Shown: positions 1-64,000 of the stretch, piece after piece
How positions within the stretch are numbered: the stretch's first letter is position 1
How the letters are laid out: each line of letters starts with the position of its first letter
DNA from: Paecilomyces variotii
Taxonomy: Eukaryota
Length of the DNA: 64,000 bases
Direction: 5' to 3' (one strand)
Assembly: GCA_004022145.1 (NCBI GenBank)
Contig: RCNU01000001.1
Program-made: the position numbers and the translations under genes
The notes under the pieces: generated by a model
What the model was told of the DNA's origin: nothing
Databases searched by the model: none
The model's input: only the letters and a program-made list of their open reading frames with translations

Positions 1-1030
1 TACCCACATCGAGTTCATCCAGTCTATCAAACTGGAGAAAATTTTCTGTGCGTTTGCAGTTCCGCCTTGGCGAGACAACTGATAATCACACAGTGGGGAG
101 CGTGTCCGCCGCCAAGTAAGGTAGCGGATGCCTTCCGGGTCCCAGTAGATTGTACAGTAGTTATCAGATACTACTAGTTAAACTTTGAAGCTGTGCCCCC
201 AACGAATTTAGCGAACGTGGTGGAGACGAGCTGAATATGTTTGAGGGAGCGACACTAATCATAGAAAGAGGCTTTTGAGAAGAAGAAAAACCGTGAGATG
301 GACAAATTACCTAGTTAACTAGTAGATTGTCATCAAAGATTCACATGACGGCAAGTTCCTTCTGCTGCTCACGAGGCAGACTGGTCAACTCAACGGATAG
401 ATAATAATGATTCAGCCACGAGCATCCAGCACTGTGTTTTCGTGGATGCGGATGAGGGCGTCTTACGCAACTTCGAAGGCTTCGTTAACTAACTAGTATT
501 TCTTTCAGCTGCGCATCACATGATTCATATCAGATCTGAAAATGCTGTGGGGCCGATCAGCTGAGGCCCCACCCCGCTAGCGCCGCAAGTGGCTCCCGGC
601 GTGGCTTGCGAGTGGCGGTGCTGAGGCTGGGCGGTTCCCCCCGCGCGAAACGGGCTGTGGCTGATTGGCCCGTATTATCCAGAGGTAGGGCTTGGCATCG
701 TCACTTCCTCAAGCCGGTGCTTCGAGGCATTCCTTACTAGTGCTGCCCGCGCGGGTCTTGACGGCCCTGCCATTATTTCCCCCTGCGTCGCCTGCTGCTG
801 CTCCCTTTCTTTCTTTCTTTCTTTCTTTCCTCTCCGGATCGTTCTTTTCCCTCATCGCCTTTTGCTCACTTTTCTTGTCACTCTCTTACAATTCCATTGT
901 CCCACTTTCCTTTCAGACCTGAACCGACCCCTCGTCGCGGCACCGGGAGATCTTTGCGCGCTGAGTGGTTCTGGTACCATTGCGTTGCCATAACGCCCAT
1001 TTGCGCACCTGGAAGAGGTCCCCTTAGATC

Positions 1031-3432
1031 ATGGCGGATTACGAGTCGCAGCAGGCAGGCCAGAATGGCTATGGTACATACGAGAAGGCAGTAAATGGTG
1101 CGTTTGGAACGTGTTGCTCGCGAGGGCGGAACCACTGACACTCCTCCTTCTATCCAGGGAACGGTACCCCTTTCGACCTCCAGAACGCGGGAGTCAAAAG
1201 TACCGCAGTGTCTCCGGCAGAGCTAGCATCTGGATATCAAGCTGGGGGCACCGGTTCTCAGCTGGATGTTATCTGCGGCCCTCTGATCAACTATAAATAC
1301 ATGGAGTTGGATCCCGGCTCTCCCGTCTGGCAGGGAAGTGTTCTGATCGTTACTACTCCAACTCACCAGCAGCAGCCGCATTTACACTTGCGCCAGGCGG
1401 GTCCTGTGTCGCATGCGAGCAATGGTGCGCAGAATGGTGGCACGTCGGGCCGCGAGGGAACCATTGATGGTATCAAGCTCTACGAGGACCCGGAAAAGAC
1501 GTTCTGGCGGTTTTCTCTCACGGTCCCGATTGAACAATTCGAAGCTCGTTGGGAGTACACTATCCCTGGCTTCAAATATGCCACTGGAGACCCAGTAAAA
1601 GCGCCCTGGACCTTTGTGGTTCCCGCAGCCGACCAATCCATGCGCCTCATGTTCCATTCCTGCAATGGTTTCTCGGTCGGAACGGACACGGAGAGCTGGG
1701 CTGGTCCGGCGCTCTGGAACGACGTCCTGAGGATCCACGAAAAGCGCCCTTTCCACGTCATGATCGGAGGCGGTGACCAAATCTACAATGATGGCATCAG
1801 AGTCGACGGTCCCCTCAAGCAGTGGACAGATATCACGAACCCCCTGACGAGAAGGCACCATGATTTCAGCGAGCACATGCGGTCCGAGTGTGACAAATAT
1901 TACTACAAAAATTACGTGAGGTGGTATACCTCTGAGCCGTTCAAGACCGCCAATGGACAGATTCCTCAGATCAACATCTGGGATGATCACGATATCATTG
2001 ACGGTTTTGGCTCCTATACCGACCACTTTATGAAATGTGCTGTCTTCCGCGGTATCGGAGGAGTGGCATTCAAGTATTATTGTCTTTTCCAGCACCATAT
2101 CCCGCCTCCCAAGTCTACCTTCACCACGGATGCGCCCGAGACAATGCACGCGGTCAACGGGACGTCCGGAGTCGACCCGCGCCAGACGGAGAATACGTTC
2201 GTGCTTGAGAGCTTGGAAGAGGATCGCAGTTGGATCATCGGGAAGCGTCCCGGACCGTACGTAGAAGAGAGGAGTCGAAACCTGTACATGCGTCTGGGTA
2301 AGCGCATGGCCTTTGTCGGTCTCGATGCGCGGACAGAGCGCACGCGCCACCAGGTGAATTATCCCGATACGTACGACGCCATCTTTGACCGGCTAGATGA
2401 AGAAGTTGAAGCTGCGAACGGCGAGATCAAGCATCTCATTCTACTGCTGGGTGTTCCGATTGCGTATCCCCGTCTTGCGTGGCTGGAAAATATCTTCAGT
2501 TCTCCCCTCATGGCACCACTGCGTCTGATGAATAAACGTTTCGGGCTTGGCGGTGGTTTCTTCAACAGTTTCGACGGGCAGGTCGATCTGCTGGACGATT
2601 TGGACGATCATTACACCGCTAAGCATCACAAGCGCGAGCGCAGACATTTTATACAGCGCCTTCAGGCCTTCGCGAAAGCGCATTCCATCCGGGTCACAAT
2701 TCTGGGCGGAGACGTCCATCTGGCTGCTATGGGCCGATTCTACTCGAACCTTGATCTCAATATCCCCCCTCTGAACGACCACCGATACATGGCCAATGTC
2801 ATCAGCAGTGCCATCACAAACAAGCCGCCTCCCAAAGCCGTGGCCAACCTGCTGGCACGGAGGAACAAGATCCACCACTTGGACCCAAACACTGATGAAA
2901 CTCTGATGGTCCTTTTCGACAAGCAGCCTGGAGGACAACCCAAAGCTGCGGCTTTCAACCATGTCACAATGCCATCCCGGAACTTTGCTTGTATCACAGA
3001 GGTCACCGGATCCGCAACCGCCAACGGCGTGCCGTCAAATGGGGATCAGAACGAACAAGCGGATTTGCGCCCCACCACTCCTGCAAAGGATGGCCATCAG
3101 CCCCTTCACATTGGTGAAGAGAATGTTGGTACAGTACACAAGGCAGCCGACGGCGTCAGCAGTGACAGTGGACTGGTAGGCGGCCTCGATATTTCAATCC
3201 GTGTGGAGATCGAACAGGGCAACCCGGAGGGACTTACTGAAGGCTACGGGTTCAGCAGTAAGCAGGTTCTTTCATATAAGTACAATTGGGTAAGACAGAC
3301 GCTAACATCTACCGACTCACAGTTCCGCCTCTCAAGGTCGACCCATCTATCGATGACGGTGATAGTCACTGGCACCTTCGAAGCGCCTTACGCTCCCGGC
3401 ACTCTCTGCACTCACGCCGTAGCGTGAATTGA
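1031..3432 (+). CDS. PhoD-like metallophosphatase domain protein, no obvious signal peptide; exons ~1031-1073, 1158-3257, 3323-3432
   Basis: ORF 1208..3427 carries HSCNG, GGGDQIYNDG, WDDHDIIDGFGSY and LGGDVHLA, typical of the fungal PhoD-like family. GT-AG introns with branch sites join ATG 1031 and TGA 3432 in frame. Confidence 0.8.
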
Positions 3433-4472
3433 TCAACCTGGTGTCGAAACAGCATCATCAGTTTCGATTTTCTATCATGAGCTCGTAAGAGCTTCCAATA
3501 CCCCTTATTTGCATGATTCGTGATTCCTTTCGTTCTAATCCTCTTATTCCTTTCTTCTCTTTTCCGATTCTTTCCTCATTATCTTCAAACGAGGATGGAT
3601 TCTTTTCGCTGTCGCCTGGGGCGTGATGTTTTACTATGATCCTTAATCGGGGTCAGAGGTGTTGTTCGCATTTGTGATACCACGCAATACTTGCTTCCGG
3701 CGCGGGTTTCTCCTAGTGGACAAAAAGGACTGCATTTTCGTCAGCTTCTCAAATACCAATATTTTCTCTTAAGAGTATTGAATGCACCATACCGTGTTTC
3801 TTACCCCCTCTCGAATTTGGTAGTTGCGACCCTGTAGTTGACAGCAAGACTGCAGCATGGGGTTTGACAGTCCACAAGAGTTTATTTCTAGACATTCCGC
3901 TCAGTGCCATACCTCTCAGTAACGTATACGGATAGTAGTTTTCTTCTATCCAGCCTGTAAAACTGGCTATTAAACAATAATAACATCCCCTTAGGAGGAG
4001 AAGGGATCATCGATAGTCACTTACTACCACTGGCGGGTCTAACCGGATCAGGCAGATAGATAGGCCAACCTTAAGTGGGTCCAATCACTGCTTCCCCGGA
4101 ACAGAGCATGTTTCTGTCTATCAAACTGCGCAATTACTATGAAGTACTCAGGACTGGAAAGGCAATGCTATACATCGGCTCTGCCAGTCTTGGGGGCTAT
4201 CTCTATCGTCGCGAATGGTGGCAGCGGGGATACGCCAAAAACGGCTATCATGATGAGATGAGATCAGCGAACATATGGGCTCCCTGGCCCCAGAGAATGA
4301 TTCACAAGATAAGAAAGAAACAAATACTGGCTGACTGCCTGAGGATCGAGAAGAGCTTCTTGTCTCTCTTTTCCGCTCTGCGTCGTCACTGAATTCTTAA
4401 GAACCCTCTATGGTTTCTTTACGCTGTTGTGAGAAAAGCAGTCATTGAAGAGTAACCGGAATAGAGGCAACA

Positions 4473-5977
4473 ATGGTTTCCTCAACAGTCCTCCAGGCCT
4501 GGGAGGCCTGTGACAAGACCGACACGGTATTCATCCTTGTCTGCAGCGTTTTTTGCTGGCCCATCATCCCCGCCGTTGGACTGGGTTACTCCGGTTACTC
4601 AACGAGGCAGAGCGGACTCGCCTCGTTCATACCATCCATTCTCGCAATTGCTGTCTGCTCGATCCAATGGTGGCTGATTGGTTACAGCCTCGCCTACGGT
4701 GATGGAAATGGGGTTATTGGGGGTCTCAAAAATGCTTTCCATCGAGGCGTCCTGGCAGACCCAGTAGGGAGTATCCCGGCGATTTTGTTCAGTGAGTTTC
4801 AGCTCATCTTCTGCGCGACAGTGTGCGCTATTTCCATCGGAGGTTCGTGTGAGCGTGGGAGGATCCTGCCTTTGGTGCCTTTCATTTTTGTGAGTGGATC
4901 GTTTCTACTGATTTCTTGTCATTCTTTGTGTTGATTCGATTCGCTGTACTAGCTTTGGGCTACGTTCATCTATTGCCCGCTTGCGCACATGGTGTGGTCA
5001 GAACAAGGCTTCCTAAGTGGCCTTGGAGCCCTAGACTTCGCTGGTGGTACTCCAGTCCATATCTGCAGTGGTGCTACCGCAACGGCTCTCAGTCTATACC
5101 TCTCGTACCCGATTGCGCGTTCACGAAAGTCCTCTGTGCGCACTCCTTCGCATTTGACACTCCACCGCCCTCATAACAGCATGTGCCAGCTGCTTGCTAT
5201 GGTCATCATCTGGAGCTCCTGGCTCGCCTTCGACGCAGGAACAACCCTCAGCCTGAACTTCAAATCAGTCATGGCGTTGTGCGTGACGAATATCTGCGCT
5301 GCCGGTGGTGCAGTGACATGGGCAGGCGTGACATACTTCGAGACTGGAAAGTGGTCTCTCGACTCAACGTTCATGGGAGCCATTGCTGGGCTGGTCATGA
5401 TCACCCCCTCTGCTGGTTTCATCGGCATGACCACCGCACTCTTCTTCGGAATTGGAGGTGCCGTCATCTGTCGCCAGGCGCTACGGATCAAGTTCACTGA
5501 CGCTGCTCGTCGATTCCGCTGGGTGGATAATGGAGATACCTTTGCTACGCACTGCGTGGGTGGTTTTGTGGGTACCATTGCCACGGGACTCTTCGCCATG
5601 AAGGAGGTTGCTGCCTATGATGGGTTCACCGAGATCACAGGGGGTGTTTTCTTCGATGGAAACGTCAGGCAGCTCGGTATCCAGGTCCTGGAGGCCATCA
5701 TTGGATTCACTTGGGCTTTCGTGGGATCCTACTTGCTGTTTGCTCTGATCGACTGCGTTCCTGGACTGGAGGTCTTAGCTGAAGATAAGTGAGTATTGGC
5801 CCATTTCCATTAGAGAGAGAAATTAAGTATGATGTCTCAGTATTGATGTTTCTGCATAGGGAGATTATTTCCGGAATGGACGCGTCGCAGATGGACGAGT
5901 CGTTGTATGAAGCTCAGTGGGCGACCGAGGTGGACTATCACCCCTTTTCAGGGAACGGGGGCATCGTCTTAGAGTAG
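4473..5977 (+). CDS. Ammonium transporter (Amt/Mep family), divergent; exons 4473-4889, 4953-5788, 5860-5977
   Basis: FQLIF, ERGR, HMVW, LDFAGGTPVH, GAIAGLVMITPSAG and DTFATHCVGG motifs with many hydrophobic helices. Introns splice in frame. Confidence 0.92.
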
Positions 5978-6656
5978 ATGTGCTCTGGTGATGAATCCTT
6001 CTCTTCTATATATCTTCTATATAGTTCCATAAGGTAATACCCCGACAATTGTAATTGATTTTCCTTTTCGTCCCGGTCATACAGTATACGCAGTCGCCGA
6101 GGGTGGCGATATGCACAATTATCCGGGATGTACGACAGCACGTTTGGGAGATCTTCTATAAGAATTGGAGTAGATTATTTCCACACATGCACACACCGTC
6201 TAAAGTAGGAGGGAAATTCCATGATTTCAATTCAATCGCCTCTTCCATCGTCATGATCCTCGACCTTGAATCATCTGACCAAGCGGCGGTAATAATATCT
6301 CTGCAGGCCCCTCTCACGCTCAGGCCCCGAGTATCTTTCGGTTGACTATTCAATATGGCTGATAAGCAGTAAGCCCCCATCCAACCTTATCGGAGCTGGT
6401 CAACTTCCCCATTTCCCCCTCTCTTTTCCGTTTTCAATCTCAAATAAGAAAGTGAACGTTGTTGCAGGCCCTAAGCGGCTTCCTGCTCTCAGTCTACTGC
6501 CCCAGGTTCATCAGAAAATTCCACTACCATAGATCTCAAATATAGTCCAAACTAATACTGCAAGTTTTCGTTTTCTGTCTTGAAGAAAAGTCCTTTCTCC
6601 ACTTTCCCCCGGCCTGGTATCTTGATTCTATCTCCACGTTTTTATTGTACTAGACC

Positions 6657-8315
6657 ATGGTCCCCAAACGCATAAGGACTGTCGAAGGTTCCTGCTGGCC
6701 ATGCAAGGATCGTCGAGTCATCTGCGATCTCCAACAACCTGAGTGTTCGCGTTGTGCTACGTCTGGCCGGGCATGCAACTACAGCAAAGTCCGTCTCAAA
6801 TGGTGCAACGGCATTGCGGCTCGTGGGCGTTTCGCGGGTCGGAATGACCCCGTTTCTGCTGCTGCTGTCACTGCTAATGCTACCTTTTCAACCGGCGGTA
6901 GGACTTTGGCCAATGTTACTACTACTACGGATGGTTCTGCTGTTGCTGCTGCTGATACTGGCTTTGGGGAAGGATCGAGCTCGTCGGAGAGGAGCGATGA
7001 TGATGGTTCCTCTGTCATCAGTCTCAGTCCTTCAGCGAGCTTTAGTGTCCTGTCTGCTACGGTATTGGAGCCCGCGTTTGTCATGACGGCAGACCATTTG
7101 ATGCTTTATTTCCAACATGAAGTCTTGGATAGGTTTAATGTGGCCCAAGATCGGCTTCAGGTTGATGTAGGGTCCGCTTGTAAGGATCCTGCCTTACTCC
7201 AATCCGTCACAGCGGTTGCGAATGCACATCATTTCCTCTACGCACGGAGGAGTCAGCAGGATGCGATTTTGGCGAAGAAGATAGCTAGATTGACAGCTAT
7301 AAAGCTGTTTAGGGAAAGATTACAAGTTTCTCGTGTGCGGCGACGACAGCAACAACTGGTGAAGACAGGAGCGGATGGGGGCCTAGATATAGCTCCCGTG
7401 AAGGACCTGTTTGTTATTAATGTTTTGTTTTGTATCCTTGACGGGATTATAGAGCCTTTAGATGAAGGCGCCGCCACTTATCTGCATTTCCGCGGTGGGA
7501 GAGCTATCCTGGCCCAGTGGGGGTTCCTGGATCAGCTCTTTCGAGTGAAGAAGGGTCTATCCGCGTTGATGCTGTCCATCTTTGCGACTATGGATCTGAC
7601 CCATTCTCTACTCACTGGAGAGAGGCCATACTTCTCTCCTGAGAGCTGGATGGACTTTGCTGATTGTGAGGGCTGGTGGGGTGTTCTTCCACCGGGAGAT
7701 CAGTTTCTCGAGATCATGGCTGCCCTCTCTCACATCGCACGGTTGGGACATCAATACCGCTCAATTGGGGTGTCTCCGCCTCTCAAGGAGATTTTATCAG
7801 TATGGAATACCCTGGATCCGAATGGCAGCGGTCTCATGGACAAAAGTGGGTTTGTAATAACATCTCTTCCCGCGATTCCATTGGAGCCTTCTGCGCCTTC
7901 AGATACCGGTGGTTCCCAGCCTCTCAACTATGACCGCTCCTGGGAAGTCTTCTGTTCCGCGTACCGGCAGACTGCATTGATATACATCTACCGGGCTGTC
8001 TGCAACTTGCCGCTGACACATCCACGCGTTCAACGGGCCACAGAGGCTGGCCACCGGGCGATCTGTGAGACTCGGCTGGCGGGGAAGTTATCTCACTGTC
8101 TTCTTTTCCCGACGCTGGTGATTGGAAGCCAATGTCTCATACCGGAGCAGCAAAGGGCGCTGCGTAAGAACCTGCTGTTAACGGGCACGTTCTTGTATTT
8201 CGGCTCCATACCGGTGATGGACCAGTTCCTGCAGAAGCTGTGGGCGACTCCAGACCCGGACGTGAGCTGGTGGGACTGCTTTGAAAGCATCTCGCGGAAG
8301 ACGTTCCTGTTCTGA
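6657..8315 (+). CDS. Zn(II)2Cys6 transcription factor with C-terminal fungal-specific TF domain
   Basis: N-terminal CWPCKDRRVICDLQQPECSRCATSGRAC binuclear cluster; single 552-aa ORF. Confidence 0.9.
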   Translation: MVPKRIRTVEGSCWPCKDRRVICDLQQPECSRCATSGRACNYSKVRLKWCNGIAARGRFAGRNDPVSAAAVTANATFSTGGRTLANVTTTTDGSAVAAADTGFGEGSSSSERSDDDGSSVISLSPSASFSVLSATVLEPAFVMTADHLMLYFQHEVLDRFNVAQDRLQVDVGSACKDPALLQSVTAVANAHHFLYARRSQQDAILAKKIARLTAIKLFRERLQVSRVRRRQQQLVKTGADGGLDIAPVKDLFVINVLFCILDGIIEPLDEGAATYLHFRGGRAILAQWGFLDQLFRVKKGLSALMLSIFATMDLTHSLLTGERPYFSPESWMDFADCEGWWGVLPPGDQFLEIMAALSHIARLGHQYRSIGVSPPLKEILSVWNTLDPNGSGLMDKSGFVITSLPAIPLEPSAPSDTGGSQPLNYDRSWEVFCSAYRQTALIYIYRAVCNLPLTHPRVQRATEAGHRAICETRLAGKLSHCLLFPTLVIGSQCLIPEQQRALRKNLLLTGTFLYFGSIPVMDQFLQKLWATPDPDVSWWDCFESISRKTFLF

Positions 8316-8999
8316 GCTTTGGATCCCGAAGAGAAAGAGGGGGCTCGCATCTTTTTACGATTTCCATGTGTGTATATATATATATATATTATCTGTCTTT
8401 CGTACCCGATTATTTCGAGTTTCATGACGAATCGATGACGGAAGGGTGGTACATACAAACGGTTGATGAATCTCAGTGTTATTACCATGATTTTTAAATG
8501 GAATCGCGGGTCCTGTTGTGCCCCGTTTCATTTCTGTAGCAGGACGGCTGCATGGGATCGACTTTAAACTTCGTCTGTACTCCCGGAAATATGTACCCTC
8601 GCGAACCTGCAGTTTCTTTCCCCGGATATATTATTGTTCTCTGGCTGGACCGGCTACTTTGCCCTGGGGAGTAGTTGGATCCGACTCCAGGATTATCCGA
8701 CCGATTGTGTAATGTGTAATGCGGATAAGCTCTTCTGGAGTCTTATCTGGCTGGTGATCGTCTAGACTATGTTCATACCTGCAGGATAGATACCTAGTGA
8801 GTATCATGGTTTGATGAACGCGGGATCTACTTCTGAATATCATGTCGATTCTATCAAATTCAGACAAGCAGTTACAATATGGTTGCCTTAACAGCGCTGA
8901 TTGTGTCTTTGGTCTAATATTTGAACTCCCCGGATCCCTCTCCATTAATAAATGTCAGTTCGCAGGGTCGATTCACATTCCACCAACTAAGTACCTAGT

Positions 9000-9028
9000 A
9001 GTTAGTTAGTTACAGTAACTAACTAACT
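9000..9028. repeat. Perfect inverted repeat with 14-bp arms and a 1-nt spacer (AGTTAGTTAGTTAC-A-GTAACTAACTAACT)
   Basis: Read directly from the sequence. Confidence 0.9.
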
Positions 9029-10102
9029 GACCTCTGGAATCTTTTCCCCTGTTGGGAGTGACGATCGCCTTATCGCGGTCTCGTGACTGGTTGCTTTTCC
9101 CCGGATCCACCGGGACGCCGTCGCTTTTGCCTCCAAAACAAGTGCAATCTTCACAACGCGCTGGACATGGTTCTATTAACTATTCTACTCTTTAGTCCTC
9201 TGCATGTGTTCTTCAGCTCTAATGAGCTGTCGCTATGACCATGGCCGTTTTGTGCCTCCCAGATACAGATGCAGCCTGGGAACTGGCGCACGCGGTATCG
9301 ATGGATTTCCTGGTGCAGCCGAACACGAGCTTACCCGTTATACAGCATGAAGAAAAGACAAGCAAGACCGCTTCTGCAGAGAGGGAATCGATGATCCAAT
9401 ATCCAGTAATGAGTGGATTCCGGCTTTCCTCTGACAATGTGGAAAGTAAAGTGAGAGTGGCTAGCTGCCAGTGGCGTTGCTCAGGGGGGAGAATCATAAG
9501 TAAGCCGGTGATAAGGGAATCAGGAATAGATTATCACATCTCGATCGCTCGCTCACTCACTAGGGTTCCGATACTATATGGAGTAGTCTTATAAGTACAG
9601 CGGGGTCCAACCGGTTTGTTTCACGCTTTCACTGCCGCTCTCTTTGCCCCTGGTGAGATCATATATTTAACTAAAGCTCGGATCCTTTTGCGATTGCTTA
9701 TCGTTGGCGTTTATGCAGCTGCTAGTTAGCACTGCCAACAGCAACCGGGATCATACTTAGTACTTGAACGCATACCATTATTGGCGTCGATGGCCATGTG
9801 TTCTTGACTGGTCGCATTTGATTCTTTTTCACGGTTAGACAAGTGTATTAACAAGCCTCGGGACTGTTGAACTTGTACTATACATCAACACCTGGACTAC
9901 TCTATTTCTGTCCTCTCCTGCTTGTCAGTTGACTCGCTTCATTTCTTTCTGCTACCAGGGTCGCAGTGCGATTGACCCTCAATCGATATCCTTGTTCTGA
10001 TCAGGAGGGGATATACGATCTTTCTCTCTCTCTATCTCTCTCTCTCTCTTTCTTTCCTTTTTTTATATATATAGCTGAGGTTCAATACGATTCAAGGTCA
10101 CA

Positions 10103-11745
10103 ATGGACGCCATGGACGAAAAGAAGGCGCCTTGCACGACGACTCCGAGCCAGGAACATGGCGCCCCAGAGGAGGGAATCATCCTCAAGGACCAGCAGGA
10201 AGGTCTCGACAAACTGGGTTATACGCAGGAGTTGACGCGAAATCGATCGCTTATCACCTTGCTCTTCCAATGTCTTGCCATGGCCGCCATTCCCTACGGT
10301 GAGGGTGGCCCTCTGCTGAGTGCGATCTATGGCGGGGGTCCACTATCGATATTTGTTGGCTGGATTGTTGTCCTCGTGCTGGATGAGTGTGTCGCCGTCT
10401 CTTTGGGGGAGCTTGCCTCGCGGTATCCTACCTCTGCTGGGCCATACTACTGGTCCTACCAGATCGCCTCCAGAGGAAAGACAGTTCTGTCGTTCATCAC
10501 TGGTTGGGCCTGGCTGGTGGGCAACTGGACCATTACCCTGTCTGTGAACTTTGGTTTCGCATCTCTTCTGTCAGCCGTTGTGTCGATGTATCATCCCGAT
10601 TGGTCTGCCAACAGCTGGCAGCTCCTGCTCATCTTCTACGCTGTGATCCTGAGCTCCTTCGTCATCTGTACGTTCGGAAACCGCTTCCTGCCCATGGTCG
10701 ACATCATTTGCGCCGCGTGGACTGCTATCAGCATAGTGATCATCTTGATTGCTCTCTCTGTCAAGGCGGACGTTGGCCGGCATAGCGCCGGTTGGGCCTT
10801 GGGCCATTATGATACGAGCTTCTCGGGTTGGGGCGGCTTTACCTTCTTCATCGGCCTGCTGCCACCTGCCTATACATTCTCGGCTATTGGAATGGTCTCA
10901 TCGATGGCAGAGGAGTGCGCTAACCCGGCTGTCAAGGTGCCGCAGGCTATCAGCCTCTGCGTGCCCGTTGGCGGCTTTGCCGGTTTCTTCTTCATTCTGC
11001 CTATCTGCTTCACCATGCCGCCGCTCGCGGAGCTCATCAACGCGCCTGCCGGTCAGGTTATCCCGTACATCTTCAGCCGGGTGATGGGCAGCCCTGGTGG
11101 TGGCCTCGGCCTGATGTTCCTCGTCTTGGTCATCGTCTTATTCTGCTCCATCAGCATCACTGTCGCCGCCTCCCGAACCACCTGGGCCTTTGCGCGCGAT
11201 GGTGCCCTTCCCCTGTCCAGCGTCTGGGCCCGGGTCGACAAACGCCTCGGTGTGCCCGTCTGGGCCCTCGTCCTTCTGACTGTGATCCAGATGCTTCTAG
11301 GTCTCATCAACCTCGGAAGCAGCAGTGCGTTCACGGCCTTCGTCTCCGTCGGTGTGATAGCCTTAGCCGCCAGCTATGCCATCCCCATCACTCTGAGCCT
11401 CATCCAGCGCCGTCGCGAAGTGAGTCGTGCGCGCTGGAACTGTGGCAACATCATCGGACCAATCGTTAACGTTATTGCTATCGCATGGATCTGTTTCGAA
11501 CTGGTTCTCTTCAGCATGCCCACCGCTTTACCCGTCACGAACGTCAGTATGAACTACGCCTCGGTTGTCTTTGCAGGCTTTATGGCTATTGCAGCGGGGT
11601 GGTATATCATTTCTGCAAGGAAGAGTAAGTTTCGTCCTGGTCTCCTGACTAGTTTTCTGTCGTTTGACTCTTTTACAAAAATTATTCATATACTGACTGT
11701 CGAACAGCTTATAAGGGACCTCCTGAATCTGATGGTCTTGAGTAA
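10103..11745 (+). CDS. APC-superfamily amino acid/GABA/choline permease; exons 10103-11625, 11708-11745
   Basis: LGYTQELTR, ELASRYPTSAGPYYW, MAEE and SRTTWAFARDGALP motifs with ~12 TM helices. A final GTAAGT..CAG intron gives the C-terminus TYKGPPESDGLE*. Confidence 0.9.
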
Positions 11746-12263
11746 GAATAAGGACGGAAGTTAGTCTATTAGTTGGGGATTCTTCTTGTCGATATGATCA
11801 GTATATACAAAAGAGATAGTTTGATACTATTAATATAAATACCTCTTCGAGTTCTATAATTATAAATGCAAATGAAGAACAATAAACGTTGCATTATGTA
11901 CTAGGTAGAATTCCTCCATCGATACGAGTAATGTGCAAGCAGGGTATTCTATACTAGCGTATCATATCATGCCATGGATCACGGCAAAACCTTCTAATTA
12001 AACAATCCAGATTCTGCTCTTGAAGAAGATTAGGCTCTTATATAGAATGAGCTCGTTCGTAGCCGGGGCTCAAATTTATCAGCATTTAGAGACACCACCG
12101 TAAACTATCTATTCACTGCCATGTCAAGACGACGCCATGAAGCGAAGGATCGTATGCTAATTCTGCAACGAACAACCATGTGCATGTCCGCAAGTCTGCT
12201 TAAAACATACCATGAACGCAAAATTGGAAAGGAGAAAGGAAGAAATACAAAGTCGACATGCTT

Positions 12264-14460
12264 TCAAGCGGTTTTCACCCGCTCGGCAAATCGTACATCC
12301 CTTCGCAAGTGTGACGGGGCCCGTCGCTCTGCCCTCGTGTTCACAGATGACGAGAGGAGACGATATGTTGAGCGAGGACGAGGGCACCCTTTCAGAAGAT
12401 AATCCTTGCAGCCATTCGCCTTATCCTGCATTTGAGACAATCGCCGGCGAAGCTCCATCGATCTGATGCGATCTTCTGCCTTGATTACAATCATATCGTC
12501 TATGATGAGGTGGAGTAGGTCGTGAATAAGTTGCGAGCACTGCGGCAGAGTGCGAAGCTCCTCAACCCACGTACGAACCCCACGGCGTACTTCGGCATCA
12601 TCACCAGATGGAAGAACAGTAAAGAAGTTATCCTCGCTAATGCCCAGAGCTGAAATCTCACTGCGGTGCTCGGCGAAATTCTCGATCTCCGCGTACCCCT
12701 TTAGGAGCCAGGTGATGAACTCAAGGTACAGACAGCCGAGGCTCCAGATGTCGTACACGCGAGAGACGGGTCTGAAGATTTTGCATTCGGGAGGTTCGTA
12801 AGTAGGGGAAAAGACCACACCGGTTGGGTCGATGTTTGAGCGAGAATCACGACCGTGGAATCTCCCAAGGCCAAAATCAGCGATCTGTAAAACACCATCC
12901 GGATCATCAATGCCGTCCATGAGCTGGAAAAACAGGATATTCTCAGGCTTTATATCGCCATGACGCCCGAATATCTTCTCTTCCTCGTCTAGTTTTATCT
13001 CTGAAATTACCTGCATGTTTGCGTCCCGGTTGACTAGGGATACTGGCTGCGAGAAGGTCGGACGAAACCCGTGGATATGCACCAATCCGTCGGCTATTCC
13101 TATCATCTGCTTGAGCGTCCAGCGGATGGTCCGTTCGTCAAATGGTGGACGAGGCCGCTGCTCCCAGAAGGTGCGGAGATTAAAGTCGGCGTATTGAAAG
13201 ACAAAATGCCACTCATCCCTGTGACGAAAGGAGGCCAGCAGCTTGATCAGATGGCTATGAGTTGCGATCCTCCTCAGAGCCTCGTGTTCTTTTTTGAATT
13301 CCCCTTCATCCAAGGACTTGAGCTTTTTGATCGCTACCAAGGGGATGTTGCCCTGCACAAGAGTTAACTTGATTTCCCTGGCGAATGGTATACATGGATA
13401 ACGTACTTTTCTATCTCGCTTCAGGGGCAAGTCATGATGCGCGTGATGAATCCGGCAAGCAAACACCTTGCTATATGCACCTTCCTTTACTTCGTGGTTC
13501 TTGTCGTCATCTAATAACTTGACGAAAGGTACGATGCGATCTTCCAGATTATCGCTTCCCTGATACTCGAAAAAATGCGCCGAAATCCACTGCTGTTTTT
13601 CGTCGAATTTCTCTCTCTGTCTCCTCTGCCAGCCACTCATACACTGGACTGGCTCATAGGCGTCTTCTCGTTTCACATGTAGCCGGTAATCGCTATCGTT
13701 CGGTGGGCGCCAAAAGGGAATGTTTCTGTCACAAATGCGTTCTTCAAGAAAAGCTTCAATCTCCCGGGGCTTCTTAAGTGAGACAAGGATCGCAAAAAGC
13801 CCTCTGGCCTGTTTAGATGTACATTCCGCAATGTCGTCGGCCTTGTGCTGGCCGAGACCTTCATTTTGAAGAATCACTCGGACGGTTTCTCTGGTGATCA
13901 GTCGCTTCAGGCTATCTCGTGGGATGAATTTCTGACGTCGATCGTAGGAACATTCAACGCGTGCGTCCTCGAGTTGCTCCTTGAGGGTCTTGGCCATAGT
14001 GTTTACGGATAAGATGCTGTTAGAACGAGATCGTGATGTGGACTCTCGTGTTTCCATCTGGATTGGGAGAGAGGCAATTCCAGAATTGTCTAGTGACAAT
14101 GTAGGGGACAGCCCTGAACGTTGGCTTGAGACGGGTCTCATGTCTCCATTAGATGAAATGCCTTCAATGCTGGTCTTTGGAGAATGGAGTACTTTATCGT
14201 CTGGTGATATTATACCAGGTCTGTTCCCCGCAGTCTCGGAGTTGGTGGAAAGAGATCTGCCAGCCTGATATACATTTTGGCCTATATAGGGCGCGGGAGA
14301 TGAAGGTGAAGGGTGCTAGAAGGCAACCAAATGGGTTGATCTTGTTACAAGGCGATGATTACCTGACAGTAGCGAAGAATGTACATGACAGGCAACTGAC
14401 TATTTGGTTGGGCAGCGAAGGGTTCAAGTGAAGCTTCTTGTTCATCATATTTTCACCCAT
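12264..14460 (-). CDS. Fungal-type Ser/Thr protein kinase; probable exons 14460-14401, 14316-13407, 13352-12264 (5' exon tentative; minimal ORF starts at 14141)
   Basis: EGAYSKV Gly-loop, VAIKKL, RHGDIKPENIL, IADFGL, PTYEPPE and DIWSLGCLYLEFITW: all catalytic motifs intact. There is a 54-nt GTACGT..CAG in-frame intron, and the frame stays open upstream of 14141 to a CTAG acceptor. Confidence 0.88.
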
Positions 14461-15276
14461 TGTCTGCTATCCGAAGCGCCCTACGTAATTTTCATTAGCC
14501 GCGGGATGTGCAGTTCATTAGCAAGAAAGCTTCCCATGTGCTGGATGATCTAAGATAGAGAGCTGGTGCATTAAGCACATACGACCTTGTCTGGGTGCAC
14601 CTTTCGCCAGAGCCTCAGCCTAGATGCACATATGCAGTCCGGCACTATTGCGATCAAGACCAAGAGCCTCTTGCAAAAAAGCGCCCCGCTTCTGCCTAGT
14701 GGGATCAATGTGTTCATGTGAACACTAAACTTGTCTATGAGATGTGATGTTGAGAGCTGAAGATCTAATTATCCGAGCGGCGTTTGGGTAGGAAGATAAA
14801 CCCTCCTAGGACAGCTACATTACAGTGACGCAGAATAGATGCTCAAGGCGTTTACCCTGAACCACCCTATGAAGAATATATCTTATCGATCAATAGACCA
14901 AACATGTTCTAATTCTGAGGCTGAAGATGTCTTGAGTGCTCTAGCCATTCATTGTGACAGGATATATTCATCCCGTGTCTTGCAGGGAACTCGATTGGCC
15001 GGGCTGACTCACCGCAGCCTGTTATAGAAGGATCAAACTGTCGGGTTACTAAGTACTATTTGTTGTTTTTTCTTCTATAGGCTTTTTACGAAGTAAGAGG
15101 TTTGGTACTCGTTTCTTTTTTGTTAAGCTCTCGATGTCCCCCTTCCCCTGGGTGCCGCAGTAAAGAATGATAAGATCTAAATAGTACAATTATAACGACA
15201 TAGTAAGCATGTTTTAAAACGACCTCTATAACCTGGTATGTTCCAGCCATCTACAATCAGCCATGGCTACTACAGA

Positions 15277-17320
15277 TCAGTGCTTCAGCATTTTTGTATT
15301 GGAAGTGCATACTCCCTCCGTCAACACATCAGGCAAGGAACCACCCGGCACGATTCCCGTTTCCAGATCTGAGGACTTTCGCGATGGCTTCCATGGCAGC
15401 AACCAGCTAAGAAGCTTCACTTTACCGAGTGTTCTTGGCGGTTGGGCCTCATTGTCTGGCAATTCCACAGTTATAGTACTCAGATGAACGAACAACCACC
15501 AAAGGACGACCGTTAGAAAGGTCAGGGGTATCGAAATAGCTGCGAGAATCCAGGCTTCTGTCGATACGTGCGTCTTTCCATCATTATCAGTTTTGACGAA
15601 CGTCGTTGAAAAGAAGTTCTGAATTTTCTCAGTGATTGTGTCGTCTCTAGATAGGAACAGGATTAACTTACGGCGACAACAGTCGTTGGAAGATAGACCA
15701 AGCTGATGACAGTGAGAACCTTGACAGCTGATGCATCTAGAGCACTTTTGAGCTGTGAATAGAATAGTTAGACCATAAGTATTATATAGTGGTCGGATGT
15801 AGAGCTAACTAACCGTAAGAGCTGACAGAAACTTGCCATCCCGTTGCGATGCGATGCCTAAATCTTTCAGGGCCTTTGCTTCTTCGTAGTCCAGGAGGGT
15901 TGACAACTGAAGGATAAAACTTAGTAAATGCATGTCTTGATAATCTTAAAGACAGTCGACTCACCATTTGTGCAGTCGATCGCACTTTTTCTGACAAGAA
16001 CTCGGCACGTTGGACGTACATATCTGCTTCTCGAACATAGCTGTTAAACTCTTCCAGGAAGTACACACAAGTCTGCACTCGCTCAGTGGAATTATCTAAG
16101 CAGTCCTTTTGACACTGGTCGCGGACCTGAACTATATTGTTCAACATGTTTACGAGGATCATCTTCATATCGATGGTGTACTCTTCGAGCTCGTGGATGT
16201 GTTGGCGATCGAGAAAGGTGATGTTTCCATCCACCTGCTGAGCCACTGATCTGTCTTTCATCGAGAGCTGAGCAAGTAGAATCTTTTCTGTCTATTATGT
16301 GAAAAAAATCCCTCACAGTGTAAGTGGGCTTGAAATTGTTTCTCAGAATTGGAGCTACCGACCTGTTCCTTCAATTTGTTCTCCACCCACGCCATGTAAT
16401 CTTTCCAGTCCCTCAAGCTATCAGTCATAAGAACCCAATGGACATACCAAGGCGAAATGGGTTCTTCAGCCTCTCGTGCTCTCTCAACGCCGCGAAGAAT
16501 ATGCCTCTCAGCAAATAAAGATGGTGCCACTAGCAGAAATGTAGATATTGGTCGGATCTCTCGAGAGGTAATAGCTAAGTCTGGAATGTCACCAGGGGCA
16601 ATTTTATGATATATTGCAGTCTGTCGAATCGACCAGGGCGATTGGCCATCAGTGAGATCTCGTCCATTGGGTTCCACGCGTCGGAGAATATACGAAAATT
16701 CTACATCCGCGTCAGCTATGGTTCAGACTGAATGGATGGCAATAGTAACTAGGACTGACCGCAGGCATTATTGGATCCTGTTCTTCCTACGGCAAAATCG
16801 CGGAATTGAAACCCTGCGAAGCCAAATTCGTTCTCGTTGTGTCTCCAGCCAAAGGAAAGCATGTGTTGCCAGAAACGCGGAAATATTTTGTATTGCCTTG
16901 CAAATTCTTCGAAGACATTGCGACAGATCTTGAGCCTTCCCCAGGTATTCTCGTGTCGGATAATGAAAACTTGAGATTGATGTACTGAGGCCTGAACTTG
17001 AAGTTAATACAATACAATACTGAATAACGCTCGGTATTCAAGCTGGCCTCAAGTAGTATAGAATCTGAAAAGATAGATGCTGCAACAACGCATATTGAAC
17101 TACATACCTTTTTCAAAGAATAAAGCTGCTCAAGGTCCGCGACCACCTGTATTGTAGAATGGTCTTTATCATTTTCCCCACACATGCTATTCCCACGTGC
17201 ATCTAGAGGTAGATAATATAATTGAATACCATCATCGGTAGATCTAAACAAAAAGGGGGCTTTTTTATTGACTTTGATTTCCAGTGATGCTCTTTCGGCT
17301 TCAAGACACATTGAAGCCAT
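15277..17320 (-). CDS. CorA-like (2-TM) membrane protein, ~541 aa, 7 exons: 17320-17108, 16991-16760, 16700-16363, 16291-15965, 15906-15814, 15752-15672, 15618-15277
   Basis: All six GT..AG introns join without stops (1626 nt). The product has SYILRRVEPNGR..PWSIRQTAIYH, a long helical stalk, and a CorA-type C-terminus DASAVKVLTVISLVYLPTTVVANFFSTTF...WILAAISIPLTFLTVVLWWLF. Confidence 0.82.
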
Positions 17321-18260
17321 TATCACCACTTAATTTATCGCCGGTGTTAAATCTGAACACCTTGGCAGAATCGATATCGTTACAGCGATTTAAACATAAC
17401 CCTTCTATATTGCCTTTCAAGTCTTCCTTCTTCCTCAGACTGTCTAAATAAGCCTGGTAAGAACTCTACGGCGAAGTTCGCAATCAAATCAAGTATCTCC
17501 CTTCCTTTTCACCCCACGCCCGGAAGCCCTTCACTCGAAGATGCATTTTCAGCTCGAAAACTGTGATTTTTCTTTTTTAGCATTATGCATGCCATTTCAG
17601 CTGCATGTCAGAGCCTCACACAACCCCGCCTTCGGCAATATCTCAGGGTGAGCGGTAAGAGGACCGGGTTTGCGGGAGAGTAAGCGCATACACAGTGCCA
17701 CTCGGTTGTGTCTGCTGCACGAGGCAGCAAATAAAGAGCGAGCTAGGCAATGAAGGTGGGCATAACACAGACCGCATCATGTCAGCCTTTATAACTCATG
17801 TCTAGTTCTTTTTACAATTTTGTCGACTTCTCGCTGGATACCTAACTTAGCCCATGTGATCCTGTGGGCAAGACAGCCTTCTATCAAAGATGCCCTTCGC
17901 TAAGAGACGTTGACGGTTCACCAGCGCTTGGAATGTCAGGCATGAATGCAGTACTAGGGTGGCTCGTAAGTTCTTATCGTTATGCATCACGAGGCATCCT
18001 TGCTAGCTTGAGAATGGCTTCATAGGTGGTTGGAATCTTGCGCAGGGAAAGTCGGTGTGAACATCACTTGACTGTTTGAGTTAATATGCGGCTGTTATTA
18101 AAATGACATCTTTTCATTGTACAAATCCGAAAAAGCGACTTCCGCTAAGTATGCAGTATGACAGCATTTAAACGAAAATAAGTTGAAACATGAATGAGAG
18201 AGAAGAAAAAAAAAATAATTGATAACTATCGGTAATCTGAATGGTGACTGGGGATATTGG

Positions 18261-18637
18261 TCATCGCCATCTTGCCATTCTTTGACAAGAACTAATCTGA
18301 CGCTGTGTAGTTATATCAGAACCTCTCACGAGCAGAATAATAAAAAAAGAAAAGAAAAGACAAACTGAGTCTTACAGCGTTAATAATATCGTTCGAGGAG
18401 GACGGCCTGTAAATCTTATAACGGTTGAGCCTCAGCTTTTAGTGCAAGAGCGAGTTAGCATACTTAACATGGAAGATCATAGATCAGCAATTAGGTGATT
18501 CAGACCTCAACGAGAAAGTTGTTTTGGCCTTTCTCCGATGTCCCGTACACGTCTCGAAGGAGTTCAATAAGTGCTCGAGGATTGATATACTTGCTCTCGA
18601 TCACTTGAGGCTCAGGATTATACCGATAGTTTGACAT
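18261..18637 (-). CDS. Microprotein B, 77 aa, 3 exons (18637-18506, 18435-18376, 18302-18261): MSNYRYNPEPQVIESKYINPRALIELLRDVYGTSEKGQNNFLVE/LRLNRYKIYRPSSSNDIINA/RQISSCQRMARWR
   Basis: Two phase-0 GT..AG introns with GCTAAC and TCTGAT branch-like sites. Clear similarity and the same intron placement as neighbouring microprotein A. Absent from the ORF track. Confidence 0.72.
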
Positions 18638-18839
18638 TTCGGACCAGTTATTGACGTGGGAAGTTGAACGTTGCATTTTGATAAAAATAATATTGCTTTA
18701 TTTGATGGACAAGGTTATAGGAAAAAGCATGTATTGATTGATTATCTATACTGTGAAAACCCCCTATGGAAAACTTTCGGATTGAGGCTTATTGCCATGG
18801 ACGCCCCTATTTATAATCCTACTCTATCATGTCAAACAT

Positions 18840-19261
18840 CTAGCCCTCGGTAGAACATGATTGAATCTGCTCCTAAGTATTGACGGGTCAAGATCAGCGG
18901 TAGCGCTAGAAATGCAGGACTAGGACGCAAGGGTAGGATGCGCAATGAGCGAGGCTCGGATCATACCTCGGTCAAATGAGCAGGAGCGACAATTACGAGC
19001 CGCCCAAGACGCTCCTATCAGGAGGATGTCAGCACGGTAAGAATAATGTGACCAGTTAATTGAGCTGAATATCTTGCGCTGAAATGTACTTCCCTGTCAA
19101 GAGAACACAGGTGTCACAGTCTCGGACAAGACCATGTGCACGAAGGAGAAAATGATTTGACTCACTTTAACTTCAAAACTTCCTTCAGGGAATAACTGCT
19201 TCAGAAGAGCGATAAGGCGAATGGGTTGGATGTAGCGAGATGAGAGAACTTGCTGGGCCAT
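18840..19261 (-). CDS. Microprotein A, 58 aa, 3 exons (19261-19166, 19014-18967, 18872-18840): MAQQVLSSRYIQPIRLIALLKQLFPEGSFEVK/ERLGRLVIVAPAHLTE/EQIQSCSTEG
   Basis: Canonical GTGAGT and GTATGA donors, GCTGAC/GCTGAT branch sites, TAG acceptors, both introns phase 0. Paralogous to microprotein B. Confidence 0.78.
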
Positions 19262-20270
19262 GGTTCCTTTCAGCTGTGTGAATCCTTGAATGATCATATG
19301 GCGGATCTGTGATCCTGATTGCGCCTAGGGAGGCGAAGTCTATCGAATATACGCCTTGAGCGTCTCACTAAATATAATCACCTCGAGGATATTCACCGGT
19401 TCGTGCGGTGGCAAAGTTCCTCTCTCCTTCGCCTCAAGTGTAGCTGAATGGAATCAGAGCATTTTGTTATCATCCAATGCTAATGCAAATAAGTGCCCGG
19501 TGGCAGAAGCTGAAAGTTGGGGGCACAAGGTGTTCAAGGAGGAAAGTATGATCATGCAAGTCATCAACGTGTATCATTCATAGACTAATACTGCAAGACG
19601 TGGCTGGATCTTAGTAGATTTAAATTCCCAAGTATGAGCCGAAAATTACCTTGCCAGTCTTGATCACCTTGAGGCTCTAATGAGAGCTCTAAGGTTGTCT
19701 AATTCCAATTTGTCAGTTGCTTATTTCAGGCAATATTGGATCTGCGTGCAGTAGACCTATTCATCTTGTCACTAGCAATCACTGAAATAATCCCTTTCCA
19801 CAGTTCAGCAAGCCAAGTATCAACAGAAAAGCTGCTTGGATTTTGCCTATTGGGTTCTCATTTATCTACGCTGTTGTCCTCGATCGTCCTCTAACTATGT
19901 ATATCGTTATTCATTGGATCTGATTTTTTTTTTTCTCCCACTACTTGTCTTGAACAGTCGATTAACTTGGAATCGTGTCTTAGAGTCGGGGTTATTGAGT
20001 TATGTCATTGAATATCCTTTGCCCCTCGTCTGGATCAATGCTTATTTGCCTGAATCCTAGTCTGCTTTATCTATTCCTCGCATTTAGCTATTAGACCCTT
20101 TCTCTATTGACATAAGCATGTCGTAGTTCTACGTTAGTAAATCTGATATAATTTGTAATCATAACTTTTTATCGGGGATTCAGCACGTATATAAAATAGA
20201 GCAGGGTATTTCTACAATTTCCTTAAATAGTCTATTTCATGTAAACCAATCGATAAAATTGATCGACCGA

Positions 20271-22216
20271 TTAATCTGAAAACAACCTCCCCAGAATACC
20301 CAGTTCCTCTCTTCGTTTCTTCTTCTCCCTATCTCGCTTGATTTTCCAATACGACGCCCACGCTGCGCCGGTTAGGTAGCCGCCTAGATGGGCCCAGTGG
20401 TCTAACGCAGCGACGCGGAAGGGGGTGAAGAGGCTGATGGCTTCGAAGAGCACGATGCCTGTGAGGAAGACGGAGCCACGGGCAGAGATGGTGTCTTGCC
20501 ACTCGCGAGGGAGGAACCAGAGGGTGAGTTTGTCGCTGAGTTTTGTGTGTTAGTGTTGGATTGGAGAAATTGGGGAGCTTAGGGAATAGGGTACGTACTT
20601 TGAGTGAATCATACACCATGCAGCGACGAGACCGGCAATGGCGCCGGAGGCACCGAGAGAGGTTACGGTCAATTGCTTCGTGAGCACATGTGCGCTGAGA
20701 GAGGTAAGGGAGCCGATCACGCCGGATGCCATGAATAGGGCTAGGAAGTTACCACGGCCGATTTCGTCGTGGACTGAATTAGACGGCGGAGTTAATTTAG
20801 CCCTCGAACTGGAAAAGGAGTCGAGGTTATGAACTTACGTCTTGTTCCGATGAACCATAGAATCACCATGTTTGTAGCAAGATGCTTCACCTGCTGATGA
20901 CTGAAGACACTGCCCACCACGCTCAACGCGTGCGGGTAGATAGGCACGCTGATGAAGTACTTGTTGAGCATTCTCCATGCGGGTGGCCAGAATTTCCACA
21001 AGGTAAAGACACTTAGGTTGAGACCTATGATGGCCAGGACAGTTGCTGCCGCCGGCGGAATGTCTCGCCACATACGGTCCTTGTGAGATGGAGGGTCATA
21101 CGTCTCGGCGAACACATAGCACAGACCAAGGGTAAGCAGGGTCACGCCAAGAGCAGGAAGAATTCGGCGGGCCTAGCAGAAGTCAGTGGAGCCGATTATA
21201 TAGTTGCGGTACGCCGGGCACTTACGGTTGTCAGGTTCGAGGTGTCGATATCATTGTTCGTAGCGCGCAGATGATGCTTTTGGATCCAAGCCAGCAGCGG
21301 ACGCTCACTGGGATCAGCACGGGGACGAGCTTTCAGGATCGTTAGAAACTGGCCATATAAAGACACCCCAGATGAGAAGATAATACCCACCCTCAACGAC
21401 CGCTGATTCTTCAAATTTCTGCAGTTCCGTATTCCTTTTCAGCGCCTTGGTGATCTTCTCGTAATCCTTGGCTTCGCCCTCCAGCCATTCTTTGCGCTTC
21501 TGCTCCTGTTCCGCCAAGAGGCGCGCCTCGTTCTGTTCTCGATATTCCTGCAAAACACTCTTTCCCCAGGGATCATTGGCCTTGCCCAATTCCGCATCAT
21601 AGTGGCCGCTCTGCGGCTTATACAGGCTCCTCAGCCTCTCCTCTTCTTCTTGTTCCTCCCGTTCGATCCGTGCGAGAATAGCAGCATCCTCGTCCATTGG
21701 GCGATTCTTCCGCAGCCATTGTAGACCGGCATCGATAACGAACGGGCGCGCAGAGCGGGCTATGTCGGACGGAAGGTCGAGGTCGAGAGTACCGTTGATA
21801 CGACGGCCTTGTAGGACGGAAAGAATGCGATTTCCCATTGCTGGAGAGATTTTATTCGGGCCAAAGATCTTGTTGATCTCCGCGGCGGAGAGCGGTTTAG
21901 AGCTGATGGGGACGCCATGTTCGACCGGTTCGTTGGGTTTGGGAGCTGGTGTACTTTTCGTCTTAGCAGATCTCGTAAGGAACGAGGAAGGAGGTTGATT
22001 TGAGTTGAAAGATGTGCGGGGGAAAGTCAAATATCCCAGTCCTAGCGGGGAGATGAGCTTTCTCTGTGAACTATAGAGGCGCTGCGCGGGCAACTCGCGG
22101 AAGTACGAGTACGAAACCGCCGGGCGGAATATGGCTGGGCCAGAGAGGAGAGAGTTGGAGGATGCCCGGAGCCCCGGGCATGGGATCCGCCATCCTATGG
22201 AGAATACATTGCTCAT
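20271..22216 (-). CDS. PCP1: Mitochondrial rhomboid intramembrane protease (Pcp1/PARL-like), multi-exon
   Basis: Arg/Ser-rich presequence, FSHQ..HLATNM, catalytic SLGASGA and DHWAHLGG across ORFs 21314..22222, 20792..21145, 20550..20732 and 20271..20453. Confidence 0.85.
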
Positions 22217-22885
22217 CTCCACGGGATTATGAGGCTGACGTTGCGCTGCACGCCGGAGGTTTTGCGGCGACTAGGACGATCGAGATGCGATGGGATGCGC
22301 GGAGCTTCCGCTCTGGGTTTCTCCGGCTTCCGGTCGATTGTTCCGGACAAGACAGCGAGAGATCAACAAGACGGACTCGAGGCTACCTGCAGTAAGAAGG
22401 GGAGCATGTAGTAGTGAGGTTGACGGTATTATCTAGGAATATGCTATGGAAATCTGCTTTTTGATATTCCGCTTGGGGATCTGCTTATGGTATGAGTCCT
22501 AGTCAGTATGTACCTACTGTACATAGTTCCAACATAGAATGAGTAGATAGCTACCTTTGGACATAGATCCACTTATAATGATCTATTTCCGCATTATCAT
22601 ACCTCATATCTCACATTAAACCACCGTAGAAAGATTGTGCTAAATCAGAATAGTATATATATATTTTTATTCTTGTTTAACGTGATGTATATAACTACTT
22701 CTCGCAGATGCGACGCCACGTGATGATAGCGATAACCGCGATAGCGATCGGCGTGAGCCTTTTCTTCCCCAGACATTAAACTATTAGCTACTGATATTCC
22801 AGAGCCTCTTACCCTCCATCCTGAAATAACCTCATACCTCTGTATTACCGCCTAGCCCTCACAACAACCTCATATAACCTCAACC

Positions 22886-23428
22886 ATGTCCTCCGAACCA
22901 CAACCCATCACCCCCGCCGCCTTCGCAGAGGCGCTCAAAGCCCTCCCCCTCTCCGCCGTCTACGCCAAAGTATCTGAGATCCGCAACTCGATCGCGCATC
23001 TCCACCGCTCGAACGCAGAACTGAAGCTATTCATCGAAGAATCCACGGAAACAGAGAGCGACAAGCGCGAGTTGGAGAGCTACATCTCTGAAAACGAGGG
23101 GGTTATCGAGACGATGAACGAGAGGGTAGAGTTGTGCAAGGCGGAGGTTGAGGAGCGGGGACAGCAGTGGATAGAGCTTGATGCGGATACAGAGGAGCAG
23201 GGAACTGTGGCTGCTGAGGGAGAGGAGGCGTCGACTGCTGATTCTGCTGCGGCGCATGCGTCTGGGGTTAATGGGATTAATGGGACGGGTGGAAGTGGGA
23301 TAGAGGGAGGGGAAGCACGGGTTGGTGGTGCGAGTGCTGCTACGACAAATGGGACTTCATCTCAGCAGAGCATGCCAGCAACGGGGCAGCAGGATGTGGA
23401 AACGGAAGAGGAGGGTGTTTATCTGTGA
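22886..23428 (+). CDS. TMA17: Tma17/Adc17-like protein
   Basis: PITPAAFAEALKALPLSAVYAKVSEIRNSIAHLHRSN..ISENEGVI pattern and acidic C-terminus EEEGVYL. Confidence 0.65.
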   Translation: MSSEPQPITPAAFAEALKALPLSAVYAKVSEIRNSIAHLHRSNAELKLFIEESTETESDKRELESYISENEGVIETMNERVELCKAEVEERGQQWIELDADTEEQGTVAAEGEEASTADSAAAHASGVNGINGTGGSGIEGGEARVGGASAATTNGTSSQQSMPATGQQDVETEEEGVYL

Positions 23429-24328
23429 AGTCTTACCGGGTGCAGCTGTCACATCCAGCAGAATAGATATTTTGTTGAGAGAAGGCCGCCGTTGGCTGTC
23501 TCCGTAGGGAGAACTGGACCCTGCTTCGAAGGACCACGCAGCATCTCAGTACAGGGCTTTGATGCAGACCTCAGGATTGAATGTCATTGATACAGGCTCG
23601 GTAAGCTGACGCTGCAGAGATGGCCGAGTCCTACGGCTGACATCGACTGATAGCCTTGACAGTCAGAATGGGGGTAGTCAAGTCGAAGTGAGCATGGAGA
23701 ATCGAGACGCTCTTCTCAAGATACACCCGTCTGGTTATGAAAAGGGAGAAGCATTCGAATTGAGTTGTGATTTTTCGAATATCAGGGACACCCAAGATTC
23801 CGTCACCGAATGTGATGTTATCATTCATGTTGCAAGGGAAAAACTACGCACTAATAATTCTAGACAGCTCTTTTTATTTCCATCTTGTGACCTCAATACG
23901 GCCACTGACCATCATGCTAGATCCATAAGAACAAACCACAGAACAGTGTTTGTCTAGCTGACCGTAAACAGGAAAAGAAAAAAGCATGCTCTGCTCTGTC
24001 CCGACCGAAGGACCCGTAAAGAACTGACGCTCCATCAACAACAAAACTAGACATGCTAGATAACAAACTGGGGTTTTCAATATCGCCATGCAGAACATAA
24101 GAAAATAGAATATATCACCGAATTTCGGATCAGGACAGCAGGTATCCGTTCACTTCATCTGTCCACCAGAAGACAACAACAACAAGGAACTGGGAAAAAA
24201 AAAAAGAAGCGAACATCCAACGCCAGGTTAGAAGATATGCCATTGTCATCCATCAGATGCAACCAGGAGTGTATGGTGTATTTGAAAGAAATTTGTTCTT
24301 CTTCTACGCCGTGATGGATCCTGCTCGA

Positions 24329-25639
24329 TCACGCCGTACTCTGTGGCTGCTGTGGCTGCTGTTGCTGTTGTTGAGCCCAGTGACCTGCAATAGCTTCCGG
24401 AGGAATCTTCTCCTGCTTGATGAACAGGTCGATGAGGGGTTGCATCGGCTCCATCTCCTTGTCAGCGACCAGTTTGTAGTATTTGGCGACAGTGACGAAG
24501 TGGACGAAGCTCATATTCAGCATCTCATGGCGGTTGATGTGCCAGAACGGATCGAGCCAGTGTCCATGATACAGGTGCGCGTAGCAGCGAAACATCTGCT
24601 TCATGATACCCTGGCAGTCCTTGTAGAAGGTCTGAGGGAAGCCGCTGGACTTTCCAATCCAGTCGTCTCCACTCGCAGCATCTCCAACGGCAGTGCGAGG
24701 CACACCATTGACCGGGTCCGTAGGGAACATGACGGGGTCATGGATCTTGCTGACAATCCACTTCTCGACACGATTGATAAACTTGGGGGCAGAAATCTTT
24801 GCCGCACGTCCGTCCACCAGCCATGTGTATGTCAATCTAAAGATCCGTCAGTGACATCGTCGACAGCATCTGGATTGAGAGAACGAAACTGACCGGCCAG
24901 CTGACATGGTGGGGCAGGTGTTTTCATTGCAGATTGGAAGCCCAGTCACGGTGTTCACTTCTTGGATCACCTGGAGCATACCGTGGAGTAGACGGTACTG
25001 CTCGACAACTGTTGTGTATTAGCCCCGCCATTCTAGAACCGCTGCGGCTGATATCGACATACTCTGATGAGCCAACCACTCTCCCAACTCGACATTTTTG
25101 GGACAGGCACACAAGGTCAAGAAGTTTCCCTTCACATTCAACGGGGCGTACTTCTCCTGGAAGAAATACTTGGCCGAGTCATTGTTCTCGTTGACGGTCG
25201 CGGCGCTGTCCACCGAGAGGGTCGAGTTGACGGAGGGGGAATGGGACATGACGCCCCCCTGAGCTGGATATGCCACGGGAGCCTGGTTTGGGGCACCGTT
25301 GTTCATCTTGGGCGAGTTGTTTTTGTTGTTACCTCCCCTGCCAAACCCCTGGCGACTAGATAGATGAAGACAAAGATATCAGCAACACAGTTTCAGATGA
25401 AAACCATCAACCCATTCACTGATGGGGAGTGAGCTGGATGCGCAACATGTCTGAGCAGGTGAGACCAGTGTATTTAAAGGCAAGGGAGCCTTTGCAGTGT
25501 TGGGGCGCACATGGTCCTGTCATTCAGAAGCACGGGGTAAAGGGGGGTCGAGGAGCGGAGAGCGATAGGATAGGGTGTCGGGGGGTAAGCCAGCAAAAGT
25601 TGGGGAATGCACTTACACGCTCTGAAAGAAGGTCGCCAT
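24329..25639 (-). CDS. MOB2: Mob1/phocein-family kinase activator Mob2 (NDR/Cbk1 coactivator), multi-exon
   Basis: VKGNFLTLCACPKNVELGEWLAHQ, TYTWL and QMFRCYAHLYHGHW motifs; first exon MATFFQSV followed by GTAAGT. Confidence 0.88.
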
Positions 25640-26164
25640 TGTGAGGGAAAAGAAAGGACAAAGAAAAGAACTGGTCACTGATAGACACAGACAAATGACC
25701 TTAGATGAAACCTCCAACACAGAGCACGACCGCAATCCTGAGACGAGAGAAGGAGAGTGAAAGTGAGCCCAAGACAGTTCTGGCGTGTATCTCCATCCCC
25801 GTTGTGGAGCTTGCAGCGGCGCGACCAACACCAGAACCGACTAACTACTACTGACTACCTGGAACATCAGTATCTCCGGCCGCCTGTTGAGGGATAGTGC
25901 CCGATCGCGAGGAGCTGCTTCGAAATGAAGGCTGGGATGGATGGATGAATGAAGGATAGAGACTCCGACACGCCACTCTGCGGTGAACCTTTTTTTTTAT
26001 AACTTGGGAGGGGCAGACGCATCGACGGAACTCTCTGCTAACTCACCTCCATCACTTCTTACAACCATCTTCCCGACTGCGCTGCGCTGCTTTTCTCCTG
26101 CTTGATTATCTTCCCGAAGCTCTCCAGCGCGTCCAACACATCTACAGAGACTTAGAAGGAGGTC

Positions 26165-27680
26165 ATGTCTTCCTCAGATGAAGAGGTCGTTCGCCGTCCA
26201 GGGCGCAGCACGGATGCCAGTCGTGTCCAGAGCCCGTCTGCCAGCGAACGCAGTGCTAGTCCCAATGGCCGCGCAGAGAGTCCTCTCGGATCGGACAAGC
26301 TCAATGCAGATGACGATGCAGACCTTTTCGGTTCTGACGGAGACTTAGAAGAGTATGGCAACACTATGTATTAAACTATGTATAAAAATATATGCCCCAT
26401 GCTGACAGGCCCAGTGAACGACCCAGACGCACAATCGACGACGAAGAGCTAGACTCGGGGGATGATGAGGGTCGCTACGACAGAGCTGGGGACCGCATGG
26501 ATTATGACGAGGGCGAAGAGGGAGGTTACAGAGAGACACTCAATGTCATGGACCTAAATCTCGGACGTGCGCCCGAACCAGAGTCTTCCAATGGAGAGGT
26601 ATGTCTCAACGGGAAGCCATGGGATAATCAAACTGACATCGTTGGCCCCAGGTGTATACTCTAACCGTCCCGAACTTCCTGTCAATTGAAACGGAAGAAT
26701 TTAACCCAGAAACCTACGTGGCACCCCCGTTCTCGACAGCTTCCACTTCACTGTGTTGGCGATTCGACCCTAACGACCCGTCGAGTCTCCAGTCCAATGC
26801 TCGCATCATCCGGTGGGAGGATGGCTCCTTGACTCTACAGCTCGCTTCCGCACCACAGGAACAATACAGAATATCCTCGAAGCCGCTTGCACCGCTCAAC
26901 AAGGCCGGTGACTACGAGTCAGAGTTCGATGCTCATGCTTACCTGGGAGCCGCTGCTGAGAGGGCGTCCGTCTTCCACTTAACGTCCCATCTTACACACG
27001 GTCTCACGATTTTACCGACTACACACGAAACAGATGATGCTGTGCAACGTCTCCAGGAAGCAATGGCTGCTGCTGCTCGCGCAGGCAGGAAGAACCCTGA
27101 CGGCACGGTCACCGTCATTGACGTGAAAGAGGACCCCGAGCTTGCGAAGAAACAAGCAGAGATGGCTGAGCGGGAGAAGCTCAAAGCTGCTCGCCGGCGA
27201 CAGCAGCTGGCAGACCGCGACCTGGACCGGGGCCGTCGTGTCGGTATGTCATACCGTACCGGTGGAGCTGGTCTCACTGTCGGTGGACTCGAAGACGACG
27301 ACGGCATGATGACAACGAGGCCCCGTGCAAAGAAACCACGCAAGCCCAACCGCCGCGGAGAGATCTACACAGACGAAGAAGAAGAATACGACCGCCGTGG
27401 CCGCACCAGGGAAGACGAGTACGACGAAGACGATGGCTTCCTGGTTGGCAGTGACGAAGAACCCGAAGTTGTTGACGATGACGATGAGGAGGAAGAAGAG
27501 CTGGAAGATGAGGATGCTGAAGGCGAACTAGACGACGATGTGGCTCCCGCAAAGTCTTCACGAAAGGAGAGAGAAGCATCGCCAAAGCGGAAGAGTCCAG
27601 AGCCCGCTGGCGGTGCCGGTTCGCCGCCGGTCAGAAAGAAGCACCGCTACGTTGTCGAGTCGGACGAAGACGAAGAATAA
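26165..27680 (+). CDS. LEO1: Paf1 complex subunit Leo1, 3 exons
   Basis: DLFGSD acidic N-terminus, VPNFLSIETEEF and LQSNARIIRWEDGSLTLQLAS Leo1 domain, acidic tail. Confidence 0.88.
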
Positions 27681-28121
27681 AGATAGCTTCTCGTCTACTG
27701 GAGATTCTATCTATTGGTTGCACTCTCGAGCACTTCTCATGTACCATTCTCTCATCCGAACCATTTCACGGCCTTGTTCTTTTAAGGGCTTGATGCCCCT
27801 CATGTCATTTCATTTCATGCATGTACCACCATATGAAGTTGAGAGACGGAGCAAAACAAATAAAATAGAAAATGAAACTTTTAATTAAATCATGTCCTTA
27901 TTCTTGGCTTGTTTTTCCTATTTACGACCCCCACGGTAGGCTGAGTCACATATAATATACCCTGCATGAGAAAAGAAGGTAAGTAGACGAACACACCCAT
28001 GTTCCCAACAATATACCAGATATAATAAAATGTTCCTTATGTCCATCCTGAAAGAACTCCGGTTGGAGAATGAAAATGAAAAAGATTTGCTCAAAAACGC
28101 ACAATGAGGGGCAATCATCAT

Positions 28122-29504
28122 TCATGCAACAACACCATCAGGATAGTCATGCGGTTGGAACCCGAATTTAGAAATAACTTCTCTGGCGCGACCGACGATT
28201 TGAAGGCAGAGGAGGTTTCTCTCATCTATGTCGCCGTTCGGCTTTAGTGGGCTACAGCCGTTCTGTTCGGTCGATGCCCACCCTTCGGATTGCTGATTCG
28301 AATACCCTCGAATCTCAGAGGGTGATGTACCTTCCGCGTGCCACCTTCTCTGACGTGTTTCCATCTCTTTGATGAGGGAAAGCACATCAGGTGTATCTTT
28401 GGCTTTTATTGAAGCTGCAGGTTCAATTGGCCCGCCGATGACAGCGTGGCGAATGGTCTGCATAAGCCATTCCCTCCACCTCGAGGCCTCATTCCGAGGA
28501 TCCCTTGATACGGTAGAAACGTATCCAGCAGGCGCTGACTGTTTTCCTAATTCAACTGGATCTGCCTCAGACACCCGCAGCCACGAATCTGCGAGTATAT
28601 TAAGTAGAGTGCCCAAGAGCATCACATTTTGCACACCAGTGGAGTATTGCTGTGGGCAGATCTCGCAGCGGATCACCTCTCTTGCCGTGCGAGCAGCTGT
28701 ATAAAGAGACAGGATGGTTTGATTGGTGGTTGGAAATGAGGTCAGGGTCGACAGATTGCTGAGACAGAGGTATAGATAGGAGAGACAGGTGCATCGCGGG
28801 ATGCCTTGCGGAAGAGAGAAATTGGATGTCATCCCTGAGTCGAACTGCTTGTCCGCCGAATCAGAGTTTCTAGGAAGCATCAACGAGGATGCTGACGCTG
28901 CCGCCGCATAATCGGGCCAAGGACTGTCGGAGGCTATAACAGGTTCCAACATGGTCGATCCATCTTGCTGAAAGAGCCCGCCCTGATCCCCACTCAATGA
29001 ATTGTAAGGAGCCTGTGAACCTCTCGATATCACAGCGCGAAATACCGGCGCACATAGGTGAAATGCCTCGGTCGAAGACTTAGTATCAGCCCTGGAAGTT
29101 CGAGAGTCTAACGGGTTGCTCTCCAAGTCCCCCAGTCCGCCGGAATCTGAGACATCCATGGAGTTTCCATCATCTTCCAGACGTGACTTCTTCTTCGGAG
29201 GTCGTCCCATTTGCTTCTGTATCGAGTAGTGGCAGAAGAGCGCCTGTTTTACGCATCGCGAGCAGCCAGTGAGCTCTCCAGAGCATCTCAGCTTACGCTT
29301 TCCTGTCCGAAATTGAATAGTTCAGTTTCCGGAGTTGGAAGCAAGGCTGTTAGGACGCCATGGCATTTTACACTTACGACATTCATCACACGCGGCATGC
29401 CTTTTTGGAGCAGGCTCCGAGCCCGCGAAACTGCTGTCGTTAAAAGACAGAGGCAGGTCTGATAGTGGATATAATAGAGCGGGGGCGTCAGAAATGCCCG
29501 CCAT
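28122..29504 (-). CDS. Zn(II)2Cys6 transcription factor; exons 29504-29378, 29302-28122
   Basis: Splicing gives HAACDECR-KRKLRCSGELTGCSRCVKQALFCHYS..MGRPPKKK. Confidence 0.85.
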
Positions 29505-29853
29505 AATGCCGGGGATATCTGAAGATATTCTATGTCCGTTTTATTTATAAATGCAAGCAAGCGGCTGCTCTAGCAGACTGGATAGAGGCAGTCAGAGAAA
29601 ATCTGTGAGAAAGGGCGTGAAAGGTCCCATAGCAACACGGCTCTTAAAATAAAAAATAAAAAAGGGTCGTTGCTCTCTTGACCTCATAGAGAGAGAGAGA
29701 GAGCAAAGACAGAAGGCGGTGAGTCATGTGGGCGGTCAGGAAAAGCAATGCTCCGACGCCGGGAAATCTTGGCCCACCCAAGAAAAAAAGTATCGGAGCA
29801 GAAGAAAGAGAGAGACGATCAATCAATCCTTCGACCACCAGCCACCGGCAAGG

Positions 29854-32238
29854 ATGAGTAGCTTCAAGGCCTCGAAGAAGCGCAAGGCGGTCACCCGCGA
29901 CGTCGAGGAAGAAGCCGAGGCCGTCTCCGGAGACGAGCTCAATGCTGGTGACCTTGACGGAGTCCTTTCCGACAATGCGCAGGATCTGTCTGAGGAAGAA
30001 GACGAAAGTGATTCCGAAATTGAAATAAACGATGAATTCAGCGAAGATGAAGAGGACGAAGAGGAAGAACTCGACAGTGATGAGATCCCGTCAGACGAGG
30101 AAGACAACAAGGGAGCACTTGTCCAATCTCGTGGAAAATCCAGAGTAAATGTCAACAGCGCAAAGAAAGAGGAGCAAGATGACGAGTCGAGCGAAGACGA
30201 AAAGCCCAATTACCGCATAGAAAAAGATGCCAACGGGAACCCCCGTTATGTCTACGACGAGATCAACCCTGACGATAACTCGGAATACTCTGATGTCGAC
30301 GAAAATGCAAACACCATCGGCGATATTCCTCTGTCGTTTTACGACCAATATCCCCACATTGGATACAATATTAACGGGAAGAAGATCATGCGACCTGCGA
30401 AGGGTGAAGCTCTGGATGCACTGCTTGATAGCATCGAGATTCCTAAGGGCTGGACCGGTCTGACCGACCCGTCTACTGGAAAGCCGCTAGAGCTGAGCCA
30501 GGATGAGCTTGAACTTCTGCGCAAGGTACACATGAACGAAATCCCAGAGGAGGGCTACAATCCGTACGAACCCATGGTTGAGTGGTTCACCAGCAAGGAG
30601 GAGATCATGCCCCTGAGCGCCGCCCCAGAGCCAAAGAGACGCTTCTTGCCTTCGAAGCACGAAGCCAAGCGGGTCATGAAAATTGTCAAGGCTATCAGAG
30701 AAGGCCGCATCCTGCCGTACAAGCCTCCAGCTGAGGAAGACGAGACCGAAGAAGATGTCATTAAGTACGATATCTGGGCTGATGAGGCTGAACGCCCTGA
30801 TCATCCTATGCACATGCCCGCACCTAAGCTTCCTCCGCCTGGTTACGAGGAGAGTTATCACCCCCCGCCAGAGTATCTACCCGACAAGAAAGAAAGGAAA
30901 GCGTGGGAAGAGGCCGATCCTGAAGACCGCGAGCGTGAATTCCTGCCCACTAATTACGACTCTCTGCGCAAAGTTCCCGGCTACGAAAGCTTTGTCAAGG
31001 AGAAATTCGAGCGTTGTCTCGACCTCTACCTTGCACCCAGGGTTAGGAGAAGCAAGCTCAATATTGATCCTGAGAGTCTGTTGCCAAAACTCCCTAGCCC
31101 TGAAGAGCTCAAGCCATTCCCGACCACATGCGCAACTATCTTCAGAGGTCACAAGGGCCGTGTCAGGAGTCTTGCCGTTGATCCCTCTGGGCTCTGGTTG
31201 GCAACTGGTGGAGATGACGGTACTGCTCGTGTCTGGGAACTTCTTACCGGTCGTCAGCTATGGAGTGTGAAGCTCAGTGATGAAGACCCCGTCAATGTTG
31301 TTCGCTGGAGACCCGGCAAAGACGCCGTGATTCTCGCAGCCGCAGCCGGAGACGACCTCTTCCTTGCTGTGCCCCCAATCCTGGATCCGGAACTTGAGAA
31401 GACTAGCATCGATCTCCTTGATGCTGGCTGGGGTTACGCTGCCAGTGCTCCTGCTCCCAAGCCCGCAGAGGCAAACAAGAAGAGCACACCTCCCCAGTGG
31501 ATCCGCCCGTCAGCAGCTCTTGCTGAGGCCGGTGTTATGGTGGTGATTCCTCTGAGATATGTCGCCAAGTCTATCTCCTGGCATCGCAGAGGTGACTACT
31601 TTGTCACCGTTTGCCCTGGATCCTCCACCCCAGCATCCGTCGCCATTGCCATTCACACGGTTTCGAAGCATCTCACGCAATTCCCCTTCCGCCGGCGCCT
31701 CAAGGGTGGTGGTCCCCCTCAGACGGCGCATTTCCACCCTTCGAAACCTATCCTGTTCGTCGCCAACCAACGCAGTATCCGTGCGTACGATCTCTCCCGC
31801 CAGCTTCTGGTCAAGATTCTACAACCAGGTGCTCGATGGATTTCATCATTCGACGTTCACCCGACCTCCTCCTCGGCTTCTGGTGGTGACAACATCATTG
31901 TCGGATCCTACGACCGCCGTCTCCTGTGGCACGATCTCGACCTGTCTGCCCGTCCATACAAGACATTGCGATACCACAAGAAGGCCATTCGTGCCGTCAA
32001 GTTCCACCCCAGCGGCCGCTACCCTCTGTTCGCTGATGCAAGTGACGACGGCTCCCTACAGATCTTCCACGGCAGCGTTACCGGCGATATGCTTAGCAAC
32101 GCAAACATCGTACCTCTCAAGGTTCTCAAAGGCCACAAGATCACGGGCGAACTCGGTGTGTTGGATGTCGACTGGCACCCGAGCCAAGCCTGGTGTGTCA
32201 GTGCCGGAGCGGATGGCACTTGCAGACTCTGGATGTGA
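29854..32238 (+). CDS. ERB1: Ribosome biogenesis protein Erb1/BOP1 (BOP1NT + WD40)
   Basis: Acidic N-terminus, [51 protein letters not shown] and WD40 repeats ending ADGTCRLWM. Confidence 0.95.
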
Positions 32239-32615
32239 TAGAATAATGCTTACGCTAAATATCTTGTTGCTGTATTTCTTTTGGGCATCATCGCATGCAA
32301 AAGGCGTTTATTCAAATGTGCATATTGAAATCTTCTATAGGCTATGGAAAAATATACCTTTCTTTTTTTGTTCTGTAATCTCTCTCCGTCTCTTCCTGAG
32401 GCTAAGCCATACTTTATGCCTTTCCATTCGTAAATAATATAGCGCAGCAAATGGCTTCTTGAATACACCACAAATCCTTACAGAAGGAAAGCAAGCGAAA
32501 CTTTTGAAAAATATATGCATTCAAAGAGTCTTAAGATATATATATATATGTAAGACTCGATAATCATCTCGCTTGATCGGGAAAAGGAACAAAATCATGA
32601 TGTGATGTTAAATAT

Positions 32616-34988
32616 CTACACGACACCACCACTCCAATCTCTCTTCAACTTCTCGTACTTCTTCATATCAGTCACACTGGGTCTAATAAACGACTTTGCG
32701 GCAACGAAATCCTCGAATTTGATCGTATCCCGCCTCTTAATAGCCGAGTAACCGGCTCTGCGGAGCAGACTGCCCAGATCTGCACCACTGTAACCTTCGC
32801 ATTCTTCTGCGAGTCTGCGTAGCTCATCAGAGAATTCAATCGGGAGGTTGCGGACCAAAGTCTGCAGGATCTCGACGCGTTCCTCGGGACCGGGTAGGTT
32901 GACAAAGAGAAGAGTTTCCAGACGGCCGGGACGCAGCATAGCTGGGTCGATGATGTCTGGACGGTTGGTGGCGGCAATAACATAGATTCCTTGGCGGTTG
33001 CTGCCCAGACCGTCAAGCTCAGTGAGCAGGGTATTGACGACTCGGGCGGAGGCTTCGGATAAAGTGTCGTCTCGACGAGGGACTAATGCGTCCAGCTCGT
33101 CGAAGAAGATGACGCAAGGTATTGATGAGCGAGCGCGGAGGAAGACTTGTCGGACAGCACGTTCTGATTCACCGACGTACTTGTTGAGAAGTTCGGGTCC
33201 TTTGACGCTGATGAAGTTCGCGCGAGACTCATTGGCAACTGCCTTAGCAAGCAGTGTCTTACCGCAACCAGGAGGACCCCAGAGAAGGACACCGGTAGGT
33301 GCCGTGATACCAACTTGGGCGTATATGTCGGGGTTCTTGATGGGCTCAACAATAGCCGTTGCCAGCTCGTCGCGGATACCTCCCAGAGCACCAATGTCTG
33401 CCCACGTGGTGTCTGGAATAGTGGCGAAACCTTCACGTTTAGATGACGGCTGGATCTTCGGAAGAGCCGTGAAGAAGTCAGCGTTAGAGACGAGAACAGT
33501 CTGGGTCTCGTCTCCTATCGGTGTCTCTTTAGCGTGCTTGATGAGACGTCGTAGTTCCTTGACCTTAGGGCTCACTTCGTCCACCACTTCTTCGATCTCC
33601 ATTTCTTCGCCGGTATTGGCTCTCAGGATCTCAAGATACCGTTTGATAGCGGCAGAGCCGGCCGTGGAGACCAAGTCGTTTAAGTCGGCACCCACGAAAC
33701 CCGGGGTTCTCTTAGCGAGAGTTTTGAAATCAAGGTCGTCTGCGAGTTGCATCTTTCGAGTCAATGCACGAAGAATCTGTTCTCTCACAGGTTCCGATGG
33801 CACACTGAGATTGATTTCCTTGTCGAATCTGCCTCCCCGTCTCAGGGCAGGATCCAAACTATCTGGGCGATTGGTGGCAGCCAGCACAATAACAGGTTTG
33901 CCGTCAGTCTTATCAAGCGCCAAATCATCCATACACGTCAGAAGCTGAGCGACTATTCGCTTCTCCATCTCCCTCTGTGCACTCTCTCTCTTCGGTGTTA
34001 TAGCATCGATCTCGTCAATAAAAATAAGACAAGGAGCCATCTTCTTCGCTTCCTCGAAATGCTCGCGCAGAGCCTTCTCTGACTCTCCAGACATTCCAGA
34101 CACAATTGACGGCGCAGACACGGCAATAAAGGGAACGCCCAAATCAGCAGCAAAAGCATTTGCGATCATAGTCTTACCGCAACCAGGCGGTCCATGCAGT
34201 AGAACACCTCGCGGAGGCTGAACATTCGAAGACATGTAGACCTGAGGACGAGTCATCGGCAGAATAAGCAAGTCGGCCAGCTCTTGCATCACATCATCCA
34301 TTCCACCCAAATCTGCCAGGCTCACATGAGTCGGCGGCGATCGATCAATAGCTTCGGCCTTGCGCCGTTTCGGAGCAGACTCGCCCGCATGCTGTCGTCT
34401 TTTGTTTGGGACCGTTGTTGATGCAGGAGCCTGCTCCGTGCCCATAGATTCGGCCGACTTTTGCGATTTCGAGGCCGTAGACCACATGCCCACGATGCTT
34501 CGGTTCATGCCATTGGAATCCTTCGTCTCGTCAGTGATGGAGCCACAAACGGCCAAGAGCACCTCGTAAAGAAACGCAGTCATATCACACTGCCTGCCGT
34601 GAGACATACTTGAATAGCTGGCGCAGACTTGTCATCCAGGCCCTCGAAATCCCCATCTACAGAGTCCGATTCATCACCGATAATATCGGTCTTTATCACC
34701 TCCAAGACCCTCTCTATACTATCTTCAAGAAGCTTCTTCGGTTTTCGGTTCAAACTAGAGTTGGACCGCTTGATAGTTTCATAAATAACTGCTGCAGAGA
34801 CACGCAGACGGCCTCCTTCGGGCTGCTGCTCGTCGACGATCTTGCGCACAATTTGGTAGATCTGCGGAGAGCGCAATGAGAGTCAGCAAAGGTTTCTTTG
34901 TGCAATGCGCATGAAAATATGGCGCGTTACTCACCTCACGATCGAGACCTTGACCCAAGGTATTTCGACCTCGATTCCTCGGAGGCAT
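32616..34988 (-). CDS. RIX7: AAA+ ATPase Rix7/NVL (pre-60S remodelling), 3 exons
   Basis: Two AAA modules (GPPGCGKT twice), KRESAQREMEKRIVAQLLTCMDDL and IQPSSKREGFATIPDTTWADIG. Confidence 0.93.
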
Positions 34989-35376
34989 CTTTGAGCGCGC
35001 TGACCAGAGATTGCCTGGGAATAGAATAGATCTCTCGGTCATTGATCCCAATATTTTTGGACGGTCGGGGAAACAATGTTCCGAGGATTCCAGAACGGGA
35101 ATCCGACAGGCTGGATGCGATCGATGATGGTTACTGCCGATCTCGATCGCTACACGTCCAGAAACTGTCTAGCGAACGTAGAATCGAGAAGTTTCAGGTG
35201 CTTAGATTTGCTAGTTACCCGTAGAAAGGTAAATGCAGTCTTACAAGATTTCGGTTGTGGATGAAACTCGTACCGTATCTTACAAGATCTGTAACGGAAC
35301 TACTCGATAACGGACGTCATTCCTGGCCCAGGCACGAGCTCATCTGCGCGATCAACCATAACAATATGCTCCGACA

Positions 35377-36220
35377 ATGGGAAACACGAACAGCTCGCAC
35401 AAGATCTCCGCTCAAGATAGGTAAGTAGATGTAATGATTGTCCCATCAGCGATTTACACTATGACCCTCAAAACAACCTCATAACTTCCTCGAATTAGAC
35501 ATATCCACATGTCCTCCCCCGCATCCGACTCCCGTACTGGAATCCGCTAATGACGCATACGCTTCCTCGAAATAGGGCTATTCTCGACTTGAAAAACCAG
35601 CGCGACAAGCTGCATCAATATCAGCGGCGTATAACTGTCCTCACTGACCGAGAGACAGCTATCGCGAAGGAATGTCTTGCACGTGATGACCGCCGACGTG
35701 CGCTTCTGGCTCTTCGACGCAAGAAGTACCAGGAGTCGCTACTCGCGAAGACAGATGCGCAGTTAGCGCAGTTGGAGGAGCTTACGAATAGTGTCGAATT
35801 CGCTCTTGTGCAGAAGGATGTTCTGTTCGGACTGCAGCAGGGCACGAGTGTCTTGCAGGCTATTCACAAGGAAATGGGCGGTCTGGAAGCCGTAGAGAAA
35901 CTGATGGGAGAGACTGAGGAGGCAAGGGCTTACCAGGAGGTTCGTCTCGCAACGGAAGGCCACTTTCTTTGCAGGATACTGATGCGATCGCTTTGAAACA
36001 GGAGATTAGCCAGATGCTCGCTGGACAAATGTCGAACCAAGACGAAGACGAAGTCGAGGACGAACTGGAGGCGCTACAGCGGGAAGTGGAAGGGGTTTCC
36101 TTGCCAAATGCTCCTACGTCTACTCTCCCAGAAGGATCAGAGAAAGAAAAGGAAGAAAAGGCGAAAGCGAGGGCGAGGGCGAGGGCGAAAGAAAGAGCCG
36201 CCGTGCCATTGGCTGCTTGA
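35377..36220 (+). CDS. VPS20: ESCRT-III subunit Vps20 (Snf7 family), 3 exons
   Basis: MGNTNSSHKISAQDR/AILDLKNQRDKLHQYQRR with a myristoylatable Gly2; coiled-coil Snf7 pattern. Confidence 0.92.
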
Positions 36221-36584
36221 TTCCACATATATCAACGACCGAACATTGTTCTTTTTCTGGGTTTCAGTCATGCAAGCCGCATAGCTGGCGCTGGAGGTCC
36301 GTCTGGGTTTGATATTCCCCCATTAAATTGGTTATATACATATACAGCTGGCGCGCTTTTTGTCTATGGTCAGTGTTTTTCCCCCGTTGGTCGTTTGGTT
36401 CAGGAAGACTAGTTTTACAGCTGTTAATACCAGGGTATTACCGCTTAGACAATTTCATTATATCATCAGAGTATAGTAATATGTACTCCATAATAATTTT
36501 CTGACTTCGTCCTACCTTTCTGCGCGTATCTTCGCATGGAGGTCCCGCATGTCGCTGCCAAATCATAGCCTCATCGCTCAGCAT

Positions 36585-37460
36585 TTACTGTCCCGGCATT
36601 ATCCTTCCACCTACGCCCTCCACACCCTGGATGGCAACATGGTCACTAGGGTTTGCAGCAGCCTCGTAAAGGAAGCTGACTGGTTCCCTACTCAGCGCCA
36701 TAAATTGTCCTTTGAAGCCAACGTATCCCACCTTAGTTACCTCTTCCTCCCCGTCACTCCAGTTATCCTCGAAGAATAAGGTGATGGAAGTCGTCGCATT
36801 CCAGTGTGCGCGATTCAGCGGTAACTCGAAGACATCTGCACCAGGCACTGGCTGTGGGACTTCGACAGTCTGCGTTGGGGTGAGATCTGATGCTGTGCTG
36901 AAATCGAGGTCGTTGCGATTCTTGAAGAGCTTGAGCGTCTTGGGCGCGGAGGGAGTCGGTGCCGTGTATAGGAGGATGGAATGTAGCTTTACTTGTCCGG
37001 CGAAACTGTTTTGCTCAGGTGGAGCGTGGTCAGTTTAATTTTCTCATGAGAATATAGACGAAGCCTCGCCTCTGCTGTTGGAAGAGGATGTACTGAGGGG
37101 TGACGGCGGGGTAAGATTCTGGGACCTCAAAAGCACAGCGGAAGACAGCACGCACGGGATATACATGAGCAACTGCTCATCAGCATCGCTCTCAAGCTCC
37201 GGGTTATCATTAAGTCTTTCAGTCCAGGTTTTCTGCACAATAGCAGCACCGGATTTCGGCGTCGCCTCTGCGTTCTGTCAACGACGCACGTCCGTAAAGT
37301 CTGAGCCGGCTGGCATACCGTTTAGGGTGACTATGGAGTCAAACTGGATCTGGGAGTAAAGCAGGGACTGGACGGCGGGGGTGATGTCGTCTGAGTGGTC
37401 GTGGCCATCTTCTCCATGGCAATGGCCCCCATGGTGATGATGATGATGATGCCCTGACAT
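36585..37460 (-). CDS. PITH-domain (DUF1000/PITHD1-like) protein, 3 exons
   Basis: LYSQIQFDSIVTLN, LESDADEQLLMYIP and ANPSDH motifs; His-rich N-terminus. Confidence 0.85.
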
Positions 37461-37804
37461 CCTGGTGGTGTTTTGTGATGTTGCGAGTTGACAGGACTAC
37501 TACGCAGGTCTAAAACGGATCTTTTTCACTTCGAACATACAAACACATCTCCCTCAGCTTGGTAGAGCAGCACCCATGATGGATGTATATCATTATCATA
37601 GCATCGAGGATTATCCTAGAGGGCAGATAGTGCTATAGAGATCGGCCATGTTCAATGAGGGCCGAGGCAGAGAATCCCTGCGTAAACGATTATGACATCA
37701 CAGCTAGACTACTAACTATTTGAGCTGAAAAGTGAAGGCATTAGATCTAGACCAAATCCTACACAATCTGATGATACCACGCCCCGCACATAAGAACTGC
37801 CCGG

Positions 37805-39980
37805 CTATCGTATTCTGTAATATTCCGGCGCATACTCAACAAGATAACCCTTCTCGATTTTGGTGATATCACGGATGAATGTCTTGTCGCCGGTCTGTAA
37901 TATCTCATGGAATATAACCCAATCTGCCTTACGATTCTAGGAGAGCATAGTTAGTATAAATAACCTCACGGAAACTAAAGCTGTAGGTAAAGGGGTGAAA
38001 CTCACAAACATCAACGAGCTTGGATGAGCATGCAAGGTGAGCCCTCCACTGACTGTCTTGAAAGTCCCATCAGGCTGCATCTTTGCAGCATGAGCAAAAT
38101 ACCCGGTGGTCAGACATCTCTGGATCTTCTCCGGCTGTCTGGAGAGGTCTGTTTGTTTCTCATTGGAGGAAAGAGACTCATCGACCTGGATTCCAAAGCG
38201 CTCTAAGTACCGTTTCAGCTGTGCCCTGATGCTGACAGCCCTTAACATTGATTTGTAGTTGAGATGATTCTCACGGCACCACTTCGAGTCCTTCTTTCCT
38301 CGAGTGACGAACGCATGGTAGACATTTAGATATGTCAAATGATCGCCTTCCTCAACAGCAAACTTCCTACGAGTGCTCTCCATAGCCTTTTTATCGCTCT
38401 CATGATGCGACCACACTGTGCCCTGGAGACTGACCATAGCAGCGATAGTAAGAATCTCGCTCAAGCACCCAAATGAGGGTGCGCTGAGAAGCACTTTTCC
38501 CATCATTGGCTCGACTGCTAGTTCCGCCATACGAATGCCAAGCGGCTTCGTGAGCTTGGCATAATCGTCCACAGCACCTAGGGAGTAAAGAAGCTCGAGT
38601 GCTCTAATTACAAGCTCAGCCGGCGGCGGTGACAGGAAATCGAAACGTACTATGTTGTCTATACCCAGCGCCTTCAACTGCAATATGACTGGCGCCAGGT
38701 TCGACCGCTGTATTTCTGGGACTGTAGCGTCTGCAAGGTTTTCGTACGATTGCTCTGTATAAAGACGGAAGCATTTCCCAGGTTTCGTCCTTCCAGCTCG
38801 ACCTGCACGTTGAGTGGCGGATGCCTTCGAAATCGGAACGGCGGTCAATGTCTCTATGCCGGTGGTCGGGTTGTACGCGCGCAATTTCGCAAAACCGCAG
38901 TCGATAACATACACTATGCCGTCAATTGTAACCGATGCTTCAGCGATATTTGTAGATACAATGACCTTGCGGGTATTCTGGGGTGCTGGTTCGAAGACGT
39001 AGAGCTGTTGTTCTGTTGTAAGACCGGCATATAGTGGAAGAGGGAGTAAAGATTGAGCCTTTGGATGAAGCATCTGCGCACGTTCAGATATCATCTGAAT
39101 GGTAGCATCAATTTCCTCTCGTCCGGTCAAAAATACCAGGATGTCGCCGTCTGGCTCTTGGGTATGTATATCGAAAATAGTCTTCACTGCACGTTCGACG
39201 TAGTCCTCAGCCGGGCTCTCCAGGTAGAGGATATCCACTGGGTACATTCTCCCTTCTAAACTGATAATTCTCCCAACGCTTCCACCAAGTTCGCCGTTGC
39301 CGGCTTCGATTTGAAACTCATCGCCAGCAAAGAAGCGTAGAAAGTCTTCAGCTTGCAGGGTAGCACTGCTGATCACTATTCGAAGATCAGATCTCTTCTT
39401 TCTGATTTTCTTCAGAACGCCCAGGAGCACATCCGTACTCAGGGACCGCTCATGAGCCTCATCAACCATAATGACGGAATACCGTGATAATAGAGGATCC
39501 ACAAGAGCCTCTCGAAGGAGTAAGCCGTCGGTCAGAAACTTGATCCTCGTTGCTGCTGACGTCAGATCCTCAAAACGGATCGAATATCCAACCTCTTCTC
39601 CGACATTGCAGCCCATCTCTTCTGCAACTCTCGTGGCCACGGTTGTGGCAGCCACCCGCCGAGGCTATATATACGCGTTAGTTAACATGAGTCACTCAGT
39701 CACTAGCGACAAAAACAACGCGAGAGTAATCATTGAAAGAGAATAACTAACCCACCTGCGTGACTCCTATAACTTTGCCGTCTGCTGTCCATCCTGCTTG
39801 GTCAAGATACTGCGGTAACTGCGTTGTCTTCCCGCTTCCAGTTTGTCCGACCACAATCGTTACAGGATAGGTCTCAATGAGGTAGAGCAAGCTCTGTTTG
39901 TGCCTAGCAATAGGAAGTAATGATGATGGCTTATATAATGAGGGGATAAAGGTGGTGGAAAGATCGAAATCCGAAGCCAT
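37805..39980 (-). CDS. DHX35: DEAH-box RNA helicase DHX35-like, 3 exons
   Basis: GQTGSGKTTQLPQYL, DEAHERS, SAT and QRAGRAGR motifs, HA2 region; last exon ends PEYYRIR* at 37805. Confidence 0.85.
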
Positions 39981-40441
39981 TTTTAGCTGCCCGTTTATTT
40001 TTGACCTGGACAGATCTAGAGTGAGGAATAGTAGATGGAAGGATCATTATAATCATGCATATTTCATAGTAGATCCCCAGAAGAGACTTCAGTGCATCGG
40101 AGGCACAGGTCAGCTTTACTAGAACGCAGGAACAATGCTTTGAGCTAGATCGTTAGCCATCCAGTTAGATAGGATGAACGAGGCGTGCAGCTCCTTAGGT
40201 ACTTACATAAGCATGCAACTAGGAGATCCCACGTGATTCATGCAATGTCATGCTTCGCCCCACGCGGTTGTGGCTTAGGCTGTTTTGGAGCTTCGGCGTA
40301 CAGCGATGAGAGGCGGAGATCTATCGCCCTGGCTCCTTATATCTTCCAACGGTTCTGCCTGATTCCAGTCACCTTTTCCATTAGAAAGTTCCCCATCACT
40401 TTGGTTCAACAAAAGATCCCATTGCTGCGACACTGTTCCCC

Positions 40442-41898
40442 ATGGCAGACGAAGACAAGACCGTATTTCACCTCCATACCTCCCTGTAGTTAACATGACA
40501 AGCTAACTGGGTTCAAAGGCCACGCCCACCAAGGCTGCGGCGGCGCTCAGCAGTCCTAAGCCTGAGTCCCCGACTACGGCACGTCCTCTAGACTTCGATG
40601 GCGATGATGAACCACAAGAAAGCGGCGTTACTTCATCTTCAGCAGCTCCGGGACAATCTGCGGAATCGGCACCTGCCCCGCCGCCGAAACCACCACGGCC
40701 ATTGACTCCGCAACAACAAGCCGAGAACACCCTCAAGGAAGCATTTCCGACTGTCGAAGCCTCTGTTGTCAAGGCCATTCTCGTAGCAAGCGGTGGGAAC
40801 TTAGAGAGGGCTTTCCATGCGCTTCTGGGTTGGTGACTCTCATTTATTGATTGCAGATGTAATGCTGACTCTGTTGGCCTAGGCATGACCGATCCCAACG
40901 CCCAACAGGAAGACCTGCCACCTCCAAGGCCTCCGCGACCATCGACTGCCACATCTACAGCGCAGAGCCAGCTCGAGGCTGACGAGCGGTATGCCCGCCA
41001 GCTGGCAGAACACTACAGCGGGGCCGCCCGTCGAGGACCACCATCGGGCTGGGACGGGAACCAGCGCCCGCGAAGCAGAAGAGAAAGTGGAGAGGAACGG
41101 GAATATAGCTTTTTTGATGGTAACGCGATGCTGGCCTCTGGTATGAATTCTGATCACTAATCACCTTCGACAAACAGACGACCTTCCTGTAATCCGCGAG
41201 AATATCCGTAAGGGATTCTTGGATACACAGTCGAAAGTGAATTCCTGGGTCCAGAATTTGAAGAAGAAGCTCGATGGCGAAGAAGACGAAGATCAGCCTG
41301 CAGGAGGATATCATCGCGACAGCGGCAGCTATGGCAGGCCCAGACGCAGTGGCGATATGGGCCGTCGCAGCGCTGATCGCGAGCGCTATGATGCAGACCC
41401 TCAAGTAATCAGCGACGACTTCGCGACACTGGAGTTACGGGATGCTGAAGGTCTGTTATTGCTTGCATGAGAGGAGCATCCAGAGACTAACGCATCTTCA
41501 TAGTGCCCCCACCTCGTCCAGCTCGACCACTCGCAAACCCGAATCTATTCAAGACCTCTTCTCCTTCTCCAGATAGGCGTAAGGTCTCCTTCCAAGAGGG
41601 TCCACCTGAAGAAATTGACAATCTTTACGATGCTCCAGAATCCGCCCAACGCGCACCGTCCACCGGAGGCAAGTCCAGCAAATGGCAGCCCTTGGCTACT
41701 GTCGATCCGTCTCCTGTGGGAGAACACGACCCATTTAGCCTCGGCGACAGCGATGATGAAAAGGAAACGAAAAATAAAGATGCCAATGCAGACGAAGCGG
41801 ATCGTGTGAAGCAAGCTACGACCGAAGCGATAGCTGGGGAAATCGGATCCAGCTCGAAGGATGATAATAGACCGGAGAATAAGGAGACGGGACATTAA
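40442..41898 (+). CDS. CUE5: CUE-domain ubiquitin-binding protein (Cue5-like), multi-exon
   Basis: LKEAFPTVEASVVKAILVASGGNLERAFHALL CUE domain, QLEADERYARQL and DDLPVIRENIRKGF. Confidence 0.82.
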
Positions 41899-42207
41899 AC
41901 ACGATCTAGTAGTCATATTTCTTTTTTCTTTTCTCGGCATCGCCCAGATTGTGATATCCATTTTGTCAATATGTATTTCCTTTCAGGACTCTCCCGCTCC
42001 AGCTGCGTGATTACAACCCGCAGCATGCGTATGCATCATAAGCGTGCCAAAGTTGGGCATATAATCTCATAAGCTCCGTCCTTACCATACGGATTCTGGG
42101 CCTTACAAGAAGACTGAAATGGGTATCTCTCATTGGAAATAAATAGTGTTCGTAGCGTCATAAAACCCAACCGTCCAAAGTCCATATTCTCCCCAAAATC
42201 ACCATCC

Positions 42208-42619
42208 TCAGTCCGCTCTGCCAGGTAGACCTCGTCTTGCTGCGGATGCGGGGGCTGCTTTTCTCAAGTCTTGGATGACCGCCTGTAACACGATCCGTAT
42301 CAGCTTCTGCCCCCTTCGTGCCGAAACCCTCCCACGTCCAGTATTGTTCTCAATGACTCACCGCAAGCGCATCTGGATTGACGCCATTCTCGATTAGCGA
42401 CACACAAAGAGAAAGCTCGGTTCGATCGAGATGTGTATTCTAGAAAGAAAGAAAAAGAAAAAAGGGAAAAGCGATTAGTAGCTTGACACCATTTTTAACC
42501 AAGACCCCGTTGACACAGGATCTTCGAAAGGGGAAACTTACCAGCAACGTGGAGATTTCGTGTAAGATATCAATGACTTCTCTCGCAGCCTGCCGCTTGT
42601 CATCTTGTTGGGAAGGCAT
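42208..42619 (-). CDS. MZT1: Mitotic-spindle organizing protein 1 (MOZART1), 76 aa; exons 42619-42542, 42439-42362, 42282-42208
   Basis: Spliced product MPSQQDDKRQAAREVIDILHEISTLL/NTHLDRTELSLCVSLIENGVNPDALA/AVIQDLRK matches the MOZART1 signature. Missed by the ORF track. Confidence 0.92.
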
Positions 42620-43094
42620 TTTATTCGCTGAGGATGCGCAGGAACATAGTCTTGCGGGGAGACTCGTTAAAAGGTGATTGACGCGCGAAGTCGCGGTAGA
42701 CTAGATTATTAGTTCCTGACTGTGCCAAGTAGGTAGTGGGCTCCTCGTTGCGCCGGCGTTGAGCTAATCTATTTCAGAATTAGTTACTGTGTCCTACTTA
42801 TTCCGAGCCAATTAAATGCATAGTATATACTATATACTTACTTCAATAAACGGCCGGGCATAACGCGCCTAATAGATCCAGTGATTATACAGCGGACTAC
42901 GCTGATAACTATAAGTTTCGTATGTACTTAACTATCCTATTATTTTACTACTACACGTCTCTGCTTTAGCTACGGCCCTAAAAGAGCCGCATTGCCCGGG
43001 TGCTACCACGTGGAGGTACAGAGTCCGATTTCAGCACCCTTCCCCCTCTTTCTTATCAGTACAGCTACGATGCCCGGGTTGATCGCAAAATACT

Positions 43095-43328
43095 AATTGA
43101 TACTTGCAGTTCAGCCCTCCTGAGACACCTTGAAGCGTTCGGCTTACAGCCTAGTTGTCATCAAGGACCCAGTCGAAGCCTACCCACGAAGAAGAGCAAC
43201 TAGTATAGGATCGTCATGTCGTCAATTGATACTTGCAGTTCAGCCCTTCTGGGACACCTTGAAGCGTTCGGCTTACAGCCTAGTTGTCATCAAGGACCCA
43301 GTCGAAGCCTACCCACGAAGAAGAGCAA
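43095..43328. repeat. Direct repeat: two 105-bp copies (43095-43199, 43224-43328) with a 24-bp spacer and 2 mismatches
   Basis: AATTGATACTTGCAGTTCAGCCC...CCCACGAAGAAGAGCAA read twice; the copies differ only at CCTCCTGAG vs CCTTCTGGG. Confidence 0.95.
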
Positions 43329-43420
43329 TTGTCCAACAGAGCATGACCCGGCTCGAGTCTGATACTGATGTTTCCTAACCCGCAAGCCCCTCATCGCTAT
43401 AATGTGCACGTCTAGAACTT

Positions 43421-44365
43421 CTAGACGGACAGCATTATAGCGATGATAACCCTGGCGAAGTCGGCCATCTCGACACGGTTGCCAATTCGGTACGGACCGA
43501 ACCGGTTCATCTTTGCATGGCTAGCGCACTGTGGGTTACCTCCATTGAGATAACTTTTCCAGCTTCGGCCGTATTCAAAGATGCAAACGTATAGTTCGGA
43601 TCCGTCCTGCGAGACGAGAGCTCGCCTTGTTCCATTAGATAGATTTCTCCACAAGGTCCCATTGAGTGGTACTCACCAGGGTCTCGGAGCAGCGTCCGGA
43701 AATTCTCTGATCCAGGCCACCATCTGGGCAGTCTCCTGGAATTCGACTTGAGGACTGTGCCTCAGTCTTTCGTCCCGCTTGCACTCGACAAGCGCCAAGA
43801 TGTGCTTGGTCGTCACCTCCTGCAGCTGCCCATCGGTGACAGCAGTGAACTTTCGACCACTGCCAAAGTCCGCTTCGAGTGGGATCCTGTTCGCGCTCCA
43901 TTCGCCGCTGATCGGCGTAGCTACCATACTCAGGGCTTGTAAGTAGGAGATGATCGACGCATTCACCACCGATTCAGAGCGACGGGTCAACTTTGACCCT
44001 CCTGACAGGAAAGCCTGCTGCTGCTGCGCCAATGGCACCTTGAACAAAGTGTCTTGGTGCCATTGGCTTAGGCTCGTGGCGCCGCCGGAAATCCTCTGCA
44101 GGTATGCTTGGAAATCCGCACTTCCCAGAAGGAGAACACCAGCCTGTTGATATTCAACAGACAGCCCGAAGAGGTTGGCATCGAAGCACTCTCTTGTCGG
44201 CGGGAACAACGTTCTGAAGAGCAGGAATTGCTCTTCCGTTACTCTGGAGCCGGATTGCAGGTTATTCGGGGATACCGCCAGCGACTTCCCCTGGAGGTTC
44301 CTTTCCCGGACCTCCTCTCGCCATTCTGCGGCAGTTTGACAGAGAATCGGGTGAGCTGTTGCCAT
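43421..44365 (-). CDS. Hypothetical protein (~297 aa) with PD-(D/E)xK/REase-like motif; exons 44365-43677, 43625-43421
   Basis: In-frame GTGAGT..AAG intron. Motif ESVVN...TAVTDGQL-x9-LVECKR...QETAQMVAWI followed by LVSQD..ELY. Confidence 0.7.
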
Positions 44366-46286
44366 TATCACCAATATCACAATGAGGACAGATTGGGGGC
44401 TTCCTGAAGGAGAAAGGTGAGATATCTGATGCAACGGATCGAGCGAAGATAGAGGTGGTGGAAAGACAGGAACAGAATGAGGATGTGGGTTTAAGAAATC
44501 ACTACAGTCGCTTATGGGGTCTTGTGTTATAAGCCAAAAGATTGTGGAAGGGAGTTCCCACCCCTTCTCACTGTAACCTAGAAAAGACAAAGAGAAAACT
44601 ACATAATGCTTGATTGTAGCAGTTTTCTTTGTAGATTTTCAGTTTTCAATTTAACCACTAGAGGCCAATCTTAGATTAGAACTTATGTGTTTACAGAATC
44701 GATGTTTGTGCTATACAGATCGCCGGTTACTGCTTCAAGAAAAGTGAGGTGGGACCAGCAGGTATCCATCGAAAGCATAGGGGGAAATTGACAATATTCC
44801 ACTAGTCTGTCTGTACTTACTCCATAGTTTCTATATATTCTAGAGTGATATCTGAACTAACGTGCATAACAGCTCTAGATATCCTAATAGCTAGTAGTTG
44901 TAATCGCCGTGCGGCCCAGTAGATAAGAAGAGTCAGATAATTACGAACTTGGCGGTAGAAGAGAGAGGGCTTTTTGTTAGCGTTAATGCACAGAGCGTAT
45001 GTATAGGTGATCTGGCATACTGTCTACTTTTATCAAATTTAATTCCAAGGATAGAACTAACTAGATCCTTCAGATCTAGATTATCTGTATAATTAGGAGA
45101 TAAATATAGTATCAGCACAGAAATAATACCGCCTGTTAGAAAGAATTTAGGTGCATTTTGTCAGCACTCACAGCTTCAATAGAGGCAAGTCGCAAAAACC
45201 ACTACTACCCTATACAAACGGTATAAAGGAATCAACGGGAAGCCACCTACATCCACCAATATAGGATCAAAGCAGACACGCCGGAACCAGGGAATGCTCA
45301 GGAATAGTAACAAACACAGTGCTCCAGGCAGCAGTAATTCAGGCTGGAGTCCATGGGCCTCAATAGCTAATAGATGTTGATACCTTCTTATTCTTCAAGC
45401 AATCAAGATCTTATTCCCATATCAGATACTCTTCATATCTTTGCTTCCGTGGTCTTAGATTCCCTATAATTTGAACCCATATTCATTTCTATAGGCATAC
45501 AAAGAATCTAGTAATCAAGTAATCTAGTAACTTCTATCCTATAATTAGGATCCAAAGGACCTGCCGCAAACGGATGATTGTCAGAGCACCTGACGTTCGC
45601 TTTGTGCGCCGACAACTTGGGGAAATGATCTTTATCGCTTGACTACTAGAAGATGGCTAAATCCATCGACTACTTGTGCCCGGGGACACTATCCTGATGA
45701 TCTCTGCCTAAAACACTGTCACTGTCACCGTTTGTGCATTGCCCTGTTCCAGGTCGTCTTCTTTGACCTTAATCTGGTCGAGCAGGTGACTGATGCTGAT
45801 TATTCTATTGGGTGCCCTCTACAAAGAGTAATACCTAGTGGCACTTTGCAGTTTGGCTTGCGATAAAGCATTTGCTGACTGACTGACACAAACCTTTTAC
45901 AGAATACTGTAACTGGGACTAAAATAAAGATAGACAACAAAGCTGGGTCTCCATCCTGCTAATATTCTTGGTTGAAGACTTAATCTAAGGTACGGGTGTA
46001 AGCCTTTCCTAGGTAACCGACTAACCTACCTAGGTAACTAGCGGGCGGGAGACTACCGTAGGTATTATTATTATTAATAGGGCTGATTGGATAACTTAGC
46101 TACATCAGAGTGACCTGAGACAATTTCCGGCCCTGCTGCCTTCAGTGAATGCAAGGACTTAACTGTTACACAAGCTGTCATTTCTCATTTTTACCTTACT
46201 CGATCTTTTGCACTGCCATTTGAGAATTCTACCACCATTCTTATTCCTTATTCGAATTTCACCACGTTTCTCATCTTTACCTCAGA

Positions 46287-47271
46287 ATGGCGAAGGAAAA
46301 GCCGCGCAGGGCTCTAAATGCCCTATGGGAGGATCTGGAGGGGTCGTTCGTTGTCGCGGAGAAAGGAGGAGTTGTTGGCAACGACATTCTGAAGCAGCTC
46401 AGAATCAAGGTCCATCCTCTCGAGATAAATCCCCGCGGGAGTGTCTCGATGACTATCGATAATCCGCCTTTCCTGTTCGAGATACTCCCAGACTCAGAGC
46501 TCAGAAAAGGCCCCCTGCCAAAAGGATCGGTACAATTTCGGGAGTACCTGGAGCCTTCTCAGAGGCCTGAAGGGTCTCTTGACTATTACTGGCGCCCAGA
46601 GGCCTGTGCTAGGGAAGTCTCACAGTACATAACCTATTTTGCTCGCAGGACGTTCCGCAAGCTACCGAAATCTAGACAGTTGAGTTCCATCAGGTAAGCT
46701 GGTACATCCACGAAAATGAGCAAGTGATGTGATCACTACTGATTGAAGTTACAGCCATCCCGACCCGTTTCTGCTGTGGGGAGACCTCGATCGCAACTAT
46801 GGTTTGTCCTGGAGCACCCACGTGCTCCTGGAGGCCCCGAAAAGCGATGGGTACCCAATTAAGCCGCATATTACTATGACAACGGTTATAGATCGCGTTG
46901 GCCAAGATGGTTCTATCTTCTATGAGGAATTGGCACCTCTGGTTGCTGCTATGCGAAACAGAGCAAACCAGCCAGAGGTGCCTCCTGAGCAATGGGAGTC
47001 CCTATTGGAGCTACTGGATATAGGAGAGCTCCCCGACAAACGTGTCTTCAGAAATGAAAAGATATTCCCTGTGTTAATGTTGTCGTTTCTCGGCCCTCAG
47101 CATGCACGGGTATTTTACGCTCGCATGAATGGAAATGAACTCGTGATCGGACAGTCAAAGCTCTATAGCTTTGAACGGAAGAATGATGCAAACATTGAGC
47201 TTTTTGCTCGACTTCTTCTGAGCACTCCGATCAGCATCGGGGAGTGGCAGCGCACTTCCGAGATTCGATAG
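46287..47271 (+). CDS. Hypothetical protein (~307 aa); exons 46287-46693, 46755-47271
   Basis: ORFs 46287..46697 and 46804..47271 join via a GTAAGC..TACAG intron. C-terminal FPVLMLSFLGPQHARVFYARM..LVIGQSKLYSF is globular-looking. Confidence 0.72.
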
Positions 47272-47906
47272 ATACTCAAGGAAGGTTAGAAGAAGCCTGG
47301 TTCATGATGTATGGAGGGAGAGTTGTTTCGTTCTGGCCCAGTATGTTGTTGTTGCTAAGACTTTGGATTTATTCCGTCATAATAATGATTCTTATAAATG
47401 CCTTACCGTTCCCAACTCGTTAGTATGAAGGAATATCTTTATTTACCCTCAGGATTACTAGACTGTCATTAAAGGTATTAAAAAAAGCCCCCATATGTCG
47501 GTAATACTCAGGTTAGGAGTAGGGTTGGTTCAATCGATATTCGAGGACTCAAAGCTGAATCAAGGATCCAAAGGGGTCCTGCCATACTTACCGGCCGCCT
47601 TCCTGAGTAGTTCAATCTTATCCTGTTATATTCGCCAGGAAATTAAAGACACGCTTTCGCGACTTTCGATCACATCAATAATTGTCCGTTTGACTGGCGC
47701 GTAGCCGCCGTTCTGCAAGGTTGCCCACTAAGTACGGTAAAGGAGGCGGGATCGCTTCCGGACGGAGATCCACGTTTTCCCTTGTTAACCGAGCCGAGCT
47801 TGATCCTTCACTACTGATATCTATCCCCTTGGAGCGACAGACGCTCAATTTGACGGAGGGTGGAACTAATATCCGTGGATCTGGGGTCTACGTGCATCTC
47901 TGAGGA

Positions 47907-48410
47907 ATGTCGGCGGATCTCTGGATATCTGATATCCATTCTCTAGGGCAGCAGGACGCGGTGGACATTCTTGCGCGTATAGCACGCGTCGAGAAGAAGA
48001 CCTTCCCTTCTAGCGAGGCGTGGGACTTCGGTGCCGATCTATGGAGGAAGAAGCCTAACACTCGAGTTCTATACGCGACGAATGCACCGCCTTTGTCTGG
48101 ATCAGGGAACCCTCCTGTGCTGATCGCCTATGCGCTCTATGTGCGGCAGAAGGGAACGGCCCTGCTGCACAAGGTCTGCGTCGCAGAGCCGTACCGTGGA
48201 CAAGGAGTCGGACAGAAGCTGATGAACTACATCAGTGAGCGGCTTCGACGAGAGGGCTGTCAGTACATCCAGTTGTGGGTCGACAAGGCCAGGGCGCCTG
48301 CACGAGCGTTGTACGCTCGTTCTGGCTTTCAAGAGCGTGAAGCGATCGACGACTACTATGCGCCTGGCCGCACCGGAATAAGGATGGTGCTCGATCTTGA
48401 ACATGGTTAA
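47907..48410 (+). CDS. GNAT-family (RimI-like) N-acetyltransferase
   Basis: VCVAEPYRGQGVGQKLM acetyl-CoA motif A, and ARALYARSGF..DYY. Confidence 0.88.
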   Translation: MSADLWISDIHSLGQQDAVDILARIARVEKKTFPSSEAWDFGADLWRKKPNTRVLYATNAPPLSGSGNPPVLIAYALYVRQKGTALLHKVCVAEPYRGQGVGQKLMNYISERLRREGCQYIQLWVDKARAPARALYARSGFQEREAIDDYYAPGRTGIRMVLDLEHG

Positions 48411-48942
48411 TCAGCTATGCATAAGAATTTCCATTTACGATCATCTAATTTCGAATTGAAGCGAGGTCTCTCTCCTTCATTGCCTTCTGAGCCCTTCTCC
48501 CTTTTGCTATCGACTCGAAGGTCTGGCGGTGGTTGGACTCCTTGATAACGCGGGAGTTGGCCCCTTGCAGGATCGCGAAGGTGGCCGATAGGGCTGTCAA
48601 CGTCCCCGCGATGCTGCACGCTCCCTGTCAGCCCTTGTGCATTTCTTGACGTCGAACATAGCCAGGCATGGCTATCTTGAAAGGGGGGCTACACGCCTCG
48701 CGTTTGCCCTTCGATGCCCTTCCTTCCTTGGGTAAAACTCCCCAGGGGACCTCGTCGAGGTTCCTCGGGCGAGTGCTGGAAATCTTTCAATCTGTCTGCT
48801 GCCAAACTGCTTCCTCATTCCTTCTTGTCATGTCTTTGTGACCCTCATCGACGTCTCGCGGCCTTTCGGCTGTCATTTGCAGCATCCAGGACGATCCAAC
48901 GGTGTTCACGGACAGTGACACGGTTGATTCGCCTCAGATAAT

Positions 48943-51840
48943 ATGGCTCTTCTGATCAGCTTTCTTGCACTTATATTGGCTGCGAATGCGGTTCCTGCGC
49001 CGAACTGGCCGATCAACTCTCAGTTACCACCTGTCGCTCGAGTGTCAAAGCCTTTCGAGTTCGTCTTTTCGGAAGGCACCTTCAGTGACAGCTCTAACAT
49101 GACATATTCGTTATCCAATGCGCCCTCATGGCTGAAAATAGACAGCAGCAGCCGTAAGCTATATGGGACTCCTGCGTCTGGCGACGCCAATTCTCTCCAG
49201 TTTGATCTCGTGGCTTCCGATGATTCGGGCTCCGCTCATATGACCACGACTCTGGTGGTATCGGCGGAGGAGGGACCGACAGTTGGAAAGGCAATCCTTC
49301 CGCAGCTCGCGAAAGTCGGACCTACTTCTAGTCCTTCTACGCTCTATATGTACCCCGGTCGATCGTTCTCGTTCTCCTTCGCATCGGACACTTTTCTCAA
49401 TACGCAGTACACGACCATCTACTACGCAACATCCACGGGCAACTCCCCTCTTCCATCCTGGATTGGATTCAACGCAGCGAACCTTAACTTCTCAGGAACC
49501 AGTCCTTCGTCTCCCTCCTCGGGGCCCCAGACATTCACATTTAACCTCATAGCGTCTGACGTTCCTGGATTCAGCGGAGCCGCTGTCAGTTTTCAGATCG
49601 TGGTGGGATCGCATATACTGGCCTTCAAAGAGGATGAAGTCGTGCTCAATTTCACCCAAGGGCAGCCATTCAGTACGACACAATTTTTAGACATCTTGAC
49701 CCTTGATGGCAAAGAGCCCACTTTGAGTGACATTGCCAGCATCAAGGTCGATGGCCCGGATTGGCTGCACCTGGACAACAATACCATTTCCCTAGCCGGG
49801 ACGGCGCCTCAAAATGCGGGGGACGAGAATGCGACTATTTCTGTGACGGATATTTACCAGGATGTTGCAACTCTCGTGGTGAATTTGAAAGTCTCGCAGC
49901 TGTTCGCGGAAGGTGTTGACAACTGCAATGCCACCATCGGCCAGGAATTCTCGTATGTCTTTGCAGAGACGTTGCTCGACCCATCAGCCACTCTCACCGT
50001 CGATCTTGGACAAGCTTCCGCTTGGGCGAACTATGATCCTGCTACCAGAACTCTCTCTGGGAAGATCCCTGACAACATGAAGCCGCAAACAGTCTCCATA
50101 AAACTCATTGCCACCAGAGGCTCGACAACGGAAACGCGCAACCTAAATATCATTATCACTAAGAAGGGCTCTAATGATACCGACGAGAACTCAACGGGAT
50201 CGGGAGGTGGGATACATGAGAAGGCTGGCTTAATCGCGATTGCTGTGGTTATCCCGGTGGTTGTCCTTATCAGCTTGGCCATCGTCCTTTGCTGTTGGAT
50301 CCGTAGGCGCAGAGCAGCTAAGCCCAAGGACGATCAGGAGGCAAAAGAGAAAATGAATATCTCGAGACCCAAGATACCCGAGCTTCCATGTGGGAAGATG
50401 TCAGAAGACCAGCAGCCACTCGAAAGAGCGGATACTGGCCAAGCCTCTCCGACACATTCTGACCCTCCTCAACTCGACTTGGGGCCACTTTGGGAGGTGG
50501 ATTCGCTGCAACGAGACAATAGTGGCAAAGTGGTAGACGATGAAGCTCGTGCCTCTCGATCCATGGCTGATTGGGGCTTTGGGCCCTCGACAAGCGCAGG
50601 AGCGAACGAAGAGAAGCAACAGGATAGTTCAGCCAACAATGATGCGAAGCGTGGTTCTCAAAGGAACTCACCTCTGAGGCGCAGCACTACGAACTATTCC
50701 CGGAAAAGGGAGCCACTCAAGACCATTCAGCCGCGATCTTTCAAGCGAGACTCGACACTTTCCGCTAAGTCGAAACGATATTCACGACGCTCCAGCGGTA
50801 TCCCATCTGTTGCCTCTGGACTTCCGGTCAGACTCAGCGGTGCTGGACATGGAGCGGGCGGGGTCGGGCCTCCTGGACATGGTGTCGTAAGAATCTCATG
50901 GCAGAACACGCAAGCATCGTTTCAGAGTGATGATACTGGCATCGAGAATATAGCACCACTCTTCCCTCGACCGCCTCAGCACAGGCACAGTTATTCCTCG
51001 AGACCATACGACTACCCCAAGCGTCTCAGCCTGAGGCCTGTTGACCCGAGCAGCTCGACTCTCTCTGAAAGTGAGTCACTCGAAGCATTTATCCATGGCC
51101 GTGCCAAGAGCAGAAACTCTGCGAGCCCGATGTTCTCAGCCCGTCTGAATAGTAAAACCTCATCTGGCCTGCGAGCACTTGAGAAAGCCCGGAGGACGCC
51201 AAGCGGCGCGGAGACAGCTGGCTCGATCTCGATATACGCGGACGAGGCCCGACAGTCTCCCCCACGGCCTGTCTCGACGGCGATGTCGGGGTCGGTCTAC
51301 ACTGATGATGTTCGGCATTCCGTCCAGATACGGCCGTTGTCTCAGATATCGAATGCGCAGAAACGAGGTAGTCAACCAAACTTTGCTAAAAAGTACAGTG
51401 AGATCGTTGCACCTCTTCCTCGCTTTTGGAGTCAGGGCAGTCTGGCGAGTAAGGGCCGACAGGAGTCCGGAGACTCCCTGACGGGCTCAGAAGACTACCA
51501 CGATCTCATCGACGAGCGCGAAGAGCCTGACGGTCAGCGCTGGTGGTACAAGGTAAATCCTGTTACGCATGCCCGGACAGCCTCTGCGGATGCACCAGAG
51601 AGGGTAGATACAGCAAACGACGAACGTGCAGCAGAAGCGGATCCGATCAAGAGTCGGGTACGGCGCATGAGCCTCATACGGACGGGCGGACGTGGGCGCG
51701 ATAGCAGTCCTGGCAGCCGTAGTGACCGACTATGGAGGTTGGCGGAGAACGAGGAACGACGACCAGTCAGTATCGAGGACACCAGCAGTATTGATCGAAC
51801 GATTACGGGGAGTATGCGGGGCGATTTGGCATTTGTATGA
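48943..51840 (+). CDS. AXL2: Axl2-like polarity/bud-site type I membrane glycoprotein
   Basis: Signal peptide, PINSQLPPVARV N-terminus, repeated cadherin/He_PIG-like PSWL..LYGTP units, single TM helix (LIAIAVVIPVVVLISLAIVLCCWI-RRRR) and a Ser/Arg-rich tail. Confidence 0.88.
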   Translation: MALLISFLALILAANAVPAPNWPINSQLPPVARVSKPFEFVFSEGTFSDSSNMTYSLSNAPSWLKIDSSSRKLYGTPASGDANSLQFDLVASDDSGSAHMTTTLVVSAEEGPTVGKAILPQLAKVGPTSSPSTLYMYPGRSFSFSFASDTFLNTQYTTIYYATSTGNSPLPSWIGFNAANLNFSGTSPSSPSSGPQTFTFNLIASDVPGFSGAAVSFQIVVGSHILAFKEDEVVLNFTQGQPFSTTQFLDILTLDGKEPTLSDIASIKVDGPDWLHLDNNTISLAGTAPQNAGDENATISVTDIYQDVATLVVNLKVSQLFAEGVDNCNATIGQEFSYVFAETLLDPSATLTVDLGQASAWANYDPATRTLSGKIPDNMKPQTVSIKLIATRGSTTETRNLNIIITKKGSNDTDENSTGSGGGIHEKAGLIAIAVVIPVVVLISLAIVLCCWIRRRRAAKPKDDQEAKEKMNISRPKIPELPCGKMSEDQQPLERADTGQASPTHSDPPQLDLGPLWEVDSLQRDNSGKVVDDEARASRSMADWGFGPSTSAGANEEKQQDSSANNDAKRGSQRNSPLRRSTTNYSRKREPLKTIQPRSFKRDSTLSAKSKRYSRRSSGIPSVASGLPVRLSGAGHGAGGVGPPGHGVVRISWQNTQASFQSDDTGIENIAPLFPRPPQHRHSYSSRPYDYPKRLSLRPVDPSSSTLSESESLEAFIHGRAKSRNSASPMFSARLNSKTSSGLRALEKARRTPSGAETAGSISIYADEARQSPPRPVSTAMSGSVYTDDVRHSVQIRPLSQISNAQKRGSQPNFAKKYSEIVAPLPRFWSQGSLASKGRQESGDSLTGSEDYHDLIDEREEPDGQRWWYKVNPVTHARTASADAPERVDTANDERAAEADPIKSRVRRMSLIRTGGRGRDSSPGSRSDRLWRLAENEERRPVSIEDTSSIDRTITGSMRGDLAFV

Positions 51841-53936
51841 GTATCAGGCGGAGGAAATAAAACATTGGCCGGTGTGGTGGGAGCATCCTTGATCTTTTTT
51901 CTTCCTGTCTTTGATTGGCATTATTGAACTGTTGGCCTGGTCCCTTTCTCGGTTGACCGCTATTTTCCCCTTTGCGTTTGGTTTCTTTGGTTTTGGACAG
52001 TTATCAGGCCCTAGAGGCGCTGGCTGGATGTGCTTTGAAAGAAGAGATACCTCGGTACAGATATCCTTGTGAGTTACATTGTCATAGTTTCTTTTTGTTT
52101 TTGGAGAGAGCCAACAAAAGAAAGAGCATCCCCTAATGGTAGTTATCTCGGATAATAATAATAAGGGGAAAAAAGAGCTTCGAGAACATCATTTGGATCA
52201 TATCAGTAGGAATAACGAAAAGGCGCCTTGCGAGCCTCCTAGATCTACGGAGTACCGGGAGTCGATCCCGACCAGGTAAAATCTGGGGAACCCTCGCATC
52301 CTTAACCCGGATGCGCGGGAGCTTTGATCTCTCTGAGAGATGGACGAACTTACGAAGGGGGATGGACACGGACCCTTTCTTAAGCGAGACGTCGGAGATT
52401 CAGTAATAATAATAATAATCATAATAATAATCATAATAATCGAATCAGACCAGACCAAAGAAGACCAAAATAATAACAAAAGAATTAGGCGACTGACTCT
52501 GACCGATCGATCGCCCGATTGACAGACAGCGGAGAAGGGACCTTGTTGCGCGCCGGTCTTCATGCCAGTGAGTTTTTTTTTTTTTTTTTTCTCCTCTTCC
52601 TAACACAGGGAAAATTGGAAGTGGGAGGAAAAGGGCCAAAAAAGAAGAAGAAAAGAGGGACTCAACTTCCAAGCCGGCCAGGACCAGTCTAGACGGGTGA
52701 AAACTCTGTCTGATGATCTACATATTATTACATGGCGCAAGTGCCGGTATCGTCCAGTAAGTACATGTACATACATAGTAGGTATTAGGTATTACTCTTG
52801 ACAACTCTGGGTGGGATTTTGGTGGGTTGTTAGGATGAAGGGCCTGGCGCTCTCAAGTTTCCAAGGAAGGAGGGAGAAGAAGTCATGAATAAGAAGGAGG
52901 ATTAAGAGAGAGAGAGAGAGAGAGAGAATCCAGTATCAATTGATCTATAGCACTAGGAGTCCTTGATCGTATATTGATTATTGTGTAATTAATTAACTGT
53001 TGATTTTGTTGAGCCATGAGCCACAAATCGTGGGGGAGATTGACCGGAGAGCCGGTCGCATTTGTGTGATTCACCGCCATCATAGAGTAAAGTGCTCTGA
53101 AGGGAAAGTCAGTCAGTCAGTCAGGAATGCAAGAAGGACAGATCAGACATTGTTGCAAATGTATATATATGATTTATTACTATGAAATTCATAGACAGAG
53201 AGAGAGAGAGAAAGGGGAGAGAGCCTGGAGGGGTGGTAGAATACCTAGACGAATCCATGATAAGAACAAGAACACATCTGGGGAATTATTACGTAGTGCA
53301 TAGGTCGATAACTCATTGATTTCTTCTCCCCCCCTATTTTTTTTTTTACTGGATTTTTTTTTTTTTTTCCAGTATTAATTCAGCCTGTTCCATGTTGCTG
53401 GTTTAAATTAATTATAATTAACTACTACTACTAACTTAACTTGCCTGGTTTACGGGCGACCACCAAGTCACCGGACGCTAAGCATTTTCGTCATTTCTCA
53501 CCTGCGGCAGCTTTCTTCAAACACGCGACTTGCAAACTTCATCATCCCCTTCAAATCTTGCTCCGCCCTCCCTTGGCTTGGTTCCTGAGCATCCAGCCAG
53601 TGCTCGAGATCTATTCTTCCTCTTTTCCTCCCGCCGTTGCAGTGTTCAGTCCAATATTGACCTGCAACAGAGATCCTGAACCGCTCCCCATCGACTGGTG
53701 CACTGGCTCCATCCGCCTTTTTCCCCGCCCAGATTCTCTCTCTACCCATCCATCGGTCCCCAGCGCTACGACTGTGAGCATTAGTCCCCTCGACAGAGTC
53801 TTCACACCCCCGTCCGACCACGTTCCCTGACTGGACTGCGTGCGATAATAGCAGAATTCTCCTGGCAGTCTGTCGTTGTGCATGACTGTTGTCGACAATC
53901 GATCCTTCACTAGACTTCCGTGACCACCTATAAATC

Positions 53937-55899
53937 ATGGGTCAGACCTTATCAGAGCCGGTAGTAGAGAAGGTGAGGATCTGATTCCTGCTCTTGTTTG
54001 ATGTTGTGCCAAGGTGCGTCAGGCCCTGTCTGCGTCGCCAATGTTCCCCTCTGGTCCTGCGATCAGTTGAGATGGGTGCCGGACAGGATGCGGGGCATGA
54101 CGCACCGTGGTCCCGAATGCATTTTCCTGCTCGAGGGACAACCCATTGCAGACGAAGGACCGCGCCAGGGCCTTGGAGTAACAATTCTGTCTTGATATTT
54201 TCGATTGCAATTTTCTTGTCTGGGGTAACTGACGTTGGGCCCCTGGGGTTGTAGACTTCTTCGGAAGGCGAAGATGAATGTGTCCTGTACGGCGTGTCCG
54301 CCATGCAGGGCTGGAGAATCAGCATGGAAGACGCACACGCGGCAGTCCTAGATCTGCAGGCCAAGTATGTGGATAGCGATGGCAAGCCTACCGATCCGAG
54401 CAAACGGCTCTCCTTCTTCGGTGTATATGACGGGCATGGAGGAGACAAGGTAGCTCTATTCGCAGGAGAGAATGTCCACAAGATCGTCGCAAAACAAGAC
54501 GCATTCGCAAAGGGCGACATTGAGCAGGCCCTCAAGGATGGTTTCCTGGCTACGGATCGCGCTATCTTGGAAGGTGGGTTGCAGTGTTGGCGGCGGCGCT
54601 GAAGGGTTCCGGACCCTGATAGAACGTTGGCTGATGTGGAAGCAGACCCGAAATACGAAGAAGAAGTCTCTGGCTGCACAGCGTCGGTTGGTGTCATCTC
54701 TCGCGACAAGATCTGGGTGGTATGTGTCTGTTACCATGTTGTCAAGGTCTCATTGTCTTACGTCGTTTACAGGCCAACGCTGGTGATTCACGATCTGTTC
54801 TTGGTGTCAAAGGCCGCGCGAAGCCTCTGTCCTTTGACCATAAACCCCAGAACGAAGGTTAGAATATCTTGATTAGGTTGACTCTGCCTCGATGTTCATT
54901 CTGACGGTCCTCCGCAGGCGAGAAAGCGCGTATCAGCGCCGCAGGCGGTTTCGTCGACTTTGGACGGGTCAACGGCAACCTGGCTCTGTCCCGCGCCATT
55001 GGAGACTTCGAATTCAAGAAGAGCCCCGAGTTGTCTCCCGAACAGCAGATTGTCACTGCCTATCCTGACGTGACCGTCCACGAGGTCACTGATGACGATG
55101 AGTTCCTCGTCATCGCCTGTGATGGTACGTCGGATTTCGTCTTTCAAAAAAACTACCCCCACTTTAGCCGCGCTGCTTTATTAAACATGTCTCTACTGCA
55201 GGTATCTGGGACTGCCAGTCTTCTCAGGCCGTGGTCGAATTCGTTCGCAGAGGAATTGCAGCTAAGCAGGAGTTGCACCGGATCTGTGAGAACATGATGG
55301 ACAACTGCCTGGCTTCCAACAGCGAGACCGGCGGGGTTGGTTGTGACAACATGACCATGATTGTCATTGGGCTTCTCCATGGCAAGACCAAGGAGGAGTG
55401 GTATAACACGATTGCAGAGCGGGTAGCCAAAGGCGACGGGCCTTGTGCTCCACCCGAGTACGGCAAGTTTCGCCAGCAATCCTCGGAGTCCAAGGAGAGC
55501 CCTACTGACTGACGGGCTGTAGCTGAGTTCCGCGGCCCTGGCGTCCGGCATCAGTTTGACGAGAGCCCCGATGACTATGAACTGGAGCAGGACAATCGTG
55601 CGCGCGGCTTCAGCGTCCGCTCGGGTCGGATCATCCTTCTCGGTGACGGCACAGAAGTCATGACGGATCAGAATGAGGAGGATCTCTTTGACCATGCGGA
55701 TGAAGACAAGGATCTGGAGAACCAAGTCAAGAGAGGCACTGAAGACTCGACTAGAAATGATCGCGAAGGCACTCCTGGACCGCAAGTGGATCGTGACGCT
55801 TCTCCCCAGACCGGGGATGCTCCCAAGATCTCCGAATCGCCCTCGTCCGCCACGGAGACGGAGAAGTCAGCCGCTGCGGAGACGAAGGAGTCTTCCTAG
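53937..55899 (+). CDS. PTC2: Protein phosphatase 2C (Ptc2/Ptc3-like), multi-exon
   Basis: [47 protein letters not shown] and GCDNMT. Confidence 0.93.
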
Positions 55900-57485
55900 T
55901 TCGAGATTCACTGCTTCTCTGGGACACCGCATTTGTGATCCTATGATTTATTGATTCCACGACGCTATCCCCCCGCCCTCCACTTGAGCCTTTGTCGGTC
56001 CCCGCTTGTCCCCTTTTCTTTCCCCCTTCTTCTTTTCCTTTCTCGATTTTCCCTGTAACGGAGGAGACGGTTCGAGCGGTAGCTTCTTGAGTCCTCCATC
56101 ATTTGTCTCGATTCGGGAGGCGATCTATGTCTTGCGATGTATGGGAAAGGTGTCCGGGCCGGTGAATACAATACCTTCGACGACCGTACGTCTGTTTTAT
56201 GTCTGCACAGGAGATACCGAACGCACTCCCGCTTCTGCTCCCAAACTCGCCTTGTTCTTCTCTACGGAAATGTTCTCCTTCGGCCTTTTTTTTTTTTTTT
56301 TTCTTTTCCCTCTTGTTGTTTCCCCTAACTTGTTGCTACCTGTCATTCTCGTCGCGCTCTCCCGGACCGATTGGTGGAATATGGCTGCGGAGGGCTTCCG
56401 CTGGGGTGGACTGCACGAGTTACTCTACTTACTATCCTGCTTGGAGCCTTGTCACCGGCTCCAGCGGCCAGAAGAACGGGGGCAGGGGTTCCACAATGGC
56501 ATTGCACACATCCAGGCGTAACCGGTATCTAAGTCTACACACGTTTGAGATCGTCTTTTTTTTAGTCTGCTTGGACAGGAATCCGTATTTGTTCAGTTTC
56601 CGGGCCGCGGCAGAGCCTTTTTATATCCTCTCCTGGGAGACCTCAGTAGATGAGCGCGACTCTCCCCGCGACGGAATCTTCCCTAAAGAGGAAAAAAGAA
56701 GCTTTTAAAAGAAGAAGCAGATCCTAGAGAGAATACTATACTACCAATGACATGGCATGGAAAAAGACGACGATGGCTGGAGAAGACGATTCCAACGCGT
56801 AGAGCGCTCTGTTGATTCTCAGTCTGGCCTTTTTTCCCCCCTTTTCTTCTTTTTCTTTTTCTTTTTCTTTTCTTTTCTTTAATTACTTTACCAGGACTTT
56901 TTATGGTCCTTTTGGTGTCTGATGCGTCTTGTTTTCTTCCATGACGTGACCCGATTCCATTGCTTTGGCCCCACCGCTTTTTTCTCTCTTCTTCATCTCA
57001 TCTCATTCTCATCTCCATCTACATCTACAGTCAAAGTAAAACAACCCATTAACTATTATTTTTGTGATTCTTTTTTTTCTCTTCTCTAATCCCATCATCG
57101 CACGAGCGCACGCGGCCCCCAGACGGCCTCTGTCTCGTCGGCCGTTGCAGCGCGAAGAGATTTCCGCTTGTTCCCCGTCTTCCCTTCCCTTCGCTTCCCC
57201 ACTCTCTCTCTCGTCGACTCTAGAAAGCTCCGGGAAAGTCTTGGGGGGTCCACTACTACACTGCTAGGTCCCTCGAACTGCCCAAGCCTAAGGCCGCTAC
57301 CCATCCCCTGTTGACCGACTTGCGAGTTGACATTCTGCATCGACCGTTCGAACAATCAAGCGACCGCTCATCTCTCATCCTTTTTCTTCCGATCAGTTCT
57401 TCCGATCAGCTGCAATATCCAGCCAGAGGGGAGCTGATCAGCACGCTCTCCCTTCACCTCCCAGGCTTCCCACACGCTGCCCTTC

Positions 57486-59246
<1,761 letters not shown>

Positions 59247-59545
59247 GATGCTCGCCGTGCCTTGTCCTTTCTTGTAGGAGCCGGCAAGTGTGCCGTACGT
59301 AAATCCAAGAAGCCCTGAAGTAAGACACGGGCCCCTGGTAGATGCGGACGGCACCGCTTTCGACAAACCGATGAACGCCCTAATACTCGCCCTATGGCCC
59401 ATCCAACGTTTCCTCCATAACCGGAAAAAGACCCTCTACTCAAAAACTTACTACTACTTTTTATTTTTCCTTCTATTGGAATGTGCAGGCCCGATCTAGA
59501 CGAGTGTTTATTTAATTCTGATAAGACTAGAGCGCCCACCGTTAT

Positions 59546-59590
59546 CAGCAGCAGCAGCAGCAGCAGCATCATCATTGTCATCATCATCAT
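59546..59590. repeat. Compound microsatellite (AGC)n/(ATC)n downstream of PCT1
   Basis: Read directly. Other simple repeats: (TA)n ~8373-8388, (CT)n ~10024-10048, (ATA)n ~52404-52440, (AG)n ~52905-52928. Confidence 0.8.
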
Positions 59591-60669
59591 GGTTATGGTC
59601 ATCATGGGAGGCGCCAGAGACGTTTGGCGTCAGGGTCATAATTTGGGTCTGACATTTTTTTTCTTCATCTCTAACGAACAAAATCACATAGCAAAAGGGG
59701 TTATAGACAGTTGGGGGATAGAAAAGGGAGAAAGACAGAAAAAAAGGGAACCCGGGATATATATAGGTATTTCAGGCCTTCGGAAGGAAGGTGATGACGA
59801 GAATGATATTAAGCCTAACAACCCGATTTTTATTCAACATTGCGTAGGTGGGAACAATGTTTGCAGACTCGTAGTTCACTCGACCTTGCAGGATTATTAG
59901 AACTACATCGGAATATGAGCTCCCGTGTGAATGATGATGGGATGATTACAGCAGCTGCACTGCGCCTCCAGTCTTTATACAATGTATGGTACGGTCTGCG
60001 ATCTACTCTATGAGTGCATATAAATCAAGTCTTGGTCGTCGATAAACTAACTGGCCTTCTAGAATAACCGGAGCGCCAGGCTATTTTTCTAATTTCTTTT
60101 ATTCTACCTGATTGATTCTTTTCTATCAACGCGGACAGAAAACAATCTTCTATCCCCGCATATAGTCAAAGAGAAGCGTCAAATGATTCCTTTGCTCCTC
60201 CAACAGACCCTATTGATCCGCGATCCAACTTAGAAGAAGAAATGGTGATAGGATAGGGAGTCGGATCGCCTGGCCCCCAGCAGTTAACCCACTATCCACC
60301 TCGCGGGGAGATCTGCGACGTGGAGTGGAGTATGGGACAGTTGGCCCCTAAGTCCATAAAGTAAAATCAGTACCCGCTTGAGCGCGAGGAACCTAATCAT
60401 AACATAGAGGTTTAGCCCCCAAACTCCTAATAATAAGATAAGTTGATATACATGGGCTGGAACTAAGCCTCTAACTGTAGGACAAAGAAATCGTAAGATG
60501 CCTTAGCTGGCCTGCCTATCTGATGGCCCTGACGCACATACTTGACCACTTAGTATAGAATTAGACTACCTAGAACAAGCGCTGTCTACTTCTGTTGATT
60601 GCTTCTATATTTCAGCCACACGCAGCACATGCGCCGTCACTGCTCGAGAGGGGCACAAAGTGGTACCAG

Positions 60670-61345
60670 ATGCAACATATCGTCACAATCTATACATACC
60701 ACATCTTCCACGATTTCTGGTCGGCCTCCATGTTTTTAAGTAGGAGGACCCTTAGTGCTAGCATTGACCCTGTTAGGCTAGTCAGCACGTAGGTAACCAA
60801 GTGCATTCGGTTACCAGAAGCTCAGCGCCACCAGAACAGAACGCTGCTGCAGATGGTCCATCATGCGAAGTCGTCACCCCATGACTAGCGAGAAGTGTTT
60901 TTGGTCCCCCCAGACGATTTCCCGCCTGATCGCCCAGGTCCTCTATCTGCAGGGCCGTCATCACAACGGCCAAGATAAGGCTGATCCATTGGTAACTGGT
61001 AGTATTGATTATGTCCGTGCATCCGCAAGTCATAGTCAATGCCCCGCCCGAGTAAAAGCTCATGTCTTCATCGGAGATCGTTGTATGTATGTACATACAT
61101 CCATGTCAGGACGATCAGGCAGAAACCATGCCAGACGACCCCTTGAAGATAGGCACAGAGCAGCACGGTGGGAATCAAACACAACAGAAAATAGCGAGCT
61201 CCGCTGGGCATGATTCTCTTTGATGGAATAAGCATCCACGGTTTGTTGACTTCGTCGTCGATGAGAGAAGCTGGTAGGCTGGTTCGGTACATTAAAGAGC
61301 TGTAGATTGAGCCAGAGCCAGAAGAACACAACGGGAAGCATGCTG
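60670..61345 (-). pseudogene. UbiA-type prenyltransferase / terpene cyclase-like pseudogene, 5'-truncated and frameshifted
   Basis: Consecutive fragments in different frames: FWLWLNLQLFNVPNQ, DDEVNKPW..IPSKRI, LTWMY..YNDL, LQIEDLGDQAGNR..KT, ADQKSWKMWYV*. These follow the UbiA EDxxNKPxRP / YND / QDxxDxxGD order, with frameshifts and a TAG. Confidence 0.72.
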
Positions 61346-61777
61346 ATAACTATAACATATCACATACATATTCGGCTACCCAGTTGGAGTTACTTCTTTG
61401 CCTACGTAGAGTCCGTCAATTAATCACGGCAGGGTCCCGCGACCCCTCTCCCCAAAAATGGAACAAGGGCTTCGGCATTGTATACAGCTGCAACTCGGAT
61501 AGACAAGATCTACAAGCAATATGGCTCAAGTAGTACAGCTTTGCATCCATATATTGTAACCGATTGGTTGTATCTACTTTCCCCTTCTCCCACGCGGCGG
61601 TAAGAATTTGGCCCCAAAGTAGGAGAGGGGTTGCATGAGAACGTGCAGGCTCTAAACACAGTAGGCTGGCGATCACAGTGAGCATCCAAATGCATTTCTC
61701 ATAGTCTGAAGATATATCTTTCTTCCTTTCTGTCTTCACATCCAGATACTCGACCAGCTTAGGATGCCAGATTCGAG

Positions 61778-63153
61778 ATGCCCTCACTCACGCCAGAGCA
61801 GATTCAATATCAAATGAGCCACAAAGATGACGACCGAAGAGCAGGAATCGTGGCTTCTATCTCTATCATGCTGGCCGTCGCTTATGGGGCAGTCATTCTG
61901 CGAGTAGTGGCCCGACGGATTGGTAGAGTGCCCTTGAAAATGGATGACTGGATGATTATGGTGGGACTGGTTGGTCAATTGGATGATCGAAAGGATCTGT
62001 AGAATGGTTATACTGACATGGACGACAATAGTTTCTGACTACCTGCTTTGCTATCGGCTGTTTTCTCTGTAAGTTGCGACATTAGCGATGCTTTTCTCCT
62101 CGTGCAAGAACTAAAGACTATGGCAGCTGTCGCCCTTGGAATGGGCAGACATGCCATTATGGTGAAGCAACCGACGCGAATGGCCAAACAGATCCTGACG
62201 AATGAGGTCTTTTACACTCCTGCGTCAACAACCGTGAAATTCAGCATCCTCTTATTCTATCGACGACTATTCCCGCTGCAGAACGGCCTTAACTGGACCC
62301 TACTCGGAGTCGCAGTGTTTTTGGTCGTCTTTGCTCTTGCTCAAATGGTGAGCGTCATTATTCAATGCACTCCCCCAGCAGCACTCTGGGATCCAGTAGC
62401 TCATCCGAATGCTAAATGTGACAATTACTCTCCGGCTCTTTTGTTATTTGCCATTGTTAACGCTTCAACCGATGTCTTCATCCTATGCATTCCGCTACCG
62501 ATTCTATGGAAACTTCGAGTCTCGGCTACCAGAAGGAAACAACTCATTGGAATCTTCCTGCTGGGTGGTTTGTAAGTACATGCGACAGCAGTCATATTCT
62601 GTTTTAGATTGCTGACCAGGTTGTATATAGGGTGTGCGTAGTAAGCATCTGCCGAGTAGGTTACGTGACCCAAGTCACCCTGACAGACCCAAGCTGTGAG
62701 TGAAAAGAGTACAATCAATCAGAAACAGAGTAAACTGACCCGAGTTATATACCAGGGGATGATGTCAACACAGTCATACTATCCGCGGTCGAAAACTGTG
62801 CCGGTGTTCTGAGTGCCTGTCTACCAACAACGTTGCCCATTTGGCGTTACCTGAGACACGGTAAAGCTAGTCAAGAGGAGCCAGGACACCATCTTCAGGA
62901 GTCAGAAAATCCACGTAAAAAGCCATCCTGTAAGAAGAACTGGTACACCGATACCATGCTCCTGAATAGCATTGCGAAAGACGACATTATCAGCGGCTCG
63001 AATCCATCTAGTGAGCACACTCAGTCGACAGTCAAACTTTTTAATCCTGCCTCTGCTATTCGTGTGACTACCGATTTCCAACAGGAAGATGAGATCGTTT
63101 CAGAACGACTGCCTTCTTATCAGCCGTACGAATCCGTTTCTCAGAGATGGTAG
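61778..63153 (+). CDS. Pth11-like / fungal rhodopsin-domain integral membrane protein, multi-exon
   Basis: LRVVARR..LKMDDW, GMGRH, KFSILLFYRRLF, QCTP..LWD..C, TDVFILCIPLPILWKL and VEN..GVLSACLP. Confidence 0.85.
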
Positions 63154-63417
63154 TCTTCCGCAAGTAAGGAGTCTCATTCCATATCCAGGTCGACAAGTAC
63201 GTCAGGATGGAGTCCGCCTGAATATTATATCACGATGAAGTAGCTACCTCACCCTTTGACATCTTTTCGCGGAGTTTCGAACTGCTCAACTTGTCAGATG
63301 ACCATTATAGTATCGATGTTCTGCTAGCTGTCCTCCAAGGGTTGAATGTTGTAGGTCTTCCTTTTCCCGCCGAACTTTCTTCTAGATACTGACCCTGCTC
63401 GTCGTCTCTTACAGCTA

Positions 63418-63790
63418 GGACGCATGTAATGGCTGGCATCACTTAATCTCGATAAAGCATTCTTCCGCAAACTCGCCGCTGCAAATGATCGATATGAAGC
63501 TTTCAGTGGCATTCGAGCGCATGGCAAAATGGGACACAGTAAAGGTGAAAGATGCATTCCATTTCCTGCAAAGGGGAAGAGATCCCATAACCGAGTCTGG
63601 GTTTACGCCCGAAAATCTGGTTTCTGAAGTGAGTCTTTTGATACTTGGAGGTTTGTCTACTCGTTATTTAGTTTACAACGTTCACTAAGCGTGAACGCTA
63701 ACTAACGCGGTTCCAAATCAGGAAACGACATCACCTCCACAGTGATTATTAGTATTCTCTTCACGGTCATTCGAATATATTCTCGAATGG
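63418..63790 (+). pseudogene. Cytochrome P450 fragment (G/H/I-helix region), degenerate
   Basis: KDAFHFLQRGRDPITESGFTPENLVSEVSLLILG, then after an intron GNDITST, resembling the ExxLLxxAGxDTT I-helix. There is an upstream frameshift and no intact N-terminus. Confidence 0.55.
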
Positions 63791-64000
63791 TAGATTGCCG
63801 GGAATGATGAAAATAGTCTGGCACGAAGTGAATTCCACCCGTTCAGTATCGGTCTGTGAAGTTGTGCGAGGAAAGGAATGGTATATCTGATGATTGGTCT
63901 CTAGCAGTTAATCTGAAAGGTTAATTATCTACAGAAACTAACTGCTATATCTAGCACTACATGGGTTCTTTTTGTCTATTCTACTTGACAGTAAGAAGGG

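Follow-up and report, generated by a model that had tools for sequence, protein, structure and literature searches.

A conserved four-gene cluster of filamentous ascomycetes encoding a GMN-less CorA-like membrane protein, a Ser/Thr kinase and two microproteins

Do four neighboring genes of Paecilomyces variotii, encoding two microproteins, a CorA-like membrane protein and a protein kinase, form one functional unit, and what could such a unit do? The genes lie in a window of 64,000 nucleotides from contig RCNU01000001.1, the whole stretch of DNA that was analyzed. All four are intact and lie on the minus strand, microprotein A coming first, then microprotein B, the CorA-like protein and the kinase (Table 1). 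Protein identity likewise assigns the DNA to P. variotii. A sequence-only reading of the window had proposed this order, strand and intactness, and its ends of the block (12264–19261) are exact: position 19261 is the A of the microprotein A start codon and 12264 the final base of the kinase stop codon. The description of the block as AT-richer holds moderately, with a GC content of 0.41–0.47 over 14–20 kb compared with 0.48–0.54 in the adjoining DNA, but similar dips occur elsewhere in the window, at 45–46, 52–53 and 63–64 kb.

Table 1. Features of the four-gene block and its neighbors, in window coordinates; exons of minus-strand genes are given in the direction of transcription.
Feature	Position	Strand	Exons and remarks
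Amino-acid permease	10079–11764	+	Flanking gene
Ser/Thr protein kinase, 607 aa	12264–14141	−	14141–13407, 13352–12264 (stop included)
CorA-fold membrane protein, putative member of the fungal PF26616 family, 541 aa	15277–17320	−	7 exons: 17320–17108, 16991–16760, 16700–16363, 16291–15965, 15906–15814, 15752–15672, 15618–15280; stop 15279–15277
Spacer between microprotein B and CorA-like genes	17321–18260	−	Unbroken cover by one spliced RNA contig
Microprotein B (B-type, canonical family member)	18261–18676	−	18676/18637–18506, 18435–18376, 18302–18261 (stop included)
Microprotein A (A-type member of new small-protein family), 58 aa	18840–19261	−	19261–19166, 19014–18967, 18872–18840 (stop included)
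Rhomboid	20271–22270	−	Flanking gene

The gene models were examined against two sets of contigs, X1 and X4. X1 was labeled 'RNA? (a guess)' and is taken to be RNA because it carries spliced joints; the contigs give neither strand nor expression level. Ten of the 11 introns in the four genes are removed in RNA contigs, which agrees with the earlier claim of clean splicing and provides the RNA confirmation that had been called for. Splicing is visible for every gene in X1 and for three of the four in X4. Microprotein A, for which a single intron had been proposed, has two (19165–19015 and 18966–18873), both found as joints in X1 and X4, and X4 has a poly(A)-like loose end, at 18715, that fits the 3′ end of its mRNA. 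Microprotein B also has two introns. The first (18505–18436) is a joint in both sets. The second (18375–18303) lies inside a masked T-rich stretch and is based on the identity of the window translation with NCBI model P0052, on the end of X1 contig 3 at exactly 18302, and on homologs. The protein has 77 residues when started at the ATG at 18637, as in P0052, or 90 when started at 18676; another poly(A)-like loose end in X4 lies near this gene at 18056. All six introns of the CorA-like gene are joints in X1, one of them also in X4, and the encoded protein is identical to P. variotii protein P0108 over residues 46–541 and to P0110 at its N-terminus. The kinase starts at the first in-frame ATG (14141) and has a single in-frame intron of 54 nt (13406–13353), seen in X1 only. 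Contig 3, the third record of X1, spans 18302–17107 and continues through every CorA-like exon, though such a bridging contig is no proof that both genes share one transcript.

The arrangement can be followed through other fungi by a search with the microproteins in which nearby CorA-like and kinase genes are scored, as the sequence-only reading had advised. A B-type gene is present in 28 metagenome loci of unspecified taxonomy, which reduce to 20 distinct loci after merging near-identical ones; some of these are still related (L014/L027 at 80%, L013/L016 at 78% and L020/L025 at 91% nucleotide identity), and the number of independent lineages is below 20. A CorA-like gene comes next on the same strand, 763–1383 nt downstream of B, in all 12 distinct loci that offer 1.6 kb or more of sequence there, a count that leaves aside the other eight loci, with at most 949 nt downstream of B, and from which CorA-like subfamily members without partners would escape, the loci having been ascertained through the microprotein. 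A homologous kinase, including its N-terminal region, then follows in each of the six loci that extend at least 1.5 kb past the CorA-like gene. An A-type gene lies 454–1045 nt upstream of B in 15 of the 20 distinct loci. On loci to which it had not been trained (L010, L013, L016, L022 and the L024–26 group) the A-type profile gave E-values of 4e-8 to 5e-11; L023 showed no A-type match in the 881 nt upstream of B. Beyond the four genes, no open reading frame is common to unrelated loci or to the window. The partners thus recur and the flanks do not, in line with the proposed self-contained, co-oriented module.

Annotated genomes, in which the family extends over several ascomycete classes, point in the same direction. 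In four P. variotii strains, Rasamsonia byssochlamydoides and Lachnellula occidentalis the locus tags of the microprotein and CorA-like genes are consecutive, and the Aspergillus thermomutatus model P0024 fuses an A-type first exon with a CorA-like protein. CorA-like proteins of Diplodia and Rutstroemia carry the name 'cmgc cdk kinase', and the top PDB match of the window kinase is 'Kinase, CMGC CDK' (E 6e-11; the best matches are CDK-type and cover query residues 394–504 only), which together hint at merged neighboring gene models in some source annotation. Two Rutstroemia genomes have tandem-domain microprotein models and CorA-like proteins on one contig with accession numbers 10 and 15 apart, so that adjacency is not established there. 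Kept together in order across many distantly related fungi, the four genes probably constitute one undescribed working unit; a literature search found no description of such a four-gene cluster.

The membrane protein has a CorA fold. An AF2 model of the homolog P0004 (pLDDT 74) has strands at residues 33–161 and helices at 202–388 and 403–430. In the predicted layout a cytosolic alpha/beta domain at the N-terminus is followed by a stalk helix of about 100 residues, two C-terminal transmembrane helices and a tail of about 110 residues in the cytosol. It includes the features of the CorA superfamily: the alpha/beta domain, a long stalk helix that continues as the first transmembrane helix (TM1), and a second transmembrane helix near the C-terminus. 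In the VIA comparison the model gave a best Z of 17.5 with an rmsd of 6.1 over 283 residues, and the soluble domains alone gave Z of about 16 at an rmsd of about 4. Each of the top 36 VIA matches is a CorA, ZntB, CmaX or Mrs2, and every match listed by Foldseek is a CorA (best E 5e-7, probability 1.00). The Z values are 17.5 for Thermotoga maritima CorA, 16.6 for Methanocaldococcus jannaschii CorA, 16.1 for CmaX, 15.7 for ZntB and 11.7 for Mrs2. Despite this common overall fold, the sequence differs strongly from these transporters. Identity to solved CorA proteins is 8–11%, and the Pfam CorA profile (PF01544) scores 11.8 bits on P0004 (E 0.15), well below the cut-off of 27; a precomputed match to it exists for nine of the 47 listed homologs. 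P0004 and 42 of the 46 other listed homologs have precomputed matches to PF26616, which UniRef names 'CorA-like transporter domain', while our Pfam scan at E ≤ 1 returned no PF26616 match.

CorA Mg2+ channels carry a G-M-N signature after TM1. In an alignment of 30 family members this signature is missing, and F-F-S-T, which the window protein shares, is found at the outer end of TM1, where F385, F386, S387 and T388 are invariant; a Y-L-P-T-T motif is likewise invariant or nearly so among the 30 homologs. The description as a GMN-less CorA-like protein is therefore well founded, and since F-F-S-T replaces the cation filter the protein would be no ordinary Mg2+ channel. By analogy with CorA it is probably pentameric. 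The tail of about 110 residues and the fixed association with a kinase and two microproteins are further differences from CorA, ZntB, CmaX and Mrs2.

These data bear on whether the linkage needs a functional explanation. The genes could be held together by regulation or transmission only, through a chromatin domain, read-through or a mobile element, with no complex or pathway and with the CorA-like protein a plain divalent-cation transporter. Co-transcription would fit the contig that bridges the last exon of B and the whole CorA-like mRNA, non-syntenic flanks would suit a mobile unit, and ZntB and CmaX, which transport other cations, match the model at Z 14.5–16.1. Against this, gene order in fungi is normally lost without functional linkage (mesosynteny), whereas here the order and orientation of all four genes persist at 29–51% protein identity to the window while the neighbors do not. 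No transposase or recombinase occurs among the shared open reading frames, and GMN is replaced in 30 of 30 aligned family members. We regard this explanation as unlikely.

The two microproteins are paralogs, as had been proposed: their first exons match each other at a BLASTP E-value of 2e-6 and both intron positions are common to A and B. A profile of both first exons retrieved 45 cluster representatives at E ≤ 1e-3, of which 43 have the family motif; the remaining two, P0058 and P0090, are repeat proteins. Judged by these matches, the microproteins are members of an unnamed small-protein family of Ascomycota. When related loci are compared over exon 1 of B, 34 of 45 substitutions are synonymous and 36 of 45 fall at third codon positions, a pattern by which the microprotein is seen to be under purifying selection. 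The AF2 model of microprotein B (pLDDT 80) predicts a compact folded domain with a beta-alpha-beta-beta-alpha topology, for which no assignable relative was found that would hint at a role. Both types keep a Thr followed 7–8 residues later by a Cys near a C-terminus of variable length.

The fourth product is a protein kinase (Pkinase, PF00069, 68 bits against a cut-off of 31.7). The motifs VA[IV]K (VAIK in the window kinase), HGDIKPEN, DFG and SPTYEPPE are present in it and in the homologs from five distinct loci. Its N-terminal region of about 245 residues belongs to no named family, had no Pfam match at E ≤ 1, and is conserved in the same five homologs; it matches unnamed Ascomycota clusters at 0.97. 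An Atlas search also pointed weakly to the N-terminal domain of LanKC, with 77 shared features and a score of 0.75; leads of this kind are often due to chance.

The LanKC lead raises the option of a RiPP-like cluster. Class III and IV lanthipeptide synthetases modify their peptides by phosphorylation, and A and B could accordingly be precursors in which a large conserved leader precedes a short C-terminal core bearing Thr, Ser and Cys, modified by the kinase, while the CorA-like protein would export the product or protect the producer. Two paralogous small genes next to an enzyme and a membrane protein, the conserved Thr and Cys near the variable C-terminus, and the Atlas lead would fit. However, the microprotein is predicted to be compact and folded, with the Thr–Cys segment within a helix, and conservation is strongest in the middle of the protein rather than in a leader, a hypervariable core not being evident. 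Neither a cyclase nor a lyase nor a protease was detected, the kinase N-terminus gave no Pfam match at E ≤ 1, and CorA-fold proteins are not known to export peptides. This option seems very improbable.

In view of the above, the reading that we favor, with about an even chance of being correct, is that the products of this conserved cluster of filamentous ascomycetes act together at the membrane, as a CorA-fold complex under the control of kinase and microproteins. The core would be the presumably pentameric CorA-fold protein with F-F-S-T in place of the GMN filter. The dedicated Ser/Thr kinase could dock through its conserved N-terminal domain, with either the CorA-like protein (at its cytosolic domain or tail) or the small proteins as substrate. 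Microproteins A and B, which might work as a pair, may be regulatory subunits or ligand-sensing adaptors in contact with the complex. Kinase and microproteins together would set whether the pore or sensor is open or signaling.

Channels coupled to kinases exist elsewhere. TRPM6 and TRPM7 are animal TRP-fold channels fused to an alpha-kinase, and the proposed fungal complex would resemble them in combining a cation channel and a Ser/Thr kinase in one functional unit. Here, in contrast, separate genes encode a CorA-fold membrane protein and a kinase of the conventional type, and two microproteins are added. Type III CRISPR systems provide another comparison. Their CorA-family effectors are prokaryotic and activated by SAM-AMP, a nucleotide signal made by Cas10. 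The likeness would lie in a CorA-fold output of a multi-gene system with control of the cytosolic domain by the products of neighboring genes. The fungal cluster has no CRISPR genes, the CorA-like protein is accompanied by a eukaryotic-type kinase and a pair of small proteins, and any role in defense would be hypothetical. It is conceivable, with a probability well below that of the regulated membrane complex as such, that the cluster is an unrecognized fungal effector or signaling system in which the kinase and the microprotein pair detect a signal and control the opening of a GMN-less CorA-fold pore, the output perhaps being stress or defense signaling or regulated cell death. If so, it would be in logic a eukaryotic counterpart of the CorA effectors that are controlled by accessory genes in prokaryotic defense.

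The sequence-only reading had gone further and suggested a cell-death or allorecognition module. In this scenario a trigger acting through the kinase and microproteins would open the CorA-like pore to kill or depolarize the cell. The architecture is equal to that of the regulated membrane complex, conservation shows that the genes belong together in either case, and the presence of the family in several ascomycete classes with non-syntenic flanks, as well as the service of CorA-fold effectors in type III CRISPR defense, would be compatible with it. Compact fungal cell-death pairs such as a gasdermin-like protein and a protease similarly place a membrane-active protein beside its activating enzyme in a small cluster. 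Yet Pfam scans of the four products or their exons found none of the HET, NACHT/NB-ARC, HeLo/HELL, gasdermin, patatin, NLR or death domains, only Pkinase-type and weak CorA matches, and a literature search found no paper linking CorA-like proteins with fungal incompatibility. Transcripts of all four genes occur side by side in RNA of the culture and fermentation types, contrary to what one would expect of a suicide effector under tight repression. Polymorphism of the CorA-like gene, in presence or absence as well as in allelic divergence, also falls short of that scenario. A total of 25 P. variotii contigs carry the CorA-like gene (24 form one 90% cluster, P0005 is the other), and nine full-length alleles, compared among themselves, are at least 96.6% identical, with 31 of 496 sites variable and at most 17 differences per pair. 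There is neither a presence/absence pattern nor a set of deep allelic classes, and this divergence is shallow, unlike the deep divergence expected of het loci. A module of this kind is thus improbable, less so than a RiPP-like cluster. In a pattern that would fit it, the variable sites of the P. variotii CorA-like protein are densest in the extracytoplasmic loop between TM1 and TM2 (3 of 12) and in the C-terminal tail (9 of 66), compared with 2 of 165 in the helices.

According to six-frame ORFs and the raw sequence, the interval from an amino-acid permease gene to a rhomboid gene holds four genes on the minus strand: two paralogous microproteins (A and B), a CorA-like membrane protein and a Ser/Thr kinase. 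Exon models were built from GT..AG sites picked by hand and were verified by translation, and contigs of two independent RNA data sets were placed on 11800-19800. One of these (X1) is a species-labelled run flagged 'RNA?', a designation that is a guess, and the other (X4) is a food-fermentation metatranscriptome. All six introns predicted for the CorA-like gene appear as CT..AC joints in X1, where 53, 61, 58, 71, 59 and 116 nt are skipped, and one of them is also present in X4. The kinase gene has a 54-nt in-frame intron in X1, and intron 1 of microprotein B (70 nt) is seen as a joint in both data sets. For microprotein A, joints of 151 and 94 nt occur in both RNA runs, so the gene has two introns instead of the one first assigned, and its three exons encode 58 aa. 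Intron 2 of microprotein B (18375-18303) is homologous to that of A and lies in a masked T-rich stretch where one joint was dropped. It is supported by the NCBI model P0052, which equals the window translation, by an X1 contig (contig 3) that terminates exactly at 18302, by the similarity of the last exons of A and B, and by homologues. Runs X20-X24, of the same species label, contained almost none of the words sampled, which is no evidence of absence, and differences in contig depth do not rank the genes. The description of the region as an AT-rich block holds insofar as the cluster is low in GC, but AT-richness is not unique to it, since 1-kb bins elsewhere in the window (45001-46000, 52001-53000 and 63001-64000) are equally low at 0.41-0.44.

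Flanking genes in the window and partner genes at metagenome loci carrying a B-type microprotein gene
Feature	Position	Strand	Evidence or occurrence
Amino-acid permease	10079-11764	+	Pfam AA_permease_2, 1.4e-50
Rhomboid	20271-22270	-	flanking gene
CorA-like gene, metagenome loci	763-1383 nt after B exon 1	same strand	12/12 of the distinct loci whose downstream DNA reaches 1.6 kb or more
Kinase including N-terminal region, metagenome loci	1029-2152 nt after CorA-like gene	same strand	6/6 loci with at least 1.5 kb further
A-type microprotein, metagenome loci	454-1045 nt upstream of B	same strand	15/20 distinct loci

The linkage that the sequence-only reading expected between microprotein homologues and CorA-like and kinase genes was found at every metagenome locus with enough flanking DNA. 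A scan of metagenome contigs with a B-type alignment gave 28 loci, which collapsed to 20 distinct ones at 99.6% nucleotide identity or higher, and partners were scored by tblastn with the window proteins and by HMM scans in a census that ran from the microprotein outwards only. The eight distinct loci that do not count towards the CorA-like total have at most 949 nt of downstream DNA. Four of the five loci without an A-type match have at most 470 nt upstream, and the fifth, L023, has no such match in the 881 nt upstream of B. The A-type profile was trained on the window A sequence and ten of the 15 A-type loci, which had first been seen at weak E values with a mixed profile (L014 with an A-only profile); the A-type genes at L010, L013, L016, L022 and in the L024-26 group are independent detections, with E values of 4e-8 to 5e-11. 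At L007 the A-type protein is full-length and intronless. In a flank control with ORFs of at least 70 aa over up to 10 kb, only those of the four genes were common to unrelated loci or to a locus and the window, and some flank ORFs were common to the related loci L013, L018 and L026. Since most CorA-like segments are 29-41% identical to the window protein, and the kinase core is 39-51% identical, the arrangement has survived deep divergence.

Annotated genomes give a similar picture. The locus tags of the microprotein and CorA-like genes follow one another in four P. variotii strains (553/554, 2542/2543, 2240/2239 and 6860/6859), in Rasamsonia byssochlamydoides (4354/4355) and in Lachnellula occidentalis (5608/5609). 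Two Rutstroemia genomes have both genes on one contig, with accession numbers 10 and 15 apart, which establishes the shared contig and not adjacency. In the Aspergillus thermomutatus protein P0024 an A-type first exon (columns 1-55 of alignment A5) is fused to a CorA-like protein, probably through a merged annotation of adjacent genes, and in Diplodia and Rutstroemia CorA-like proteins bear the name 'cmgc cdk kinase', a label that a neighbouring kinase of this type would be given. Both the fusion and the names fit the linkage. Comparison of the loci shows the four genes to be a co-inherited unit. To our knowledge, a four-gene order and orientation kept across ascomycete classes is rare outside secondary metabolism, and every such conserved cluster we know of has pointed to proteins acting together. 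Co-location of the genes without any joint function is unlikely.

Searches with the CorA-like exons matched proteins of Paecilomyces variotii, with identities of 100% and 92%. Residues 46-541 of our model equal P0108 and its N-terminus equals that of P0110, which is internally mis-spliced; the NCBI models of DTO strains begin 45 residues late relative to the start that homologues support. Of 8000 candidates scored in a full-length search, 47 proteins reached E≤1e-3, from sources that include Paecilomyces, Rasamsonia, Aspergillus, Talaromyces, Helicocarpus, Zopfia, Lepidopterella, Diplodia, Botrytis, Lachnellula, Rutstroemia, Oculimacula, Stereocaulon and Geoglossum, and a precomputed PF26616 match is listed for 43 of them. 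The local Pfam CorA score is only 11.8 bits. An AF2 model from a 30-row alignment (pLDDT 74) resembles CorA throughout: all Foldseek matches listed are CorA (best E 5e-7), the best 36 VIA-align matches all fall within the CorA superfamily, and Z values reach 17.5 for T. maritima CorA, 16.1 for CmaX, 15.7 for ZntB and 11.7 for Mrs2. The difference lies at the end of TM1, where CorA Mg2+ channels carry G-M-N, whereas the sequence in this family is Y-L-P-T-T...N-F-F-S-T, and its F-F-S-T does not vary among 30 sequences. The description of the protein as CorA-like and GMN-less is thus borne out. According to the model and the alignment it is a protein of predicted CorA fold that stands outside the Mg2+-channel family by the defining motif of that family, because G-M-N is replaced by F-F-S-T.

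The microproteins are conserved as well. Alignment of exon 1 of A with that of B gives E 2e-6, and a profile of the two sequences gave 45 matches at E≤1e-3 among 1.84 billion representatives. Reading of the sequences showed the family signature in 43 of these; the other two (P0058 and P0090) are repeat proteins. Many of the matches are ORFs that read through introns, and properly spliced models come from Paecilomyces, Rasamsonia, Lachnellula and Cadophora. Conservation of the B-type is strong: among nine sequences it shows QVIEGQY, and LRLNRYKIY is invariant. Related loci show 45 nucleotide differences in B exon 1, of which 34 are synonymous and 36 fall on third codon positions, so this exon is under coding constraint; an A-type comparison of L013 with L016 was out of register and is left out. 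For microprotein A, the public P. variotii records examined contained an unspliced ORF from raw assemblies only, and no annotated gene was seen in them. A homologue search with the unspliced A ORF gave back that ORF alone. The AF2 model of microprotein B, from a 9-row alignment, has a beta-alpha-beta-beta-alpha arrangement (pLDDT 80, pTM 0.68). No fold relative could be assigned to this model with Foldseek (best E 0.076) or a wide VIA-align search (best Z 5.3, under the stated background of 7-8). Neither microprotein matched a Pfam family, the best E value of the profile against PDB sequences was 0.33, and the Atlas scores of B exon 1 all fell below threshold, at 0.75-0.77. A resemblance of the microprotein to a CDK regulatory subunit was considered and dropped, as the searches gave no support. 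Three Rutstroemia ORFs of 115-200 aa (P0053, P0055 and P0056) contain two tandem B-type first-exon domains, which suggests a local gene or exon duplication read through as one model.

The kinase scores 68 bits against Pkinase, and its nearest solved relatives are CDK-type kinases, with the match confined to the catalytic core. The motifs VA[IV]K, HGDIKPEN, DFG and SPTYEPPE are kept in homologues from five distinct loci. The 245-aa N-terminal region had no match in Pfam, and in the Atlas it scored 0.96-0.97 to unnamed Ascomycota clusters and 0.75 to a LanKC N-terminal domain, the latter being a weak lead. A peptide-modification cluster of the RiPP type, in which the microproteins would be substrates, is very improbable.

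In view of the above, the best-supported reading, which we give an even chance of being correct, is a CorA-fold membrane complex controlled by the kinase and the microproteins. The cytosolic side of this complex would be under the control of a dedicated kinase and two small proteins. Earlier the cluster had been taken for a signalling, cell-death or allorecognition module, and for a death or defence role the data give no positive support. The CorA-like gene occurs on 24 P. variotii contigs (one 90% cluster) and as P0005, and nine full-length alleles are little divergent, with 31 variable sites out of 496 and at most 17 differences per pair. Pfam scans of the four products or their exons found no death-associated or NLR domain, and the cluster bears no resemblance to a het locus. 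As an alternative, a module acting as a death or defence effector is rather unlikely. The allelic variation (P0004, P0104-P0112) is denser in the extracytoplasmic TM1-TM2 loop (3/12) and the C-terminal tail (9/66) than in the central helices (2/165), in small numbers.

No description of the cluster or its motifs was found in the full-text literature searched, subscription journals and supplements excepted, and for this reason we consider the gene combination and the microprotein family to be new; the CorA and kinase folds are not. In two fungal-immunity papers, text matches to 'CorA' were to the word 'coral'. The microprotein family is unnamed, and in annotations it is mostly absent or read through introns. 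The cluster also brings in a large, functionally uncharacterised family of fungal CorA-fold proteins in which the Mg2+ filter is lost, and a kinase whose uncharacterised N-terminal domain is widespread in Ascomycota. It offers a concrete, genetically tractable way into all three, with the specific hypothesis, testable in a laboratory fungus, that the CorA-fold protein is gated by the kinase and the microproteins.

The block is present in the fermentation metatranscriptome contigs at about 99% identity. In X4, poly(A)-like loose ends occur at 18715 and 18056, in keeping with A and B mRNAs that each have a 3' end of their own. A single X1 contig (record 3; window 17107-18302) joins the last exon of B to the entire spliced CorA-like mRNA without a break; a contig spanning two genes is no proof of a single transcript, and this one may reflect read-through, bicistronic transcription or merely overlapping UTRs. 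Directly upstream of microprotein A, X1 contig 4 contains a 72-nt joint (19546-19617) with GT..AG on the plus strand, opposite in orientation to the cluster, an indication that a plus-strand or antisense transcript is spliced in the interval from microprotein A to the rhomboid gene. Another X1 joint (13454-13546, at a low depth of 8.6) skips 93 nt in the region of the kinase glycine loop and has non-canonical ends (GG..CA); a rare isoform or an artefact of assembly may explain it. The kinase 5' leader, covered up to 14408 by X1 record 2, contains an out-of-frame upstream ORF of about 21 codons (14275-14210, ATG at 14275).

Follow-up and report, generated by a model that had tools for sequence, protein, structure and literature searches.

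Two adjacent, anciently diverged microprotein genes in Paecilomyces variotii and their recurrence as a pair in other fungi

Introduction

Two minute, spliced open reading frames that lie in tandem and resemble each other raise a double question: are they genuine genes and, if so, why do they stay together? Such a pair, A and B, is found on the minus strand of the window, that is, the whole 64,000-nucleotide stretch of the Paecilomyces variotii genome analysed here, and spans positions 18261-19261, from the stop codon of B to the start codon of A. The original prediction, made from the nucleotide letters alone, presented the two as hidden three-exon genes that arose by an old duplication, are kept under selection and encode a compact domain. 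Filamentous fungi have hardly been explored for functional microproteins, and a review of microproteins, to judge from the accessible part of its text, draws mostly on yeast (PMC11413187).

Gene models and transcripts

The exon translations of both genes (Table 1) come out as they were first written, and the claim that both introns are in phase 0 at equivalent positions is borne out by the gene models and extends to the rest of the family, where the introns occupy the same places. All four introns have GT..AG boundaries and fungal-type branch sites such as TGCTGAC and TGCTAAC. The N-terminal length encoded by exon 1 of gene A agrees with that of the A-type homologues described below; gene B has an alternative in-frame ATG at 18676, 13 codons upstream, from which a 90-aa protein would be made. 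Neither a signal peptide nor a membrane segment was found in A or B, with the maximum hydropathy over 15 residues at or below 1.0 for both proteins, and the predicted isoelectric points are 9.9 for B (basic) and 6.5 for A (near-neutral).

Table 1. Positions of genes A, B and C and of their parts in the window
Feature	Position	Strand	Details
Gene A, coding sequence	18840..19261	-	58 aa, three exons, 2 introns
Gene A, coding exon 1	19166..19261	-	32 aa, ATG at 19261; joint 19014/19166 in X3, X4 and X5 RNA contigs
Gene A, intron 1	19015..19165	-	151 nt, phase 0, GTGAGT..TGCTGAC..TAG; absent from RNA in X3, X4, X5
Gene A, exon 2	18967..19014	-	16 aa; translation and RNA contigs
Gene A, intron 2	18873..18966	-	94 nt, phase 0, GTATGA..TAG; removed in X3, X4, X5
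Gene A, exon 3, coding part	18840..18872	-	10 aa and TAG stop
Gene A, 3' UTR	18664..18839	-	poly(A) sites at 18715 (X4, X5) and 18664 (X4), from loose T-runs
Gene B, coding sequence	18261..18637	-	77 aa, three exons, 2 introns
Gene B, coding exon 1	18506..18637	-	44 aa, ATG at 18637; deposited protein P0005 begins at the same ATG; RNA contigs
Gene B, intron 1	18436..18505	-	70 nt, phase 0, GTCTGA..TGCTAAC..AAG; removed in X3, X5
Gene B, exon 2	18376..18435	-	20 aa; translation and RNA contigs
Gene B, intron 2	18303..18375	-	73 nt, phase 0, GTAAGA..CAG; partly retained in RNA; used by the deposited model P0005
Gene B, exon 3, coding part	18261..18302	-	13 aa and TGA stop; matches the P0005 model
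Gene B, 3' UTR	18052..18260	-	poly(A) sites at 18052, 18056 and 18072, from loose T-runs in X5
Gene C	15277..17320	-	multi-exon, larger protein, C-terminal membrane segment, weak CorA-like signal

A and B are transcribed, spliced and polyadenylated genes of P. variotii, and almost certainly are real coding genes for the predicted proteins. The exact joints predicted for both introns of gene A and for intron 1 of gene B are present in RNA contigs from two to three independent studies each; the one run of four that retains A intron 1, X1, is represented by an unspliced 26-kb contig. The fourth junction has weaker evidence: the spliced form of B intron 2 occurs in a single 60-nt contig (X3 record 4) with 30 nt on each side, below the 31-nt bridging rule, and is additionally implied by the layout of X4 record 6, with the intron unspliced in X3 record 3 and X5 record 15. 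In X4, gene B also carries a different, 49-nt joint (18414>18464), and one non-productive isoform exists in this run. Poly(A) ends, recognised as loose T-runs in the RNA contigs, follow both A and B. Within the P. variotii RNA contigs, the exons of A show zero differences from the window and intron 2 of A shows three changes; gene B shows two synonymous changes and one N>K replacement in its variable N-terminal tail.

The transcripts of the two genes are closely interwoven. The 3' UTR of A overlaps the leader of B, the RNA cover is unbroken over A, B and further downstream, and some contigs continue through the A 3' UTR into gene B (X5 record 16, X3 record 5), although these are assembled short-read contigs from which a single molecule is not provable. 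Another contig (X3 record 2, 2738 nt) begins in the last exon of B and reaches 2435 nt past the aligned stretch toward gene C. The 202-nt spacer from the A stop codon to the B start codon contains five ATGs, which argue against reinitiation; a separate B mRNA, not a dicistronic transcript, is therefore the probable template for the translation of B.

A family of annotated B-type proteins

The description of the genes as hidden holds for A and fails for B. GenBank already lists the latter among the hypothetical proteins of P. variotii (DTO271D3_2542 / DTO212C5_553), with exactly the same three-exon model, the window sequence of B is identical to the deposited P0005, and many B-type homologues are annotated in other fungi. 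For A, no annotated protein was found: among proteins of 29-95 aa, the 54-aa unspliced ORF used as the query matched only the unspliced ORF call of the window itself (P0052).

A phmmer search with P0005 yielded 48 representatives at E<=1e-3, and a search with the B-family profile recovered, at the same threshold, 131 proteins among 2248 candidates. The named members come from Eurotiomycetes, Leotiomycetes and Dothideomycetes, for example, VTN77DRAFT_4354 of Rasamsonia byssochlamydoides and K432DRAFT_430468 of Lepidopterella palustris. Window B shares with this deposited family of hypothetical proteins the length, the two intron positions, the predicted fold and a profile match of 83 bits; unlike the window, the deposited annotations include neither an A-type partner nor the paired arrangement. 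A 471-aa protein with seven matched stretches (P0031) was set aside as a low-complexity repeat protein rather than a relative.

No Pfam domain was present in any of the 120 matches listed of the 131 family proteins, and hmmscan against Pfam-A found no family at E<=10 for P0005, P0001, P0002 or six further A-type and B-type proteins. A literature search with six family locus tags returned none of them, and the ESM Atlas contained unnamed Ascomycota clusters of similar length and no named cluster.

The family alignment also bears on annotation quality. Intron 1, whose site follows F-x-V-E, has been removed in 61 sequences, and 72 run through it (the intron's GT makes the next residue V in 71 of these, and in one it is G); at the site of intron 2, after L-T-E, 45 are spliced and 18 are read through, starting with V. 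Fourteen retained in-frame introns of 48-81 nt were identified in the family. Many database models of B-type genes are wrong, because the first intron has been read through. The A-type introns are at the same places in two environmental contigs (L002 and L008). In some fungi, fused models (P0009, P0011, P0013) amount to apparent B-B tandems, so the A partner may not be universal.

Two subfamilies of one family

Could the likeness between A and B, which was originally noticed by eye, be fortuitous? Several comparisons place it beyond chance. Against an HMM built from 16 family members, with A and B left out, spliced A scores 21.8 bits, compared to 4.7 for the best of 200 shuffles, and gene B scores 82-83 bits. 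When all six frames of the window were scanned (2757 fragments), the top three matches were B exon 1, B exon 2 and A exon 1, and no copies of the family besides A and B were found in the window. Comparison of the A-type and B-type profiles gives a probability of 98% (E 3e-13, 58 columns).

The two proteins nevertheless fall into distinct groups. An A-type HMM derived from environmental sequences alone (two full and two partial, window A excluded) gives 42.6 bits for window A and 13.8 for window B, the respective values for the B-type HMM being 21.8 and 83.0. The A-type motifs R-Y-x-[DQ], L-F-P and R-[LM]-G..I..[AT]-P are all found in window A, several residues that are invariant among B-type proteins are replaced in it, and A and B share 21 identities over 51 aligned residues. 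In the phylogenetic tree, one branch parts six A-type rows from 28 B-type rows with support of 96/92 and is recovered in 98% of 200 bootstrap trees, although the branches leading to the A-type rows are long (1.9-4.5 changes per column) and long-branch attraction may partly drive this grouping. We conclude that A and B are paralogues whose subfamilies, A-type and B-type, separated long ago within one family of small proteins; the duplication is indeed old, each of the two groups spanning distant fungi.

Conservation of the pair in other fungi

If the duplication is ancient, is the adjacency ancient as well? Nine environmental contigs with a spliced B-type ORF were found using a pattern that spans the exon 1/2 junction and hence are all RNA-like and short (1-2.4 kb). 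Six of the nine (L002, L005, L006, L007, L008 and L009) have an A-type ORF, whole or in part, upstream on the same strand; in L005, it is an exon-1-like ORF only and may be degenerate. In L001 and L004, no A-type gene was seen, but only 339 nt are present upstream of B, and L003 has only a weak exon-1-like match of 12.4 bits. The two genes of the recurring pair share a strand and are separated by a few hundred bases, and the proteins of the fungi with the paired contigs are only about 40-45% identical to those of the window. The B-type proteins of L006 and L007 lack the conserved cysteine near the C-terminus. These contigs show that gene A of the window is not a private copy.

Gene order in Pezizomycotina erodes quickly, so the retention of the A/B order suggests constraint, and the A-then-B arrangement very probably represents a conserved module. 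The proposition that the genes are kept under selection agrees with the comparison of L006 and L007: for A-type, pS is 0.42 and pN 0.031 (ratio 0.07, 43 codons), and for B-type, pS is 0.27 and pN 0.030 (ratio 0.11, 70 codons), estimates that come from one sequence pair, hence one lineage, with few sites. Furthermore, the B coding sequences of these two contigs differ by zero indels, whereas the spacer alignment contains 45 gap columns and that of the 3' UTR 151. These values indicate that both ORFs are under purifying selection.

The conserved arrangement may extend to a third gene. In L004, the sole environmental contig that reaches far enough, an ORF at 1198-2346, downstream of the B-type gene, matches gene C of the window in a tblastn search (E 1e-40, 33-40% identity, three pieces), with the strand and the order after the B-type gene as in the window. 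Gene C may, then, belong to the same conserved cluster as A and B. The CorA-like signal of gene C (PF01544) amounts to 12.3 bits against a cut-off of 27 and resides in one 30-aa exon, the exon pieces having been tested separately; the other gene C pieces had no Pfam matches, and the gene C homologue of L004 had no match among solved structures.

Predicted fold

The compact strand-helix-strand-strand-helix domain that was originally proposed is also what AlphaFold2 predicts for both types: the B-type model is a beta-alpha-beta-beta-alpha domain with pLDDT 83 and pTM 0.66, and the A-type model has the same order of elements with pLDDT 78. Foldseek returned no match at E<=0.001 (the best E was 0.24), and the best VIA-align match had a Z of 5.1 with an rmsd of 3.1 over 60 residues, a Z level that is common for unrelated chains. 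The best structural matches are of the general kind of ferredoxin-like beta-alpha-beta-beta-alpha-beta domains (RRM, ACT, HMA, secretin N-domains), in which the element order is the same; in contrast to these domains, the last strand is vestigial in the models of the A/B family. No motifs of the RRM, ACT, HMA or secretin N-domain families are apparent in the A/B family. Profile searches against solved structures gave, for the B-type, a photosystem subunit at E 0.037 and, for the A-type, nothing below E 0.33, and all these matches were taken as noise.

Discussion

So what could hold two such genes together? Our preferred reading, to which we assign a probability of roughly 0.55, is that A and B are co-expressed and work as one module, possibly in the form of a heteromer. 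The joint retention of the pair and the continuous RNA cover both point to co-expression within one module, and the conserved A-then-B arrangement lends indirect support to the two proteins acting together. In structural terms, the most likely form would be a soluble hetero-oligomer in which two three-stranded, ferredoxin-like half-domains pair via their open sheets or edges. In such an assembly, the basic protein B would be the partner under strong constraint, and its near-invariant polar and aromatic hairpin, with the motif N-N-F-R-V-E-L-R-L-N-R-Y-K-I-Y, would contact a conserved ligand; A would be the faster-evolving, near-neutral partner. Taken by itself, the putative physical association of A and B is a tentative proposal; a complex prediction for the A-type and B-type proteins of L007 scored 0.01 (the mark being 0.34) with the supplied alignments unused and so has no bearing either way. 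The original prediction also put forward hetero-oligomeric adaptors and kinase substrates as candidate roles. The antidote role that it envisaged, or that of a drive element, is unlikely for a pair with so wide a distribution and with purifying selection acting on it.

There is a precedent for paralogous microproteins that operate in one pathway. In Drosophila, Sloth1 and Sloth2, as described in the accessible part of the report, are paralogous smORF peptides that share a single bicistronic mRNA as the template for their translation and act as regulators of mitochondrial complex III (PMC9681215). The likeness, which implies no sequence relationship, is that of two paralogous microproteins encoded by adjacent genes and expressed together; unlike the Sloth pair, dicistronic translation is unlikely in the window given the ATGs in the spacer and the separate poly(A) sites of each gene. 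Polycistronic or overlapping transcripts have been described, in the part of the study available, from long reads of mushroom-forming fungi (PMC4503453), and the RNA contigs that join A to B and B to gene C are reminiscent of these, except that assembled short reads are involved here instead of long reads.

The principal alternative treats A and B as independent paralogues with no mutual binding: each would act alone or as a homo-oligomer, and the genes would have stayed adjacent because they share regulatory DNA, because their transcription units overlap or through mere inertia following the tandem duplication. We regard this as possible, and it would readily accommodate the strong divergence of A from B (21/51 identities), the loss in A of several B-type invariant residues, the separate poly(A) sites and the fused B-B gene models of other fungi; the preservation of order and strand in six of nine contigs at about 40-45% protein identity, however, speaks against it.

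It is less likely still, although compatible with a heteromer, that the CorA-like product of gene C has A and B as its accessory or regulatory subunits, with A, B and C forming a one-strand cluster. The gene C homologue that follows the B-type gene in L004 (E 1e-40) and the RNA contig that runs from the last exon of B toward gene C (X3 record 2) both fit this proposal, but these are two observations only, gene C has no significant Pfam match, and neither A nor B showed sequence similarity to gene C or a nearby kinase. We would give similarly long odds to the fully elaborated scenario in which two half-size alpha/beta domains, one from A and one from B, make up an obligate heterodimer, its subunits arise from transcripts that overlap or are shared, and the dimer cooperates with the CorA-like membrane protein encoded next to them; the three genes would then constitute a conserved, operon-like functional cluster that is present in at least three Pezizomycotina classes and of which the A-type gene is systematically missing from annotations.

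Finally, it is very improbable that A, or both ORFs, is nonfunctional as a protein gene, be it as a decaying duplicate or as upstream ORFs that tune the downstream gene: the fact that no annotated protein was found for A, the replaced B-type invariant residues in A, the RNA cover that continues through A, B and beyond, the partial retention of B intron 2 and the non-productive X4 isoform would all be in line with this, but the A ORF is intact over three precisely spliced exons, A-type orthologues exist in distant fungi with a pN/pS of 0.07, the A-type protein has a confident AlphaFold2 fold, and both genes have poly(A) sites of their own.

For the study of small proteins in filamentous fungi, the locus presents two microprotein genes that are conserved as a pair, expressed and under selection, and whose products have a confident fold prediction and no convincing structural relative. 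It also suggests a concrete correction for fungal annotation pipelines, given that no annotated protein was found for the A-type member and that the first intron of the B-type gene is often read through. CRISPR/Cas9 genome editing has been reported in P. variotii (PMC8017634), and the defined two-gene, possibly three-gene, module is open to deletion and pull-down in this fungus. The pair would provide a test case for asking if paralogous microprotein genes that remain neighbours over evolution can be predicted to encode the partners of a physical complex.

Gene Models and Transcription of the Pair

The exon translations of genes A and B, two related three-exon microprotein genes, came out as originally predicted (see the table), giving proteins of 58 and 77 amino acids (aa), respectively; all four introns (151 and 94 nt in A; 70 and 73 nt in B) are in phase 0, again as predicted, with GT..AG borders, and branch-site-like CTRAC motifs are present in the introns of both genes. 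An in-frame ATG located 12 codons upstream of the start of A would yield a 70-aa form, but the N-terminal lengths of the A-type homologues favour the 58-aa form; in gene B, a further in-frame ATG at 18676 would add 13 residues. The pair occupies the gap between a rhomboid-domain gene and gene C, its larger neighbour. The G+C content of the window is about 50% and dips to 0.42-0.45, against ~0.50-0.53 on either side, in a stretch that includes, besides gene C and the A/B pair, long intergenic spacers. The introns of the window are short and fungal in style, and P. variotii belongs to the Eurotiales, Eurotiomycetes.

Features of the A/B locus and its surroundings, in window positions
Feature	Position	Strand	Basis or remark
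Gene A upstream in-frame extension	19262-19297	-	70-aa form
Gene A exon 1	19261-19166	-	translation
Gene A exon 2	19014-18967	-	translation
Gene A exon 3	18872-18840	-	translation
Gene B exon 1	18637-18506	-	translation
Alternative 49-nt joint in B	18415-18463 (18414>18464)	-	X4
Gene B exon 2	18435-18376	-	translation
Gene B intron 2	18303-18375	-	kept in some contigs
Gene B exon 3	18302-18261	-	translation
Gene C, multi-exon, larger protein	15277-17320	-	downstream of B
Protein kinase gene, long N-terminal extension	12264-14315	-	Pkinase, E 1.5e-18; further downstream than gene C
Rhomboid-domain gene	~20271-21172	-	flanks the gap that holds the pair
Mob1/phocein-family protein gene	24329-24847	-	E 1.4e-27
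Low-G+C stretch	14001-20000

Eleven RNA runs contain at least half of the sampled words of the stretch, and assembled RNA contigs of four runs from four studies (X1, X3, X4 and X5) were aligned to positions 18000-19500. Both introns of A are removed exactly at the predicted borders in X3, X4 and X5 (skips of 151 and 94 nt), as is intron 1 of B in X3 and X5 (70 nt). Support for the predicted splicing of B intron 2 is weaker than for these three: the spliced form is represented by one 60-nt contig (X3 record 4) with 30 nt on each side, against a bridging threshold of 31 nt, and is also implied by the layout of X4 record 6. Some RNA contigs (X3 record 3, X5 record 15) include this intron and others lack it, so it appears to be partly retained. 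In X4, B intron 1 is replaced by an alternative joint (GTATGC..AAG), and this form of B would be non-productive because an in-frame stop just after exon 1 stays in. In the RNA-labelled metatranscriptome run X1, the whole stretch lies in a single unspliced contig of 26 kb, which differs at 10 bases and by one 1-nt deletion and is probably carried-over genomic DNA of another strain.

Poly(A) sites, seen as runs of T where contigs end, lie at 18715 (X4, X5) and 18664 (X4) for gene A and at 18052, 18056 and 18072 (X5) for gene B. The contigs X3 record 5 and X5 records 16 and 17 cross from A into B unbroken, and X3 record 2 extends from the last exon of B to 2435 nt past the aligned stretch, towards gene C; assembled contigs cannot show single molecules, so that overlapping transcription units or read-through fit these data as well as co-transcription does. 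Translation of B from a dicistronic RNA would be unlikely considering the five ATGs in the 202-nt spacer between the stop of A and the start of B.

An Uncharacterized Family and Its Introns

Both genes had been described as hidden from annotation. This holds for A: no annotated protein of 29-95 aa with A exon 1 was found in the protein collection searched, and the sole match of its 54-aa unspliced ORF was the unspliced ORF call of the window itself. It does not hold for B, which is deposited in GenBank, with the identical three-exon model, as the P. variotii hypothetical protein DTO271D3_2542 / DTO212C5_553. A phmmer search with the deposited protein against 1.84 billion representatives gave 48 matches at E<=1e-3, including two of the window's own products and P0031, a low-complexity repeat protein that was rejected as a relative; a profile of 13 well-spliced members retrieved, from 2248 candidates, 131 proteins at E<=1e-3. 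For the best 120 of these 131 proteins, the records show no Pfam domain, the names among the matches listed are all 'hypothetical' or 'uncharacterized', a Pfam search of the A-type and B-type proteins gave nothing at E<=10, and no mention of the locus tags of six members was found in a literature collection of 8.4 million papers. These matches place gene B in a family that is deposited but wholly uncharacterized.

The named species, four of whose lineages were checked, span three classes: Eurotiomycetes (Paecilomyces, Rasamsonia, several Aspergillus), Leotiomycetes (Botrytis, Monilinia, Lachnellula, Hyaloscypha and others) and Dothideomycetes (Lepidopterella, Zopfia, Diplodia, Viridothelium). 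Sordariomycete names are absent from the matches listed, which is not conclusive because small spliced genes are easily missed. In the models of P0009, P0011 and P0013, a single reading frame holds either two B-type first exons or two complete B-type copies, so that some fungi seem to carry close B-B tandems or exon-1 remnants.

Many public models of the family (e.g., P0027, P0033, P0044-P0050) are truncated ORF calls reading through intron 1, a systematic annotation error of the family. For many database entries the ORFs were called on DNA, so that the introns are recorded in them. After F-x-V-E, 61 occurrences run straight into L-R-L-N, and 72 read through into unrelated residues, of which 71 start with V (the intron GT) and one with G; 14 entries contain an in-frame retained intron of 48-81 nt whose last residue, Q (CAG), directly precedes L-R-L-N-R-Y. 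The second site follows L-T-E; here, 45 occurrences are spliced and 18 read through starting with V. The A-type introns retained in two environmental contigs (L002, L008) occupy the two phase-0 positions seen in gene A of the window, so the equivalence of intron positions predicted for A and B is seen across the family.

Divergence, Conserved Order and Selection

The likeness of A and B, originally aligned by eye, is statistically sound by sequence comparison: spliced A scores 21.8 bits against a hidden Markov model (HMM) of 16 other family members (best of 200 shuffles, 4.7), the top three of 2757 open fragments in a six-frame scan of the window are B exon 1, B exon 2 and A exon 1, and profile-profile comparison of the A-type and B-type subfamilies gives 98% probability (E 3e-13).

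A scan of JGI metagenome contigs with the B-type alignment yielded nine confirmed loci from 101 pattern matches; the search pattern spans the exon 1/2 junction, so all nine are RNA-like and the sample cannot show genomic DNA. The B-type ORF is unbroken in all of these contigs (1.0-2.4 kb). In six of the nine, an A-type ORF, whole or part, lies upstream on the same strand: complete in L007 (61 aa) and L009 (64 aa), reduced to the last 43 aa at the contig start in L006, with intron 1 retained in L002 and both introns in L008. The A-type copy of the sixth, L005 (121-470), shows a good exon-1-like ORF only, recognizable A-type exon 2 or 3 being absent in all frames, and may be degenerate. Upstream of the B-type ORF, L003 shows only a weak exon-1-like match (12.4 bits), and no A-type sequence was found in the 339 nt upstream of B in L001 and L004.

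By HMM score, A and B assign reciprocally to their own types: against an A-type model built from environmental sequences only, window A scores 42.6 bits and window B 13.8, and against the B-type model 21.8 and 83.0, respectively. In a tree inferred by maximum likelihood from 6 A-type and 28 B-type rows, one branch parts the types with support 96/92 (98% of 200 bootstrap trees), part of which could be long-branch attraction given that the A-type rows are long branches. The split into A-type and B-type is old, in line with the original prediction of an old duplication; the A-then-B order is conserved, and the two genes are jointly expressed.

Selection, also claimed at the outset, was assessed in one pair of sequences from related fungi, L006 and L007. 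Their A-type coding sequences differ at 14 synonymous and 3 non-synonymous places over 43 shared codons (pN/pS 0.07), and the B-type ones at 12 and 5 over 70 codons (pN/pS 0.11); the B coding sequence has no indels, compared with 45 gap columns in the spacer and 151 in the 3' UTR. The P. variotii RNA contigs differ from the window at no place in the A exons, three in A intron 2, one in the A 3' UTR and three in the B coding sequence (two of them synonymous, the third an N>K change in the variable N-tail). Small as these numbers are, they agree in direction, and A and B are shown to be two real, selected microprotein genes.

Predicted Fold and Possible Function

The predicted strand-helix-strand-strand-helix domain is recovered in an AlphaFold2 model of B (13-row alignment; mean pLDDT 83, pTM 0.66), with strand 11-14, helix 20-31, strands 42-46 and 49-53, and helix 64-69. 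The model of the L007 A-type protein (pLDDT 78, from a 9-row alignment partly of fragments) has the same order of elements, so that, at the level of models, the two types show one fold. The suggested Foldseek comparison, in turn, gave no match in the PDB at E<=0.001, and an alignment-independent structure search reached a best Z of 5.1, a level common for unrelated chains, its top rows being mixed ferredoxin-like alpha/beta domains. The B-type hairpin N-N-F-R-V-E-L-R-L-N-R-Y-K-I-Y is nearly invariant, and several of its positions are replaced in the A-type. Both proteins are devoid of hydrophobic stretches (15-residue hydropathy maximum <=1.0); with pI values of 9.9 and 6.5, respectively, B is basic and A near neutral.

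In small ferredoxin-like domains, an open sheet usually has a partner covering it. With three strands, an alpha/beta domain of this size would have such an open sheet, and the other paralogue would be a candidate cover, the obvious one inasmuch as two diverged paralogues have been kept paired. On these two grounds, we tentatively favour a soluble A-B hetero-oligomer, at a probability of roughly one in three (0.35), in which a conserved ligand, either protein or nucleic acid, would be bound by the constrained, basic hairpin of B. In the chief alternative, A and B act separately, and shared regulation keeps them adjacent.

Gene C might extend the pair. In L004, the sole environmental contig that reaches far enough downstream, an ORF (1198-2346) homologous to gene C (tblastn E 1e-40, three pieces, 33-40% identity) lies downstream of the B-type ORF on the same strand. 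The protein of gene C has a membrane segment at its C-terminal end, and its CorA signal of 12.3 bits is under the Pfam cut-off of 27, with no other Pfam or PDB sequence matches. There may thus be a conserved A-B-C cluster; two observations (the window and L004) are too few to claim it and enough to make it testable.

Already deposited was the B protein; new here are the A-type subfamily, the A-then-B pairing, the intron positions shared throughout the family and the signs of selection, of which no earlier account was found in the literature searched, PMC11413187 included. The nearest precedent in kind for adjacent paralogous microprotein genes is Sloth1/Sloth2 of Drosophila (PMC9681215), which, by the abstract of that paper, differ in being encoded in a bicistronic mRNA and in being mitochondrial; no sequence relationship is claimed. 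The conserved adjacent A/B pair itself is solid, and is useful for annotation and follow-up genetics.
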